Assembly: GCA_030295235.1 (NCBI GenBank)
Contig: AP026164.1
Location: 248,001 to 312,000, forward strand
Direction: 5' to 3'
Source of the DNA: Fistulifera solaris
Lineage: Eukaryota
DNA length: 64,000 nucleotides
Shown here: positions 1-64,000 of the stretch, in pieces
Layout of the letters: each line of letters starts with the position of its first letter
How positions within the stretch are numbered: the stretch's first letter is position 1
Position numbers and translations under genes: made by a program
The notes under the pieces: generated by a model
The model's database searches: none
Seen by the model: only the letters and a program-made list of their open reading frames with translations
Told to the model about the DNA's origin: nothing

Positions 1-221
1 GATGGGAAGGTGAAGAAGAAATGAAAAAGACGCTGGTAGGCAATGAGCAAACAAAGTCGGCAGCCTCTAGAAACCTTTTCTTTGCCGATGTTGCCAACTA
101 ATTCGGAATCAGCCCATCATCCTACTAGACAACAACGAAGAAAAACTTAACTATAGAGTACCTTTGTATTACGATCTGGTTTCTTCTATTATTTCCTTTT
201 TGTGGTCAATATTTGTGTTGT

Positions 222-1270
222 CTACGCTGTTGTAGGATCACCACGCTTGTCACCGTCCCAGTGATAAAAGCCTTTACCCGTCTTTCGACCCAGATTGCCT
301 GCATCCACCATAATTTTCAAACACTTGGGAATAACAAACGCGGATTCATTTGGATACTTTTCGACCCAACCTTTGGCAATGTAATAACAAGTATCCAATC
401 CAATGTAGTCCGCCAGATGCAAAGGACCCATGGGATGCCCTGCCCCCAGTTGCATCGAGATGTCGATATCCTTGATCGAGGCATCGGTTCGATCCATCAT
501 CAGCATTGCCTGCAGTAGTGCTGGCACCAAAAGACGATTCACAATGAATCCTGTCAAATTGATGTGAACGGCGGCTTCTTAAGAAAGGATACGCAAAGAG
601 AAAGAGTTGTACAGACAGAAAACGTACCTGGTGTGTCTCCACAAGAAACCGCCACCTTGCCAATATCACCCACCCAATTGTATGCCTTTTCAAAGACAGC
701 TGGATCTGTTTGTTTCGTTCGAATGACTTCTACCAGTTTCATGATTTGCACTGGATTAAAAAAGTGAACACCGACAAAGTTCTGCGGTCGTCCCGAAAAC
801 TGCGCCATTTCTGTAATGGACAGAGACGACGTATTCGACGCAAAGATCGTTTCCGGCTTGCAAGTTTCTCCTAGATTCGTGTAAAGACTTTGTTTGAGAT
901 CCATATTCTCAATGACAGCTTCCAAAATAAAATCTGTATCCGCCAAAAGTGCCATATCAGTGGTGAAGGTGATGCTTTGCAAAGCCTTATCGGCGTCTTC
1001 TTGTGACATCTTTCCCTTCGAAACCAGCTTGCCGATCGAACCTTGAATGCGTGCTTTACCACTGTCGAGATACTTCTGTTCCTGTTCAAATGCAATCACC
1101 TGAGAGTGTACACCGGAAGTAGCGGCCACCTGCGCGATGCCGTGACCCATCAAACCCAACCCAATCACACCGACTTTGTCAAATGCCACCGCAGTCGTCG
1201 CTGAGTACTGTCGGCCAGTCGTCTTGGCGATCCGAAAGAGAGTTCTAGTTATAGTGGAATGATTCAACAT
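222..1270 (-). CDS. HADH: 3-hydroxyacyl-CoA (3-hydroxybutyryl-CoA) dehydrogenase, mitochondrial; exons 1270-628 and 550-222
   Basis: GxGxxG (GLGLMG), EAVIEN, ASNTSSL, HFFNPV, MGPLHLADYIGLD, GRKTGKGFY. A GT-AG intron at 627-551 restores DTPGFIVNRLL. Basic N-terminal presequence. Confidence 0.93.
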
Positions 1271-2011
1271 GGTGTCTTGTTGTGCTTGAGTAACCTCAGG
1301 ACTTGTTACAAGTATGTGAAAGGGGAAGGCGAACAGTTTCGTGAAGACGATGTCAAAGGAACGCAATAAAAGAACGCGAAGTATCTTTCGATGGCTCATG
1401 GTATCACGAGCTCGTAATAGGTCATTTGAAGCCGGTACGACGCATCGTCACGGAAAGTTGACCTGCAAATATCCGGGTATCCCCTTACGAGATGCCACGT
1501 GAAATCTACTTACAAGTACGTAGACAATTTATGCGTCAAAACAGTCATGATAATTGAGTGTAGAGATCATTTGTTTCGTGTCGATTATTGTTAAGTGGTA
1601 CGCATCATCCACGTTGGTGATTACTATGATGGCTCTGGTGCAGGGTAGACCCACGAAGTGATTGATGTCGCAAATAGCCCATATTCATTCGGGTACCCCT
1701 ACATCAATACGACATTCGACGCCTTGCACCTTTCGCAGCTTTACGGTTTGAACTCAATTTAATACCGAATATTAAGCCTGAATATGACTTGTTTGCGTTG
1801 GTTGTGTTTAAAATGGTGACATTGGTGCAAACGAAAGCCGAAAATGGAGGAGGTCAAAACTCCACTATATCCGGGTTTCACTACGTCGAAAAAAAACGGA
1901 CGAGGAAAGACCACCGTCACTTTCCATTCATTTTCATTTTATTCGCAATTTTGAATGAAACAGCACTTGCTGGTTTGTTGATAGATACATTCGAATCACA
2001 ATCACAACAAC

Positions 2012-2980
2012 ATGTCCAAGCCAACCTCCCGCAAACGTCCTCGCGAGGAAGATCAACGTTCTTACGCACGTCGCTTGGTACATCAATGCCGGAAGGAACT
2101 GCACAAGCAGGCTAAGATTTGCCGAAATTTGGAATGTCAACGCTTATCACGCAAACTGAAGCAAGAGCACAAAGAGTCGCAAGCGACATTACTACAAAAA
2201 TGGAGGCATCTTCCACTTGATCCTGTTCTTGATTTGTGTTTGCGGCGATTGGGAATGTTGGATGTAGTCCAAATGGTCGTTGTTGTAGAGGAAAATGATG
2301 TGGGGAAAAAGAACAAAAAGGACAAGAGTACAGAGAAAATGGAGAAAGAATCAACGGAAAGTAGCAAAGACGGAGTTATCGAAGAAGGAGAACAGGATAA
2401 TGCGGTCGAGGCAGATGAATCCATGATCGAAAAGATTCTTGGTCAGAAGAAGATGCGGGATGCCATGGAAATTTGGAGTGTCAAAGTCGCTGAGTATCGA
2501 AAATGGTGTGCACGTCAGCAAGGGGCGGTTTCGACGGCGCATCAACCGTCCGATGATACAGATGAATTAAGCACTCCAGTTGATTCCAGTCACAGCTTAT
2601 TCATGACGTTGGGAAAGCAGGATGATGGCAAACAGAAGAAGAAAAAGAATAGACCGGGACAGAAAGCTCGTCAGGCCAAATCCGCCGAAGTGCCGGCACA
2701 AGCAAAAACAACATTCAAACCCAGGCAAAATAGCAACAAACAACAATCGACGAACGAGGAACTGCATCCGTCTTGGGAAGCTAGAAAAGCTCAGAAAGCA
2801 AGCATCGCATCCTTTCAAGGAAAGAAAATTACGTTTGGATCGGAGAGCAATAAAACAAACAATAACCTTAGCAAGAACGAAACTTCAGGAGAAGGTTACT
2901 TACATCCCTCCTGGGAAGCTCGAAAAACACAGAAAAACAGTATCGTTGCTTTCCAAGGAAAGAAAATCACGTTTGATTAA
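2012..2980 (+). CDS. BUD22: Bud22/SRFBP1-like ribosome biogenesis protein
   Basis: KKNRPGQKARQ, plus the C-terminal LHPSWEARK...FQGKKITF motif typical of the Bud22 family (present twice). Confidence 0.8.
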   Translation: MSKPTSRKRPREEDQRSYARRLVHQCRKELHKQAKICRNLECQRLSRKLKQEHKESQATLLQKWRHLPLDPVLDLCLRRLGMLDVVQMVVVVEENDVGKKNKKDKSTEKMEKESTESSKDGVIEEGEQDNAVEADESMIEKILGQKKMRDAMEIWSVKVAEYRKWCARQQGAVSTAHQPSDDTDELSTPVDSSHSLFMTLGKQDDGKQKKKKNRPGQKARQAKSAEVPAQAKTTFKPRQNSNKQQSTNEELHPSWEARKAQKASIASFQGKKITFGSESNKTNNNLSKNETSGEGYLHPSWEARKTQKNSIVAFQGKKITFD

Positions 2981-3022
2981 CTAGAGCACAATAATTCAAT
3001 AAAACGAAAGCATTTCTCAGTG

Positions 3023-3903
3023 TTACGATATTACACATTGACCGCTGCCGTATTTTTCATTCGCTCGTTCCACCTGCTTCAATCCAGATTCCGCATTTAC
3101 TTTGGATTCTTCCATTTGATTTTCGATGGTATCAATTTGTTCCTGTTGCGAACCAACAATATGTGCCAAGTCTTTGTAAATCTCATTAACTTGATGCATT
3201 CCTCTATTAATGTTTCGGATCTCTTCTTCGCGTTCGCGCATAATTTCTTCGGCAAGTCGCTGTTTTATGGAAGAAAGAGTGCGATAAGAGAATAAGAAAT
3301 GACGATGATTCGGAAGTACAACAAAGAACTAGGCTGCACGACTTACATCTTGTTGAATTTGTAGTTGCATCCGTTGATAAGAGTCTTCCGCCGTCTCGGG
3401 TGCCGCTGTATTATCTAGTATGCTCTTATTGGTGAGTTGTTGTTTTTGAGATTTCAAAATACGCTCCACACCGTCTTCAATAACTGTGACGCGCTGCTTC
3501 ACTCGTTCGAAATCACGTTGCAGTTTGGTCAGTGCGGTTGTTTGAGTTTGCTGTTGTAATAATTTCATAATTTTTTCCTGTAGTTGCTCTAATACATCCA
3601 TTTGTGCTCTATATTGCGCTTCTAATTCTTTTTGTTGCAGAGCTTTCGTGTTCGCTGTCAACGACTGCACAATCTTTTCCAGAATTCCCACATTTCGCTG
3701 TTCAAACGTGCGTGAGAAGACACCATATGAAAAAATACATGACGGAACTCCACGAATCTAGGTAAACCGCATACCTGATATTGCAGAAGCGTTTCGCTTA
3801 TATGGGAAAGAGAGTCTTTGGATGTTCGTGAGCTCGATGGTGAGCTTGGTTTGGCAGCAGAACTCTTTGTGGCGGGCCGGCTGCCGAAATCTTGAAACGA
3901 CAT
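3023..3903 (-). CDS. Syntaxin (Stx7/12/Pep12-like Qa-SNARE); exons 3903-3775, 3697-3347, 3259-3023; ends in CVIS
   Basis: MSFQD start, KLQRDF Habc segment, SNARE motif EREEEIRNI...VNEIYKDLAHIVGSQQEQIDTIE. Two phase-0 GT-AG introns join the ORFs. Confidence 0.88.
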
Positions 3904-4540
3904 ACTTATATAGACTGGGTTTTTCAAATAATTCCAGAACGCTTTCGAGCAAGGAGTGATCTGAAACCTCTTATCGTTGTCAATGGGTTGATAGGGCAAT
4001 CGAACGCAAAACTACAAGTATTGTCCTCAATAATTCGACGTTTTGCTAGGTGCGACTGTTCTTGCGTTCTTTTTCGCGTTGTCCGCGTTGTCGATGCAAT
4101 GATCGAACGTGGCTGAAAGCTCGCTGGTCAAGCTACACGAAAACTTAGTGTCAAAGTCAGTGGCGTTTTGTATTTAATAAATTTTATTATGCTGGCGCAC
4201 ATGTCATAGTCCTATGACACTCCGTCGTCCTAACAACAAGTACCGTGTGAAAACACTGTGTCGTGAAATGAGACCATTTTCGCCCGGACGAGGTAGACTC
4301 TTGTACAGCTAACAGAGTTTTAACGCCCTCTCGCATTTTCATGCGACTTTATAGCACCTATTGTCTGTCCGCGGACAGGGAAGGGACTGACAGTGAGCAG
4401 TGAGCAGAATCTATGCGCAAAACATCCACTGACCACAACAATAAACAAGCCATTCAACCATTATCCGTGATACTTAACTCCCTCAACTTGGTCTCTCTCT
4501 CCGTTCAGCTAACGAGTACCTATTTGTGTAAATTTTTCAA

Positions 4541-4963
4541 ATGGCAACCCGTGGCGTTTTCCAGTTAACCAAATTGCGATTGAATTACTGTGAGTTTTCC
4601 GGTTCGTCGGCCAGCGTTCGCGAGTATATTGGCAACGGTCCTTTGGTAGCTTGGGCTCGCAAACACGAGAATGTCGCCATTGAAGTTGTAGTACGAAATG
4701 GGAAGCATCCTTATGTAGAGGCAGAATACCAGCACAATACAACTCGACACCAAATTTGTCTTAAGAACAAACCAGATACGAAAGCGGTCGAGAAGGTATT
4801 CGATACATTGAGGAACCGCAGTGGGAGAAAGATTAGTAAAATTACGCAGCCCATCAAGACCAGTACACCCAGTATACAAGGAGTATGGACGCCGTTTTTG
4901 AATTTGCAGAATGAACCTAAGTTTAAGGTGCAACTGATGGGATCCAAATCGAACGTGGAATGA
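4541..4963 (+). CDS. MRPL43: Mitochondrial ribosomal protein mL43
   Basis: GVFQLTKLRLNYCEFSGSSASVREYI, HPYVEAEY, PSIQGVWTP. Confidence 0.88.
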   Translation: MATRGVFQLTKLRLNYCEFSGSSASVREYIGNGPLVAWARKHENVAIEVVVRNGKHPYVEAEYQHNTTRHQICLKNKPDTKAVEKVFDTLRNRSGRKISKITQPIKTSTPSIQGVWTPFLNLQNEPKFKVQLMGSKSNVE

Positions 4964-5808
4964 GGACCAACAACAATATCAGGATACGTCATTCAGTTAT
5001 TCACGAGCCATGACTTAAAAACGTAAAAGAATGTATACAAAGAGTCAACTAGCACGTTGTAGAAGTGTCAGTTCAAAGCGCGAACAGTCATTTCGTTTAA
5101 CAATCATCTTATGTTTCGATGCTTCCGTCAGCATGGCAAATGACAAGGTTAAGAAAGGTTGTACTGACTACTGTCTCTGCAACACAAATTCTCTGACCTT
5201 CCTGTTCATTTGAAATCCTTGCAATGATGATTCTTTGCGTCATAAATCCTTGTAAACTGTTCATTCGATAATTACTACCAATACTGGTTTTTAGACCCCA
5301 CCCCGAGTGTATTATCAACTTTACCACGACTGGATTTCAGTCATGAATCGAATTTCCTAGCTACTTTGTAGTGTGCTACCTAACGTTCCTCCGGTTTCCT
5401 AGCTCTATGAGCTACACAAATGTTCAACAAAGCTCAATTTACCCCAGATGACTTGGAAACAAATAAAGTAATCAACGATTGTTTGTGTCGGAAAGCTTTA
5501 TGAATTCGCAACGTCCGTACTTACTATATATGTAAAGTGTTGACCTTTTGCCACATTTTGTGAGGAACCTGAACCTCAATGAAGTGACGATGGATTGTTG
5601 ATTGTTGCGCGATACGCGGTGCGCGAGGATAGATTTTCACTTTTTACTTTTTACCCGAACGGTTTTGATTTTATCGCTTTCTTTTTCAACTTTCGTCTTA
5701 ACGATATGAGAGTTCTTTTTTTCCCTCAGAGACCGAAAGCAGCCGCACCAGAAGCACAGACAAATGACGACTCTTTATTGATTTCTAATCAACGTAAAAA
5801 CACTACAA

Positions 5809-6783
5809 ATGCTCTCTTTACAACGGCTCGTCACACACAGCACGCGTCGTTGGAGTTGTCGTCCTGTAGCACCACTGCGACCGCACGTGCGCACAATCAC
5901 GAATTTAGATCAAGACGCGGTGGCCGATTTGTTTGCGCAATATGCGGTCGAACGTAACGGGATCGTCTGCCTCGACAAGAATGATCTGCATGCGTTGCGT
6001 GCGGGCATTGGGGAAGATACTGCGGCGAGCGATTCCGTATGTGAACTCTTTCAAGTTGCCGATTTGGATGGCAACGGCTACATTGATTTGGATGAGTTTC
6101 TAGAAAATGCTCCGGTTCTTTTGGAAAGTAATCCAGCTCGTATTATTATTGTGGTCGGTGGACCGGGTAGTGGTAAAGGACTATTGTGTAGTCGACTGGC
6201 GGCCGAATGTGGTGTCGTGCATCTTTCATCCGGAGATTTGTTGCGGAATGAAGTAGAACGACAGAGTCCACTGGGAAGAGAAGTCAAAGACATCATGGCT
6301 CGTGGTGAGCTGGTTTCCAGTGCTATTATTGTGACTTTGATGAAAAAACACATGGGAGCGCATTCCGGTAAACGAGTTCTCCTCGATGGCTTCCCTCGTT
6401 CGGTCGAAAATGCAAGAGATTTGACGCGCTTATGCGGCGTTCCCGAGTTAGCCTTGCATTTAGATTGTGAAGACACGGTAATGTTGGAGCGTATCATGGA
6501 ACGAGGCAGTGCGAGTGTTGTAAGGCGACAAGATGACAATTTCCAAACAGCGATACGTCGGATTCGGACCTTTCACAAGTATCACAAAGCAACCATGGAA
6601 TGGCTACATGAGCAACACGTCCCTGTCGTCAACTTGGATTGTTCTGGGACACCAGAATCGGTGTGGAAACAGTTAATGGCGATAGGAAGATTGATGCGTC
6701 CGGCAGTCAAAGTCAAGTCAACAACAAATAGCAGCCTCGCGAATGATGACTGGAATCAAAATGCGGGAGGATTGAACCTGTAA
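5809..6783 (+). CDS. EF-hand-containing adenylate/UMP-CMP kinase, probable mitochondrial presequence
   Basis: EF loop DLDGNGYIDLDEF; P-loop GGPGSGKG, HLSSGDLLR, LLDGFPR, RQDDN. Confidence 0.9.
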   Translation: MLSLQRLVTHSTRRWSCRPVAPLRPHVRTITNLDQDAVADLFAQYAVERNGIVCLDKNDLHALRAGIGEDTAASDSVCELFQVADLDGNGYIDLDEFLENAPVLLESNPARIIIVVGGPGSGKGLLCSRLAAECGVVHLSSGDLLRNEVERQSPLGREVKDIMARGELVSSAIIVTLMKKHMGAHSGKRVLLDGFPRSVENARDLTRLCGVPELALHLDCEDTVMLERIMERGSASVVRRQDDNFQTAIRRIRTFHKYHKATMEWLHEQHVPVVNLDCSGTPESVWKQLMAIGRLMRPAVKVKSTTNSSLANDDWNQNAGGLNL

Positions 6784-7100
6784 TAAGACAACTCTTCTTA
6801 CCAACTCTAGCTCTTTACATTCAACAGAATGTAAAATCTATTGACTGCGGGAATACGTGTTTTCTCCTCAACACATGCATCGCCATGTGATAAAATAAAA
6901 TAATCTTTTGCGTTTATTTTCAACCAGCCAAAAATGAGCCCGTCTTTAGTAATCCTTGCCTACCTTACTGATCTAATAGTGATGCATTGCCGTCCATCCG
7001 CAATGCAAATATCTCTGAACTCTGGCGGCTTTCGCATTACTTTGTATGCAAGCATCGATGGTTAAATGTCCTGGATTTGTAGACTGTTGGCCGGTACCAC

Positions 7101-7121
7101 CACGACTGGAAATCAGTCGTG
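7101..7121. promoter_or_regulatory. Dyad element CACGACTG-N5-CAGTCGTG (representative of at least 7 copies)
   Basis: Perfect 8-bp arms here; other copies at 5325, 19646, 21997, 22695, 42388, 52458. Confidence 0.6.
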
Positions 7122-7280
7122 AGTCAATATGTGTGCTCATCGCGCGAGTCCGCATCGTTGCTTTTATGCGTTTCGCTTCTTGATCGAGATAAATAGTTAC
7201 TGATGAATCATCGTCTATAGCTACAATCGCCGAACGCATGAATATCATAGTTGGGTTGTGATCAGTGATGTTTCAGAGCC

Positions 7281-8492
7281 ATGATAATCAACAAACGTGA
7301 AGGCAAAATCGATCACTTTCTCGATTTTCTGCGAGAAAATCGACTGCCTAACATTGTGGAAGGTATTGCTTCTTGGATCATTTACGCGGTATTTATTTCG
7401 TTCTATACTGTTACCTATCTGTTATCGAAACCACAAAAGGCCTCATCGGTGAGTTTGGTAACCTTGGCTCGAAATGGACCTAATGTAGATGTCGCCGACG
7501 AAGCAGTGTCTCGTTTGGCCAATATCCCTGACAGGGACTTGATCACAACCATACGCTCCGACGAATCGTTACGACGACTCGCTTCGCAATTCATGCTTCA
7601 AACTCCGACCACTTTCACAGCACAACAATTGCACGACCGACTGGATGCGGTCTGGTTGGATTTACTTCGATTGCCACTCATGGAAGATGATGCAGCATTC
7701 AAATACAAAATTTCTCTCATTCTACCGGCTTATCGGGAATCGGGTCCGAATGTAGCACAAACATTACGACAGTGCTATAGACATACTGCTCAGCCCTCGA
7801 ATATCCAAGTCATTGTGGTCAATGCCGGACATTGCCCCGATTTGGAAACGGAATGTCGTGCCTGTCAGTCACTATTTGCTGATTTCCATATCGTATTATA
7901 CTATGGAAATGGAGGACGAGGTCCGTCTATGAATTGTGGTGCATCTCATGCCCAGGGAAAGTACTTGACATTTCTTCATTCCGATACGTCATTGCCACAG
8001 CAATGGGATCAGCGATTGATGGAGAAAATGCAAGAATGGCGTGATGGGTCGGTCATTCATGCTTGTACGTTTACATTTGGCCACACTCTTACCGGTGTTG
8101 ATCCACGGGAGCTTCCTTGGGGCTTGACTGTGAACCGTATTTGTGGCAATTTCCGTGCTCGTTTTCTGAAACTGCCTTACGGTGATCATGTCTTGTCCTT
8201 TCCGTCGACTTACTTTTGGTTTGTAGGCGGATTTCCCGAACAACCCATCATGGAGGACTATGTGATGATGGATTTGTTACGACGTCGTGCAGCTCTATTA
8301 CCAGAGCGCCTAGGATTCATCTTTCCCCCAGGGGCGCAATGCTCCATTCGTCGGTGGCAAAAATGGGGTGTCGTTTACGTGACATTGGTGAATGCTTTGG
8401 TGGTTTATCGATACAAGAATGGCTATTGGTATGCTGGTGATGTCTATGACTATTACTATCAAAGGCCGTTTCGCAGTAAGAAGAAGAGTTAG
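7281..8492 (+). CDS. GT2 glycosyltransferase, TIGR04283-like, with an N-terminal membrane anchor
   Basis: ISLILPAYRE, GRGPSMNCGA, FLHSDT, LPYGDH, GGFPEQPIMED, SIRRWQKWG. Confidence 0.85.
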   Translation: MIINKREGKIDHFLDFLRENRLPNIVEGIASWIIYAVFISFYTVTYLLSKPQKASSVSLVTLARNGPNVDVADEAVSRLANIPDRDLITTIRSDESLRRLASQFMLQTPTTFTAQQLHDRLDAVWLDLLRLPLMEDDAAFKYKISLILPAYRESGPNVAQTLRQCYRHTAQPSNIQVIVVNAGHCPDLETECRACQSLFADFHIVLYYGNGGRGPSMNCGASHAQGKYLTFLHSDTSLPQQWDQRLMEKMQEWRDGSVIHACTFTFGHTLTGVDPRELPWGLTVNRICGNFRARFLKLPYGDHVLSFPSTYFWFVGGFPEQPIMEDYVMMDLLRRRAALLPERLGFIFPPGAQCSIRRWQKWGVVYVTLVNALVVYRYKNGYWYAGDVYDYYYQRPFRSKKKS

Positions 8493-8723
8493 ATAAGAGC
8501 GAAAAGATTCCTTGGAAATCATAGGGAAAGGTTGTTCGTGAACGAACAATTCGTGACTGCGGCCACGAAACGTCATCCGTGTCAGCGCGCAAAAAATATC
8601 GCCAAAAGATATGCTCTATTTGCTGTGTTGGCATCCTTTACATTCACAATGCTGCCACTTCATCCACCAAGATCGCCATTGACACAATTATTACTGACCG
8701 CTCGCCGTTGCTTTCTCCACATC

Positions 8724-9243
8724 ATGAATCTCAAGTACACTGCTCTTCTCGTCGCTGGATTGTGCGCGGGCACCATCGCGTATTCTGCTACCAGCACCGA
8801 TCGCCGAAGTTTCCTGACGCAAGCCGTCGTGGGTGCGTCTTCCATCAGTGCCACTACCGTGGTCTCTACACCAGCCTTCGCAGCAGAAGACGATGGCTTT
8901 ATTACGACTGACAGCGGTCTCAAGTACAAAGTGATCAAGGAGGGAACGGGGGCATTCCGGCACCCGGCCAAACCGTCAAAGCCCATTACACAGGATGGTT
9001 GGATGGCTTTGATTCGCCAAAGAAGTTTGATTCGAGCCGTGATCGTGGTCGTCCTTTACCTTCCCTGTGGGAGCTGGACGCGTGATTCGCGGGTGGGATG
9101 AATGTTTCAGTACCATGTCGGTTGGTGAGCGCCGACAAATCATTATCCCTCCTCGTTTGGGATACGGTGATCGGGGAGCCGGCGGTTTGATTCCGGGAGG
9201 TGCTACTCTGTACTTTGACGTGGAACTGTTGGGATTGCTATAA
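8724..9243 (+). CDS. FKBP-type peptidyl-prolyl isomerase, thylakoid-lumen targeted (frameshifts at ~8952 and ~9056)
   Basis: Signal peptide + RRSFL...AFA lumen signal; [13 protein letters not shown]; shifted frames give [53 protein letters not shown]. Confidence 0.9.
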
Positions 9244-9522
9244 ACTGATTTATCACAAGCATTCATTGTAGAAACTACAGCTCTACAGTTTTATAGAGAT
9301 TTTCATCACTAGTCAAATGGTGCGCAACAAGTGCCGATCTTCAAATTTCTATTTGATGAGACATTGCTGTGGTTCGTTGCTATATGTGCCATAATAATTG
9401 ATTATTACGATAGCTATGGGTTTGATATTAATTTAGTCATCTCACTGTCAATTTTCTCAAAGCAACTCGTCTAAAATGGACGCATTCCATTCGCAACCGT
9501 CCTACAAATTACTGATGCCGCG

Positions 9523-10410
9523 CTACGATTCGCTCTTCATCTTTTTTCTTTTCTTCTTTTCTTTCTTTTCGGACTTCTTCTCTTTCTTGGATTTTTTTGC
9601 ATCTGACACGGGAGCATCGGGATCGTCTTCTTTCTTCATCTTCTTTCGTTCCGACTTCGGTGTATCTGTCTCCGCGTTTTTAATCTGTTCTCCGTCAGAC
9701 AAGAGATTTTCAGGGTCCTCTTTCATCACACGATTTGTATTGGAGAGGTGATGTATAAAAGGAGGATGAGATGCATCGTCGTCATTGCTTTCAGCTTTGA
9801 TCACTTTCTGCTTCGCCTGGTCATTATCTTGAATACTTCTCATTTTACGTTTCAAGGGTAGACTTGTCGCTACAGTAGTATTCCCTCCCAAGGGAGTCCA
9901 ACGTCGTTTCATGCCTTGTTTCTGCGGGACGGGGGCATAAGAGTGCCGTATAGAATTTTTCTCCGTAAGAGATGGAGCATTTTCTATGCTCGGTGCCAAC
10001 TCAAATTGCGATTGTTGTGGAATAGCGTGAAGAATAGTAGCATGTCGAGTAAAGGGAATATCGACGGGATACATGAAAGTTCCATCATCGTCATCACTGT
10101 CATCGGAATCGCCGTCGTTGGTTCTAGGAAGAATCATGCGAAAACCTTCCGATTCACGAACGTCACCCCACTGCATGGTAAATTTTTGGTGACCCTTTCG
10201 ACTAGAAAAGTCCACCACTTCATCGCTGCGTTGATGCTGCTGTTGCTGATTAAAGGGCAACCGCGCACCATTCAAATCCGCAAGATTGAAATCACGAGGC
10301 AACCTTAGAGTCCACAATTCAAAACGATCGGAATGAAAGTTGTCAGGTAAGCGAAATCTCGGTGGATCCAAGGTTTCTTCCACGTCATCCTCGTCTCGTG
10401 GCCGACTCAT
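9523..10410 (-). CDS. RNA polymerase I subunit A34.5 (RPA34/CD3EAP)-like
   Basis: ELWTLRLPRDFNLADLNG resembles the A34 N-terminal motif; Lys-rich C-terminal tail. Confidence 0.6.
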   Translation of the reverse strand: MSRPRDEDDVEETLDPPRFRLPDNFHSDRFELWTLRLPRDFNLADLNGARLPFNQQQQHQRSDEVVDFSSRKGHQKFTMQWGDVRESEGFRMILPRTNDGDSDDSDDDDGTFMYPVDIPFTRHATILHAIPQQSQFELAPSIENAPSLTEKNSIRHSYAPVPQKQGMKRRWTPLGGNTTVATSLPLKRKMRSIQDNDQAKQKVIKAESNDDDASHPPFIHHLSNTNRVMKEDPENLLSDGEQIKNAETDTPKSERKKMKKEDDPDAPVSDAKKSKKEKKSEKKEKKKRKKMKSES

Positions 10411-10907
10411 TCGGCAGAGTATATGGTTAGCTTTGTCTAGAAAATGGTAGTTTCTTTCAATGAAGAAAGGATGAATCATCGACGGTATCTGGTAATAAGA
10501 AATGTCGCAATCTCTCGTATTTTTCGTTGGCTATCATCTATGATTGGTGGAATAACGGACGGCGACAAGACTGTTTCATTTTCTTTCGTGACCAAATCTC
10601 CATCCTGAGTCGTCATGAGCATAAAAAAAAACATTTTGCAACAAAAAAAAAAGTTTTTAGTGTTAATGGGTCGTTTACAATAATGTCGAGTGTCCACGCA
10701 CTTGCAAATCGGTGTGTATGCTTTGGAGCTTTGAGTAATTGTATTGATGTGATGTTTCTTCATTAAAAGGCTCAAAGTCTTAACTTACGGCGCTACTCGA
10801 TCCCCCTTTCACCTCAGACCGTCTTGTCCAAGCGACGACGACCCGTAACTTATTTCCCATCGCCGCAGTGCACTGCCGTTTTTTTTGTTCGAACAGTATT
10901 CGATATC

Positions 10908-11624
10908 ATGTTTCGTTTGACGCACAATATTTCCATTTTGGGTTCTCCGGGTAGCGGAAAAGGCTTTTACGGCCGATTGCTAGCCCAGCACTGGAAAGTA
11001 CCTCTCGTTACGACGTCTGATATTTTGAAGAAACACGCCCAACGACATAGTAATCAATCTTTGGACATGGAGAGTGGGAAACTAGCGGATTGTCAGCTCG
11101 TTGCCGGCGTTCTATTGGAAAATCTTCGCGAACAGCATCAAATACAACGAACAAACAGTACAAGACCTTGGCACTGCATTCTGGATGGCTTTCCTCGGAC
11201 GACATTACAGATACAAATTATGCAAGAAACATGGCCAGTCGAGTATCAAATTCATGGAGGTTTGCATTTGAATGTACCGGATGAAGTGTGTCGACAAAAG
11301 TCACTCGGGCGACGGTTCTGTACGATTTGTCAGGATTTCGTCAATACGGCGAATGTACAAATGGATGATTGGGATCTTCCTCCGACGTATCCTAAACTAT
11401 GTTCCAAAGCGTGCGATCCCAAAACAGATTGGCTGCAACGCAAAGATGATGTTCTCGCTATCATACAAGCCCGCTTGGCAATGCATCATGAGCATGAAGA
11501 ACCGATCCTTGATTACTTTCGTCAGCACAATACGCTCTGTCAGTTTACTCCTTACAAAGGCGTCCGCGATTTTGATAAGTTGCGACTCAGTGCGGAAGAA
11601 TGGCTGCAAGCATTGACAGTTTGA
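10908..11624 (+). CDS. Adenylate kinase family protein with a Cys-containing lid
   Basis: ILGSPGSGKG, LDGFPRT, GRRFCTIC...CSKAC, QRKDD. Confidence 0.88.
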   Translation: MFRLTHNISILGSPGSGKGFYGRLLAQHWKVPLVTTSDILKKHAQRHSNQSLDMESGKLADCQLVAGVLLENLREQHQIQRTNSTRPWHCILDGFPRTTLQIQIMQETWPVEYQIHGGLHLNVPDEVCRQKSLGRRFCTICQDFVNTANVQMDDWDLPPTYPKLCSKACDPKTDWLQRKDDVLAIIQARLAMHHEHEEPILDYFRQHNTLCQFTPYKGVRDFDKLRLSAEEWLQALTV

Positions 11625-12006
11625 CCCACTGATAAAATCTTCCCTGCGAACGCTATAGCTTTTAAATGAATGAATCGGAGTTGTTTTGCAACGGGAACTG
11701 GTGAAAATATCATTACTGCTAGTGTAGAACACTTGCATTAACATTTGTACTTAATATGATGGTTCCAGAAATGGCGAAGGATGCCAGGCTACCAGGTAGA
11801 CACTACTATTTGACAACAAGGACGTGTACGTTTCCATGATTGAATTGAGTCACGAGTTCATGCAACACGCGGTAGCGGCACTTCATAAAAATAAGGACAA
11901 ACGACGCAAAAGCCACACGATAACACAAGGTATTTTTGAAGGACGAATAGAAGCAACAATAAACAATATTACCAATCAGACAGCACATCTTCTTTTGAAA
12001 AGGAAA

Positions 12007-13874
12007 ATGGCTTCCGATAATGAAACTACAGCAGAACGATCCGGACGCCGGAAGCGACGATGGGGCGACGCGAACACGACGACGGCTGCACCTGTCGCAT
12101 CCACAGCAAGAACCGACCCTGTGAAAGATAAAGTATTGGCCTTACAAGAGAGTATCAAAGCTCGATTAGCGGCCGCCAAAGCTGCAGCAGGGACGGCAAT
12201 GACGGTAGCAGCTTCTCCTCCTCCTCCTCCCGTGAAACGGGCGAAGCACTATGATTTGGACCTTGCCGTCACTGCTCCCACTTATAAAGAACCGCAACCA
12301 ACAACGGAGAAAAAAAGAGAAAATTACTGAAAAGGTTGTTGATACTAAAGAAAAGAAGCCAAAGAATGCAAATCCCTACTTGTCTCATTATGAAGACGTT
12401 GATGATAATGACGAATTGCCCGACCATGATGCGAGTGTGGAAGATACCCGACTATCGAGTCGAACCAGCAAGCCCCGTCCTCGCCATAAAGCTTTAAAAT
12501 TTACAGAAGCGGGGTACTGGCAAGAAGTAGCGGAGCGTACACGAGAAAAAAGCAGCCATGTTGGAAGCAATCGGTTTTATGTCCGGTCGTAAAACGGGGC
12601 ATACGGTCAAAAGTGCCGGTTTAGCATCGGCCAGCGGATTCGACCCCACGGAGTCGGACGAATTACCGCCACGAGCGGATGCGCACCCCGATACGAAAAT
12701 GCCCATTTGCGTGGAGTGGTGGGATATGGAACTGCTTCCCTCTAAGATAAAGAAACAGGTTGCAGCTCTCGAGTCTACTGCCATTATGCGTCAAACGAAA
12801 GCAGACCTTAATGAAGTCGGGGCAGCTGATCAAGCCGACAAACAAGAAGGCGACAATGCAGAGCAGAATATAGAACAACTGAACGAGGAGCAACTGAGAG
12901 AGTGGTGTATACAGCAAGCGTCTCTTACCTTCTGTAAGACTGCTTCATTGATTCAGCATATTGTCCCTGTCAAGCCGCCGAATGCGTATCAAGGACCACC
13001 CAAGGAAGCGGTTCTCAAATTAACGAAAAAGGAATTGAAGCGACAACGCAAATTACGGCGACAGGAAAAGCAGCGCGAGCTGCAAGATTTGCAAGCGGCT
13101 GGTTTGATTCCGGCACCCGAACCGCGATTGACGTTCCGTAACTTTATTCAAGTCTTAGGTGACCAAGCTTATCTGGACCCGAGTCAAATTGAGCGAAAGG
13201 TACAAGAGCAGATCGAGGCCAGACAACGCGCACATAATGAACGCAACGAGGCAAACAAGTTAACGAAGGAGCAACGCGCGCAAAAGAGAGCTTGGAAGCT
13301 GCAAGAAGATACTTCCGGTGGGGTTTCGGTTGCTGTATTTTATGTCAAGGATTTGAGCCATCCTTACCACCGTGCAAAGGTGGACTTGAATGCACAACAA
13401 AACAACATCTCAGGAGGCGTCCTTGAATGCGAGGTGCCCAAAATGGCTTGTGTGATTTGTGAAGGAGGTCCTAAGGCAATCAAGCGATACAAGAGGTTGA
13501 TGTTGGTCCGTATGAAATGGACTGGTCCTAATGACGACGACGATGATGACGAGGAAGAAGAGGGCGATGTCAAAGAGGGTGATGAAGACAATCTACTTTT
13601 GCATAAATTCAACCCTGACAATGAATGTTCTCTGGTTTGGCAAGGTATGGCGATGAAACCTGCATTCAAAGGTTTCTTCTTTCAATCCTGTGAGACATCC
13701 AGCCAAGCCAGAAAAGTTTTGAAGACGAAGGGCGTGGAGCATTATTGGGATCAGGTTCTTCAACAAGCGTCAGGAAAAGGAGACCTACAGATCAAGCTGG
13801 ATTCGAACAGCGATGATGATGACAATCCTTTCGAGCAGCCCGACCAGGATGGGGATGTGATCATGTCCTCATGA
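12007..13874 (+). CDS. PRP3: U4/U6 snRNP protein Prp3 (frameshifts at ~12315 and ~12548 in A-runs)
   Basis: NPYL, VEWWD, LTKKELKRQRK, GLIPAPEP, HRAKVDLNAQQ, EGGPKAIKRYKRLMLVRMKW, CSLVWQG, EHYWD. Confidence 0.92.
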
Positions 13875-13987
13875 TACATTAAGCTAATATTGATCTTATT
13901 TTTAGTTCTTGTCAACACTTGGATTAAATCGTGAATATGATATGGTGCCACAATTTATAGGAATATGCCGAGTCATCAAAATCATAC

Positions 13988-14891
13988 TTAGCGGCTGAAA
14001 AGATCATCGGTGATCTTGTCACTTCCTAAAAGACTGTCTAAACTATCATCGATATCTTCGTCGTCGTCATCGTACTCTTCCTCGTCCATAAGATCATCAT
14101 CATCGTCGTCGTCGTCATCATTCGCGACCACAGAAGTGCCATCTTTTCTTCGCCATGCGCTCCTCGAGTTCTTGTCGCTTCTTTTGCTTCTTTGATTTAT
14201 CTTTGTTCTTTCTATCGTCGTTAACAGCTTTTAAAATCTCTGCTTTTGGACTAAAGATGATGGATAGGTTTCTTCCTTCTCGTTTCGGACGACTCTCCTT
14301 GATACAGACAGAGCTCAAGTCGACCGCTAACTTTTCTAGTAGATCGAATCCCAAATTATCATGCTGCACTTCGCGACCGCGGAACATTACGGTCGCCTTG
14401 ACACGATTTCCCTGTTTAATGAACTTGATGGCGCTCTTCTTTCGCACATCATAGTCATGAACATCAATCTTGTACGACATTTTGACTTCCTTTACTTCTG
14501 TTGCTTTAGAATTCTTCTTCAGTTCTTTCGCTTTCTTTTCTAGCATGTATCGATATTTAGAATAGTCTGCGATCTTACAAACCGGAGGATCGGCCTTGTC
14601 GTTTATCAAAATGAGATCGAGTCCGCCGAGTTCTTTTGCTTTCGCAAGTGCATCGACCAAACTCATAATACCCAAAGCCTCGTCTTTGCCACCTGTTACG
14701 GAAGCTATCACTCGAATCTCTTTGGCTTTGATTTCCTCGTTCATGACAGGTACTTCAATTGCGGGTTGATTTTGTTGCCTGGCGAACAGTCGCGTCGATG
14801 TTCCGTGACGGGGCGCGAAAGCAGGTTGTAAGAATCCCTGAGATGAGGACACAAGGAAGAAAAGAAGCGGAATGTGTAATAAACTTCGCAT
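13988..14891 (-). CDS. infC: Plastid translation initiation factor IF3 with an acidic C-terminal tail (frameshift ~14145)
   Basis: Bipartite presequence (SQG-F), MNEEIKAKEIRVI, DPPVCKIADYSKYRY, VKATVMFRGRE. The shifted frame gives an Asp-rich tail ending DDLFSR*. Confidence 0.92.
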
Positions 14892-15545
14892 GGTGCTTTC
14901 TTTGATAAATATTGAGAAGAGATAAGTATCAAGGTTTGATTGAGAAGCAGCTGCAATGTTTGCATCAGAAAACGATTGATTGTTGTCCTTCAAGCGTGAT
15001 TTGCGAAGGTGTGGTGTTTGCGTGGTTGCTGGTTCAGCGAGAGCATGAGCAAAGAAACGACTGACGTCTGGTAGACACTGAACCTTGTCTTACCGGTAAC
15101 GGTCCCCATCGATCTCTTTGGAATTACTGCAAGGAAACAATGGATCTCTACAAAGTAGCTAATTAGCACTGTGGTTTCTAGAGGAGCTAGAGATTTTGAT
15201 AGGGCGATTCGCTCTCCTTCTGGCCCTATCATCATTCCCTCAAAAACGACGCATTGAGCAAACATGAATCATCAATGTGAATCAGATCTGCTGGTAAACC
15301 TATGTTTTAACCCAAATAGCATTCGCTAACCTTTCTCATATCTTTAGTAGCTTACAAACATACGTGTTGCTAAGTTATTCGATTCACTACACAACTGAAC
15401 GTCAATCAGAATCTGAAGTGACGCATTTCCGACTCCCGAGAAATAGATACAATATACGACGGGCTCGAGTCACTATTTTAGCTATGCCAATCGTACTCTT
15501 TCGTCTGAACATACCACCATCCATACAAGATAGCTCAACGGCCCA

Positions 15546-17031
15546 TTATCGTTGAAACGCATAATCCTTGTCACTTTCTTCGAACACATTACTGAACGAT
15601 ATGTTGTTTGTCGATTCCGAGAACCGCGTCGTGCTCTCTCCGAAATCAGACATTCGGTCGAGAGTTGCCGTACTCATGTCCATATCGATGCCTCCTCCGA
15701 AACCAGGCTTCAATCCATTGAGCTTTCTTTCTTGTACTCTCATTGGCGCCACAATATCGTCGTCCATGTTTTCACTCATCGACAAGTCCATAATGGAGGA
15801 CAGTTGGTTCTGTCCGTTCAAAATTCCTTCGAACCCGATGCTATTGTCACTAGCTTCTCTCTTTAGTTGACTCCTCATTCCTCCTGTTCCGCCCAATCCT
15901 TTCACAGGCACTCTTCGTGGAGGAGGCAGTTGACTCACGGGGCCTGGGTCGGGAATGCTCCTGCCGGACGATACAAAGTTGTTGAGTGGCTGACCAGGGT
16001 TTGTGTGATTGTTTTGCAAGTCCAAAAAGTTACTTTGAAATGAAGTTGACGGTTGCTGTTGCATCTGATTTCCAAGTAGATTGATGTTGCCCATTGAAGC
16101 TGTCACATTCTGCATCATGCCCAATGGCGGAGCCGAGTTGTGTCGAATCACTGATCTCATTAACGGAGCCTGTAGCTGAAGATGATGATCCATGGAACCG
16201 ATTTGTTCGTGTTGCAATGGCTGGTGACGAATCTGCTGCTGCTGTTGATGCTGGTCTTGATGAAGTTGCTGGACCATAGATGATAAGCCACCGTACGGCA
16301 TCGACATGTGAGAAATGACACCTCGCTGTAGCGGTGCGCTATGATTTGATGAAAAGGGAGAAGTCTGAAGATTCTGAATAGTTTGACCTTGAATGATTGG
16401 GCCTAAATGCTGAGTTTGCAAGCGATTGTTGTTGTTTGCGAAAGAAGCCATGCCCATCGACCCATCCTGGGGAATACCCGCCATCATGGGCATTCCTTGC
16501 CCGTTTGAAAGTGCCATCTGTTACGTGTAATGGGAGGGATGCAGAAGCAAGTAAAGGTCAGTGACACCGGGGAGATTCGTGAAATCGTCAAAAATAAGTC
16601 ATTTACCTGTGGTATGGCGCCGTTAGCTCCATGACCGTAGGATGAAGTCGGTGGCTCGTCAATGTCTTCGTCATCTGTATCTCCTCCCATCTCTTTCATG
16701 ATGTCCGGTGCGCCTTCTCGAAGTGCCTGTCGCGTTTTATCGAGGGCTTTCTTCTCACCGATATCGTACCATAGCTTCGAAACAGGATCCTGTTTGAGAA
16801 ATCTTCCGGGCGGGTTCATACGCCGAATTTCGTCGACAATCAGCTTTGAAAATTTCCCCTTTGCGGCTTTGGACATGCGACGTATGCTACTTTGTGCTTG
16901 CGCACCAACGCTCGGAAATTTTCGTTGCCAGAGTGATAGTTGACGAAATTGCCTCGTCCGGAAAGAACATCATTTGAATTGACACTATCCATAGGTATTC
17001 CTGGCCCTTCGTAGTGCTCGTGGCTCGTCAT
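15546..17031 (-). CDS. DUF6824-type putative transcription regulator with a Q/M-rich low-complexity C-terminus; intron 16606-16518, frameshift ~16870
   Basis: NDVLSGRG..HSGNENFRALV...PPGRFLK...W.DIG..KALDKTRQALRE, the motif of a diatom-expanded family. Confidence 0.85.
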
Positions 17032-17955
17032 TGTTGATTCAAGTTTCTTTAATGAAACGTAGAGCAACTATTCATAGAAGCGTTGACAATGTCTTTAATG
17101 AGGAACCTGTTTTGATTTGGTTTATTCTGCTTTTTCGGAAAAAAATTGCGAGGAGAGGAAGAGTCATTCCAAGAATAATGACTGCCATCAATAACAAACA
17201 TGCGACCTTGTGCCCCTGGCTCTTTTTTTTATTGGCATTGCATTGGGCAAGCTCCCCTCTCTTCACAATACTATACATCGGTACATGTATCAAAATTGAT
17301 GTACCAGGTAGTCCAACTCCCAACAACTAAACCATGATGAGGACGATGACGATGCGACAATGTCATACGTCCGTGATTGATGACGAATTTCAGTCATGAA
17401 AACATTCAGTTAGAGTCTCCATTGCATGAGTTTAAACTTAACAACCGTTTAGATCCAAAGTGAAACAACTAGAAAGGATGACCATTGCTGGTTTTTTGAT
17501 AGGAGCTTTAGTTTACGGGTCTCTGTCTGTCTCATGAGACACGCACGCCACCAAATATCGCTTTTGCATCTCGCTACAAATGAGAAAGATTGCATGTTAA
17601 CGCTGAATGAATAAAAGACTTGTAAAAGTGCCCATGCCCAATGGGTACCGGTACTCGGTTTCCCGATTTAAGCGACCTTCAAAAAGGCTAATCGCTAACT
17701 CTGATGATCAGACTCTATCTTACTGTTGAAAGCGAAAGCAATCGTGCAAAGAGTTAAGAAGAAAAAGTAGCGGCACTGCGATCAAATGATTTCGTTGTGT
17801 TTACTGCCGAGAACAATGTCTTGAAGGCATGGCCGCAATACTTTGGAAAGGTCGTTTCCTATATAGCTTGTTCATTTGCCATGAAGGAGCGACTTTGAAA
17901 GGATCGCACTCCAGTCTATATCTCCTCGTCAGGTTCTCCTTGTATTGTGATTAAC

Positions 17956-19503
17956 TCAACCCAAACAAAGAAAACGTGTTGAGAGGCTCTGTGAACGAGT
18001 GATGTCTTCGTATTGTCTCCTAGTTTGCTCGTAGAGTTCCTTTAGCAACGATTTCATTTCCTCTTTGCTGTTGCAAGCACCAAGATCTTCTTTATATTCA
18101 CGCTGCAGTCTCTTTTTCACCAGGAGACGGTAGCGCTTCTCTAGCGCTTCGGTATTACTAGCACCTGCAGTATTACTGTAGGTCTGAAGCTGATGTAACC
18201 GCAAGAGCTCGTACACGACCTGGACTTGTTTCGATGTTATTTTTGCTGTAGCGGAAGCCTCATTCAAAATTGAGTCTTTCAAAGGAGCAAAGAAATCGGG
18301 CCAAGAAATATCAGGATGCTGGAAAGAATCGGCTGAGCTTCCAAACCAATTTTCATTTTTCGCCTTCGCTTCCAAAAAATCTGTGATAATCGACGCGATT
18401 CCGCAAAGCAACAAAGGCTGGAGCAGGATCTTCAACATTGATCTCTACAATCGACTTCGCTATTCCAGCATCCGCTCCTTTGAGCTGTTTACTGTATCCA
18501 TCAAACGCCCATTTGTAAGCGGCATTCATCATCGTGAATCCATGGCCGCTACGTTGATAAGGGGGTAGAATGAGCGCCTGGCAGATTCGCACAACAGTTC
18601 CAGGTGTCGGTTTACGGAAAGGAGAGTTGAAGTGATAAAGTGTAAAGTATCCTGCAAACGAATACTGTTTCTCACCGTGAATCTGAAACAAATAAAGAAT
18701 GTTCCAAGTTCCACCGACGCTCTGATCCGCGACATCAACATCATCAGCCGTTTCGATAAAGAAGCGAGCCATGCGCTGTACCTCATTATGATAGGTCACA
18801 GCATCGGATCCGTTGGCCAGAGTTAGGCGAAATCGATCTCCGCGTCTTTCGTATTCTTCGAGATACGTGCCGGGTGTTGCTGTCAAATATTTTTGTTCTA
18901 TGTCCGACTCTGCTTTGGAAGCAATCGTAGGAAGCGCTCGTGAAAGACAACTTTCCACTTCCGATAGAGGCATTCGCCGGTGCCGCGTATTTCCCTCTTC
19001 TTTCGTATTATTCACCGCTTCTTCGACGTCTTCATCGACATACACACTGGTGCCCGAGCCTTCTGACGCAGACTTTTCGCTCGTTACTGTCTCCGACGAC
19101 TCATCTCCATCCGAGTCATCGTTTTTTCTTCATTGCTGTCGTCAACATTTTCTGCGGAAGGAACAGCATTTGATCTTTTCGCGTATCTCTGGGTAACACA
19201 GCTGCGAAGTAATCGGCGTTTCTTCGGGCATTTCGTTTCGAGAGATACGCGACAGAGTTCGCATGAGGGTGATAAATCAATTCGAACCTTCAGTTCCCTC
19301 AACGCCGTATCTTCATCATTTTCGTTTCTGATAGCTTCTTCGTTGGATGGAGGTATGTATCCGCGAATAGTTTCATTTTCAAAAAGCTGGTGAGTATAAA
19401 CAGGATGAAAGGTGTTGCCTAACAGTCGCAGCTCAATGCATCGAGCTGCAGAAGAAGCTCCCGCTGTGACTTCGTCCCCGACAATTTCAGGAGCTGATGC
19501 CAT
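17956..19503 (-). CDS. HAT1: Histone acetyltransferase type B catalytic subunit (frameshifts ~19125, ~18375)
   Basis: FHPVYTHQLFENETIRGY, FFIETAD, RICQALILPPYQRSGHG, EINVEDPAPAF, AKITSKQVQVVYE, YRLLVKKRL. Confidence 0.9.
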
Positions 19504-20132
19504 AGTAAGTGCATCAAAAAGGAGTCCTTCAACGATTTCCTTGGTAAACAAACGCCTTTATTCCTACAAAGCATAAGAACATTATGATGAAGTGAGTACA
19601 TGGCTCGCTGCGCGTCGAGATGCTGTTATCGAAAACTTCATCATTCGTGACTGCAATGCAGTCGTGATACGAGATTGATTCGCGCCGCTTTTTGATAACA
19701 ATCAACGCGTAGAACGCAGTTATGGCGACGATAACGATAACTGTGCAGGTTAAACTAGGCTAATCAAGCTAGCTTGGCATGCACAATTATTCACGACTGA
19801 AACGAATTGTGAGTAACGTTGAACTAATACTTCGGGTTCAGGGGTATAGTCTAGCCACTCCGGAAGAACGCGATCGGTTCCGCTTCTCCGCTTCTCTCGC
19901 AGGGAATCGAGGCGCGCGATGCTTAAAAATGAAGCTATCAGGTAAGGATAATATTCGATGAGGAGTTTGAGGTTCTCTTCGTGAGCGCAAACGTGTTCTC
20001 AGCTGCGAGGACGCTTACCCGCCAATGGGCCTTTACGGAAGCAAGCACATCGAAGATTGTTTTGTATGGATATAAGGAGGGCAAACTCACATTTTCCCAA
20101 AAGTTTTTTGTTTTACAGTTTGTAGCGGCCCA

Positions 20133-21813
20133 TCAGTAGATTTTTGAGCAAACATTCTCTTCACTGTCTAAAATGTTTCGAATCCGTCCATCCACAACGG
20201 GGTGAATGGCAAAAGGATCGACCATAGACGTTCGGACTTTTTGTTTGAATTTTGTAGCCGCAGCAATTACGGACCCTTGAGAGGTATAATCCGTCCATCT
20301 CCGTAAGATACCGATCTCCGTAAATAAATTGGCCACAGCAGTCGGTAGCAGAGGGCAATATTCTTCGTCACGGACGACCTTCAATTCGGATAAGACATCA
20401 TATCCGTCCTTCCCTTTCAATAAATAAGTCTTTGTACAGAGTGTATATATTCTTTGTAATTCCAAAGGACAAAAGGGAGCTGGTGAGTTGTTATGAGATG
20501 AAGAAGTCGGGGTGTCTTGCCTCTTTGTGAAGACATGAAAAGCACTGTCGACTTCGGACTGTCACGGAGCCCTTCACAATTCTAGAACCGGCTGGTTGTG
20601 AAGGATCAAACGCGAATCGGACACCGTCGACACAAGGAAAACGACCTTCCATGGCAGGATATTGCGAGACTCCATTCTCGAGGACTTGCAAGAGCTGTGC
20701 TCCATTGATTTCAACAACTTCCATGGAATCGTCCATCGGCACCAGGTCGGCCAAATCGCTCATTCGAATATCGCCTCTCGGTAAGATTCGGTCGGCTCTA
20801 ATGGATCCGGAATTCAGTAGCGCAATGTCGGCATCAGTTGCTCGAGCCATGACACTGGCGAGGAAGTTGGCAACATTCGTTTCCTTAGTTCGGATCTGCG
20901 AAAACCTGGCATCGAGATCCACTTTGCTTTTCCCAACGACAATATTCATGCTTTTCTGTACATCCGACTGGATCGCTTTCACTATTGCCGCGATCTCGGA
21001 ATCTTCCGGCGTGTCATTTGATATCTGATAGCGTGTCGACACTGTTTTCAATGAAGCATACATTCCAGTAGATGCATCGATACATTGACTCTCTCTACCG
21101 TATATTCGAATCGCAGTGAAATCACTGAAGTCAGTTCCGGAATTTAAAATGCGAATTCGGTTTCGCACGGTATCTTCGTAGTGGTGGTCGTGTCCACCTA
21201 AGATGATATCAATTTGTCCAGCACACTCGTCCGCAAGCTTGTAGTCGCTGGGCATCCTCATATGACTTGTAGCAATAACAATATCAAACGGTCCATATTC
21301 CTGAACGATTTCGGGTACTCTCCTCTTTACGTAGTCTGTTGGTTCTTCGAATTCAATCGACTCTGGTTCCACGGTCGACAATGTCGCCATCCACGATGCT
21401 TCAATGAGACCGAGCACCAAAAGGCGGTTCCCATTCCTCTCTAGTATAACGTATTCTTCACAGCCTGCTAGTTGCTGTGACTGTTCGTCTTCGTTTTGAC
21501 GGACATTCCGTGCATTCGAACAAATCCACGGAAATCCACTTTGCTCACGGAGTGCGATAAACTCGGGAACACCAAAATCCAAGTCATGATTCCCCAAGCA
21601 CGCGCAATCAATGTTGAGTGCTTTAAGTACAGGGATCATCTGTTTACCTCGGAGACTAGTTGAAAGAAGTGATGGCGAGAAGGCATCTCCACTAAAAAAG
21701 GTACAAGAGGAGTGACCGGTCTTTTGCTGTATTTCGTGCACCTTATGCACAAAACGGGCCGCTTTCTCGACATTGTAGACGTCATTGAAGTGAATAAGCG
21801 TGATTTCTTTCAT
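20133..21813 (-). CDS. 5'-nucleotidase / UDP-sugar hydrolase family metallophosphoesterase (frameshift ~20520)
   Basis: IHFNDVYN, SGDAFSPS, LGNHDLDFG, LGGHDHHY, NSGSIRAD, GRFPCVDG, GKDGYD. Confidence 0.92.
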
Positions 21814-22302
21814 TTTATCAATGTTCTCCGAGTAATAATACGGTCGCAATCCATGAAAAGAAGATTTTATTCGGAGGTTTTATTGTGAGCGTTGTTGCTG
21901 CTGCAGGTATGTTCGTCCATTTTGAAATAGACGGATATTCTGTCTGCACGGCTGTGCTCTGGACTGTACTGTACAAAGTGCTCGTCCGTTGTTCACCACG
22001 ACTGCATCTCAGTCATGAGTCCCTATTTTCTCAATAAGCCAAAGACGAATCTGTAATCACCAAATTCCGTCCGTTTTTCTAGATTTGCCATTTAAATTTC
22101 AAATGTAGCTAATAGAGAACGACGAGCCCAATTTCATTGCAGAGGCGTTTTGTTGTTGCATAAATACGTCACGAGTAGGTAACGGGTAACGAGGACTCAG
22201 ATGTTGACTTGCTCGCGTGCGTAGCAGGAAGAGAGGCTGATTTTAGATACTGATATTGGAGTCGCACCTTGCGACGCGGAACAGGGAGACCGAGAGGATG
22301 GA

Positions 22303-22710
22303 TTGAATGCGCCACAGCCAGACTTCACAGAGGAAAGAATTGAAAATTTACAAAGGGATACAGACTCTACCTTACCGCGAGCATCGTCGTGCGAGGTTGT
22401 GGTAGCGAATAGGCGTTGTGATGAAGCGAACGAGTTCGCGCGCTTTGTACCAGAAGGCTTGCATGCGAGCGAGGTCCTGATTGACAAATCTGCTGATTTC
22501 CATGACGACGACGTGGACAAACAGTCTGTGACTGCCAACGAAATCAATGCCGCCGAATCAACCTCTGCTAGCGTTATTTACGACAGTGGCAGGACAGAGA
22601 CAGTAGTTACATCAATCATCGACACGAAACCCAGTCGTAGTAAGCGGGGGACTATGATCAGTCGAAATAATGTTGGCTCAACTTACCCACGACCCACGAC
22701 TACATTTTAG
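22303..22710 (+). CDS. Hypothetical acidic ORF, possibly an exon or gene remnant
   Basis: 135-codon open frame preceded by a possible intron acceptor; no recognisable domain. Confidence 0.3.
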   Translation: MNAPQPDFTEERIENLQRDTDSTLPRASSCEVVVANRRCDEANEFARFVPEGLHASEVLIDKSADFHDDDVDKQSVTANEINAAESTSASVIYDSGRTETVVTSIIDTKPSRSKRGTMISRNNVGSTYPRPTTTF

Positions 22711-23079
22711 TCATGAATCAAAATTTCTTCCGAGCCAGACTGCCGAAATACCTCTTTTCCGTCTCCTAGCTTATCATTCTACAGCTGCCCTTATTTAGGC
22801 GATTGGTGATTAATAGTGTGAAGAACATATCCATAACTGAAATCTATCCTGGTTGCGTCTAACCCTCACTTTGGACAAGGAAGAGCACTTTATGATCTGC
22901 AACCCTTTGTCGCCTCTAAAATCATGCATTGAATAATAATGCAAAAAAAACACTTACAATTCGGCTAGTATAGCTTTCGTTGCTCTAGCCCTGCGGAACG
23001 AATATTCAATTTAGTGCGATGTGTGAAGCTTGCAGTGATGAAACGCACTATCAGTATGTGCTTGTTGTTTCTATCGAAA

Positions 23080-23949
23080 TTATATGTTGAGCGCAACCTT
23101 ACGGGCTTCCTCCAGAATGATAGTCGTCCAATAGAGCTGCAAGAATCCTAATGGAAGATTCATTCCGAGGAAGACATAGAGAACCCATTCTACACCAGGA
23201 CGGAGCTTCGTGGCCTGACCCGATTGCATGACTTTGTAGCAATCTTGAAAAAGCTGTAAACTTATGGGCCACCAGTAAATTACTCGAAAGAGAATGAAAG
23301 TGATAGCAAATGGTGGCGCCACAAAAGTTCCTACAATTTGATCAAAGATAGAGCCCGGCGTTGGTGGAAAGTACCTAGACAAGTCCACAAAGACCAAAAA
23401 GACGCTACTGACTTCCGAAAGCCCCAGAAAGAAGACTCCATAATGTTGCAAGCACTGATATCGGACGGAACACCACGACACAGACGCCGCCATGAAATGA
23501 TGGGTGAGCATGATCGCGGTCCGATGCTCTTCAATGAGTAGAGAAATAATAAAATCCCAGAGTTGAAAAGTGAAACAGATAGCTGCCGTTAGTTCCGCCT
23601 CCGGAAGGTATCCAAACAATCGACCTTCGGGTGTCTGGGGAACTGCGGTATGAGAGCGTCTGGTAATAAACCAAGTGTAGACACCCAAGACAGCGCAACA
23701 GAAGAGTGCCAGACAACTCGTCACCTGGAACGCGAAAAGATCTGAACGAGAGCATATTTGATCATCCTTCACATTCTTGCAAAATTCCTCTCCCGCTCCG
23801 GGTAAGCCAAGGATCGATGTCGACTCGCGAAAAGTATATTCCAAAGAGAAATACAGGACCGTGAGTAGCGTCAGCCCCGTGATGATGTACGGCATCATCC
23901 GGGGAACTCCGTTGGGGATTGTTGCCGGTACATTTAATGATTTCGGCAT
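23080..23949 (-). CDS. TLC (TRAM/LAG1/CLN8) domain membrane protein
   Basis: Multiple TM helices, LWDF, MLTHH, LSEVSSVFL, FILFRV, LQLYW. Confidence 0.85.
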   Translation of the reverse strand: MPKSLNVPATIPNGVPRMMPYIITGLTLLTVLYFSLEYTFRESTSILGLPGAGEEFCKNVKDDQICSRSDLFAFQVTSCLALFCCAVLGVYTWFITRRSHTAVPQTPEGRLFGYLPEAELTAAICFTFQLWDFIISLLIEEHRTAIMLTHHFMAASVSWCSVRYQCLQHYGVFFLGLSEVSSVFLVFVDLSRYFPPTPGSIFDQIVGTFVAPPFAITFILFRVIYWWPISLQLFQDCYKVMQSGQATKLRPGVEWVLYVFLGMNLPLGFLQLYWTTIILEEARKVALNI

Positions 23950-24262
23950 TTGATTTATCTATTGATTTTTTCGTTTTGTAGATGAATGAATGATGGCTTC
24001 TTATTTTGCCTTTATGTCATCGTTATAGATTAGTCGTCTTCACAAAATGCCATATCGTACCGGTTTCAAAAATCTGCTCCCAAAATCTGTCGCATCGCTT
24101 CATCATGTCGTCGTTCGTCGTCTTCTGTGGCTCTTATTATCACTTATTTTTTGTTTCTCGTTTCTCGTTGTTGCAGTTCATCTTGTCACCAAGAAACCCT
24201 GTCAAGTGTTTTATTATTATTGTGTAAAATAACTCGGTTTGATTGACAAACACGAGCTGATA

Positions 24263-25057
24263 ATGATTGGGCGTCGGTCAAAAGTTGGCATTCTTACTTG
24301 TTTTTTATTGTCGGTCGTACACGCTTTCCAGCCTCCTCAGCGTTTCGGACGAATCATCTTCGGCACCAGGCAGCAGTGCCTTCGAGCTGAAAAAAATGAT
24401 TATGATAATAGTATAATGGAATATCGAAATGCGGCTACCAATTTACTTTCCAATTTTATGAAAAAAGAAGACGAAAGTACAAGCACGGATCCTTTATCAA
24501 ACATCGATTTCTCAGCGCCCAAATTCCAGAAAAAAGTAACTTTGGAGGTGCTGGCGCAACTGCTCGATGCGGAACTCTACGAAAGAGAATGGTTCGTGAC
24601 AGGGAATGTCAATCCTATTTACTTTTCAGAAACTTTCCTGTTTCAAGACCCTGATGTTCGTTTGGAGGGAATCGAGGCATACGCCAGAGGTGTCAACAAA
24701 TTGTTTGACCAAGAAACCAGTCGAGCCGAAATTATCTCCACCAAAGTGAATCCCGATGTTCCGAATACAATAACGTGTACTTGGAGACTCTCCGGAAAAG
24801 CAAATATTGGACCCGGTTTAACGATCAAGCCATACATTGTATATACTGATCTCAAGATCGATCCCGAGTCAGGCTTGATTGTATTCCAAGAAGACCGCTT
24901 CAATTTACCGCAATGGGATATTCTCTTGAGTTCCTTGTTTCCTTTTTTGATTGGAGTCGTTACAGCTCCACCAGCCCCGCCTGTAGAGCCTCGAACTATC
25001 ATCAAGCCCGCGATGAAAGAAGATTTTTCCTGGCCGAAATTGAAATTCTTTTTGTAA
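24263..25057 (+). CDS. Plastid-targeted SnoaL/NTF2-like (DUF2358-like) protein
   Basis: VHA-FQP presequence; WFVTGNV...FQDPDV..EGIEAY; TWRLSG. Confidence 0.75.
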   Translation: MIGRRSKVGILTCFLLSVVHAFQPPQRFGRIIFGTRQQCLRAEKNDYDNSIMEYRNAATNLLSNFMKKEDESTSTDPLSNIDFSAPKFQKKVTLEVLAQLLDAELYEREWFVTGNVNPIYFSETFLFQDPDVRLEGIEAYARGVNKLFDQETSRAEIISTKVNPDVPNTITCTWRLSGKANIGPGLTIKPYIVYTDLKIDPESGLIVFQEDRFNLPQWDILLSSLFPFLIGVVTAPPAPPVEPRTIIKPAMKEDFSWPKLKFFL

Positions 25058-25324
25058 GCCGATGACCAAGACGAGTCATCAGCTTTGATTTTAACGTAGA
25101 CAAGTATCTTTGATGATGTTGATAGCAGACTCATACGATAAGTAACAATGATAAAGAGGAGCAATAAAGGAATGCATAGTTTAGCAGTACTACAACGACC
25201 TATGCAAAACAACATCGAGTCGACTCATCAATCAAACGAATCGTTGCAAATGCCCGGAGATACAAAGTGATCTTTTCCTTCAAGTAGACGAGTGGTTCTT
25301 CAGTTCATGGTTATGCTCATTCGT

Positions 25325-25960
25325 TTATTTGGCAGCATCCGGGGCTTTCATCGCAAAACTCTCCGTGAATTCACGTGCACGTTTTATGGCTTCCGCTTCG
25401 TTATTCTTCCAAACTTCCGCCACCGTATTATCTAGAGGGTCATCAGGGTTTGGAGCACTCAGTAAAGCCTGAATACTGAGAAGAACTGTTCGAATTTGCA
25501 AGGCCGGACTCCATTTGTCTTTGAGAATATCTAAGCAAATCCGCCCTAATTTGTCGACATTGGGATGGTATATTTTCGTCAAAAGCGGACTAATGGCGGT
25601 GCCATCGGATAGTCTGCCGGCAAGAATAATTCCAGTTGAAAGACTCCGCGCTCGTAGGGTGAATCGGCGGGGCCTTCAATGGCGACTGCAAAATAGCGCA
25701 AATTGTCCTGATACGGAGTCGCACTAATTCCGGCAACGGGCTCTGCGATCAAACGTTGTGTCTCCTGTCGATGAATAGAACGTACTGTGAGTGTCTATTT
25801 ATGAAGAAAAGACTGCTAATTCTTGCGTTTGACCTTGGTTTTTCTGTTCTTTCAAGTGATAACAATCGTCGGCCATCGTCTTGTATAGACCTTCTCGTTT
25901 CTCTCGGTATGTTAGCCAACTTACCTTAACGATACGACGCGGGAGCTGTGCGTTACTCAT
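25325..25960 (-). CDS. UBC13: Ubiquitin-conjugating enzyme E2 N; intron 25924-25765, frameshift ~25583
   Basis: [73 protein letters not shown]. Confidence 0.95.
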
Positions 25961-26605
25961 GATGGCAGTCTTGTCGCTTACTTCGTACTGCTGAAAGGAC
26001 CACAAATCGTCAATAGCCGGATGAATAGAACGTAATGACTTCTTCTGCGGTGCAAAGACCTTTGCGCTTGGCTTTATTGCTGTCAACAAAATTCATTCTT
26101 CGACCGTCGTCGACCGTCGCTATGCGCGTCGTCAGCGCGCAATGAGCTCTGTGCAGGCTTTTCTCCGACGTTGCGTCGCCCGTTGCATACTCGTAACCTT
26201 ACCTGGCACCAGGTAAGGTTTACCGGTACTGCGCAACTAAGGGTGCGCCACGTTGCTCGAAGAACACGTAGAGCAACTTTGAACTTTGAACGGGCATGTG
26301 TCACGAACCAATGACCGTTAACAGTAATAAATGCAAAAGCAGTCTACATGAAAAGTTATAGTCACGTTTCAACGGCAACCTGACTACTAAATATAAATCA
26401 ATAGTATCACGTTCTTGGTCGCGGACTGGAACACCAGTCTACTCTTGCAATCATACTGACTAGATGAAGCAAGAAGCAAAAACAGAACAAGAAAAAACTT
26501 CATTCTTCTCCCCCGCACCCGCACCTCTCGTCACTCTGCTTCTGTTGCAGAGATAAACAACAAATAGAACCATATCGCTTTCAAAACTTGCACACCGCTC
26601 CAAAA

Positions 26606-27637
26606 ATGAACGACCCGACTGGCACACAAAATCGAGAGCGCGAAACCGAATATACTCGTCGCTCCTTCGGGCTTTTTCCTTATCTCAGCGACGATCTAAA
26701 GCATCACGTCATTTCTTTCATTGCCGATGCACCATTGGAGAAATTGCCAGAAAACTATCCGGTCTCGTCATTAACACATTCTCTCCCTTCAGTCTCGAAA
26801 AAGTTTCATTACCTTTCGAAACATGACTACTTTTGGAGAAGGGCCATCATGCGACAAACAGCGCGGGAGCCTATTCTTTGGAGGACCGCACTCTTTCGCA
26901 TGCTTCAAACGAGCCAGACGAGTGATTGCGCCTCCAATCTTTCTTCTTCTAAAGCTGCATTGAACGCCAGAAAGTTTGCTGGAACCGATGAGGAACTCAT
27001 TGATATGGTGCATGCAGCATTGGAACGACCATCCTTCAAATCTGTCTATCAAATCGTCGTTTCTGAGCATCTGCGTTACAAAGGGCCAGTCCTGTGTATG
27101 TTGGGGCAAATTCAACTGGGTCAATTCTACGAACTCAATGTTGCGGATCGAATGATATACAAAGTGATGCGGCAAATCATGAAAGAACATCCTGAATCGG
27201 CGCGACAGGGTGGCCCCATCGTCAATGACGCGATCTTTGTTCACGCCAATCGGGGGCCTCTGGCCAAAACGACGCCCGCTGTCTTGGTACAGGTCATGCG
27301 CTGCGAACTTTTCCCACAAGAAGAACGGGCACATGTTGTTTTACTTCCTATTGCTCATGTGTGGATGGAAAAAGTATGGATGTGCACCAAAGGCAGTGAC
27401 CTGGTCTACGCGCAATGCCTCCGAATGACCAACCGAGTATCAGCGGATATGAATCGACTTGCTCGGCAAGAAGCTCTGGCTTCCATCATGGGACGCGTGG
27501 TTGGGGACGTTTTGGAATCAAATTATTTCGACGATCTCATGGTCGATGACGACTCGGATGATGAGGTATCAGCCGCTTCGTCATCCGATTTCGACGAGGA
27601 CGAAGACGATCTAGCATCACTTACAGAAGTGTTCTGA
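26606..27637 (+). CDS. F-box-like protein with a divergent Lon-N/PUA-like C-terminal domain and an acidic tail
   Basis: LSDDLKHHVISFI...LPSVSKKF..LSKHDYFWRR (F-box-like); GPVLCM...YELNVADRMIYKVM loosely resembles Lon-N. Confidence 0.55.
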   Translation: MNDPTGTQNRERETEYTRRSFGLFPYLSDDLKHHVISFIADAPLEKLPENYPVSSLTHSLPSVSKKFHYLSKHDYFWRRAIMRQTAREPILWRTALFRMLQTSQTSDCASNLSSSKAALNARKFAGTDEELIDMVHAALERPSFKSVYQIVVSEHLRYKGPVLCMLGQIQLGQFYELNVADRMIYKVMRQIMKEHPESARQGGPIVNDAIFVHANRGPLAKTTPAVLVQVMRCELFPQEERAHVVLLPIAHVWMEKVWMCTKGSDLVYAQCLRMTNRVSADMNRLARQEALASIMGRVVGDVLESNYFDDLMVDDDSDDEVSAASSSDFDEDEDDLASLTEVF

Positions 27638-27736
27638 GTTGCAAATTGACAAGAATGCCTTTGTGATTCCGGATTTTAGAAGAAAGACGCACAACAAAAA
27701 TGCATAATTTACTATTTTCATGTACCATCGTAGGTT

Positions 27737-28246
27737 TCATTTTGTGTCTTCATCGTCATCGTCGTAGTCATCCTCATCGTCATCATCCTCTTGATCTCCT
27801 TTTCCATAAGTCAAAGGGACGTTTCCTCTCTCGACTTGCGTCCAGTATTCATCCATCCCTTCGTCCGGATTGAAGTAGATATAAATTCCTATCCCAGTTG
27901 TTAGAGTCGCCAAAAACGCCGCTAAATATCTTCGAAAGGGATTTGTTCGTGTCGGAGGTGGAGGCGGAAGACTTAATAGTGGAGGCGGCCGAGAATAATC
28001 AACTTTGCAAAGACCGTAGGGACCCAGTGCATCGCCTTTGGGAATCTCATCCGCCGCTAACCGCCATTTGGGTCTAGCTACGGAAGATCGGGATCGTCCT
28101 GCACTTGTGCGTCTTGGTGTTTTACTTGAAGCCGAAAAGAATCGGTGGTGTCGCATAGTATTACTGCAAAGTGATTTTGTTAAATGTCTTTTTGTTGCTG
28201 AGAATTGTGGTTGCAGACAATGATGGTTTGTAACAAAGGAACGCAT
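27737..28246 (-). CDS. Hypothetical single-pass (probably mitochondrial) membrane protein
   Basis: Arg/Ser-rich N-terminus, Pro tract, one TM helix, acidic tail. Confidence 0.6.
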   Translation of the reverse strand: MRSFVTNHHCLQPQFSATKRHLTKSLCSNTMRHHRFFSASSKTPRRTSAGRSRSSVARPKWRLAADEIPKGDALGPYGLCKVDYSRPPPLLSLPPPPPTRTNPFRRYLAAFLATLTTGIGIYIYFNPDEGMDEYWTQVERGNVPLTYGKGDQEDDDDEDDYDDDDEDTK

Positions 28247-28783
28247 TCTTATTTTTGTTCGACGAAGGTTCTATACTGCCTTTCTCTCTACCGTTTCCCC
28301 TCGACGCAATTTTCACTTCAGTGATATGCAAATACGATTCTTAAAATAATGGTATGGAAAGAAATACAAGATTCATCAAGAGTCTTTAATCAAATAATTA
28401 TGACAACAGAGAAAAAATGCGCGGCTCTGAGCTGTTGTTGGCAATCGACGAATAGGTCGATTGGTTTCATGTTTCATTCACGATGATTCCGACTGTCTGC
28501 TCTCCGTCATTTATGTGGGAGGAACAAAGGAACAAGGAACAGGGAATTTCTACAATTAGAATGGAAATATTTCGAGTTTTGAGTACCGGATTCCCGCGCC
28601 GGCAACCCCATCCGGCACGCGAAAATGCATGGAGTTTGCCCATAGAGAACCTCGACGTACGAACAAGAGCGGCAAAACGACAACGTGCGTGTTTTTGTCT
28701 CCCGATCTTTCCGTTGTGTATCATCAACTCAAATCATCGGTTTCAAAAGTTCAAAGCACTTGTTTTACTTACAAGCGCGAACC

Positions 28784-30809
28784 ATGGTATCTTCTCCATT
28801 CAAACCTGGCAACTTTTTAGCCGCTGTTGCGATCGCTTCGGTGATTGCCCAAACGGCAGCTTTCTCCTCTCAAGGGTAAGGATTTTGAATTGGGCAACAA
28901 TGTTGGCATTAGGCTTGCCGTTCATCTCCGACTAGTCAGTCATTTGACTTGATTTCTAACAAAAACCCGCTCTTCATTCACTTATCTTTGCAGACGGTTC
29001 CATCTATCCGTCTCGAACGCGCGCTCGTTCGTTCAGCCGAAACCTCTTGGCTTCGCGTCTATCACTTCCACATCTTTGGAGGCCCATTTGAATGACAATG
29101 CATCCCAGACAGTCCCCTTGAAGCGCCGTGTCGCTGCAAAGGTACGTATTTCGTGCTTCACAGTCGTATCCTGAACTATCGATTTGATCATCTAACACAA
29201 TGTACGCACTTATGACAAACAGATTCTTAGTAGGGTGGCTTTCGGTTTCTGCTCACTCGCTCTCTTGCACATGGCGACGTTGGAACCAGCCAATGCTGCC
29301 CGAAAGGCCAAAAAAGCAGTCGAGGTTCCTTTGCACCTTGGACAGAAAATCGCAAACTACTTCCGTACCTTTGGAATCCCTGATCTAGGCGTTCTTACGA
29401 TCATCTCCGCTTTGCCCATTGTCGAGCTTCGTGGGGCTATTCCGGTCGGCATCTGGATGGGTTTACCGATTTCGAAAGTCTTGCCCGTTTGCATCTTGGG
29501 AAACATGATTCCGATTCTCCCTCTTCTATTATTGCTCCGAAACAAGACGTTGAAAAATGCCATGAATCCTATTCTCACTCAGGCGGAGAAGAAAACTAAG
29601 GAACTCGGTATCGGTTCAGTACAAAAGCAATGGGCTTCTCTTGCTACCTTTGTTGGTATTCCCTTGCCGGGAACCGGTGCCTGGACGGGTGCCATGGGAG
29701 CCTTCTTGCTCGGTATGCCTCTTGCTGTTGCCTTCACCTCGATTTTCGCCGGTGTTGTTTCGGCTGGTGTGATCATGACCGCCATCACTCTTGCCGGAAA
29801 AGCTGGTGGAATCGCCGCTCTCGCTGCCTTGTTGCTTTATGCCGGCATTGAGCTTTCCAAAGGCGGTTCGTCGAGTGGCAAGCAAGACTTTTTGGAAGCC
29901 GAACCTTACTGGGATCAGACCAACGTCTCCGTCAATGTCTACAAGAACAAAGCTCCTTTTGTCGGAAAGGTCATCTCCACGAAGCGAATTGTCGGCCCCA
30001 AGGCAACTGGTGAGACTTGCCACATCATCATTGACCACAAAGGCGATTTCCCGTACTGGGAGGGACAATCCTGGGGTGTCATTCCTCCCGGTGTACGTGA
30101 GAAGGACGGAAAGCCACACAGTGTCCGTCTTTACTCTATCGCCTCTTCCCGTTATGGTGATGACATGACCGGAAAGACGGGAAGTCTTTGCGTTCGTCGT
30201 GCCACTTACTGGTGCCCGGAGTTAAAGGCTGACGATCCCGCCAAGAAGGGTATCTGCTCCAACTTCTTGTGTGACACCAAGCCTGGAGATGAAGTTCAAA
30301 TGACTGGCCCCGCTGGTAAAGTGATGCTTCTACCGGAAGAGAACCCCAACACGGACTACATCATGGTGGGAACCGGAACTGGTGTTGCTCCCTACCGTGG
30401 CTTCATTCGAAGATTGTTTGTCGAGAATACTCCCGCCGCGGAAGCCTATAAGGGACAAGCCTGGTTGTTCCTTGGTGTTGCTAACAGCGACGCTCTCCTT
30501 TACGACGACGAGTGGCAAGCGGTCAAGAAAGAACACCCGGAACAGTTCCGCTTGGACTATGCACTCTCTCGTGAACAGACGAACGCTAAAGGTGGTAAGA
30601 TGTACATTCAAGATAAGATTGAAGAGTATGCGGATGAAGTTTTCAACAAGCTTGAGAATGGTGCCGTCATTTATTTTTGCGGACTCAAGGGCATGATGCC
30701 TGGAATTCAGGAGATGCTTGAGACTGTTGCCAAGAAGAAGGGTATTGACTACGAAGAGTGGATCAAGGGCCTGAAAGCTAAGAAGCAGTGGAGAGTTGAG
30801 GTTTATTAA
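28784..30809 (+). CDS. petH: Plastid fusion protein: COG2426/Sm_multidrug_ex membrane domain + ferredoxin-NADP+ reductase; exons 28784-28875, 28994-29141, 29223-30809 (608 aa)
   Basis: Spliced frame is open. TAA-F presequence; [13 protein letters not shown] and [18 protein letters not shown] motifs [43 protein letters not shown]. Confidence 0.93.
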
Positions 30810-31247
30810 ATGACCGGTATATAATCGTTTCGACGCTAAAATGAAGAAGTACATGTCTAGTAAACTTACATCTTTCTTTGTCACGTCTCGTCACGTATAC
30901 TTTGTATGCATTTGATAGTAATTAGTTGAATGGTATTGGGATTTTCAAGACGAATCTTTTGTTTGCTAGCAAGAAGGCGAAAACACGAATATGGCACACA
31001 ATCCAGATTGCAGAAGTAAAAGCATTTAGTTGAAAAAGCGAAAGACGGCTAAGTTTTGGATTGCTTAGTGAAAATTTCATCAATCGCATGATCTCTTTGA
31101 AATTAGGCCTCTTCCTTCAGGACTTAGTTTCGTTGACTTCAATCGTCTCTCAAAACGCGCAACATCCTCAACTATGCATTTAAGGAAAGGGTCCTATCAT
31201 ATCTGAGTACCGCTCAGCTTTAAGGGGCTGTATAGTCAACAAAATTC

Positions 31248-31415
31248 TGACGTTTCGCAACTAAGTTTACTTACGTCATTATGACGTGGTTGTCGCTGGC
31301 AGAATTACAAAGTGTAGAAAGGATTTTTATGGAAGGTGACGTAAGCTGAAGTTGTTACGACTGAATGACGTATGACAACGAATAGGTCATACAGTGGCTC
31401 AAAGAGTAAACGTCA
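31248..31415. promoter_or_regulatory. Cluster of six TGACGT/ACGTCA bZIP-type sites
   Basis: Sites at 31248, 31273, 31282, 31337, 31366, 31410. Confidence 0.55.
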
Positions 31416-31919
31416 GTCATTTTTATAACGAAAAATTCCCCCACGGAAAATCTAACGTGTTTCGAAATGGAAGAGTACTTTCTAACTAATAATAACGTCC
31501 CTTTCAACGCTTTTCACGTGACCGTTTTCACTTTCAAGGCCACAAGAATTAGAGGGGGAAGTTTTTGGCGGGGCGGATAGCTTGAACCCGAAAACTGCCG
31601 GAACCCCGCTGGCGCTTGTTGAATGTGCTATTGACTGTACAACGACGGATCTGCCGCTCGAAGAAAAAGACCGTTGCAGCTTTCGGCTCTCCAAGAGCCA
31701 AGGAAGCCATCGGTGATCCTTCTTTCGTCTTCATAAAATCGCTACTCCGTGTCTGGACTGCCGAGGTGGTCATTCGTTCGAAATCGCTTTGACCATCAAC
31801 CAACCAAAGCCAATTGTTCCTTTATCGGAAAGTCTATTGCTTTGCTTTCATAAAAAGTGCCATCGCCTACCCCTTTGAACACAATACAAGCTTTGCCTGC
31901 AAGCCAACCCAAGTTCACC

Positions 31920-33032
31920 ATGTCGACGACTCCTCAAACCGACCGCCTTCCGCTCCGAAAGCGATTTGGGCAGTTCTTCAAGAAACTTACTACTCCTAGA
32001 GCTCCAGCAACAAGAGCTAGAACCCGAGCACCGTAAGTGCAGCTTTGTTGTTGTCCTGCAGATGTTTGCGGCACCGCCTCATTTGACTTCTTCTTCTTCT
32101 TTTCAATGATGCATTAGACCTCGTGATGACCAATTTCATTACGTTATCTCCGCTGCCCAGGAAGACGAGATTCGAGAAAGCTTTCTCATTGAAAAGTTGA
32201 GGGGTTACACACAGGTATGTTGCTGTGAATGGTCCCATGCGGTTGTCGAATTGAATTGAGGATAATGACTGTGTGTTTTCTTCGTTGCTATGAACACCTC
32301 TAACTCTGCGCTTCGGCTACTTTGCAGAGTCTGACCGATTCCGATTTCGAATCGATTATGATGGACAAGAGTGATGCTGATAACAGCATCGAAGACTCCT
32401 GTGAGAAAGACGACGACTGTGAAGCCGAGAATGGCTTTATTTTTGTTCCCTTGCCAGGGACTAAATGTCATGACGATTCTGTCGATGACGCAGAAAAAAT
32501 GAACCGCAAAGTTCCCAATAGTTGCGCCATTTGCCTCTCGTCTTTTGAGCCCGAGGATCGTGTTACGTGGTCATCTAACAAGGAATGCACGCATGTATTT
32601 CATCACTCATGCATCATTGATTGGCTCAATTCGAGTGGTCGCAGACAGTTGAGGAGACGAAGGCGTCAGGGCCAACAAGAAGGCGTATTCAATTATGCCA
32701 ATGACCCGTTACGAAAGATTACTCGATTCCCTATGCCATGCCCGTGTTGTCGCCAGGTGTTTGCTTTGTGTTCCGAGACAAACGAGAACGCCGCCGAAGA
32801 AGTTGCTCCCGCACAGCCGGCACCAAGTTCAGAATCGGCACATGCAAGCGCTGTCACTGGTGACGACCACCCGGAACAATTAGCTGAATCTGTTGAAACT
32901 GCTGTTCCTACTGAGGACTTGGATGAGCCGGAAGACTCTTCTTGCGTTTCCGACGAAGCCGCGATTGACGACGATGCCTGCACCACTGACATGACTCCTA
33001 TGACTGCTTTGACGTGCCCGATCGCAGTGTAG
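31920..33032 (+). CDS. RING-H2 zinc-finger protein (putative E3 ligase); exons 31920-32032, 32118-32214, 32328-33032
   Basis: CAICLSSF...CTHVFHHSCIIDWL...CPCCR; phase-consistent GT-AG introns. Confidence 0.85.
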
Positions 33033-33493
33033 AGGTATCTTACAACAACTTGAAAGATGAGTAAACGACACTTGGCTCGTTGATAACACCTGTCTCATTT
33101 TGAGTCATTAGTGCTTAGAGTAAAAGTATGAAATGCTAAAAAAAGTTAGTTTCTCTACTAGACTCTTTCTTTGTGGAAGATGCGCTAGCTAGAGGGCTAT
33201 ATTGGTACGAAAAGACGGACTGTTTCGAAAAACATTTACTGCAATTGATCAACTATTACGCCCTAGGTAAATGTTAGCGATTACAAGATGCAAGACCCAG
33301 TTTCATTCGCGTTCGGCACCTAATTGTGCCGACCAAAGACCGAAAGTGACTCCCCCTCACATTTTGGCACTATCCGTTTTGCATCGAAGTTACAAGAATG
33401 ACCGCATTTTCAATCTCTCTATCTATAAACAAGAATTCTTGTTTATATGTGAACCAATTAAAACTCCACCCACGAATGCTTAAATAGGAAACT

Positions 33494-34000
33494 ATGTTCA
33501 GGATTTCAAGATTGCTCGTACTATTCTATGCCCTCTTTCTGCAACTTTGTGGCGCTCAGGATTGTGACGTTGTTTGCGAGAGCAACGTAACAGAGGCGGT
33601 TGCTGCTGCTCGTCAAGAACTCAAAGCGCAGTTGAACGACAAAGTAGACGAGCTCGAGGCCTTGAAGCGAGTTCTCGAAGCTGCCATTGCTCGTCGAAAT
33701 GAAATGGAAAGGAGAACCGCTACTTATGTCAGAGAGCTTCATGAGGTCAAAAGAGAAGTAGACGACTTGAAATTGAGAGCGAGCGATACTGACGCAACGT
33801 TATCAAGAATGAAGGAGGAGATCAAGATTTCTCAGGAAAGATTGTTCTCTGTAACGGACCAGATGATGAAGAAAGACATCAAGATTAGAGAGCTAGAAGC
33901 AGTGGGACTAGTAGATCTACTGATGAAGCGGGCAAACTTTTTAATCAAGACAGTCATTACTTCATTGAAAGGAAGTACATTGAAAGAGCAGGATCTGTAA
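33494..34000 (+). CDS. Secretory-pathway coiled-coil protein
   Basis: Signal peptide followed by a heptad-rich helix. Confidence 0.65.
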   Translation: MFRISRLLVLFYALFLQLCGAQDCDVVCESNVTEAVAAARQELKAQLNDKVDELEALKRVLEAAIARRNEMERRTATYVRELHEVKREVDDLKLRASDTDATLSRMKEEIKISQERLFSVTDQMMKKDIKIRELEAVGLVDLLMKRANFLIKTVITSLKGSTLKEQDL

Positions 34001-34315
34001 TTCCTTGAAGAATTTCTCATCCTTTTCATCTATGGCGCGTCGACAAAGTGGGCAGTCAGCTGTAAATGTCGAATTCAAATCTCAAGTATTTGGCGATCTT
34101 ATCTTCCTTCCAAACGTCTTACACAGTATGCTTATTTGATAAAACGATTAGAACATGCCGATCTCGAACAAATCTGTAGTTTGTTGCCTGTTATGAGTAG
34201 GTTTGAATTGAGTTCAGTAAAAAGTAACTAGGAAGCCCTTCCCCGCAATCCAATAGCCTACCATGCGAGTTAGAATATCGGTGAATATGAACGTTGTTAT
34301 GGTGACATGGGTAAA

Positions 34316-35194
34316 CTAAGTCTCTTCCATTGTGATGAATTTCTCTCTCCGTGAATCATTCGTTATAGATCGGAGAGGTTTAACATCGTGATGATGATGA
34401 TGCTCCATGATTGCTTCGTCATCATCAGCTTCCCTACCATGGTACAGGTAAAGCAAAATGGCAAACATCATATACAGACCAGACAAGAACATGCAGGTAA
34501 TAGCCAGTACGGTTGCTATTCTCTCGACTTCATACGGTTCCCTGTCATCGCGATCGTGGTCGTCTTTCCCATCTTCAACCTTATAGGATCAACAAAAATT
34601 TGAGTCAGCTCGTTCGGGTGCTGTCGAGTACAAATTGAAATCTCCCCTTTGACTTACCGTTACTTCCCCCAAAACAACAGCACAAACCAGTAAAATATTT
34701 GCAAAAACGACGACGGCACCCCCAAATATGCCAGTCTTCATTCGCGAGACAGCGGGAGAAGGAGAAGAAAAACAAGGCCCAATGTAATCACCCCTCAGCG
34801 ATGTAAAGCCCACAATCGCCGTCGATCCATACAAATTAAGGGCGAAGCCCAAAATAACGGAATAAACCGCAACAAACGTCATACTCGGGCTATATAATTG
34901 CGTAAGAGCGATGTATTCTTGAATTTTACGATCGAGAGAACCGTCTTCTTGTCCTTGAGCTTGGCCTTCTTGACCTTCTCCTTCATTATTGTTGTTGTTT
35001 GCGTATTGCCGTTGATATTCTTCATATTGCTGTTCGTAATAATGTTCTAAGCGTATGTAATGTGTATGTATCTGAACCATCATGACCAAAGCTGCGACGA
35101 ATGCCAAGAAATTCAGAATAGTTGTGATAGTCCAAGTAAAAGCTACCAACGATCGTTTGCTGGTCAGAAAAGAACCGCATAGTGAAGGTGCCAT
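34316..35194 (-). CDS. Uncharacterised multi-pass membrane protein; intron 34657-34580
   Basis: About 4 TM helices, N/Q-rich loop; the spliced exon reads VEDGKDD...ERIATVLAITCMFLSGLY...*. Confidence 0.75.
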
Positions 35195-35632
35195 GGAGAA
35201 AGCTGACGGTACGGTTGCAATGAATCAAATTGTTTCTCTAAGAAGTGTACTGTGCTCAGGAATGCTTTGAGAATTGTTTGCAACGTTCCGTTTTCTATGA
35301 TTGTCTGTTTTTGCTTTTAAACGTCGGTCGGCTCGAACAAAACGTCAACAAACAACAGACGCTGTCGAGCGGCAATATGAGACTGCAAGGAGAAACACAG
35401 TCGTGACTCAATTGATACTCAGTCCCAATCTATGAACGGAAAGAAGTTCGCGCACGCGTGACCAATGACAATTTCATAGTAAAAAGTAAGCGACCTTTGA
35501 GGTCGTATAGGTACTGGTTCCTGTAACTTCACGTGACTGCTAGTCGTGATTCACGATTTTGGTTGAAGTCGTCGGCAAGTTGAAGGCCGGATTCGGGGTC
35601 GGCAAAACATTCCCCACCTCGCAACAATCGAT

Positions 35633-35669
35633 TGTTGTTGTTGTTGTTGTTGTTGTTATTGTTGTTGTT
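35633..35669. repeat. (GTT)n microsatellite
   Basis: About 12 near-perfect TGT/GTT units upstream of the gene at 35730. Confidence 0.9.
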
Positions 35670-35729
35670 CGTCGAGAGGTCTTGAACTAGACAGAATCAA
35701 TCCACCATCTCTTTCATTTCCACACAACT

Positions 35730-36870
35730 ATGTTAACAATGAATTGCTGGCACGCAGTAAGCTTACTACTCGCATTGACAAGAGTACAGTCTTTCACAAC
35801 ACCCGTGTCGGTGGCCTATCACACGAGACCGACGCGCCTCTTGTCGGCCGCTGTCGCTGTCAATGGAGACACTTCTGTGCATGTTAATGGTAGTGATGGT
35901 GAAAATACAATGACAATTCGATTGAATGTTTACGAGAAAGCCCGAACTGTCACTTCTGTGTGCACATCCGGAACTCTCTGTACGATTTCCTCACATGAAG
36001 GGATTGACGGTTCACCGTTCGGATCTTTTGTTGATTACGTCCTTGATGACGACGGCAACCCCGTCTTTCTTATGAATGAAATGAGTATGCATACAATCAA
36101 TATCAAGAATGCACAACAGCGAATGAAAGACGACAACAATCCTGCGGCCATGGTCACATTATTCACTCAATTGGGCGGAAACACAAACAACAACAACGAC
36201 GGTCCGTCCTTTGGACCAGGTAGTTCGAGCAACTTGGGAAATAAAGGTTTACAGGATGTTTCCCGTTGTTCCTTGACGGGACGTTTGGAAAAGTTGACTG
36301 CCGATGCACCGGATATGGATGCTATACGAATGCGTTATTCCATTACTCACGTCTACGCCGATCAGGTCATGGACTCTCCCAAATTCGCCTTTTACCGCTT
36401 GATTCCCGATAAAATTTATTTTGTAGGTGGATTCGGTGTTCTTTCCACGTGGGTTGATCCCGAAGATTACAAAATGCCAATCCGGATATTCTCGCGACAC
36501 AAGCCGCCGGAATATGTGCACGCATCAATCGTGATCACGACGAAGACTTGCGTTTCACGGCACAGCACTTATTGAACATTGCTCCCAAAATGCTGACGCG
36601 ATTGAAAGTGTCCGCGTGACCACGGTCGATCGATTGGGGATGGATTTGCGTGTCACCGCTCAGCAGGGGACACGGAGAAACAAACTGCAGACGGATGAAT
36701 TCCGTATTGGGTTCCGCATTCCCGTCCAGTCAGTAGAAGACGCCAAGTCAGAGATTCTCAAAATCTTTCAAGAAGCCTGGGAGAAAGGCAACGGTGTTGA
36801 ATGGGGCGATAACGAGGTTCCCGGAGAGTCTGTACCGATCATGAAGATTGCGGCGGATAGTCTAGAATAA
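35730..36870 (+). CDS. Plastid HugZ/pyridoxamine-oxidase-like heme-binding protein with a DUF2470 (GluTR-binding-protein-like) domain; frameshifts ~36472, ~36588
   Basis: QS-F presequence; SGTLCT, PFGSFVDY, HTINI, YFVGGFG, PDILA, VDRLGMDLRV, FRIGF. Confidence 0.85.
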
Positions 36871-37053
36871 ATATTTATTAATAGTATTATGAGACGATTT
36901 TCGATTGTTTTACTTCATTTTCGGAAACGATACGAGTGAAATGATCTTGAGTTCCTGTAGGGAGTTAAAAGAACGATGTTAACCAACGAGTACATTGGAA
37001 AGCCTAGCCGATATTGAGTACTAAGGTGAATAATTTATTCTCAATGGGGTGTG

Positions 37054-37385
37054 AGCCGGTCGTTGAAGCCCAAGAAAAATTCCTAGATAGGAAAGCTGTG
37101 TTTGTAGCTTCGATGCAAGGAAGCAGGCAACCATACTCGCGATGTCGGTAAAATTCGTCTTAGCATAACAAAGCCCCAACTCGGGGCCTTGGCTTGTTGC
37201 TCTAAATTGAGAGAGAGCCGGTCGTCGAAGCTCAACTGAAGTTCTCCGTTCGTTCGGCAAGCTGTCTCTGTAGCGGCGATGAGAGTAAGCGTGTACCCGG
37301 ATATTCATCGTACCAGCGGGGTAAGCCGGTTGTCTGAGCTCAACTGAAGTTCTTCGATCGACAAGCTGTCTTTGTCGCTTCCATG
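37054..37385 (-). pseudogene. Three degenerate ~60-bp repeats; possible LRR gene relic
   Basis: Copies begin at 37054, 37216 and 37324 (+ strand AGCCGGT...AAGCTGT). Minus-strand peptides IEELQLSSDNRLT / ELQLSFDDRLS / EFFLGFNDRLT are interrupted by stops. Confidence 0.35.
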
Positions 37386-37737
37386 AGCGTAACAAGGCAC
37401 TCGTGCTCACGCAATCGAAAATATCGTCCTACCACATCAAAGCTTTGACTACGATCCATGCAACCATGAAACCTGTAGGAAACAAAAGACTATTTGTTGC
37501 TCTTGAAGCAAAGAGCCTCAATCCATTAAATTTTCACTTGTCGGGTATCATCTTGTCGTTAGTCGATAGTCTTTCATATTTTTGGAGGCGAAAATTTCAG
37601 AGTATCCACGAAAAAGACAAAAAGGAGACATTCGCATTATACCACCATGATTCAGTAAGTTTCAAGGTCACAGTCTTGATTTTGTTCCTTTCATAAAGAC
37701 CATGTCGACGATAAAAACCCCGTATCCCCATTCCCCA

Positions 37738-38355
37738 TCAATCATTGTGCTGTCTATTCACGGCAGCAAGTCCCGGAACGGGCAAGATACGCACAAACAT
37801 TAAATGCCCCACCGCCAACCCAGCTGCCACCGAGAACAAAAGCTCCAGTGAATACATCATGGCCACGATCATAATGACATACCCCAGAAGCGACTGCAAC
37901 GCATAAATGAGGACGAGAGCGATCTTTCGAAAGGGTTTGCTGGGTGCCTGTGTGCGAAGAATCCATTCACGGAATGCGGAAATGGCTTCCATGACGATGG
38001 CCAAGAGAAAGGAAAAGACCATGGCTCCGCGAAATTCCTTCGGGCTGGCCAGTAACCATGAATTGAATAGATAATTCAGGCATTGCTGTTGTTCTTGTGA
38101 TGATTGCCAAGGACGACCATCTTCATCAACAGAATTGCCTTTCATCTTTAAAGACCAGTGGAAACCATCCATAAACATAGTCATGGGCATGCCTGCGCAA
38201 AAGGTAGACGACGACGAAGAATCATCATTATTGTCGTTCTCGGAATGGGAGTGCATCGAATCGTGCTCATGGCCAGCCCCGGCAGTGTTGCGGCTCAAGT
38301 ATACCAGAACAACTATTGCTATGGACGACAACCTGAAAGCTTTGTGCAGCAGCAT
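37738..38355 (-). CDS. Ctr-family copper transporter
   Basis: His/Met-rich N-terminus (HEHDSMHSH, MPMTMFM), YLFNSW, GYVIMIVAMMY (MxxxM), GLAVG. Confidence 0.9.
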   Translation of the reverse strand: MLLHKAFRLSSIAIVVLVYLSRNTAGAGHEHDSMHSHSENDNNDDSSSSSTFCAGMPMTMFMDGFHWSLKMKGNSVDEDGRPWQSSQEQQQCLNYLFNSWLLASPKEFRGAMVFSFLLAIVMEAISAFREWILRTQAPSKPFRKIALVLIYALQSLLGYVIMIVAMMYSLELLFSVAAGLAVGHLMFVRILPVPGLAAVNRQHND

Positions 38356-39237
38356 TCTAGTATTTACAATGATGTGATCTAAGTGGCATTTGTTGTTGTG
38401 TTGATCGTCGCGTTTATTGTCGCCCATCGTGTTGATCGTTGATCCTACATACTTGTACTGTACCTGGTACAGTACTGTTATTCGTTATTCGTTATTCTTT
38501 TACCCTCGTGCGGCAAGGATGGCCAACTCATGACTGCATTTGCAGCCATTTCAGTCACAAAAAATCTAGCCTACTCTTCGCACAATACTTTGTAGTTCAC
38601 ACTCCAGCGAGATAGAAATGGGAACCGAATAGAGCGTATTAATCCATCAAAATCTTTTAAAACAAAACTATCGATGAAACCTCTATTTTGATTCAAGTAT
38701 GGGCTACAAGCAAGTGATCAAAGCAGGCTGATTTGCTCGAAAACTATGCTATCGACAGGAAAACGATTGAAACGGCAACAAATTCGTTTACCAATGATAG
38801 CACGAGGTGTATATTTCTATTTAGAGTGTCATTACTAACTATTAAGTTCATTTCGAAACGCAATACCTCGATGAATACCTTTGAAAAGTATCTGGATCAT
38901 ATTATTTTTAGGCTCAAAGTTTTTGGTTCAACAGTACAACGAATGGGTTTCAGTCATGATGATGAACACATCGGAAAACGATTGAAATGGCAACAAATAG
39001 TCTAGGTGCACAAATGGGCACTCCCCTCAAGTCTTGATCTTTGATCGGTCAACGATAGAGGGTCAAAGCAAAGCGATGGGCTCAAAAATACTAGCGGTGC
39101 ACGGCATGGGACCCGAATAATGTCAACAGATGATGACTTAATTATGAGCCTAGTAGGAATTTGAGAAAAAAATACAACAAATCTTGCTGGGTGAGTTTGT
39201 CGACGCTTTAGACCGAATTTATAATTCAGTCCTATTT

Positions 39238-40480
39238 TTACTCGTGTATTCGAACACAACCCATTTGTCTCGCCTTTCCTGGTTTGACTGCCCAGTGTAT
39301 GAAATGATTCCATCCAGCAGAGCCAAATAGAGATTTGACCGTTTCTCGTTCTTCTTCGTCCGTCAAAGAATCACTGCTTTCGGAACAAGTCAAATGATCG
39401 GCAAAGCAAATTGAAGCATTCTCGCCATCGGCCCTGGCCACTTCCCGAAACAACTGAAACAGTTCCTTCGGTAGACCATCGTTCAGAAACATCATGACCC
39501 CTTCAATGACATAAATTGTATGCCAAGTCTCTCCTTGCTTTTTTATTCTGCGGAAATTCAGCTAAAATATCTCTCACTGCATCCAGATCATTCAAGTCGA
39601 CGGCACGCAATTCGGGCAATTGCACGGGTCCCTTTGTTTTCTCTCTACGTTCTTTCAATCGTTCCAACAACGCTCGTTTCCCATGAATGACCACGGGTAA
39701 ATCCAATTCCCAGGCTTCTTGCACGCGAGGATTTTGTGACAGTATACGTGTCGCTCGTACATCATAACCACCACCAATGGCGACCAAACGAATTTTGGTC
39801 GATGAGGGCAAGCGCGCGATTTCTTGTTGAATGCATCGATTCAAAAAGACGGTACGATATTCGACATTGGCATGATGCAAACGTGGATAAAGCGAAATAG
39901 GAATGAGTTTCAAAATCCACCATCGGGAATAGTTGGGCATCATGTCATACGTCCAATCATTGTCTTGGCAGATGGATTGGGGATCAACACTGGTGATTGC
40001 TTTACACCAGAGCACTTTGAGAGCATTTTTGTTTTCGACCGTCACATCATTCCAGTGCAGTAATGGTAGTAAGGCATTGTGCAGTTTCCAGGCTTTTCGA
40101 TAGAGCCATTTGGGAGCATTTGGGAGCGTCGGTCGAACTCCGAGCAAGAGCGCAACGTGCTTTCGTTGTGTCGTTATTGAAGCTGTTGTATTACTGTTAT
40201 TGTGAGAGAGCGATCCGGTAGCTACTAGGAATAGTTTCGTCGTCCAGTAATTGAAATTGGAGACTACCAGGTAATGAATGAAAAGAAAAAAGAAAAAAAG
40301 AAAAATCAAGTGAGATAACGACAGCCAAAAAATGACGATAAGTGTCATTTCACATCACGCGTTTCTCCTTCTCATTTTCTCACCTCTTCCTGTACCAATA
40401 GCGGTCCTCCATGATGACGCCGTCGCGAGTAAAACGGTCAAAAGCAGAAATACACGCCACAATCGTCGTCTGAAATCCAT
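39238..40480 (-). CDS. LCM/leucine carboxyl methyltransferase-like SAM-dependent methyltransferase, probably plastid; intron 40383-40264, frameshifts ~39545 and ~39500
   Basis: Exon 1 MDFRRRLWRVFLLLTVLLATASS-W; RT.FLN, AIGGGYDVR, WELDLP.V, VDLND, EGVMMFL. Confidence 0.8.
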
Positions 40481-40793
40481 TTTTAATACATCGAAATAGA
40501 AGCAAAAGATGAATAAAACGTTAAAATAATGAACATGTTGAATATGTGACTTTCAGCGTCGATATTCCGACTACTCTGCTTGCGATAGTCAGGATTTGAA
40601 AAGAACATGACTACATTGAGTTACGACTGAGTCGTCATTTGTGACGTCACTTCGAAATTTCGAAACCTGCCTTGATCTCCATCGTCCGCATTCATTATTG
40701 TGGTTGTCGCATTTGATTCCGTTGCACCCAAGCAAGAAAATGAATGCAAATAGGTTGCATCGCAATAATAAAAGAGAATATTTTTTTCAATAA

Positions 40794-42130
40794 ATGATGA
40801 ATGCTACAGAATCCGACACTACTGTAGACGTCTTTACGGGCGTCGCGAGCACTTATGAGGATTTGTATGCGATGTTACTCTTTGTTTGATAATGTTCCTG
40901 TTGGGCGATGTTTTCTGCAAACGCTGTTTGAAAGTAGTGCCTCCGTTAGTCGGATACATACTAACAGGAATCCTGTTGGGTCCGGAAGGTTTTGATCTGG
41001 TGCCGGTTCCGAAAGCGTGGGTCTTGTTGGGCAATCTCGGACTGGTCTTATTGATGGTCCAAGCGGGCTTGGAAATGGATTTGGCAATATTGCAACAAGT
41101 GGGTGCTCGAGGATTCGTCATGGCGATTGTGGGTTCCATTCTGCCGATTTCCATCGGTATGTTTTTATCGAAATTTGTTCTAAGACAATCGGGAAATACT
41201 GTGATAGCCATGGGCTGCTGTTTTGGACCGACCAGTGTGGGGATTGCTTTGCAAGTACTGGGGCCATGCGCGGTATTGGAAACACCCTTGGGGCAATTGA
41301 TTGTGGCGGCAGCGATTGTTGATGATTTAATTGCGCTTCTCATGTTGAGTCAATTGGAAGCATTGACTGGAAATATTACGGTCACACAAATTGTCGTGCC
41401 GATTGTCAGTGCGTTTCTCTGGTTGTTTGTCGGTGGGGCAGTGGCGCTCTGGGTCGTTCCAGTGATTCGTAAATGGATGTGGCATCAAATACCATCCCTA
41501 CAAGACGAAAACAACAATACAGTTTTGCTCATGACACTGTTGGGACTGGTCTTTGCGTTATTGCCGGCGACTTATTATTCGCAAGCATCCTATCTACTCG
41601 GAGCGTTCTTGGCCGGTTTGAGTTTTTGTCAAGAATCCATCCAAAAAGTGTATCGTCAACAATTCCAACGCCTTCTCACATGGTTAATGAAATTCTTCTT
41701 TGCGGCGACCATTGGCTTTCAAGTGCCCTTGTCGGAATTCCAAAATGGCCGTGTGCTTCGAAATGGGTGTCTACTGTATTTGTCTCTCGTGGGGAAATTG
41801 GCGGTCGGACCCATTTTTACTCCTTGTTGGGAAGGACGACGGTGGCGAGGAAACCATCTGCGGGATTGTGCTGTAGTAGGATTCAGTATGGCGGGCGAAG
41901 CTGAATTTGCTTTCTTGGTGGCCGTGTTTGGTGTAACGGAACAATTGATTCCGCCAGACTTGTATGCCAGTGTGGTTCTGGCAATCTTATTATCAACAAT
42001 TTTGAGTCCTGTCATGCTGCGGACGCTGTTGGCCGTGTATCCCATGACACCGAAAATGGGTCAAGACAGTTCCAATGGCGAACATAAATCCATTCAATCC
42101 GAGCGAAAGGAATCAGAAGACACAGGCTAG
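40794..42130 (+). CDS. CPA2-type Na+(K+)/H+ antiporter (frameshift ~40882)
   Basis: PPLVGYILTGILLGP, GLEMD, PTSVGI, AAIVDD, LGAFLAGL, GEAEFAF. Confidence 0.9.
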
Positions 42131-42943
42131 GTGCATTTACCTAGCTTAGGGATTAAAGAGAAAGCAATCAAAACGCCTCCGGTACCTACGGGTAAGGACC
42201 ATTGGGCCACGTCTGAGCAATATTCAGTTGCTGAACGGGCACGAATTAATCAAAGTTGCTCCTTTCTCTCAAAGGACAATTATCCTTTTCTACCGTTCGA
42301 AATAAGGATAAAGTATAGTCGCAGTGTCGTGCCGATTGGCAACATTAGTGCGAGGTCTTGGACCTAGAGCATTCCATGGTCATAACGCGTGACTGGAGTT
42401 TAGTCTTGGAAAAGTTGAGAGAAGATATTGGCCCACAGCCCACAGTAAACTTCGGTTGAGAAAATTAAAAAGTGCAGACAATGTTCAAGGTACATCGTGA
42501 AGCTTGCGACTTCGACAAAGCATTTATTCTGGAATCGATCCACTTAATCGAAAATGAAAAATAGTGAGCTAGTTTTTGCATTCCTCCAGCCATACCCTGG
42601 TAAGGTTAGTTTACAAAATCATGTACTGTAAAAAAAATTAGCTGGTACATTTCTACGTGGGGATACTATTCTGGTACGACACTCAAAGCCAGCTGTGCCG
42701 GTACAAGCATGTCTGTGACGTATGCAAAGACTGTCACACTGCTGTCGTTGGTCGGTCGGTTTCTTTACTGTCGTCGCGTCGCGTCGCGTCATGCACGCAC
42801 TGTTCTACTGTGCGGCGTGCGGCGTACGACGATCGTTCGCTTTTTACTGCAGCAACGCAGCAGCAACGGCAACGTCGCGCGCAATTTGTTGCTATTGTTG
42901 TTTTATTGAATACATCTAAAAAAATAACAAATTAATACGGATC

Positions 42944-43609
42944 ATGAGTAATTTGTCGGTTAGTTCCCGTCGCGCTATGCGAACTGTCGCACAACGTGCC
43001 TCGATTGACTGGTATGTAGAGATCGTAGCAGAGTGTTTGTGCCGACACCGCCTTGAACCGGATCGATCTGTTTGCTATCGCCCTCTACGCTTCATGAACT
43101 AAAATTTTTGTGTATTCTTTCACAGGTCCCGACCCGTGTGGAGTTGCAGTCCGGAAGTATCGGCTAAGTTCAACAATTTCAAATCCTGGGTCGCCATGTC
43201 CGAGTCAATGTTTGAGAAATACCAAAAGCCCCCGGCCCCGGTGGACTTTAACGCCGCCAAGAAGAATGTCCGCGACAAGCAACTCGTGGAACAACTCGAG
43301 GCATTTTACAAATCCAGCTCGCCTCCTCCGGAAGTCAGTGTTATGCCCGAAGCCGAAAAGGCGAAGAGTGAAGAAAATATTGCTTATTTGAAAGAGTTGG
43401 ATGCCTTTCACAAGGAATTCATTCCAGTGGTGGAGAAGGAGATCGAGTTCTTGCAGAACAACCGAACTACTGCGGATACTACTCTCTTTGATATGCAGGT
43501 GGCCTATCCGTTGATCCATGAAGAGGTAGAGAACGAGTTGGAAGCGCGTGAATGGTTCAAGGATACGGAGTACGAGAAGAAGGGAGGTGGAGATCACCAC
43601 CATCACTAA
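42944..43609 (+). CDS. ATP7: Mitochondrial ATP synthase subunit d; intron 43012-43125
   Basis: SIDW spanning the splice junction, PVDFNAAKKNVRDKQLVEQLE, YPLIHEEVENELEAREW. Confidence 0.8.
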
Positions 43610-43794
43610 AATACATATAACAGTGGTAGCAGTACTTTCCTTTTAGGTTATGATTACTAGTCTTTGTATGATACCGGCTTGGATGTGTGGAGTAAAACGT
43701 GTTGCGGCTTCATGCTTAATCAAAACTAGTGTAGAATATAACACAGCATTGTGTTTGATTATAGCATTTTACATTATGTCAGTGTGACGTTCTT

Positions 43795-45212
43795 TCACAC
43801 CAAAGTAGCCATTTCATTGAATCGTTGAAACAACTCTTCTACTACAAAACCCACAGAAAGTGATCCCAACACAGGTAACGAAGCGTTGGGGACCATCGAT
43901 GGGATCTTGTTCGCCGAGGAATCCGAAGCTTGATCTTGTTGCTGCTTCCAAACCATTGCCACTGGAATAATACCGTAGAGTAGCGGCGATCCAAACGACC
44001 CCGCTAGGTTGAGAGCTTCCGTGAATCCTGATCCGCTACTGAATGCCAAGGCAGCAGACAAAGGAACTCCCAGTGAAAGACCGGCGGCGATCATGTTGTT
44101 GCTTTCGCCATCGGATGAATTGTCTTTACGTTTACCAGGAACAAAGTTTTGATTTCTTCCGACAAGGATAGCGATGTACCAAGGGTCGATCCCGCTATAG
44201 CAAAGACGGAAAAGGCGGATAGCAAGAGCTCCGCAAGGTCTCCTTGAATGCCACCGCCCAACGATGTGTAACACCAACACAAGTACATAACGAGAGGAAT
44301 GAAGGATCCTGTAATGAGAGCGGCAGTCACTTTCGCTCGATCATAATCCAATAACTTGACAACGGTGGGAACAATGTTTTGATAAATCATGGCGATGAGA
44401 ATGACCGGTGCGGCTTCCATGGCTGCACCCATGACATTGTCGGGGCTGGTGGTTGAAGCTGTCAAGGTCTCCATCGGATCACTCACGGCCGCCATTCCGG
44501 GAATGACTATTGCAGCGAATGTGACAAACAAAAGAGTCACGCAGATGGAACTGACTTGCGAAACGTTCTTGGTAGATTGGGTGCCTACTACAACTGCCGC
44601 CAGAGTAGCCCAAAGACACGAAGCGGTCCCCGCAGGCACCCCAAAGTAATCCACTCCCAAAACACCGGCTCGGCTGATATCAAACGATTGAATCAACCCA
44701 TTGACGAAGATGGAAATAGCGGCAATGCCGTTAGCGGCTAGTGGATTCTTTAAATTCGCCTCGGCGAATTCTTGAAAGGATGCCGGAACATCTTCTGCTG
44801 ACGTTTCTCGTTGATGAATCGCCACCTGTGCCAGCAACAGACCCGAAACTAAGTTCACTATGTAAGCGGCGGCGAAGATTCCAGTAGAAGCCACGAGACC
44901 GGGTTCTGCCGTGAGTTCTGGCATAACGAGACAGCCAGCGCCTACGGTATTTCCTGTAATCAGAAAGGATGCCCCTAGAACAGGAAGCACAAAACTGTCC
45001 CAGGCATTCGATGCCGTCGTTCTTTGTGATGGGACTGTGTACGCTCTCGCATCCAAGGTGTCTTCTTTGTAAGGGAATTGAGAAGAAGTAGTGGATGTCG
45101 TGAAAGCCGATAGCTCTTCTTTCGTTCGCACTACTTTGTTCTCTTGAATGACAAAACCTTTGGCTGTCGAAGTAAGAAAGCCTAGTCCGATAAGTGAATG
45201 CAGTCTCTTCAT
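43795..45212 (-). CDS. Tyr/Trp (HAAAP, TyrP-like) amino-acid permease, plastid presequence (frameshift ~44145)
   Basis: AKG-F presequence, LITGNTVGAG, YQNIVP, GSFIPLVMYLCW, AGSFGSPLLYGIIP. Confidence 0.88.
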
Positions 45213-45597
45213 CTGTAGAATATGAAGCTTATTATCGTAATAATAATAATAGCAAGGTGTCGTCTTTTGAAACGTAATGTCTTTAATGTGCCAAAGGCGT
45301 CGAAGTTTGGCAACTGGCTTTTGAGCCTTGAGCCGCAAGAATGAGAAAACGGAACACCACGTTGGCCTTTTTTCCAAAAGCGAAAAACGAAAACAGAAAA
45401 CAGAACTTCGTCGGGTGAAATTCGGGTCGACAGCAGAACATCGTTGGCATATCGCCGTATGTAATATGTACCGGTACGAAAGCGAGTGAATAGTGTGTAT
45501 CAAGTACCCGGTACCGGATGCCGGAAGTTCGAATGTATTTAGATTTCCTGTAGCTCTCGTAGGAAATTTATGAATACTGGCGATCTCATCACGCATC

Positions 45598-45620
45598 CAT
45601 TCATTCATTCATTCATTCAT
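45598..45620. repeat. (CATT)n microsatellite
   Basis: About 6 tandem CATT units. Confidence 0.85.
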
Positions 45621-46044
45621 CTGCTTTGCACCAATATCATCGCAACAATCTCCAACATGGAAATGGTGCGTACCACTTAGTGATATGATCGACACCAAAT
45701 AAGTGATATCTACACGCTAAAAGCATGCATGTTGCTGCGCTCCGAATGTCTCTACTTTGTAGAGAGGAAGATCTCACGTAGCCTCTCGTAGGGAATATTA
45801 TTGACAAAGGTAAACCCGGATATTACGTGGCGTCCTTCTGTACGTAGATAAGGTTACCGGTTATCTGGGGAACGACATCTTCATCCTCATCATCGGCAAG
45901 CGATCGGCGCAGAACCACTCAAATACTTTCTATGAAGCCCAAAACTGCGTTGGTTAGTTGTCAGGGCAAGGTTTGGAAATCTCTTATATATTCCCATCTA
46001 TCGTTGCATTTTTATAGTTTGTATCATAAGTACATTATCTCAAC

Positions 46045-47577
46045 ATGCGACTCCAACAAGGAGTAACCATCTTTTTGGGGGTGTTCTTTGTGCCGCAATC
46101 AGATGCCTTCACTTTGGTCAAAATCAAGGCGGCTCAACACCCGCCGAAGGCAGTGTCACACATTCTGGTCGTTTCGTCTTCCAAAGATACCGATGATTAT
46201 GATGATTGGTATGCCGATTTTGATCCATCCGATTTTGAGACACCTGTTGCTAGCAATGACAGTCATCGTCGTCCTCGTCGACCGCATGGCTACGTACGAG
46301 ACACGAGCGAGGACAATTCGAATGTCAATTTAGATGCCGTGAACGCACTCTTGCAAGAAAGAGCGGATGCACGGTCACAACGAAATTTCGACGTTGCGGA
46401 TAAATTGAAAGAACAGCTATTGCGAGAGCATGGTGTGAGAGTATTGGACAGGGAATCGATTTGGAGGTCGGGATGTAGTGAGAGTGGTAGTGGTTCGAAG
46501 TTTGGTCGACAAAGAGAGTCTCGTGGTAAAGATCCCATGACGCGTCGACCTGACTCACGTCGTAGCACACTTGGACGTGATTTTGGACCGAAAGGTCATG
46601 ACTATCGACGCGTGGGGACAACCGTGGAAAATGAAAATGAAATTGATGCCGCGCTCGCGGAACGACTGCAGTGCAAACTAAATAGAAATTTCCGTCGCGC
46701 GGACGAGATTCAATTCGACTTGATGACCCGAAATGTTTTCATTAATGACGGTACAAAAGAGTGGAGAGGGGATGGTAAGGCTTTCGACACAACAACCGAT
46801 ACACCCAATAGAAACGGTGCAAAGGAACGGAGAGGTGACTTTAGGGCTTTCGAAACAAGGGCCGACGAACCCAGTAGGAACGGGCGTGCAGCGCAGCCGT
46901 ATGCGCCATCTCCCCCTAGGACATATTCCCAATCACCTCACAGTGAATATTCCGAAGATTTGCCACGCATTGAAGAGTTGGTAGCCCAACGAGCAGAAGC
47001 CAAAGCAATTAGTGACTTTCGCACTGCAGATGCTATACGCGAAGAACTGCGCTCGGTTCACAATGTTATCATTAACGATCGATTGTTGCTATGGTCTGTG
47101 GGCGGAAATTTTGACGCACCTAGAGAGTGGCACCAGTCAACCAATTCATATGAAATATCCGACCATGATGCTAGCGAAGTTAAAAAGATGCTGGAAGAAC
47201 GCACCGAAGCCCGATTGGTCAGAAACTTTAAGGAAGCTGACGAGATTCGTGAGAACCTGCGAACTAAGTTTAACGTTCTCATAAGTGATCGGACAAGTGA
47301 GTGGTGGGTGGAATGGCCTCTTTCGGATGAATCTAGTAGTAGAGCTTCTGGAAATGATGAGTACAATTTGGACGTCAATGATGTATTAGCTTTCGATGGG
47401 TCAATGGTCGCTAACGAGTATGAATCAGAGATTTCCGAGTCTTCTGGTAACACCGCCGAGGCAAGTGAGTTAGAACGGCTCACCGTCGCTACACTGAGGG
47501 AGAGGTTGCGTGAAGCTGGCCTTCCCGTCAGTGGAAAGAAGTCCGAGCTGATTGCTAGATTAACGTCGTCTACTTAG
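46045..47577 (+). CDS. Plastid-targeted protein with four CysRS anticodon-binding-domain-like repeats and a C-terminal SAP domain
   Basis: SDA-F presequence; 4x [IV]..L..R..A[RK]...[ND]F..AD.I...L....V.I.D....W; LTVATLRERLREAGLPVSGKKSELIARL. Confidence 0.82.
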   Translation: MRLQQGVTIFLGVFFVPQSDAFTLVKIKAAQHPPKAVSHILVVSSSKDTDDYDDWYADFDPSDFETPVASNDSHRRPRRPHGYVRDTSEDNSNVNLDAVNALLQERADARSQRNFDVADKLKEQLLREHGVRVLDRESIWRSGCSESGSGSKFGRQRESRGKDPMTRRPDSRRSTLGRDFGPKGHDYRRVGTTVENENEIDAALAERLQCKLNRNFRRADEIQFDLMTRNVFINDGTKEWRGDGKAFDTTTDTPNRNGAKERRGDFRAFETRADEPSRNGRAAQPYAPSPPRTYSQSPHSEYSEDLPRIEELVAQRAEAKAISDFRTADAIREELRSVHNVIINDRLLLWSVGGNFDAPREWHQSTNSYEISDHDASEVKKMLEERTEARLVRNFKEADEIRENLRTKFNVLISDRTSEWWVEWPLSDESSSRASGNDEYNLDVNDVLAFDGSMVANEYESEISESSGNTAEASELERLTVATLRERLREAGLPVSGKKSELIARLTSST

Positions 47578-47851
47578 AGGAATCATAATTAGTCTACTAA
47601 AAGACTAGTTCTTAATTCGTCTGCTAAAAGACTAGTGTTAGCCGCCAAGCTCAATGAACTCTAACAATGGTCGTCTTGATACCAAAGAGCTTTTTCCCGT
47701 CATTGGAGAAAATCTAAGCTGGCTGCTTGTGATGCATTGTGCATTGATACATAGCGTGGGTAGGTCAAGATGAATGGTTGTATACTCAAAATACCTGGAA
47801 CTGTCTTTCTATTAATAATTTAGAATGTATGTATGTCTTGCAAGAAACTTC

Positions 47852-49950
47852 TCAAAAGCACTCGGAGCAGCAAGAACAGGAAATCGCCGAGCAATCAGTT
47901 GCAAAAAGTTGTAAATACGTCGGATTGGTCTCTCTTCGCGTGCTCAACACTTTGCAAATATCCTCGAAAGATCCAGCAAATTGATTGCCATGCGATGAGA
48001 AAAGAACTGACAATAAATGAAATCGTGAGACCCCAAATTTTGTGCGACATCATAGGACATTCAAGCGAAGTACTCACTGAGGTTCTCGAGCCGAGACAAC
48101 GCAACAACTGGTAAAGGCTCGGTGAAGTTGTTGTTTTCCACTTGCAACACCATCAATTCGGTCAAATTTGCGATATCAGATGAGAGCCCTCCGACGAACG
48201 TATTGTTGTTAAGATCAAGTGCTCTGAGTGCGGCAATCGAATACAAACTTCCCGGTAGCACTCCACTCATTTTGTTATCGTCTAGTTCAAGGATTTGAAG
48301 CTGCTTGAGACTTCCGATGCTTGAAGAGATAGTACCATTTATGTGGTTATGATCGAGAGAGAGCTGGACCAACGAAGAGAGCGCATAAATCTCTGATGGC
48401 AAGGGTCCATTGAGTCCATTGTCTTTCATCACAAGCTTTGTCACTTGTTTCGCCGTGTCGCACGAAACACCGTACCAATCGCAGTGATGTTCATCGCTTA
48501 GCCATCGCTTCTCGCAACTCAGATCACCCGTCGAGCAAGACGCCCAAGCATCTCCTTGTGTGGCAAAGTAAAGAAGAACCAGCACGTATCGTTCGACGGT
48601 GTCACGACCATTCTCTGGACATGCGATGTAGCCATCCTCCTGATCCAACCACATTCTGGCCCACCATTCAGGTGAGCCCGGGGTCAGGCCTACGACTGGA
48701 TTGGATACATTGGAGAACAGCATCACCAATTCAGTCGAACGAAGCTCTGCTTCAATACCACACTTCTCCACAATAATCCCACTACGTCCAGGGAAAGTTG
48801 GCACCTGCGTGGTAGAAGGACCATTTGTGATTGACGGCTCCAAAGAAAGTGAGGGAATATCGGACGGAAAGTCGGATGAGAGAGAGTCGACAGTCGGTTG
48901 TGCCTCGTCTGGCTGTAAGACTACGCTTGAACTCGGCGAGACGGAAGGAATTACTCCGATGGCAGTCGGCGTGGACGGTACAACCTCGGACGTGGGCAGA
49001 GCTGCTCCAGTTGGCGCTACTACTGGCATGGAACTGGCTTGGGGCAAAATGTTCGTAGGTGCCGCCTCGCCCGATGGTGTCGCTACGGGCGATCCATTCG
49101 GGTTGGGTGCAATGGGCGACCCTTGCACCGGTGTTAGAGTAACCGAGGGCGATACTACCGTCGGAATGGATGGAGGTGATTCTTCAGTCGGCACCGATCC
49201 TGGCGATCCCACTATGGGGGCTGGAATGGGCGCCTCGGCCGTAGGAGAGGAGACTGGTGACGTCTCTCCGGTCGGTGTTACGACCGAATTATCTGTAGGT
49301 GAAGAAGCTGGCAACCCACCTTCAGAAGGAATCGATACGGGAGACACTCCGGGAGTTGCAACAGGAAATCCAACTGTTGGAGACACAGGGGATCCTTCTG
49401 TAGGCATGGAGACGGGAGATCCTTCTGTAGGTAATGAGACAGGCGATCCTTCTGTAGGCATGGAGACAGGAGATCCTTCTCCAGTTGGCGTCACTATAGG
49501 TGACCCTTCTGTAGGAGACGAGACAGGAGATTCCTCTCCAGTCGGTGTAGTTCCCGACGCGACGTTTGTGGGCGATGACACTGGCGTTTCTTCTCCAGTG
49601 GGTGTTACCACGGATCCTTCCGTGGGCGCCGAAACCGGTAAACCTTCACTAATCGGTGGAAGGACAGGAGAGGCAACTGGTGGAGTCACAACACTTCCCG
49701 ATGGAGAAGGAGGTACTATAGGCTGAACGGGAAAAGACATTGACATTGACTGCATTTCCAGGTTGCTTTCATCGTAATCTCTCATCAGAGTATCCAAAAA
49801 TACCTCAACTTGGTGTTTATCAGTGAATCTGTTCTCAGTCATTGCTCTTCGATTGGTGAATTTAATCTCATAGGATTGATTGCGCATGCGCTTCAAAGCA
49901 GCATCTGCTCCTCCCAAGGTGAACAGCAAGAAGAAAGCTGTCCGAAACAT
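47852..49950 (-). CDS. Secreted/cell-surface LRR protein with a mucin-like P/T/S stalk; intron 48077-48007
   Basis: Signal peptide, PTEGSPVS repeats, ERYVL..LYFAT.G..W, CDWYGVSC, LRRs, terminal CSCCSECF*. Confidence 0.9.
49190..49700. repeat. Coding minisatellite (~30-bp PTEGSPVS units)
   Basis: Near-identical units such as GATCCTTCTGTAGGCATGGAGAC around 49385-49480. Confidence 0.85.
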
Positions 49951-50632
49951 CCTTTGTGAATTGCGTGCACGGTGAATTCAATTAGTCTATGTAATCCAAT
50001 ACAAGGTGGCTCAATTTGTTCTCTCGTCAAACAAACATAGACATGGACGATTGTAATCAAGACAATGGTGTCGCAACTTTTCTGGTTTCTACTCCGTTTA
50101 TTTATTGGAAAATGTCCTCGTTGTGGATCCGTCGTTTCGAATTTAAATTCAATATACGTGGATTCAGATTGAACATACGAGTCGCCTTAACGGTGAAAAC
50201 AGTTTCCGTTTAAATACATTTGGTCGTTGATGAGAAACCGCTACCTGGTACTGAGGACTATTACAGTTTGAACTAGATGCAACGGCTGCTACGAACGTCG
50301 AGCCGTCGTCGGTCACCGAGCACCATTGTCGTCAGTCGTCAGTCGTCAATGTCACCAAGTTCTCCGTTGGTTAAAATGGTTTTTAAGTAAAATTTGTGTT
50401 ACGATTTCGTGAACCGTCAAACTAAAGATATAAACTGTACAAAGAAAATCAATGCGTTATTCGCCGTGTCCTTCGACCTCGTCGTAAATCGAAAACAATA
50501 CGAGTGAACACCATGGACCTGTTTTGATTTCGAAACAAAATCGAGCAATTCGCATGGTGTTGCAGGAGACCAAAAAGTTCATTGTCATTTCCACAAAAGA
50601 CAGAAGCTCAATCGCTGACTCGGATTTGCAGA

Positions 50633-52053
50633 ATGCCACCTTCATCCGTTCTCGTGCCGACCCTTCTTGTCTGCTCGATCGTTTGTTGTCTCTACCCAAT
50701 TTTGCTGTCATCCCCTCATCCTACCTTCCATCGAAGTGCAATATCTCGAGAACTGGACTCTTTTGTCACTCAAAAGTTAAACCTTACCGCACTATACCCT
50801 CCTGAAGAACCCCTCCCGAACCCACCGCTCTCTGATGGACACGACACATTTAGCGCATGTTTACTGGTGATGGACGACAATCATCGACTGATCGAGTGGC
50901 TTGCTTACCATTATCATGTGTTACCGCTCCGCTATTTGGTTGTTGCTGTCGATCCAAGAAGCAAAACAACACCAACGAGTATTCTGAATCGCTGGCGTGA
51001 GCAGGGAATGTATATTTTGGAGTGGTCCGATCGAGATTTTTGGAGAGAAAATCGCCATTGCGAGACATTCCGGATGATGCAGAGCTGCAAGTTAAGCGTG
51101 ACCGCCATCGTGGTCGACAAAAGTACTTTTACCGACAATGCTTAATTCATCTGAAAGAAGAGAATCGCACGTGGGTCGCACTTCATGATTCCGACGAATA
51201 CATGGTGTACAACCACGCGGGCGGAGAGAAGTTCCGAGAGTGGGAAGACAAAATGATAGATCGTCATTCAAGAAGCGTTCATAACAAGGAGGTTCGTATT
51301 GAACCATCCGAGACACCACCGACCACAGCCGAAGAAGGAGCTATGATCAAATACATTCGTCAGGAACAAGCGGCCGGTCTCGAGTTTTATCAATCTCCTT
51401 GCATAGGTATACCTCGCCTTACATTCAGCGCCGTGGAAACAAGCACATCCATCACGAAAGGCCTTGCCCCTGAAATAGCATCAACTTTTGATCTTGAGCA
51501 ATTCGACACACTGCGCTGGAGGAAACACGCACCTCGAAATGATTTTGTAAAGAATGCATTGGGCAAAGTCATGATTGATGTGTCTCGCGTCGATATGAAG
51601 AATACTCCCATGTTCAGGAGCTTACATCGTCCTATTCAATCCATCTGCCCTGCACCATGGCACAATGACTGGTCGTCTGGCATTCGAATCAATCACTACT
51701 TAGGGTCTTGGGAGTCATACAGCTTTCGCGACGATGCTCGAAGGGGCTTTGAACGCAGTCGAGAGCAATGGGAATTCAAATCAACTTCGAGCGCCGTACA
51801 AGATGACGATAATGTCACACCCTGGCTGAATGGTTTCGTCGAAAGTCAGGGACTCACGAAAGCTTCCAGTCTACTGCACAATATTGGTCTTCCCAAACAC
51901 TACCGCAATGAAAAGGATCATAGGTGGAATTTACTACCCGACAAGTTGGCCAAAATCATGGAGACGGACGTTACCATTGCCAACGACAACAAAATGGTTG
52001 CGTTTGATGCCTTTGTTCGAGAGAAGTATCGCAACTCATCGCTCCGCAGATAA
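50633..52053 (+). CDS. GT92/DUF23-like type II membrane glycosyltransferase (frameshift ~51040; start uncertain)
   Basis: N-terminal TM, FSACLLVMDDNHRLIEWLAYHY, WVALHDSDEY, GKVMIDVSR, RINHYLGSWE. Confidence 0.78.
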
Positions 52054-52839
52054 GTGCGGCTTTACCTGCTCCTAGGTATGTAGATTCTTTGCGGAGTGGC
52101 AGATAGCCTATTGTAAAAAAACTTAGTTGGTGTGCTCCATAGATCTACTACATTGATTTTTGCTTTGACAAATTGTTCGTTTTTCTTGAAACAGCGTCTG
52201 GACTAGCTCGGTCTCACCAGGTGCCGGTACCTATACCTACGTTTCGAAAGGTGCGACTCTTCCGTTCTGAATAAAACGTCCTTACGAGTAGACACACACG
52301 CGAGTTTTTGCCAAGATATCAGCAACAATGGTACAGCGGTTGATTAATTAGGTGACTTGTTTTAGCATGATTTGCTTTCTACGTCGGAAGTCGGAAATCC
52401 TGTGAAAATCGCTGTCTTCCGTATTCACTATAACCCGAAGTGTAAGCAGCCATTTATCACGACTGCATTCCAGTCATGAATTATCGTGATCTTTTAAAGG
52501 TCCGTTCGTTCAGCTAGGTTGGTAAGCCATAAGCCATAAGTGTTCATAAGTGTTCATATTGCAATACTTACCTTTGGCAGTATTTACAAAACACGCCTCG
52601 CTCCAGTTCACGTCGGAAATCGTCACATTGACTAATCAATGTGGTAAAGCCTGCTTCATACGAAACCTATACCCTTAAATCAAAAGTGAAAGAAAAGATC
52701 TTCGCGAATAGTGATGATTCGCACTTCGTGAAGTCATTATTGTATCATCATCCTGGTCAAAAGCATTTGATTCTATCATCGTCTTACAAAATAGCCTTTA
52801 CTCGTTTACCTAATTTGGTCATCGGCAGCTCCTTCTCCC

Positions 52840-55800
52840 ATGTCAGCAAAGGCAGTGCGCGAATATCACGGCAAAAAGCTAATTGCTCGTCATGTCGCTG
52901 CTCTCTCAGAGCATCGCATAGATGATCGTTCCGTATTAATCACTCCAGATACGGATCTTCGAAGCCCTCCGGAACCATGGTTAACTGAGACGAAACTGGT
53001 CGTTAAACCGGATCAGTTGATTAAGAGACGCGGAAAAGCTGGTCTCGTTGGTATCAATTTAGATTGGCCCAGTGTTGTGCAGTGGATTTCCGAAAGCATG
53101 GGCAAGGAGCAACAAGTGGAACAGGTCGTTGGTGTGCTAGATCATTTCATTGTGGAACCCTGTGTTCCTCACCAACAAGAAGATGAGTATTACTTGTGTA
53201 TTCACAGCAATCGAGAAGGTGAAGAAATACTTTTCACGGCGGAAGGAGGTGTTGATGTTGGAGACGTCGATGCAAAGGCGCAACGGCTCTTGGTGCCCAT
53301 CGATGACAAGAGTTTTTCTGTCGAGCGGATTGTTCCTATTCTAAACGGAGTCCCTGAAGCTCGTGTGGGAAAAGTGGCTTCTTTTCTATTGACCCTACTG
53401 AATGTCTACCGGAAGCTAAACTTTGTCTACATGGAGATCAATCCTTTGGTTTATAAGAGCGACGGAAGAATCGCCCCGCTCGACTTGGCAGCTAAACTAG
53501 ACGAGACTGCAGCTTTTTTGAATGCTACCGATTGGGGACACCTAGATTTCCCTGCCCCTTTTGGACGCATTGATTATCCAGAAGAGTCGTACATTCGTGA
53601 GCTTGATTCGAAAACTGGTGCTTCCTTGAAGTTGACGATCTTGAATCCGAATGGAAGAATTTGGACGATGGTCGCTGGTGGCGGTGCCAGTGTAGTGTAT
53701 GCGGATACGATTTCAGATTTGGGGTACGGTAATGAGGTAAGACATTCAAATAGCTGTGGCTCTCCGTTGAAGAATTGCATCTGTTCTTACGCTTTCCGAA
53801 ACAGATTGCCAACTATGGCGAATACTCGGGAGCTCCCAGTACAGATCATACCTATGAGTACGCAAAGACGTTAATCGGCTTGATGACAAAGGAAAAAAGA
53901 TCCTAGGGGTAAAATTTTTCTCATTGGCGGTGGAATAGCGAACTTCACCGATGTAGCCGCTACATTTACTGGACTAATCAAAGCGATCCACGCATTCCAA
54001 GAAGAATTAAAACTGCACAACATACAGATCTGGGTTCGTCGCGCGGGTCCCAACTACCAAGAGGGTCTCCAGCTTATGAGAACGTGTGGAAAGGAGACTG
54101 ATCTGCCTATTCACATCTACGGACCAGAAACGCATGTGACTGCTATTGTTCCCCTTGCTCTTGGTTTGGAAAAGGTAGAGAACTTCCCAGAATTTGACGA
54201 TCCCAGCCATCTAGGCGCCAATCGAAAAAGAGAAACCAACGAAGAAAATCCTAAAAAGAAACAGAAACGCCCCGATTATGTTGGTCAAGTTGCAGATCAT
54301 GAAGCCGACCACAAGGTGGAGAATTTCACTGCCATGACGAGATGCGTGGTGTACGGTCTACAAAATCGAGCTGTGCAAGGTATGCTCGATTTTGACTTCA
54401 TGTGCAAAAGAGCGAAACCTTCTGTGGCGGCAATGATTTTCCCTTTGCAGCCAATCATTTCGTGAAATTCTACTGGGGTACAGACGAGATTTTAATGCCT
54501 GTCTACCAGAGTACAGAGGAAGCTTTAAGCAAACACAAAGAGGTCACAGTAGTCGTGAACTTTGCATCGTTTCGATCGGTTTATGATTCTGTTATGGAGA
54601 TTCTCGAATACTCAGACCAGATTAAAACAATTGCGATCATTGCAGAAGGTGTTCCAGAATCGCAGACTCGCGCGTTCATCAAAGTTGCGAGTGAGAAAAA
54701 TGTAGGGATCATTGGACCAGCAACTGTTGGTGGAATAAAGCCTGGCTGTTTCCGAATTGGTAATACAGGTGGGATGCTTGATAACATAGTCATGTCGAAG
54801 CTCTACAGACCTGGCTCCGTTGCGTATGTGTCTCGGTCGGGAGGTTTATCAAACGAGTTGAATAATCTCATTTGCCGAAATTCAGATGGTGTGTATGAGG
54901 GTGTCGCAATAGGAGGAGACCGATATCCAGGATCTCGTTTCATCGATCATCTCCTTCGCTATAACGACAATCCCAACGTACACATTCTTGTTCTATTAGG
55001 AGAGGTTGGTGGCGTCGATGAATACCAAGTTTGTGAGGCGTTGAAAGAAGGTCGAATCTCAAAGCCAATGGTGGCATGGTGCATTGGCACGTGCGCGTCG
55101 ATTTTTCCCTTCGAAGTTCAGTTCGGGCATGCAGGCGCATTAGCCCACGGAAACCTTGAGACCGCGCGTGCCAAGAACCAGGCCCTGAAGGAAGCTGGGG
55201 CTCATGTTCCTGAAAATTTCTTTGAATTTGGAAACACCCTAAAGCAGCTATACCAATCGCTCGTCGATGCCGGGACACTGGTACCACGGCCCGAGCCGGA
55301 GCCTCCAAAGATTCCTATGGACTATTCATGGGCGAAACGTTTGGGCCTTGTTCGAAAGCCCGCTCAATTCATTTCGTCTATTTCTGACGACAGAGGTGAA
55401 GAGCTTACCTATAGTGGAATGCCAATTAGCGAAATTTTTGAAAAAGATCTTGGTATCGGTGGGGTTTTGTCGCTCTTGTGGTTTCGCCGACAGCTTCCCC
55501 CTTACGCCACAAAGTTTATTGAGATGATATTGATGATCACGGCCGATCATGGCCCGGCTGTATCGGGAGCACATAACACAATAGTTGCGACTCGTGCCGG
55601 TAAGGACCTAGTGTCGTCCCTTGCGAGTGGTCTACTGACAATTGGGCCTCGTTTTGGTGGGGCACTAGATGATGCAGCAATAATGTTTACCGAAGCAAGC
55701 GATGCTGGGCTTGATGCAGAGCAGTTTGTGAAAGATATGCGAAAACAAAACAAGCTAGTTATGGGAATAGGCCACAGAATCAAATCACTGACTAATCCGG

Positions 55801-56207
55801 ACAAGCGTGTCGAAATCATCAAGAAGTATGCACTGGAGAACTTTTCGGGCAATACTGTACTGGAGGTAAGCTACTTTTTTTTTCTCGGTCTTCACACGTG
55901 CGATTGACTCAACTCTTTGTAGTTTGCCCTTGCGGTGGAACAAGTGACAACGAAGAAGAAAGCAAATCTAATCCTGAACGTAGATGGCTGTATCGCGGTC
56001 TGCTTCGTCGATATGCTGCGTACGTGTGGCGCGTTCTCCAATCAAGAGGCTGACGAAATAATTAAAAATGGGAGTTTAAACGGTCTTTTCGTGTTGGGCC
56101 GATCGATGGGATTCATCGGTCATTTCCTGGATCAGCGAAGACTGAAACAGGGACTCTATCGGCATCCTTGGGATGACATCAGTTACCTCGATGCGACTGA
56201 CGTCTAA
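52840..56207 (+). CDS. ACLY: ATP-citrate lyase, single polypeptide; introns 53737-53804 and 55866-55922; frameshifts ~53895 and ~54445
   Basis: [91 protein letters not shown]. Confidence 0.96.
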
Positions 56208-56414
56208 TTACTTGTATCAATAAACGATGCATAACCGCAAATTATTCGACTAGAACTTGGACAGGTGCGCTTTCGCGCTAAACACCTACCAGCTGTCTGC
56301 TACTTCAAGCTAACGTAACGAATGACCTGTCTAGTTTCAAGTTGAATCGCCATGCTACTATGACAGAAGTGAGAATGTCTGATCTCGAAAGATTAATCAT
56401 ATCTGAAAACAAAC

Positions 56415-57092
56415 TCAAGCGCTTAAGATCTTAATGACCGCTTCCGCGCACGCATCACTTGACTGAGGATTCTGGCCCGTCACCAAGTTTCCATCGGCAC
56501 ACGCCTTCGATTGCCAGTCCTCCGTCTTTTCATACTTTGCTCCAAGTTCCTTGAATCGCGTTTCCAGCAAGAAGGGGACAATATCTTGCAGCTGTACCGC
56601 GAACTCTTCTGAATCGGCAAAACCTGTCACAACTTTGTCTTGCACGAGCGGTGTACCATCGGGCTTGTTGCATTGCGCGAGACCGATCGGACCATGGCAG
56701 TCTGCTGCCACAACCTTACCTGCTGCGTATACCGTTTCAATTGCCTGTTTGAGGGAAGGGTTATCGATAAAGTCAACACAAGTACCGTGTCCTCCAGCCA
56801 GATAGATAGCATCGACGGTTTGCCAGTCAATGTCGTCGAGTTTCTTGGTGTGACTAAGTGCGCCGACAGCGGCCGCATCGTGCATGAACTTCTTGCTAGC
56901 ATCCGTAAAGAACCCTTCCCCTAGACTGTTTTGGTCGATGGGAACGGCCCCGCCCGCTGGAGAAGCCAAGATAACTTCGTAGCCTTGTTCGAGAAAGGCG
57001 TAATAGGGGGAGGCGCATTCCTCCAACCACAAGCCAGTAGGATGACCTTTTAGTTCCGATGCGCTAGTGCAAATTAGGACGACTTTCACCAT
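56415..57092 (-). CDS. DJ-1/PfpI (Hsp31-like glyoxalase III) protein, copy 1
   Basis: TGLWLEE, ASPAGG, AGGHG, DCHGP, VTGQNPQSS. Confidence 0.93.
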   Translation of the reverse strand: MVKVVLICTSASELKGHPTGLWLEECASPYYAFLEQGYEVILASPAGGAVPIDQNSLGEGFFTDASKKFMHDAAAVGALSHTKKLDDIDWQTVDAIYLAGGHGTCVDFIDNPSLKQAIETVYAAGKVVAADCHGPIGLAQCNKPDGTPLVQDKVVTGFADSEEFAVQLQDIVPFLLETRFKELGAKYEKTEDWQSKACADGNLVTGQNPQSSDACAEAVIKILSA

Positions 57093-57501
57093 TCTTACGT
57101 TGTAGAAGTATCAATCAGTTTACGATTCAATAGTGAGCCTGTAAAGCTTATTTCATTATCATCTTTCGTCTTGCCTGTCGGTGACGAAAGAAAACGTCAT
57201 GTGGCATCAAAAAAGAAATCTTTCGCACGCGATAAAAAGATCCGATAACCTTAGTCTTAGTCTACGAATAACTCGGTCGTCATGCCCATCAGACTAGAAA
57301 TTTCTTTGCTCGAGAAAGGTTGCTTTCTAAAACAAGAACGAGCTTGTGGTACAGAACTCGTGATAAGTTCCTAGAGAAACGATTATAAATTGAAAACCTT
57401 CTAATTTTATAAAACAATTATTTCGGGCCGCATGTCGCAGTCCAAGAGGCGCCTTCCAACAACTTACAAAAGCGGTTAACGCTCTAGCATTACTCCACGA
57501 C

Positions 57502-57912
57502 TTAATGCCCAAATCCGAAGCCACGATCGGGCCAGTGGCGTTGCTCCTCGTCATCTGTCGGCTCACCCTTCATGCTTCTACTTTTCTTGCTTTTCGGAGA
57601 TGTCTCATAGTCACCACCCTCACCGCCTTTGCCTCCTTTTCCGCCCTTTCCACCTTTCTTCGAGGGTGGAACCGGAACATCATCGTCGTCGTCGTGATGA
57701 CCAAAATCTATGCCGTGATCGTCGTGGAAGATACCGAGAAATTTCAGTTGGCGACGACGGCGATGATGATGTTCCGCATCCACTTGAAGGTGTGTTCGTA
57801 ATTTTCTCCTCTTCACATGTCGCACTTGCGGAGATGAATCGGCGGCTTCATCAGATGCTTGCGAAATCGCAATAAGCAGACCAAAAAGGATGAAAGGGAA
57901 GAAAGCTTTCAT
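57502..57912 (-). CDS. Small secreted silaffin-like protein (RxL sites, KxxK cluster)
   Basis: Signal peptide; RRKL, RRQL; SKKGGKGGKGGK; KSKK; His/Asp patches. Confidence 0.7.
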   Translation of the reverse strand: MKAFFPFILFGLLIAISQASDEAADSSPQVRHVKRRKLRTHLQVDAEHHHRRRRQLKFLGIFHDDHGIDFGHHDDDDDVPVPPSKKGGKGGKGGKGGEGGDYETSPKSKKSRSMKGEPTDDEEQRHWPDRGFGFGH

Positions 57913-58693
57913 GTTACTAGCTCAGGCTTTGAGTTTTTTATGCAATCGTGAAACTCTACCGAAAGAGAGTTCGCTTGACGCGACGACAGTAATGACCGTG
58001 CCTAAAAGATTCGGATATGTGCTATCGTGTTTCTTAACACCATTTTTTTCTTGTGCAAACATTATAGATGCATTTTGTCGTTGTTTGATTTTTGATGATT
58101 GTGCGTCGAGAAAAATGTGCCCATCGTCACAAATTTCTTGACAAAAATTCTTTTGATAGGAGGTCAACGGACAAATACATTGGACACCACAATACGACGC
58201 TGTGTGAGATCTCAGCTATACCGTTTAGTGTGACGCTGCCAACATCATGCGACATGCGACTGAAACTCGTCAGTCCCGGAAAACAGCCAAGTCAATGGTC
58301 AATGCGATCATACCGCGACTGAACCACATTGTAGTCCCGGTCCCTCTCCTGGTCGACTATGAACTTCAGCTCGAAAAAAATTGAGAATGAAGTCGTACGT
58401 CGTACCTGGTACGCAAATGCAGATCCAAAAAGAAAGAAAAAGGCAAACTTTACGGCTAGAAAGGTCTCACGATTACCGCCTTGGATAAATTCTTAATCTA
58501 GAGACCTGGTCCTTTTTTAAAAGGTTACTGGTATTGATGTTTGAATACTTTGTATATGTATAATTAGTTATGACGAAACTCTTAGCAGAAACAAACGACA
58601 AAACATGCCTCCCAAAAGTATAATGCCGGAAAGTCAATATCCTCCTCATCTCCATGAGGGACTGTCACGATCATTCTATCATTCCAATGTGTT

Positions 58694-59371
58694 CTAGTGG
58701 CTCAGGATATCGATGACAGCAGCTGCACAAGCCGAAGAGCTTTGAGGGTTTTGTCCAGTCACGATATTATTGTCAGTACACGCTCGGGAATGGAAATCCT
58801 CCGCTTTCTCAAACTTTGCTCCGAGTTCTTTAAAGCGACTTTCGATCAAGAAAGGAACAGCATCTTGCAACTGCATAGCATATTCCTCAGAGTCCGAGTA
58901 TGCGGTCACCAATTTGCCTTGCACTAAAGGTGTTCCGTCGGACTTTTTGCACTGCGCGAACGCAATAGGACCGTGGCAATCCGCTGCAACGACTTTATCC
59001 GCCGCATAAACGGTTTCGATTGCGCTCTTTAACGTGGGGTTATCCGCAAAGTCCACACAAGCGCCATGCCCCCCAGCTAAATAAAGTGCATCAACAGATT
59101 TCCAATCGATGTCATCGAGTTTCTTGGTGTGACAAAGGGCGGCGACAGCGGCTGCATCGTGCATGAACTTTTTACAAGCGTCCGTGAAATATTCATCGCC
59201 CAAGCTGTTTTCATCGATAGGGACGGCCCCTCCAGCTGGAGAGGCTAAAATGACTTCGTACCCCTTTTCGAGGAAGGCATAATAAGGAGTGGCGCATTCT
59301 TCCAACCACAAGCCGGTTGGATGCCCGTTCAATTCCGATGCACTCGTGCAAACCAAAACCACCCTCACCAT
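58694..59371 (-). CDS. DJ-1/PfpI (Hsp31-like glyoxalase III) protein, copy 2
   Basis: Same motifs and length (225 aa from MVRVV) as copy 1. Confidence 0.93.
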   Translation of the reverse strand: MVRVVLVCTSASELNGHPTGLWLEECATPYYAFLEKGYEVILASPAGGAVPIDENSLGDEYFTDACKKFMHDAAAVAALCHTKKLDDIDWKSVDALYLAGGHGACVDFADNPTLKSAIETVYAADKVVAADCHGPIAFAQCKKSDGTPLVQGKLVTAYSDSEEYAMQLQDAVPFLIESRFKELGAKFEKAEDFHSRACTDNNIVTGQNPQSSSACAAAVIDILSH

Positions 59372-59968
59372 CTTATAATTTTTCAACCCTCGAAGACTTT
59401 TAATACGGAGTATAATGCCAGCGATTGCGTGAGGTGAATTGTGTTGAATGATGCGTCAAGTAAAATCGTGCATGTTCTCATCGAAAGTTTTGAGAAACGT
59501 CACCATTGATCAAATTCGCTTCTCAAATCGAATCGAACTTTTTTATACGAAAAGTAAAACTTTTATCGCCAAAAATTAGCTATTGCACATCAGTTTCACA
59601 CCCAGTGTACTGGTCCGAAAGGTGATCCTTCCGTTTACGGAAGAGAACCGCCGTACTTCACACATGGGAATGATATTGCGAACACGAAGTGAGCAACAGA
59701 TATGAACGAATCATCAAGAAGTGCCCGCTCGCTAAATGCTGATGAGAGTTCAATCATGAAAAGAGTTTCATGCATCGCCCATTTCCAGAAGATAAATCGA
59801 ATTTACTGTGAATGAATGAAGTGTTTCTTTCAGAGGCTAAGCGCGATCGATCAGACTCGAATCGCGCTTTATCGATAATACTTGTCGTCATCGCAAACGT
59901 TGCGAACAACAAACGCCGTAATAATGACAATGAAGACAGCTGGGTCGAAATTGATGCTCAGCGACGAA

Positions 59969-61266
59969 TTATGCGTTCTGCAATACCGATGATATTTTTT
60001 CTGACAGTTCATTTCTCACTGAGGCAAAAGTGTCGCTCATGGTAGCATCATCCGTGAGTCCACTCAACATGAGTAGATCGCGCATGGCAAGATCAACAAC
60101 ATGAGACCGACCGTCTTTACTGGCTTTGTACCCGCTATAACACTGGTAATATTTCGGATCCGCTAAATCGACATCCTCGGTCACAATCCACATCCAATGT
60201 TCCATTCCCCAACTGAGGTACACGGGCAGTAGATGTTTCTCACGCAAGCATGCATAAAACAGGATGATGTGCTCACGAACGAATTCGAAATCCATCATCA
60301 TCAAAATCGACCCTTTGGTCAAGGGACCGAGCCCAGCAAGTTGCTGTTGGAGATGTTGATTGTTCTTTGCACTATCAATCGAAATGAGAGCCACGGGACG
60401 ATGGCCTAGTGCCTCCGGATTGAGTGACTCCTTACTGATAAAGCCTTGATGCGAAACGACTGCCGGATACGTCGGCTTGACGCCGTATTCCCAGAGGAAA
60501 TGGAAGTTATCATTTTGTTGTGTAAATTCCGGATGTTCGTTTTTCAGCCACGGATGCATTCTTTGTATAGCTTTAAAATTCATCAAGCCGCTAAAGGTAT
60601 CGTAGACAAATAAAGTCTTGTCTTTGACTCCATTTTTGCGCATTCCGACCGCAATGCATTTCGTTGATAAACCCAAAAATGGTCCTAATTCCACTACAAC
60701 ATTTTTGGGATCTTGTGTAGCGGCGAAACCAGCGAGAGTGAGAGGGATACAAGCCATATTCGTGCCAAGACCACTGTGTTGTCTTCCATTGGGATAATGC
60801 GTCAGATTATATATATTCATTTGCGGATCATCCTCCCACAACACAATGGGAATTTCGTGTGCTGTATGGTCGGAATGTTGGGTGTAATGAGCATGACCTC
60901 CAAAACACATCTTGTCATTGCTGTGGCGAATACACGCCTTTCTCCGTTGTACTTCGGCAGATGGTGACGTGTGTAAGTATTGCCGCAATAGTTGGATAAG
61001 AATAGCAGCGGGGTTTGTGGATTTCGATACACGAAATCATTCAGCTCCTTCAAAGACGTTGCAGGCGATTGCTCGGATATAACAGAATCGAGTGTATTAT
61101 TTAAAGCGGGAAGAAAGTCGAGGTCTACCAAAATCTGCGGTGTACTCATCCACAGATACCTGGTTTTGATCAAAAGACGACGTCGACGATCAAGATGGAA
61201 ATGAAAATGACACGGATAAAAAAGAAAAAAAGTCCCTCGCAGAGAGCACACACTAGCTCGCGTCAT
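59969..61266 (-). CDS. Class I SAM-dependent methyltransferase (Methyltransf_24-like) with a probable N-terminal TM; frameshifts ~61225 and ~60990
   Basis: VVELGPFLGLST, VYDTF, LISIDSAK, GSILMMMDF. Confidence 0.72.
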
Positions 61267-61575
61267 CCTTTTTTAATCAATTCCGCGCCAATTCTCCCCC
61301 GCCTTTTAAAGAATAACCAACCCCGGAACCTCACAAAACAAATATAGCAAGTAAATCGGTGAGGATGCGATTAACACAACGAAATGCCGTCCAATATAAT
61401 ACGGGGTAACTGCAGCACTTGGATCAAAGAACGTCGCAACAATCCGTGTGTTTTAACCGGTACTCACTTAGAACGTGAATGAGGTTAATCGTGCTACATC
61501 GGGCGATTTTCTTTTAAGAAGTGAAACATTTTTGCGTTTTCCATCATTTATAACACTTCGGGGATACGAATAACG

Positions 61576-64000
61576 ATGTATCATGAGAACATTACTCAAC
61601 ATGCCGTTTTGATAGGAACAATCCATTTTATTTGCGAGTTACGAAGGCCGGGAAAGAAGAGAAAGTATACCGAAACACAAGGTCCCCAAATTGTCGGTTG
61701 GAGTTTTCGATGTAACCGTGGCTTCGAGTATCTGCTGTCTTTTCCCATTCGTTGTTATCGCAATGCCTTACGTGCATGGCAGCAGGGACTTGTGGTTCGC
61801 TTGGAGAAATTTGCCTCAGTTCCCATTTCTACGACGACTAGATTCGTCCATCTCATCGAAGTACACGAGGACGGACTCATCGTACCTGCAACCCGAAAGC
61901 AAGCCAGAGACGCGCGTATTGACAAAGATAATGTCTGGACTCTGGCCCAGATATCACTGAAAGAAGCTTTGGATATTCACCTGCAACGAGAAACACAGAA
62001 TTACCGCTCTTACAAAGACTCGCAGTCACGGAAATACTCGTTTCGAGCAACCATTCAAGCTGTTACGCCCATCTTTACTCTGGACCCTTCCGATCCTTTT
62101 TGTTTGCTTCCAAGTCGAAGATGAGGGATACAAATCGGTATTAGTGTTTCAAAGAGAAGCTCTGGCGTGCAGTACATTGTTGATTCCGGGTGAAACCTGC
62201 TTCTTTCACGACGTCACTCGAATCGCATGGAAAGTTCCCGACGAACTGAATCAAAGGCGCTTTGCCCATTTTAAAGCAAATGTCCCAACGCATGTCTTTG
62301 TTGTTCACGGCAAACACCAAGTTGATATATTGGATTGTCTGAATGGGTGCGAAGTATCTCAATCGCTGATTGGTTGCATCACCCGTGTTCACACCGTGCA
62401 TTCACAGAATTCATTTCCTGGCAGCCTTCTGATTCAATACATCGACTTGATTACCGGAGACGAGACCGACTGCAGGCTTTATCTCGAATACTTTCCCATG
62501 TCTTCAACCTTGCAGCTAAGCTTGCGAAGTGGAACTACTATCATGGCCACCAAAATACACAATCTAGGTCAAGGGCATTTTGCTGCATGCTCGCGATCTA
62601 GCATTCATGTTCACAGCATGCGACCTGACCCACCTATTTCGAACACACCTGAAGTCGCGGTCGATAGCTTTACTCCTTTTGCTCACACACGAATACGGAA
62701 ATCGTGCTTTGAAACAGCTTTGTCCACTCTGATCTCTGACTTTATCGAAGGGTTCAATCGTATCGACGCGCCCAGTTTCCGGCATTGGACGCGTAGTTGG
62801 CTACGGCACAATGGAGCTGTCAGCAGTAGTGCCATCTCATCTCCTCGACGAAATGTGTATGCAGAATTCTTTGATCATCAGGATGAAGCGGGGGATGTAG
62901 AAGGCGACGTTGCCGAACGATCAGGATGCCATTTGAGCCGGGACCTGCAAAGGACACCCAAGATACCTTTTTTGTTACAACTGAACGATATTCAGAACGA
63001 AGCGATTCGTGTCCTTCAAATCAGGTTAGATCGTTACATTGCAAATAATCGTGTTCGGATGGGATGGACTGCTTCTTTCACGTTGGTCGCCGAGGATCTC
63101 AACGTCAACCTGAATCCGAGAAAGTGCTTGGATGCAGCTTTGTATTCGGGTGGTGCTGTCGTGTCTGCCTCAGGTCCTATGCAAGTAGATGAAGCAACCA
63201 TGTTGTTACTAAGTATCAGCAATGGGCACACCGTTCTACCCGTTGCTGTAGAGAGCAATGCTGATGTATTGCCCCAAACACATGCACTCTTCGGTTTGGA
63301 GAGTATCACTACTTCCGTTCTCTGCCTGGGTACGAGTCCTAGAGGAGATAACGACGTACGGAAACACGGAGGAGCAGATGTCTGTATTCTTCCTGTATTT
63401 GGTGGAGATAGTCGTTTTCATGGACCGTGCGTTATGATGCGAGTGACAAATCAGAATTGGATTTTTATTGTCAGTTTCCATTTACATGCAAATACTCTAA
63501 TCCAACTTTCTACTGACGAATCGTCAATCGAAACGGAAGCTCCCGAGACTCGACCGTGTCGCGAACCGGTACATTTGGGCGATGTAGCGTTACCAACTTT
63601 CGATGCGTCTCCCAATGCAAGTGACCGGATGTGTGTCAGCTTGCTTGCGAGGAAACAGTTTGCTTTCATGCGATTGAAGAAGGGGAGCTACGGAGGCATC
63701 ACACTTACTCTTGCGCATATGCCCTCAACAAAAACCGAGGGCGAAAAGAAGAATTTATCAGATCCAGGCGCTGCGTCTTTACAATCAATTGACTGTAGGC
63801 CACTCATTTTATTGGCCGAAGTTGCCACAAGGCAAATGGAAGCTTTCTTTCATGCTCCTCCATCGGAGCAACTGGATTGCTGAGTGAGCAAATAGCCACA
63901 GCTCTTGCTTTCTGGAAAATGGCAAGCTCTGAAACACAATGCTGTCTGTTACGTGGTGGTTTTGACGAAATGCTGTCCGGTGCAAGTACATATTGCCACA
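61576..64000 (+). CDS. CTC1: CTC1-like OB-fold telomere protein (frameshift ~62110; likely continues past the window end)
   Basis: LRSGTTIMATKIH...AACSRSSIHV and RRNVYAEFFDH...GC resemble motifs recalled from CTC1; long beta-rich ORFs. Confidence 0.5.

What the first reader, a model, noticed from the sequence alone, without database searches (positions are those of the whole stretch)
28784..30809. Membrane-tethered FNR: COG2426 transporter-like domain fused in frame to ferredoxin-NADP+ reductase
Seen: one spliced ORF encodes a signal peptide (TAA-F) and transit peptide, then a multi-TM COG2426/Sm_multidrug_ex-type domain ([17 protein letters not shown]), a GGSSSGK linker and a complete FNR. 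The FNR has no targeting peptide of its own, and the junction has no stop or frameshift. Known: photosynthetic FNRs are normally soluble proteins tethered by partners (Tic62/TROL in plants, a CpcD-like domain in cyanobacteria), and COG2426 proteins are functionally uncharacterised. Inference: this is a covalently membrane-anchored FNR, and the fusion suggests COG2426 proteins act in thylakoid electron or ion flux, for example cyclic electron flow or redox-gated transport.
Basis: partly seen in the sequence, partly recalled or inferred. Interest (0 to 1): 0.85.

Follow-up and report, generated by a model that had tools for sequence, protein, structure and literature searches.

The report
Diatom FNR fused to membrane protein
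A diatom gene joins the photosynthetic enzyme that makes NADPH (ferredoxin-NADP+ reductase) to a multi-pass membrane protein of unknown function, so the enzyme is probably built into a plastid membrane rather than held there by a partner protein.

Summary
Window 28784-30809 (+) is a three-exon gene of Fistulifera solaris, identical to the annotated 608-aa "ferredoxin--NADP+ reductase".

- **Structure:** one uninterrupted exon (29223-30809) encodes a complete PF06695/Sm_multidrug_ex domain, an 8-residue linker and a complete FNR that is closest to root-type FNR.
- **Not an artefact:** independent DNA contigs cover the junction. All 25 differences in the second gene copy are synonymous. All 120 best homologues listed carry both domains, including complete transcripts from other diatoms.
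- **Related forms:** many diatoms also have a ~420-aa FNR that keeps only two hydrophobic helices, apparently descended from the flanks of the membrane protein. The named Thalassiosirales show PF06695 as a stand-alone ~300-aa protein, as do other ochrophytes.

Best reading: a covalently membrane-anchored FNR with its catalytic domain on the stromal side. The PF06695 core keeps a separate function of its own; its conservation (78% mean identity) approaches that of FNR (85%).

Which membrane holds the protein, its topology and whether the linker is cleaved are all untested. No paper I could search describes the fusion. It is a new variant of a known kind.

The parts
28784..28875 (+). Exon 1: start codon, ER-type signal peptide ending AQTAA|F, and the first residues of the transit peptide
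   Evidence: A Phe follows the hydrophobic stretch in 90% or more of the 25 aligned fused proteins (F27). That this marks the diatom plastid-import motif comes from established knowledge; no predictor was run.
28876..28993 (+). Intron 1 (GT..AG)
   Evidence: The splice reproduces P0002 exactly. A DNA contig of run X1 runs straight through it.
28994..29141 (+). Exon 2: transit-peptide-like region, poorly conserved, ending in a basic stretch (KRRVAAK)
   Evidence: Mean pairwise identity of the presequence is 0.21.
29142..29222 (+). Intron 2 (GT..AG)
29223..29297 (+). H1: first hydrophobic helix, ending ...PANA|A. It is either the first membrane span or a cleavable thylakoid-type signal.
   Evidence: AF2 helix at residues 2-19 with low pLDDT. 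A hydrophobic stretch followed by small-x-small occurs in 73 of 76 fused proteins, but the pattern is permissive. Cleavage is inferred.
29337..29795 (+). PF06695 (Sm_multidrug_ex, DedA-superfamily) core: amphipathic helix, re-entrant loop 1 (ELRG turn), TM1, basic amphipathic loop, re-entrant loop 2 (PLPGTGAW turn), TM2
   Evidence: The Pfam match covers 29424-29774. Mean pairwise identity among fused proteins is 0.78. The topology scheme follows Mesdaghi 2020 and Okawa 2020.
29799..29861 (+). Last hydrophobic helix (Hlast), which would return the chain to the stromal side
   Evidence: AF2 helix at residues 193-213, separated from TM2 by a break at residue 192 in the domain-only model but continuous with it in the full-length model. 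That it spans the membrane is inferred.
29862..29885 (+). Flexible linker (GGSSSGKQ)
   Evidence: pLDDT is below 50 at residues 216-218. Mean identity is 0.36, and the alignment of 25 fused proteins shows variable length.
29886..30806 (+). Complete ferredoxin-NADP+ reductase domain (FAD and NADP subdomains, C-terminal ...VEVY)
   Evidence: NCBIfam match. The best PDB sequence hits are maize root FNR, at E 1.7e-129. Foldseek gives TMt 0.92, rmsd 1.5 A and 61% identity to 5h59.
30807..30809 (+). Stop codon TAA

Best explanation
The gene encodes a nucleus-encoded, plastid-targeted, integral-membrane ferredoxin-NADP+ reductase.

**Origin (inferred).** An ochrophyte plastid membrane protein of family PF06695, a small member of the DedA superfamily, acquired a complete FNR at its C-terminus in an early diatom. 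That membrane protein has two re-entrant loops and two core spans, flanked by an N-terminal and a C-terminal hydrophobic helix.

**Mechanism (inferred).**
1. The bipartite presequence brings the protein into the plastid.
2. H1 inserts with its N-terminus in the stroma. It may then be cut at its AxA site on the lumenal side.
3. The PF06695 core folds in the membrane.
4. The last helix brings the chain back to the stromal face.
5. A short flexible linker holds the FNR at the membrane surface, where it takes electrons from ferredoxin and reduces NADP+.

The fusion would therefore do covalently what Tic62/TROL do for plant FNR and what the CpcD-like domain does for cyanobacterial FNR.

The PF06695 core is more than an anchor. 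It keeps its own, still unknown, transport or lipid-handling function. The two functions can be separated.

**Shown here:** the gene structure, the two domains, their conservation and the distribution of the architectures.

**Inferred:** membrane insertion, stromal orientation, thylakoid location, an uncleaved linker, and tethering as the selected benefit.
For: 1. **The gene is real.**
   - Both domains sit in a single exon without a stop.
   - The product is identical to the annotated 608-aa protein.
   - Independent DNA contigs cover the junction.
   - All 25 sites that differ in the second copy are synonymous, 15 of them in the membrane part.
2. **The architecture is conserved.**
   - All 120 listed hits carry PF06695 plus PF00175. 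The source labels, some truncated, read Seminavis, Epithemia, Chaetoceros, Nitzschia inconspicua, Ditylum, 'Leptoc', 'Coreth', 'Dacty' and 'Pseudo-'.
   - Several are MMETSP transcripts marked type:complete.
   - The ESM Atlas holds one cluster of 54 members, all with both domains, commonest phylum Bacillariophyta.
3. **The FNR is intact.** It is 61% identical to maize root FNR, with TMt 0.92 and rmsd 1.5 A. The motifs RLYSIAS, GTGxAP and CGLKGM and the C-terminal Tyr are invariant or nearly so.
4. **The membrane core is under strong constraint.** Mean identity is 0.78, against 0.85 for FNR, 0.36 for the linker and 0.21 for the presequence.
5. **Orientation.** The FNR side holds 14.9 K+R against 5.5 on the other side, and is the richer side in 25 of 25 proteins. 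This matches the topology published for TMEM41B, with both termini on the cytosolic side (Okawa 2020, passages read).
6. **Anchoring itself appears to be selected.**
   - By my count, 91 of the 120 hits to a soluble-type FNR query carry PF00175 only.
   - Many of these are ~420 aa with a basic stretch, H1, AxA, AKK, a second Gly/Ala-rich helix and then KQDFLEA. Named examples are Nitzschia inconspicua, Pseudo-nitzschia multistriata and Discostella; further rows carry truncated labels that I read as Odontella, Minutocellus and Helicotheca.
   - An HMM of that anchor region, built from 44 sequences, hits the H1 region of 47 of 94 stand-alone PF06695 proteins at E<1e-3. It hits none of 94 reversed controls.
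7. **The parts are separable.** Stand-alone PF06695 proteins with an acidic tail occur in named Thalassiosirales and in Nitzschia sp. Nitz4. They fall inside the diatom clade (97/93*). Nitz4 nests within the fused Bacillariaceae (96/99*).
Against: - **No RNA or protein evidence from this organism.** The only runs found were DNA.
- **No experimental localisation or topology.**
- **The last helix may be too short to span the membrane.** It has only about 14-17 hydrophobic residues, and the full-length AF2 model draws it as a straight continuation of TM2. If it does not span, the FNR would lie on the other side.
- **The thylakoid location is not supported by the plant homologue.** At2g02590 appears in a table of plastid transporters whose section heading concerns the distribution of transporters within Plantae (PMC2246286, one passage read). 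The passage gives no sub-plastid location for it.
- **Soluble FNR exists in diatoms.** FNR activity and protein have been reported from soluble diatom extracts, and a GAPDH-CP12-FNR complex is described (PMC5299434 and PMC7992989, passages read). Soluble FNR therefore exists, either from a separate gene or by cleavage.
- **The AxA count used a permissive pattern**.
- **The FNR tree does not separate the architectures.** It groups them by taxon, so the order of duplication and deletion events is not resolved.
- **Sampling limits.** Only the best 120 hits of each search were listed and most are unnamed. 'Split in Thalassiosirales' rests on named rows only.
Confidence: 0.6

Rival explanations
1. 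Functional coupling (Rosetta-stone reading). The PF06695 domain and the FNR work as one machine. For example, a transporter or scramblase could be gated or driven by the NADPH/ferredoxin redox state, or the FNR could hand electrons to a membrane acceptor such as plastoquinone for cyclic electron flow.
For: The fusion is kept across distant diatom lineages. The membrane core is almost as conserved as the FNR (0.78 against 0.85). The linker is short. Published in-silico work reads the PF06695/DedA fold as that of a secondary transporter (Mesdaghi 2020, passages read).
Against: PF06695 stands alone in the named Thalassiosirales, in Nitzschia sp. Nitz4 and in seven non-diatom ochrophytes, with the same invariant motifs. 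A second FNR type keeps only the two flanking helices. No conserved Cys or His cluster in the membrane domain suggests a cofactor.
Confidence: 0.2
2. Envelope location. The protein sits in the inner plastid envelope rather than the thylakoid. It would place FNR at the envelope as Tic62 does at the plant TIC complex, or supply NADPH or ferredoxin-linked reactions there.
For: The Arabidopsis PF06695 protein At2g02590 is listed in a table of plastid transporters (PMC2246286, one passage read). That plant FNR is also found at the envelope through Tic62 is my recollection.
Against: H1 looks like a thylakoid-type signal (basic region, hydrophobic region, AxA) in the fused, stand-alone and short-anchor forms, though this evidence is weak. 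A main photosynthetic FNR would be expected near PSI. Nothing here tests location.
Confidence: 0.2
3. Polyprotein precursor. The fusion is cut at the linker after import. The result would be a free PF06695 membrane protein and a soluble FNR.
For: FNR is found in soluble diatom extracts and in a GAPDH-CP12-FNR complex. Some diatoms encode the two parts as separate genes. The FNR domain starts with the same KQDFLEA..PY element as unfused FNRs of related algae.
Against: The linker has no conserved cleavage motif; its identity is 0.36 and its length varies. The short paralogue keeps a hydrophobic helix directly in front of the FNR, which suggests that attachment matters. Separate soluble-type FNR sequences exist that could account for the soluble activity, for example the one from 'Coret...' and unnamed ~340-aa forms.
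Confidence: 0.1
4. Assembly or annotation artefact that joins two neighbouring genes.
For: None found. Only the lack of RNA reads from this organism leaves a formal gap.
Against: Both domains lie in one exon with no stop, frameshift or intron between them. Independent DNA contigs bridge the junction. All differences in the second copy are synonymous. By motif count, 126 stored homologues carry both domains. These include transcripts from other diatoms.
Confidence: 0.01

Closest known systems
Plant-type ferredoxin-NADP+ reductase, especially the root (non-photosynthetic) isoform of maize (PDB 5h59, 3lo8, 1jb9)
   Same: The two-domain FAD/NADP fold is the same: 61% identity, TMt 0.92, rmsd 1.5 A. 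The sequence E-value is 1.7e-129, against about 1e-90 for leaf FNRs. The catalytic motifs and the C-terminal Tyr are conserved.
   Different: The plant enzymes are soluble after import. This one carries about 220 residues of integral membrane domain in front of it, and its N-terminal KQDFLEA..PY element is shared only with FNRs of algae with complex plastids.
Cyanobacterial long FNR (CpcD-like linker domain fused to PetH)
   Same: An FNR is located by an N-terminal fused domain rather than by a partner. The NCBIfam 'bifunc_CpcD_PetH' model matches at E 3.3e-103.
   Different: That match covers only profile positions 110-405, which is the FNR part. There is no CpcD domain here. The fused module is an integral membrane protein, not a phycobilisome-binding domain.
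Tic62 and TROL tethering of plant FNR (for example PDB 3mhp, 'FNR-recruitment to the thylakoid')
   Same: The proposed outcome is the same: FNR held at a plastid membrane. The pea FNR chain of 3mhp is a structural match to the FNR domain.
   Different: The plant tethers are separate proteins that bind an FNR dimer non-covalently. Here the link is a peptide bond. Whether diatoms have Tic62 or TROL homologues was not tested.
PF06695 / Sm_multidrug_ex, a family of the DedA superfamily (with TMEM41B, VMP1 and bacterial DedA)
   Same: The Pfam match covers the full profile. The AF2 helix pattern fits the published scheme of amphipathic helix, re-entrant loop and TM helix, repeated twice (Mesdaghi 2020; Okawa 2020).
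   Different: Mesdaghi 2020 describes PF06695 proteins as the bare core. The ochrophyte and diatom proteins add one hydrophobic helix on each side, as in TMEM41B, and in many diatoms an FNR as well. No solved structure resembles the model: Foldseek finds nothing at E<=0.001, and the best VIA Z is 5.8.
Short-anchor diatom FNR (~420 aa; for example P0389 Nitzschia inconspicua, P0340 Pseudo-nitzschia multistriata, P0396 Discostella)
   Same: The FNR domain is 75-88% identical. The same basic stretch, H1, AxA and AKK lead-in, and a hydrophobic helix directly before KQDFLEA, are present.
   Different: It lacks the whole PF06695 core. It looks like the fused protein with the core deleted.

Membership tests
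Plant-type ferredoxin-NADP+ reductase (EC 1.18.1.2) | Two-domain fold: FAD-binding beta-barrel plus NADP-binding Rossmann-like domain | tested here: met
   The AF2 model has pLDDT mostly above 90 in this part. Foldseek gives TMt 0.92, rmsd 1.5-1.6 A and 61% identity to maize root FNR.
Plant-type ferredoxin-NADP+ reductase (EC 1.18.1.2) | Family profile matches | tested here: met
   PF00175 scores 85 bits against a cut-off of 22. PDB FNR sequences match at E 1.7e-129. PF00970 FAD_binding_6 was not reported at E<=0.01 for this protein. It reached E 0.015 in the paralogue P0389.
Plant-type ferredoxin-NADP+ reductase (EC 1.18.1.2) | Catalytic and cofactor motifs (RLYSIAS, GTGxAP, CGxKGM, C-terminal aromatic residue). 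Motif roles are recalled, not taken from a call. | tested here: met
   All are present in the translation and are invariant or nearly invariant in the 25 fused proteins.
Plant-type ferredoxin-NADP+ reductase (EC 1.18.1.2) | Ferredoxin-dependent NADP+ reduction | not testable with these tools
   This needs an enzyme assay.
Cyanobacterial PetH equivalog / CpcD-PetH (NCBIfam NF045929, NF058510) | Score above the curated cut-off and an N-terminal CpcD-like domain | tested here: not met
   The scores are 353 and 346 bits against cut-offs of 600 and 635. Only profile positions 114-411 and 110-405 are matched.
PF06695 Sm_multidrug_ex | Profile match above the gathering score over the whole model | tested here: met
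   The score is 107-110 bits against 30.7, covering profile positions 1-121 of 121.
PF06695 Sm_multidrug_ex | Inverted repeat of re-entrant loop plus TM helix, with a Pro/Gly turn in each loop | tested here: inconclusive
   The AF2 secondary structure shows helix-turn-helix pairs at residues 54-63/68-78 and 133-145/153-162, each followed by a long helix.
DedA superfamily (PF09335 and relatives) | Detectable homology to DedA/VTT domains | not tested
   This rests on Okawa 2020 and Mesdaghi 2020 (passages read). hmmscan at E<=10 listed no PF09335 match, as expected for a homology that remote.
Thylakoid-transfer (signal-peptide-like) targeting domain | Basic n-region, hydrophobic h-region and an AxA processing site after the stromal targeting part | tested here: inconclusive
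   The pattern is visible in the alignment. A permissive pattern finds it in 73 of 76 fused, 89 of 90 stand-alone and 58 of 61 short-anchor proteins. No predictor or cleavage data were available.
Diatom plastid bipartite presequence | Signal peptide with Phe at +1 of the cleavage site | tested here: met
   This gene has AQTAA|F. Phe at that column is 90% or more conserved. No ASAFind or SignalP run was possible.

The most novel reading that the evidence does not exclude
Diatoms may have replaced the soluble-FNR-plus-adaptor arrangement with FNRs that are themselves integral membrane proteins. All of these would descend from one ancient fusion to a DedA-superfamily protein. In the fused form the two halves would cooperate. 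Either the FNR delivers reducing power at the membrane to a process run by the PF06695 domain, such as quinone or lipid handling, thylakoid biogenesis or the long-sought ferredoxin-plastoquinone route of cyclic flow. Or the stromal redox state gates transport through the PF06695 domain.
Probability: 0.15. Interest if true: 0.85.

Novelty: new variant of a known kind. Interest (0 to 1): 0.62.

Why it matters
- **Electron partitioning.** Where FNR sits is thought to decide how electrons leaving photosystem I are shared between NADPH production and cyclic flow. In plants and cyanobacteria this is set by adaptor proteins or by a phycobilisome-binding domain.
- **Diatoms are a gap.** Diatoms carry out a large share of ocean photosynthesis, yet their FNR has been treated like the plant enzyme. 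A cryo-tomography study fitted plant FNR into stromal densities on diatom PSI (PMC8331139, passages read).
- **If diatom FNRs are membrane-integral.** Models of their electron partitioning, of PSI-associated densities and of the reported GAPDH-CP12-FNR regulation would need to take this into account.
- **A handle on PF06695.** The fusion gives a first physiological lead for PF06695, a widespread membrane family without a known function. It places that family in the same membrane, and on the same face, as FNR.
- **A natural experiment.** The split forms in Thalassiosirales and the short-anchor paralogue allow the value of tethering and the role of the core to be tested separately.

Tried and rejected
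- **RNA evidence.** The look-up of sequencing runs listed no RNA holder. The three runs laid are DNA contigs: introns are present and there are no joints. They say nothing about expression.
- **Own genome.** None is held. I could not look for a soluble or short-anchor FNR, or for Tic62/TROL, in Fistulifera itself. tblastn of the window found only this one FNR copy.
- **Fold of the membrane domain.**
  - PDB sequence search gave only a chance hit at E 0.93.
  - Foldseek found no match at E<=0.001.
  - VIA-align against 48,161 chains gave a best Z of 5.8. Weak rows at Z about 5 for TRAP, ArsB and NaS1 transporters had rmsd 6.6-8 A, below the noise level stated for helical models.
  - No conclusion was drawn from these.
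- **Earlier findings of this scan.** None were returned.
- **Literature.** Nine searches returned no paper that notes an FNR-PF06695 fusion or a membrane-integral diatom FNR.
  - I judged most rows from listings and abstracts, and read passages from ten papers in eleven read calls.
  - Subscription journals and supplements were not covered. Mekhalfi 2014 (New Phytologist) was seen only as a citation.
- **FNR tree.** I built it to date the duplication of fused, short-anchor and soluble forms. They cluster by taxon rather than by architecture, and many forks are unresolved. I drew no order of events from it.
- **Assembly misjoin.** Considered and rejected; see the rival explanations.
- **Cut-off limits.**
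  - The representative search collapses all full-length fused forms into one 50% cluster (P0007). A second, divergent fused lineage (P0290, 590 aa, in the cluster of P0153) remains unnamed.
  - No hit in any listing carried a Phaeodactylum name. Because only the best 120 hits are listed and most are unnamed, this is not evidence of absence.
Full report
**What is in the window**

The region 28784-30809 (+) holds a three-exon gene:
- Exon 1 is 28784-28875.
- Intron 1 is 28876-28993 (GT..AG).
- Exon 2 is 28994-29141.
- Intron 2 is 29142-29222 (GT..AG).
- Exon 3 is 29223-30809.

The spliced product is letter for letter the 608-aa protein P0002. Its sources name it 'ferredoxin--NADP+ reductase [Fistulifera solaris]'.

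Both domains of interest lie in exon 3, which is one stop-free frame. The matches are:
- Pfam PF06695 Sm_multidrug_ex at exon-3 residues 68-184, E 1e-30, covering the whole profile.
- PF00175 at residues 381-496.
- NCBIfam FNR models over residues 231-528, E 1.7e-105.

The N-terminus has a hydrophobic signal peptide ending AQTAA|F. A Phe at that column is conserved in at least 90% of the aligned fused proteins. By established knowledge this is the hallmark of diatom plastid import.

**Is it an artefact?**

No.
- There is no intron, stop or frameshift between the domains.
- Contigs of three public runs cover the junction without differences. One contig runs through both introns, so these runs are DNA and give no evidence on expression.
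- A second set of contigs, from the other allele or subgenome, differs at 25 sites. All 25 are synonymous, and 15 of them lie in the membrane part.
- All 120 listed homologues of exon 3 carry both Pfam domains. They include proteins labelled Seminavis, Epithemia, Chaetoceros, Nitzschia inconspicua and Ditylum. The truncated labels 'Leptoc', 'Coreth', 'Dacty' and 'Pseudo-' I read as Leptocylindrus, Corethron, Dactyliosolen and Pseudo-nitzschia. Several are MMETSP transcripts marked complete.
- The ESM Atlas has a matching cluster of 54 members, all with both domains, commonest phylum Bacillariophyta.

**The FNR half**

It is complete. Its best solved relatives are maize root-type FNRs, with E 1.7e-129 against about 1e-90 for leaf FNRs. 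The AF2 model has mean pLDDT 89.1. It superposes on 5h59 with TMt 0.92, rmsd 1.5 A and 61% identity. Cofactor and catalytic motifs and the C-terminal Tyr are invariant or nearly so in 25 fused proteins. It is not a member of the cyanobacterial CpcD-PetH type: the scores are below the cut-offs and only the FNR part of those profiles is matched.

**The membrane half**

The domain-only AF2 model has pLDDT 87.6 and pTM 0.78. It gives these elements in order:
- A low-confidence first helix, H1 (residues 2-19).
- An amphipathic helix.
- A helix-turn-helix around ELRG.
- A long kinked helix.
- A basic amphipathic stretch.
- A second helix-turn-helix around PLPGTGAW.
- A long helix, TM2 (residues 167-191).
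- After a break, a last helix, Hlast (residues 193-213).

[quoted passage not shown] Here there is one extra helix on each side, as in TMEM41B. No solved structure resembles the model.

The core is nearly as conserved as the FNR. Mean pairwise identity is 0.78 against 0.85. H1 (0.40), Hlast (0.51), the linker (0.36) and the presequence (0.21) are looser. A passive anchor would not need that much constraint.

**Orientation**

If H1 and Hlast both span the membrane, three segments share one side: the segment before H1, the central basic loop and the FNR. That side holds on average 14.9 Lys+Arg against 5.5 on the other side. It is the richer side in 25 of 25 fused proteins. By the positive-inside rule it is the stromal side.

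H1 ends in a small-x-small motif followed by AKK in nearly all forms, although the pattern I counted is permissive. It may therefore be a cleavable thylakoid-type signal.

These points are inferences. The full-length AF2 model draws TM2 and Hlast as one straight helix, and Hlast has only about 14-17 hydrophobic residues.

**Relatives tell the history**

At 50% clustering the fused form is a single representative. The next hits are FNRs without PF06695.
- Named non-diatom FNRs are unfused: Prymnesium and Amorphochlora and Hemiselmis.
- PF06695 stands alone, at about 260-360 aa, in Fibrocapsa, Choristocarpus, Octactis, Tribonema, Ectocarpus, Ascophyllum and Discosporangium. These proteins have the same H1 and last helix.
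- Within diatoms, PF06695 also stands alone, at about 300 aa with an acidic tail and including complete transcripts. The named cases are Skeletonema, Thalassiosira exigua, Cyclotella, Detonula, Cyclostephanos, Conticribra and Nitzschia sp. Nitz4.

In a tree of the membrane domain:
- All diatom rows, fused or not, form one clade (97/93*) apart from the seven other ochrophytes.
- Nitz4 nests inside the fused Bacillariaceae (96/99*).
- The Thalassiosirales rows are interspersed with fused rows and unresolved.

The simplest reading is one fusion early in diatoms followed by later fissions. This relies on my recollection that Corethron and Leptocylindrus branch early, and on named rows only.

**A second anchored FNR**

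I searched with a soluble-type FNR (P0295). By my count, 91 of the 120 listed hits carry PF00175 only. Many of these are ~420-aa proteins from named diatoms.

Their pre-FNR region reads: basic stretch, hydrophobic H1, AxA, AKK..VE..V, a second Gly/Ala-rich hydrophobic helix, then KQDFLEA. That is the fused protein without its core.

An HMM of this region, built from 44 sequences, matches the H1 region of 47 of 94 stand-alone PF06695 proteins at E<1e-3, with a best value of 5.7e-9. It matches none of 94 reversed controls.

Truly soluble forms with a short transit peptide also exist, for example the sequence labelled 'Coret...' and unnamed ~340-aa proteins.

The FNR tree mixes the three architectures by taxon, so I draw no order of events from it.

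**Interpretation**

Three observations bear on the reading:
1. The fusion is retained widely.
2. A paralogue keeps just the two flanking helices.
3. Some lineages separate the core from the FNR but still have the short-anchor FNR (Discostella; a Cyclotella cryptica FNR whose N-terminus does not show the anchor pattern groups with it).

The best explanation is that membrane attachment of FNR is the selected trait, and that the PF06695 core retains an independent role. I put this at 0.6.

The alternatives are:
- Obligatory functional coupling of the two halves remains possible (0.2) but is weakened by their separability.
- Envelope rather than thylakoid location (0.2) is not excluded.
- Cleavage at the linker (0.1) is not excluded. 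Soluble FNR activity and a GAPDH-CP12-FNR complex are reported in diatoms.

**Novelty**

The protein and its two Pfam domains are already in public databases under the name FNR. Nine full-text searches and passages from ten papers turned up no description of the fusion or of membrane-integral diatom FNRs (searches; papers read). Okawa 2020 lists a Thalassiosira oceanica PF06695 protein but does not mention ferredoxin. Subscription journals and supplements were not searched.

I rate it a new variant of a known kind (FNR recruitment to membranes), of moderate to high interest.

**Surroundings**

The neighbouring genes are unrelated: a 5'-nucleotidase, a TLC-domain protein, a RING finger, a CREG-like protein, a Ctr copper transporter and an LCM methyltransferase. 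They give no functional context.

Noticed in passing
P0389/P0390 (Nitzschia inconspicua), P0340, P0383, P0396, P0345, P0412 and about 40 unnamed proteins: This is a second diatom FNR class of about 420 aa. Its pre-FNR region keeps only two hydrophobic helices (H1 with AxA, then a Gly/Ala-rich helix). It looks like the fused protein with the PF06695 core deleted. The two N. inconspicua copies lie on contigs of the same lengths as those carrying the fused genes.
   Followed up: partly
P0436, P0451, P0492, P0433, P0482, P0491, P0494, P0499, P0503: These are stand-alone PF06695 proteins of about 300 aa with an acidic C-terminal tail. They come from named Thalassiosirales and from Nitzschia sp. Nitz4, which I recall is non-photosynthetic. 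They are candidates for secondary fission of the fusion.
   Followed up: partly
window 29886-30806; PDB hits: The diatom FNR is clearly closer to plant root-type FNR (61% identity, 435 bits) than to leaf-type FNR (about 48%, about 308 bits). In the FNR tree, an Artemisia root isozyme falls with the complex-plastid algae rather than with a moss and cyanobacterial pair.
   Followed up: partly
FNR tree: FNR domains of the fused, short-anchor and soluble forms pair up by taxon. Examples are the fused row labelled 'Pseudo-' with the short form of P. multistriata (99/97*), and 'Coreth' fused with an unnamed soluble form (97/89*). This hints at gene conversion or repeated domain exchange between paralogues.
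   Followed up: no
P0290 (590 aa) and its cluster around P0153: This is a divergent, unnamed fused PF06695-FNR lineage from metatranscriptomes and metagenomes. It is sister to all named diatom rows in the membrane-domain tree, on a long branch. It may be a non-diatom or an early-diverging group.
   Followed up: no
P0197 cluster (661-665 aa, 7 members): An FNR-like C-terminal half (residues about 302-665) sits behind about 300 residues of unknown N-terminal sequence. This may be another FNR fusion.
   Followed up: no
window 29435-30707: Contigs of the same study carry a second version of the gene that differs at 25 sites, all synonymous. This fits two subgenomes or alleles under purifying selection.
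   Followed up: yes
window 20491-21879 (-), 23080-23958 (-), 32304-33032 (+), 35691-36575 (+), 37738-38484 (-), 39503-40354 (-): The neighbouring open frames match, in coordinate order, 5'-nucleotidase/metallophosphatase, TLC domain, RING finger, CREG-like beta-barrel, Ctr copper transporter and leucine carboxyl methyltransferase. None has an evident link to the FNR gene.
   Followed up: no
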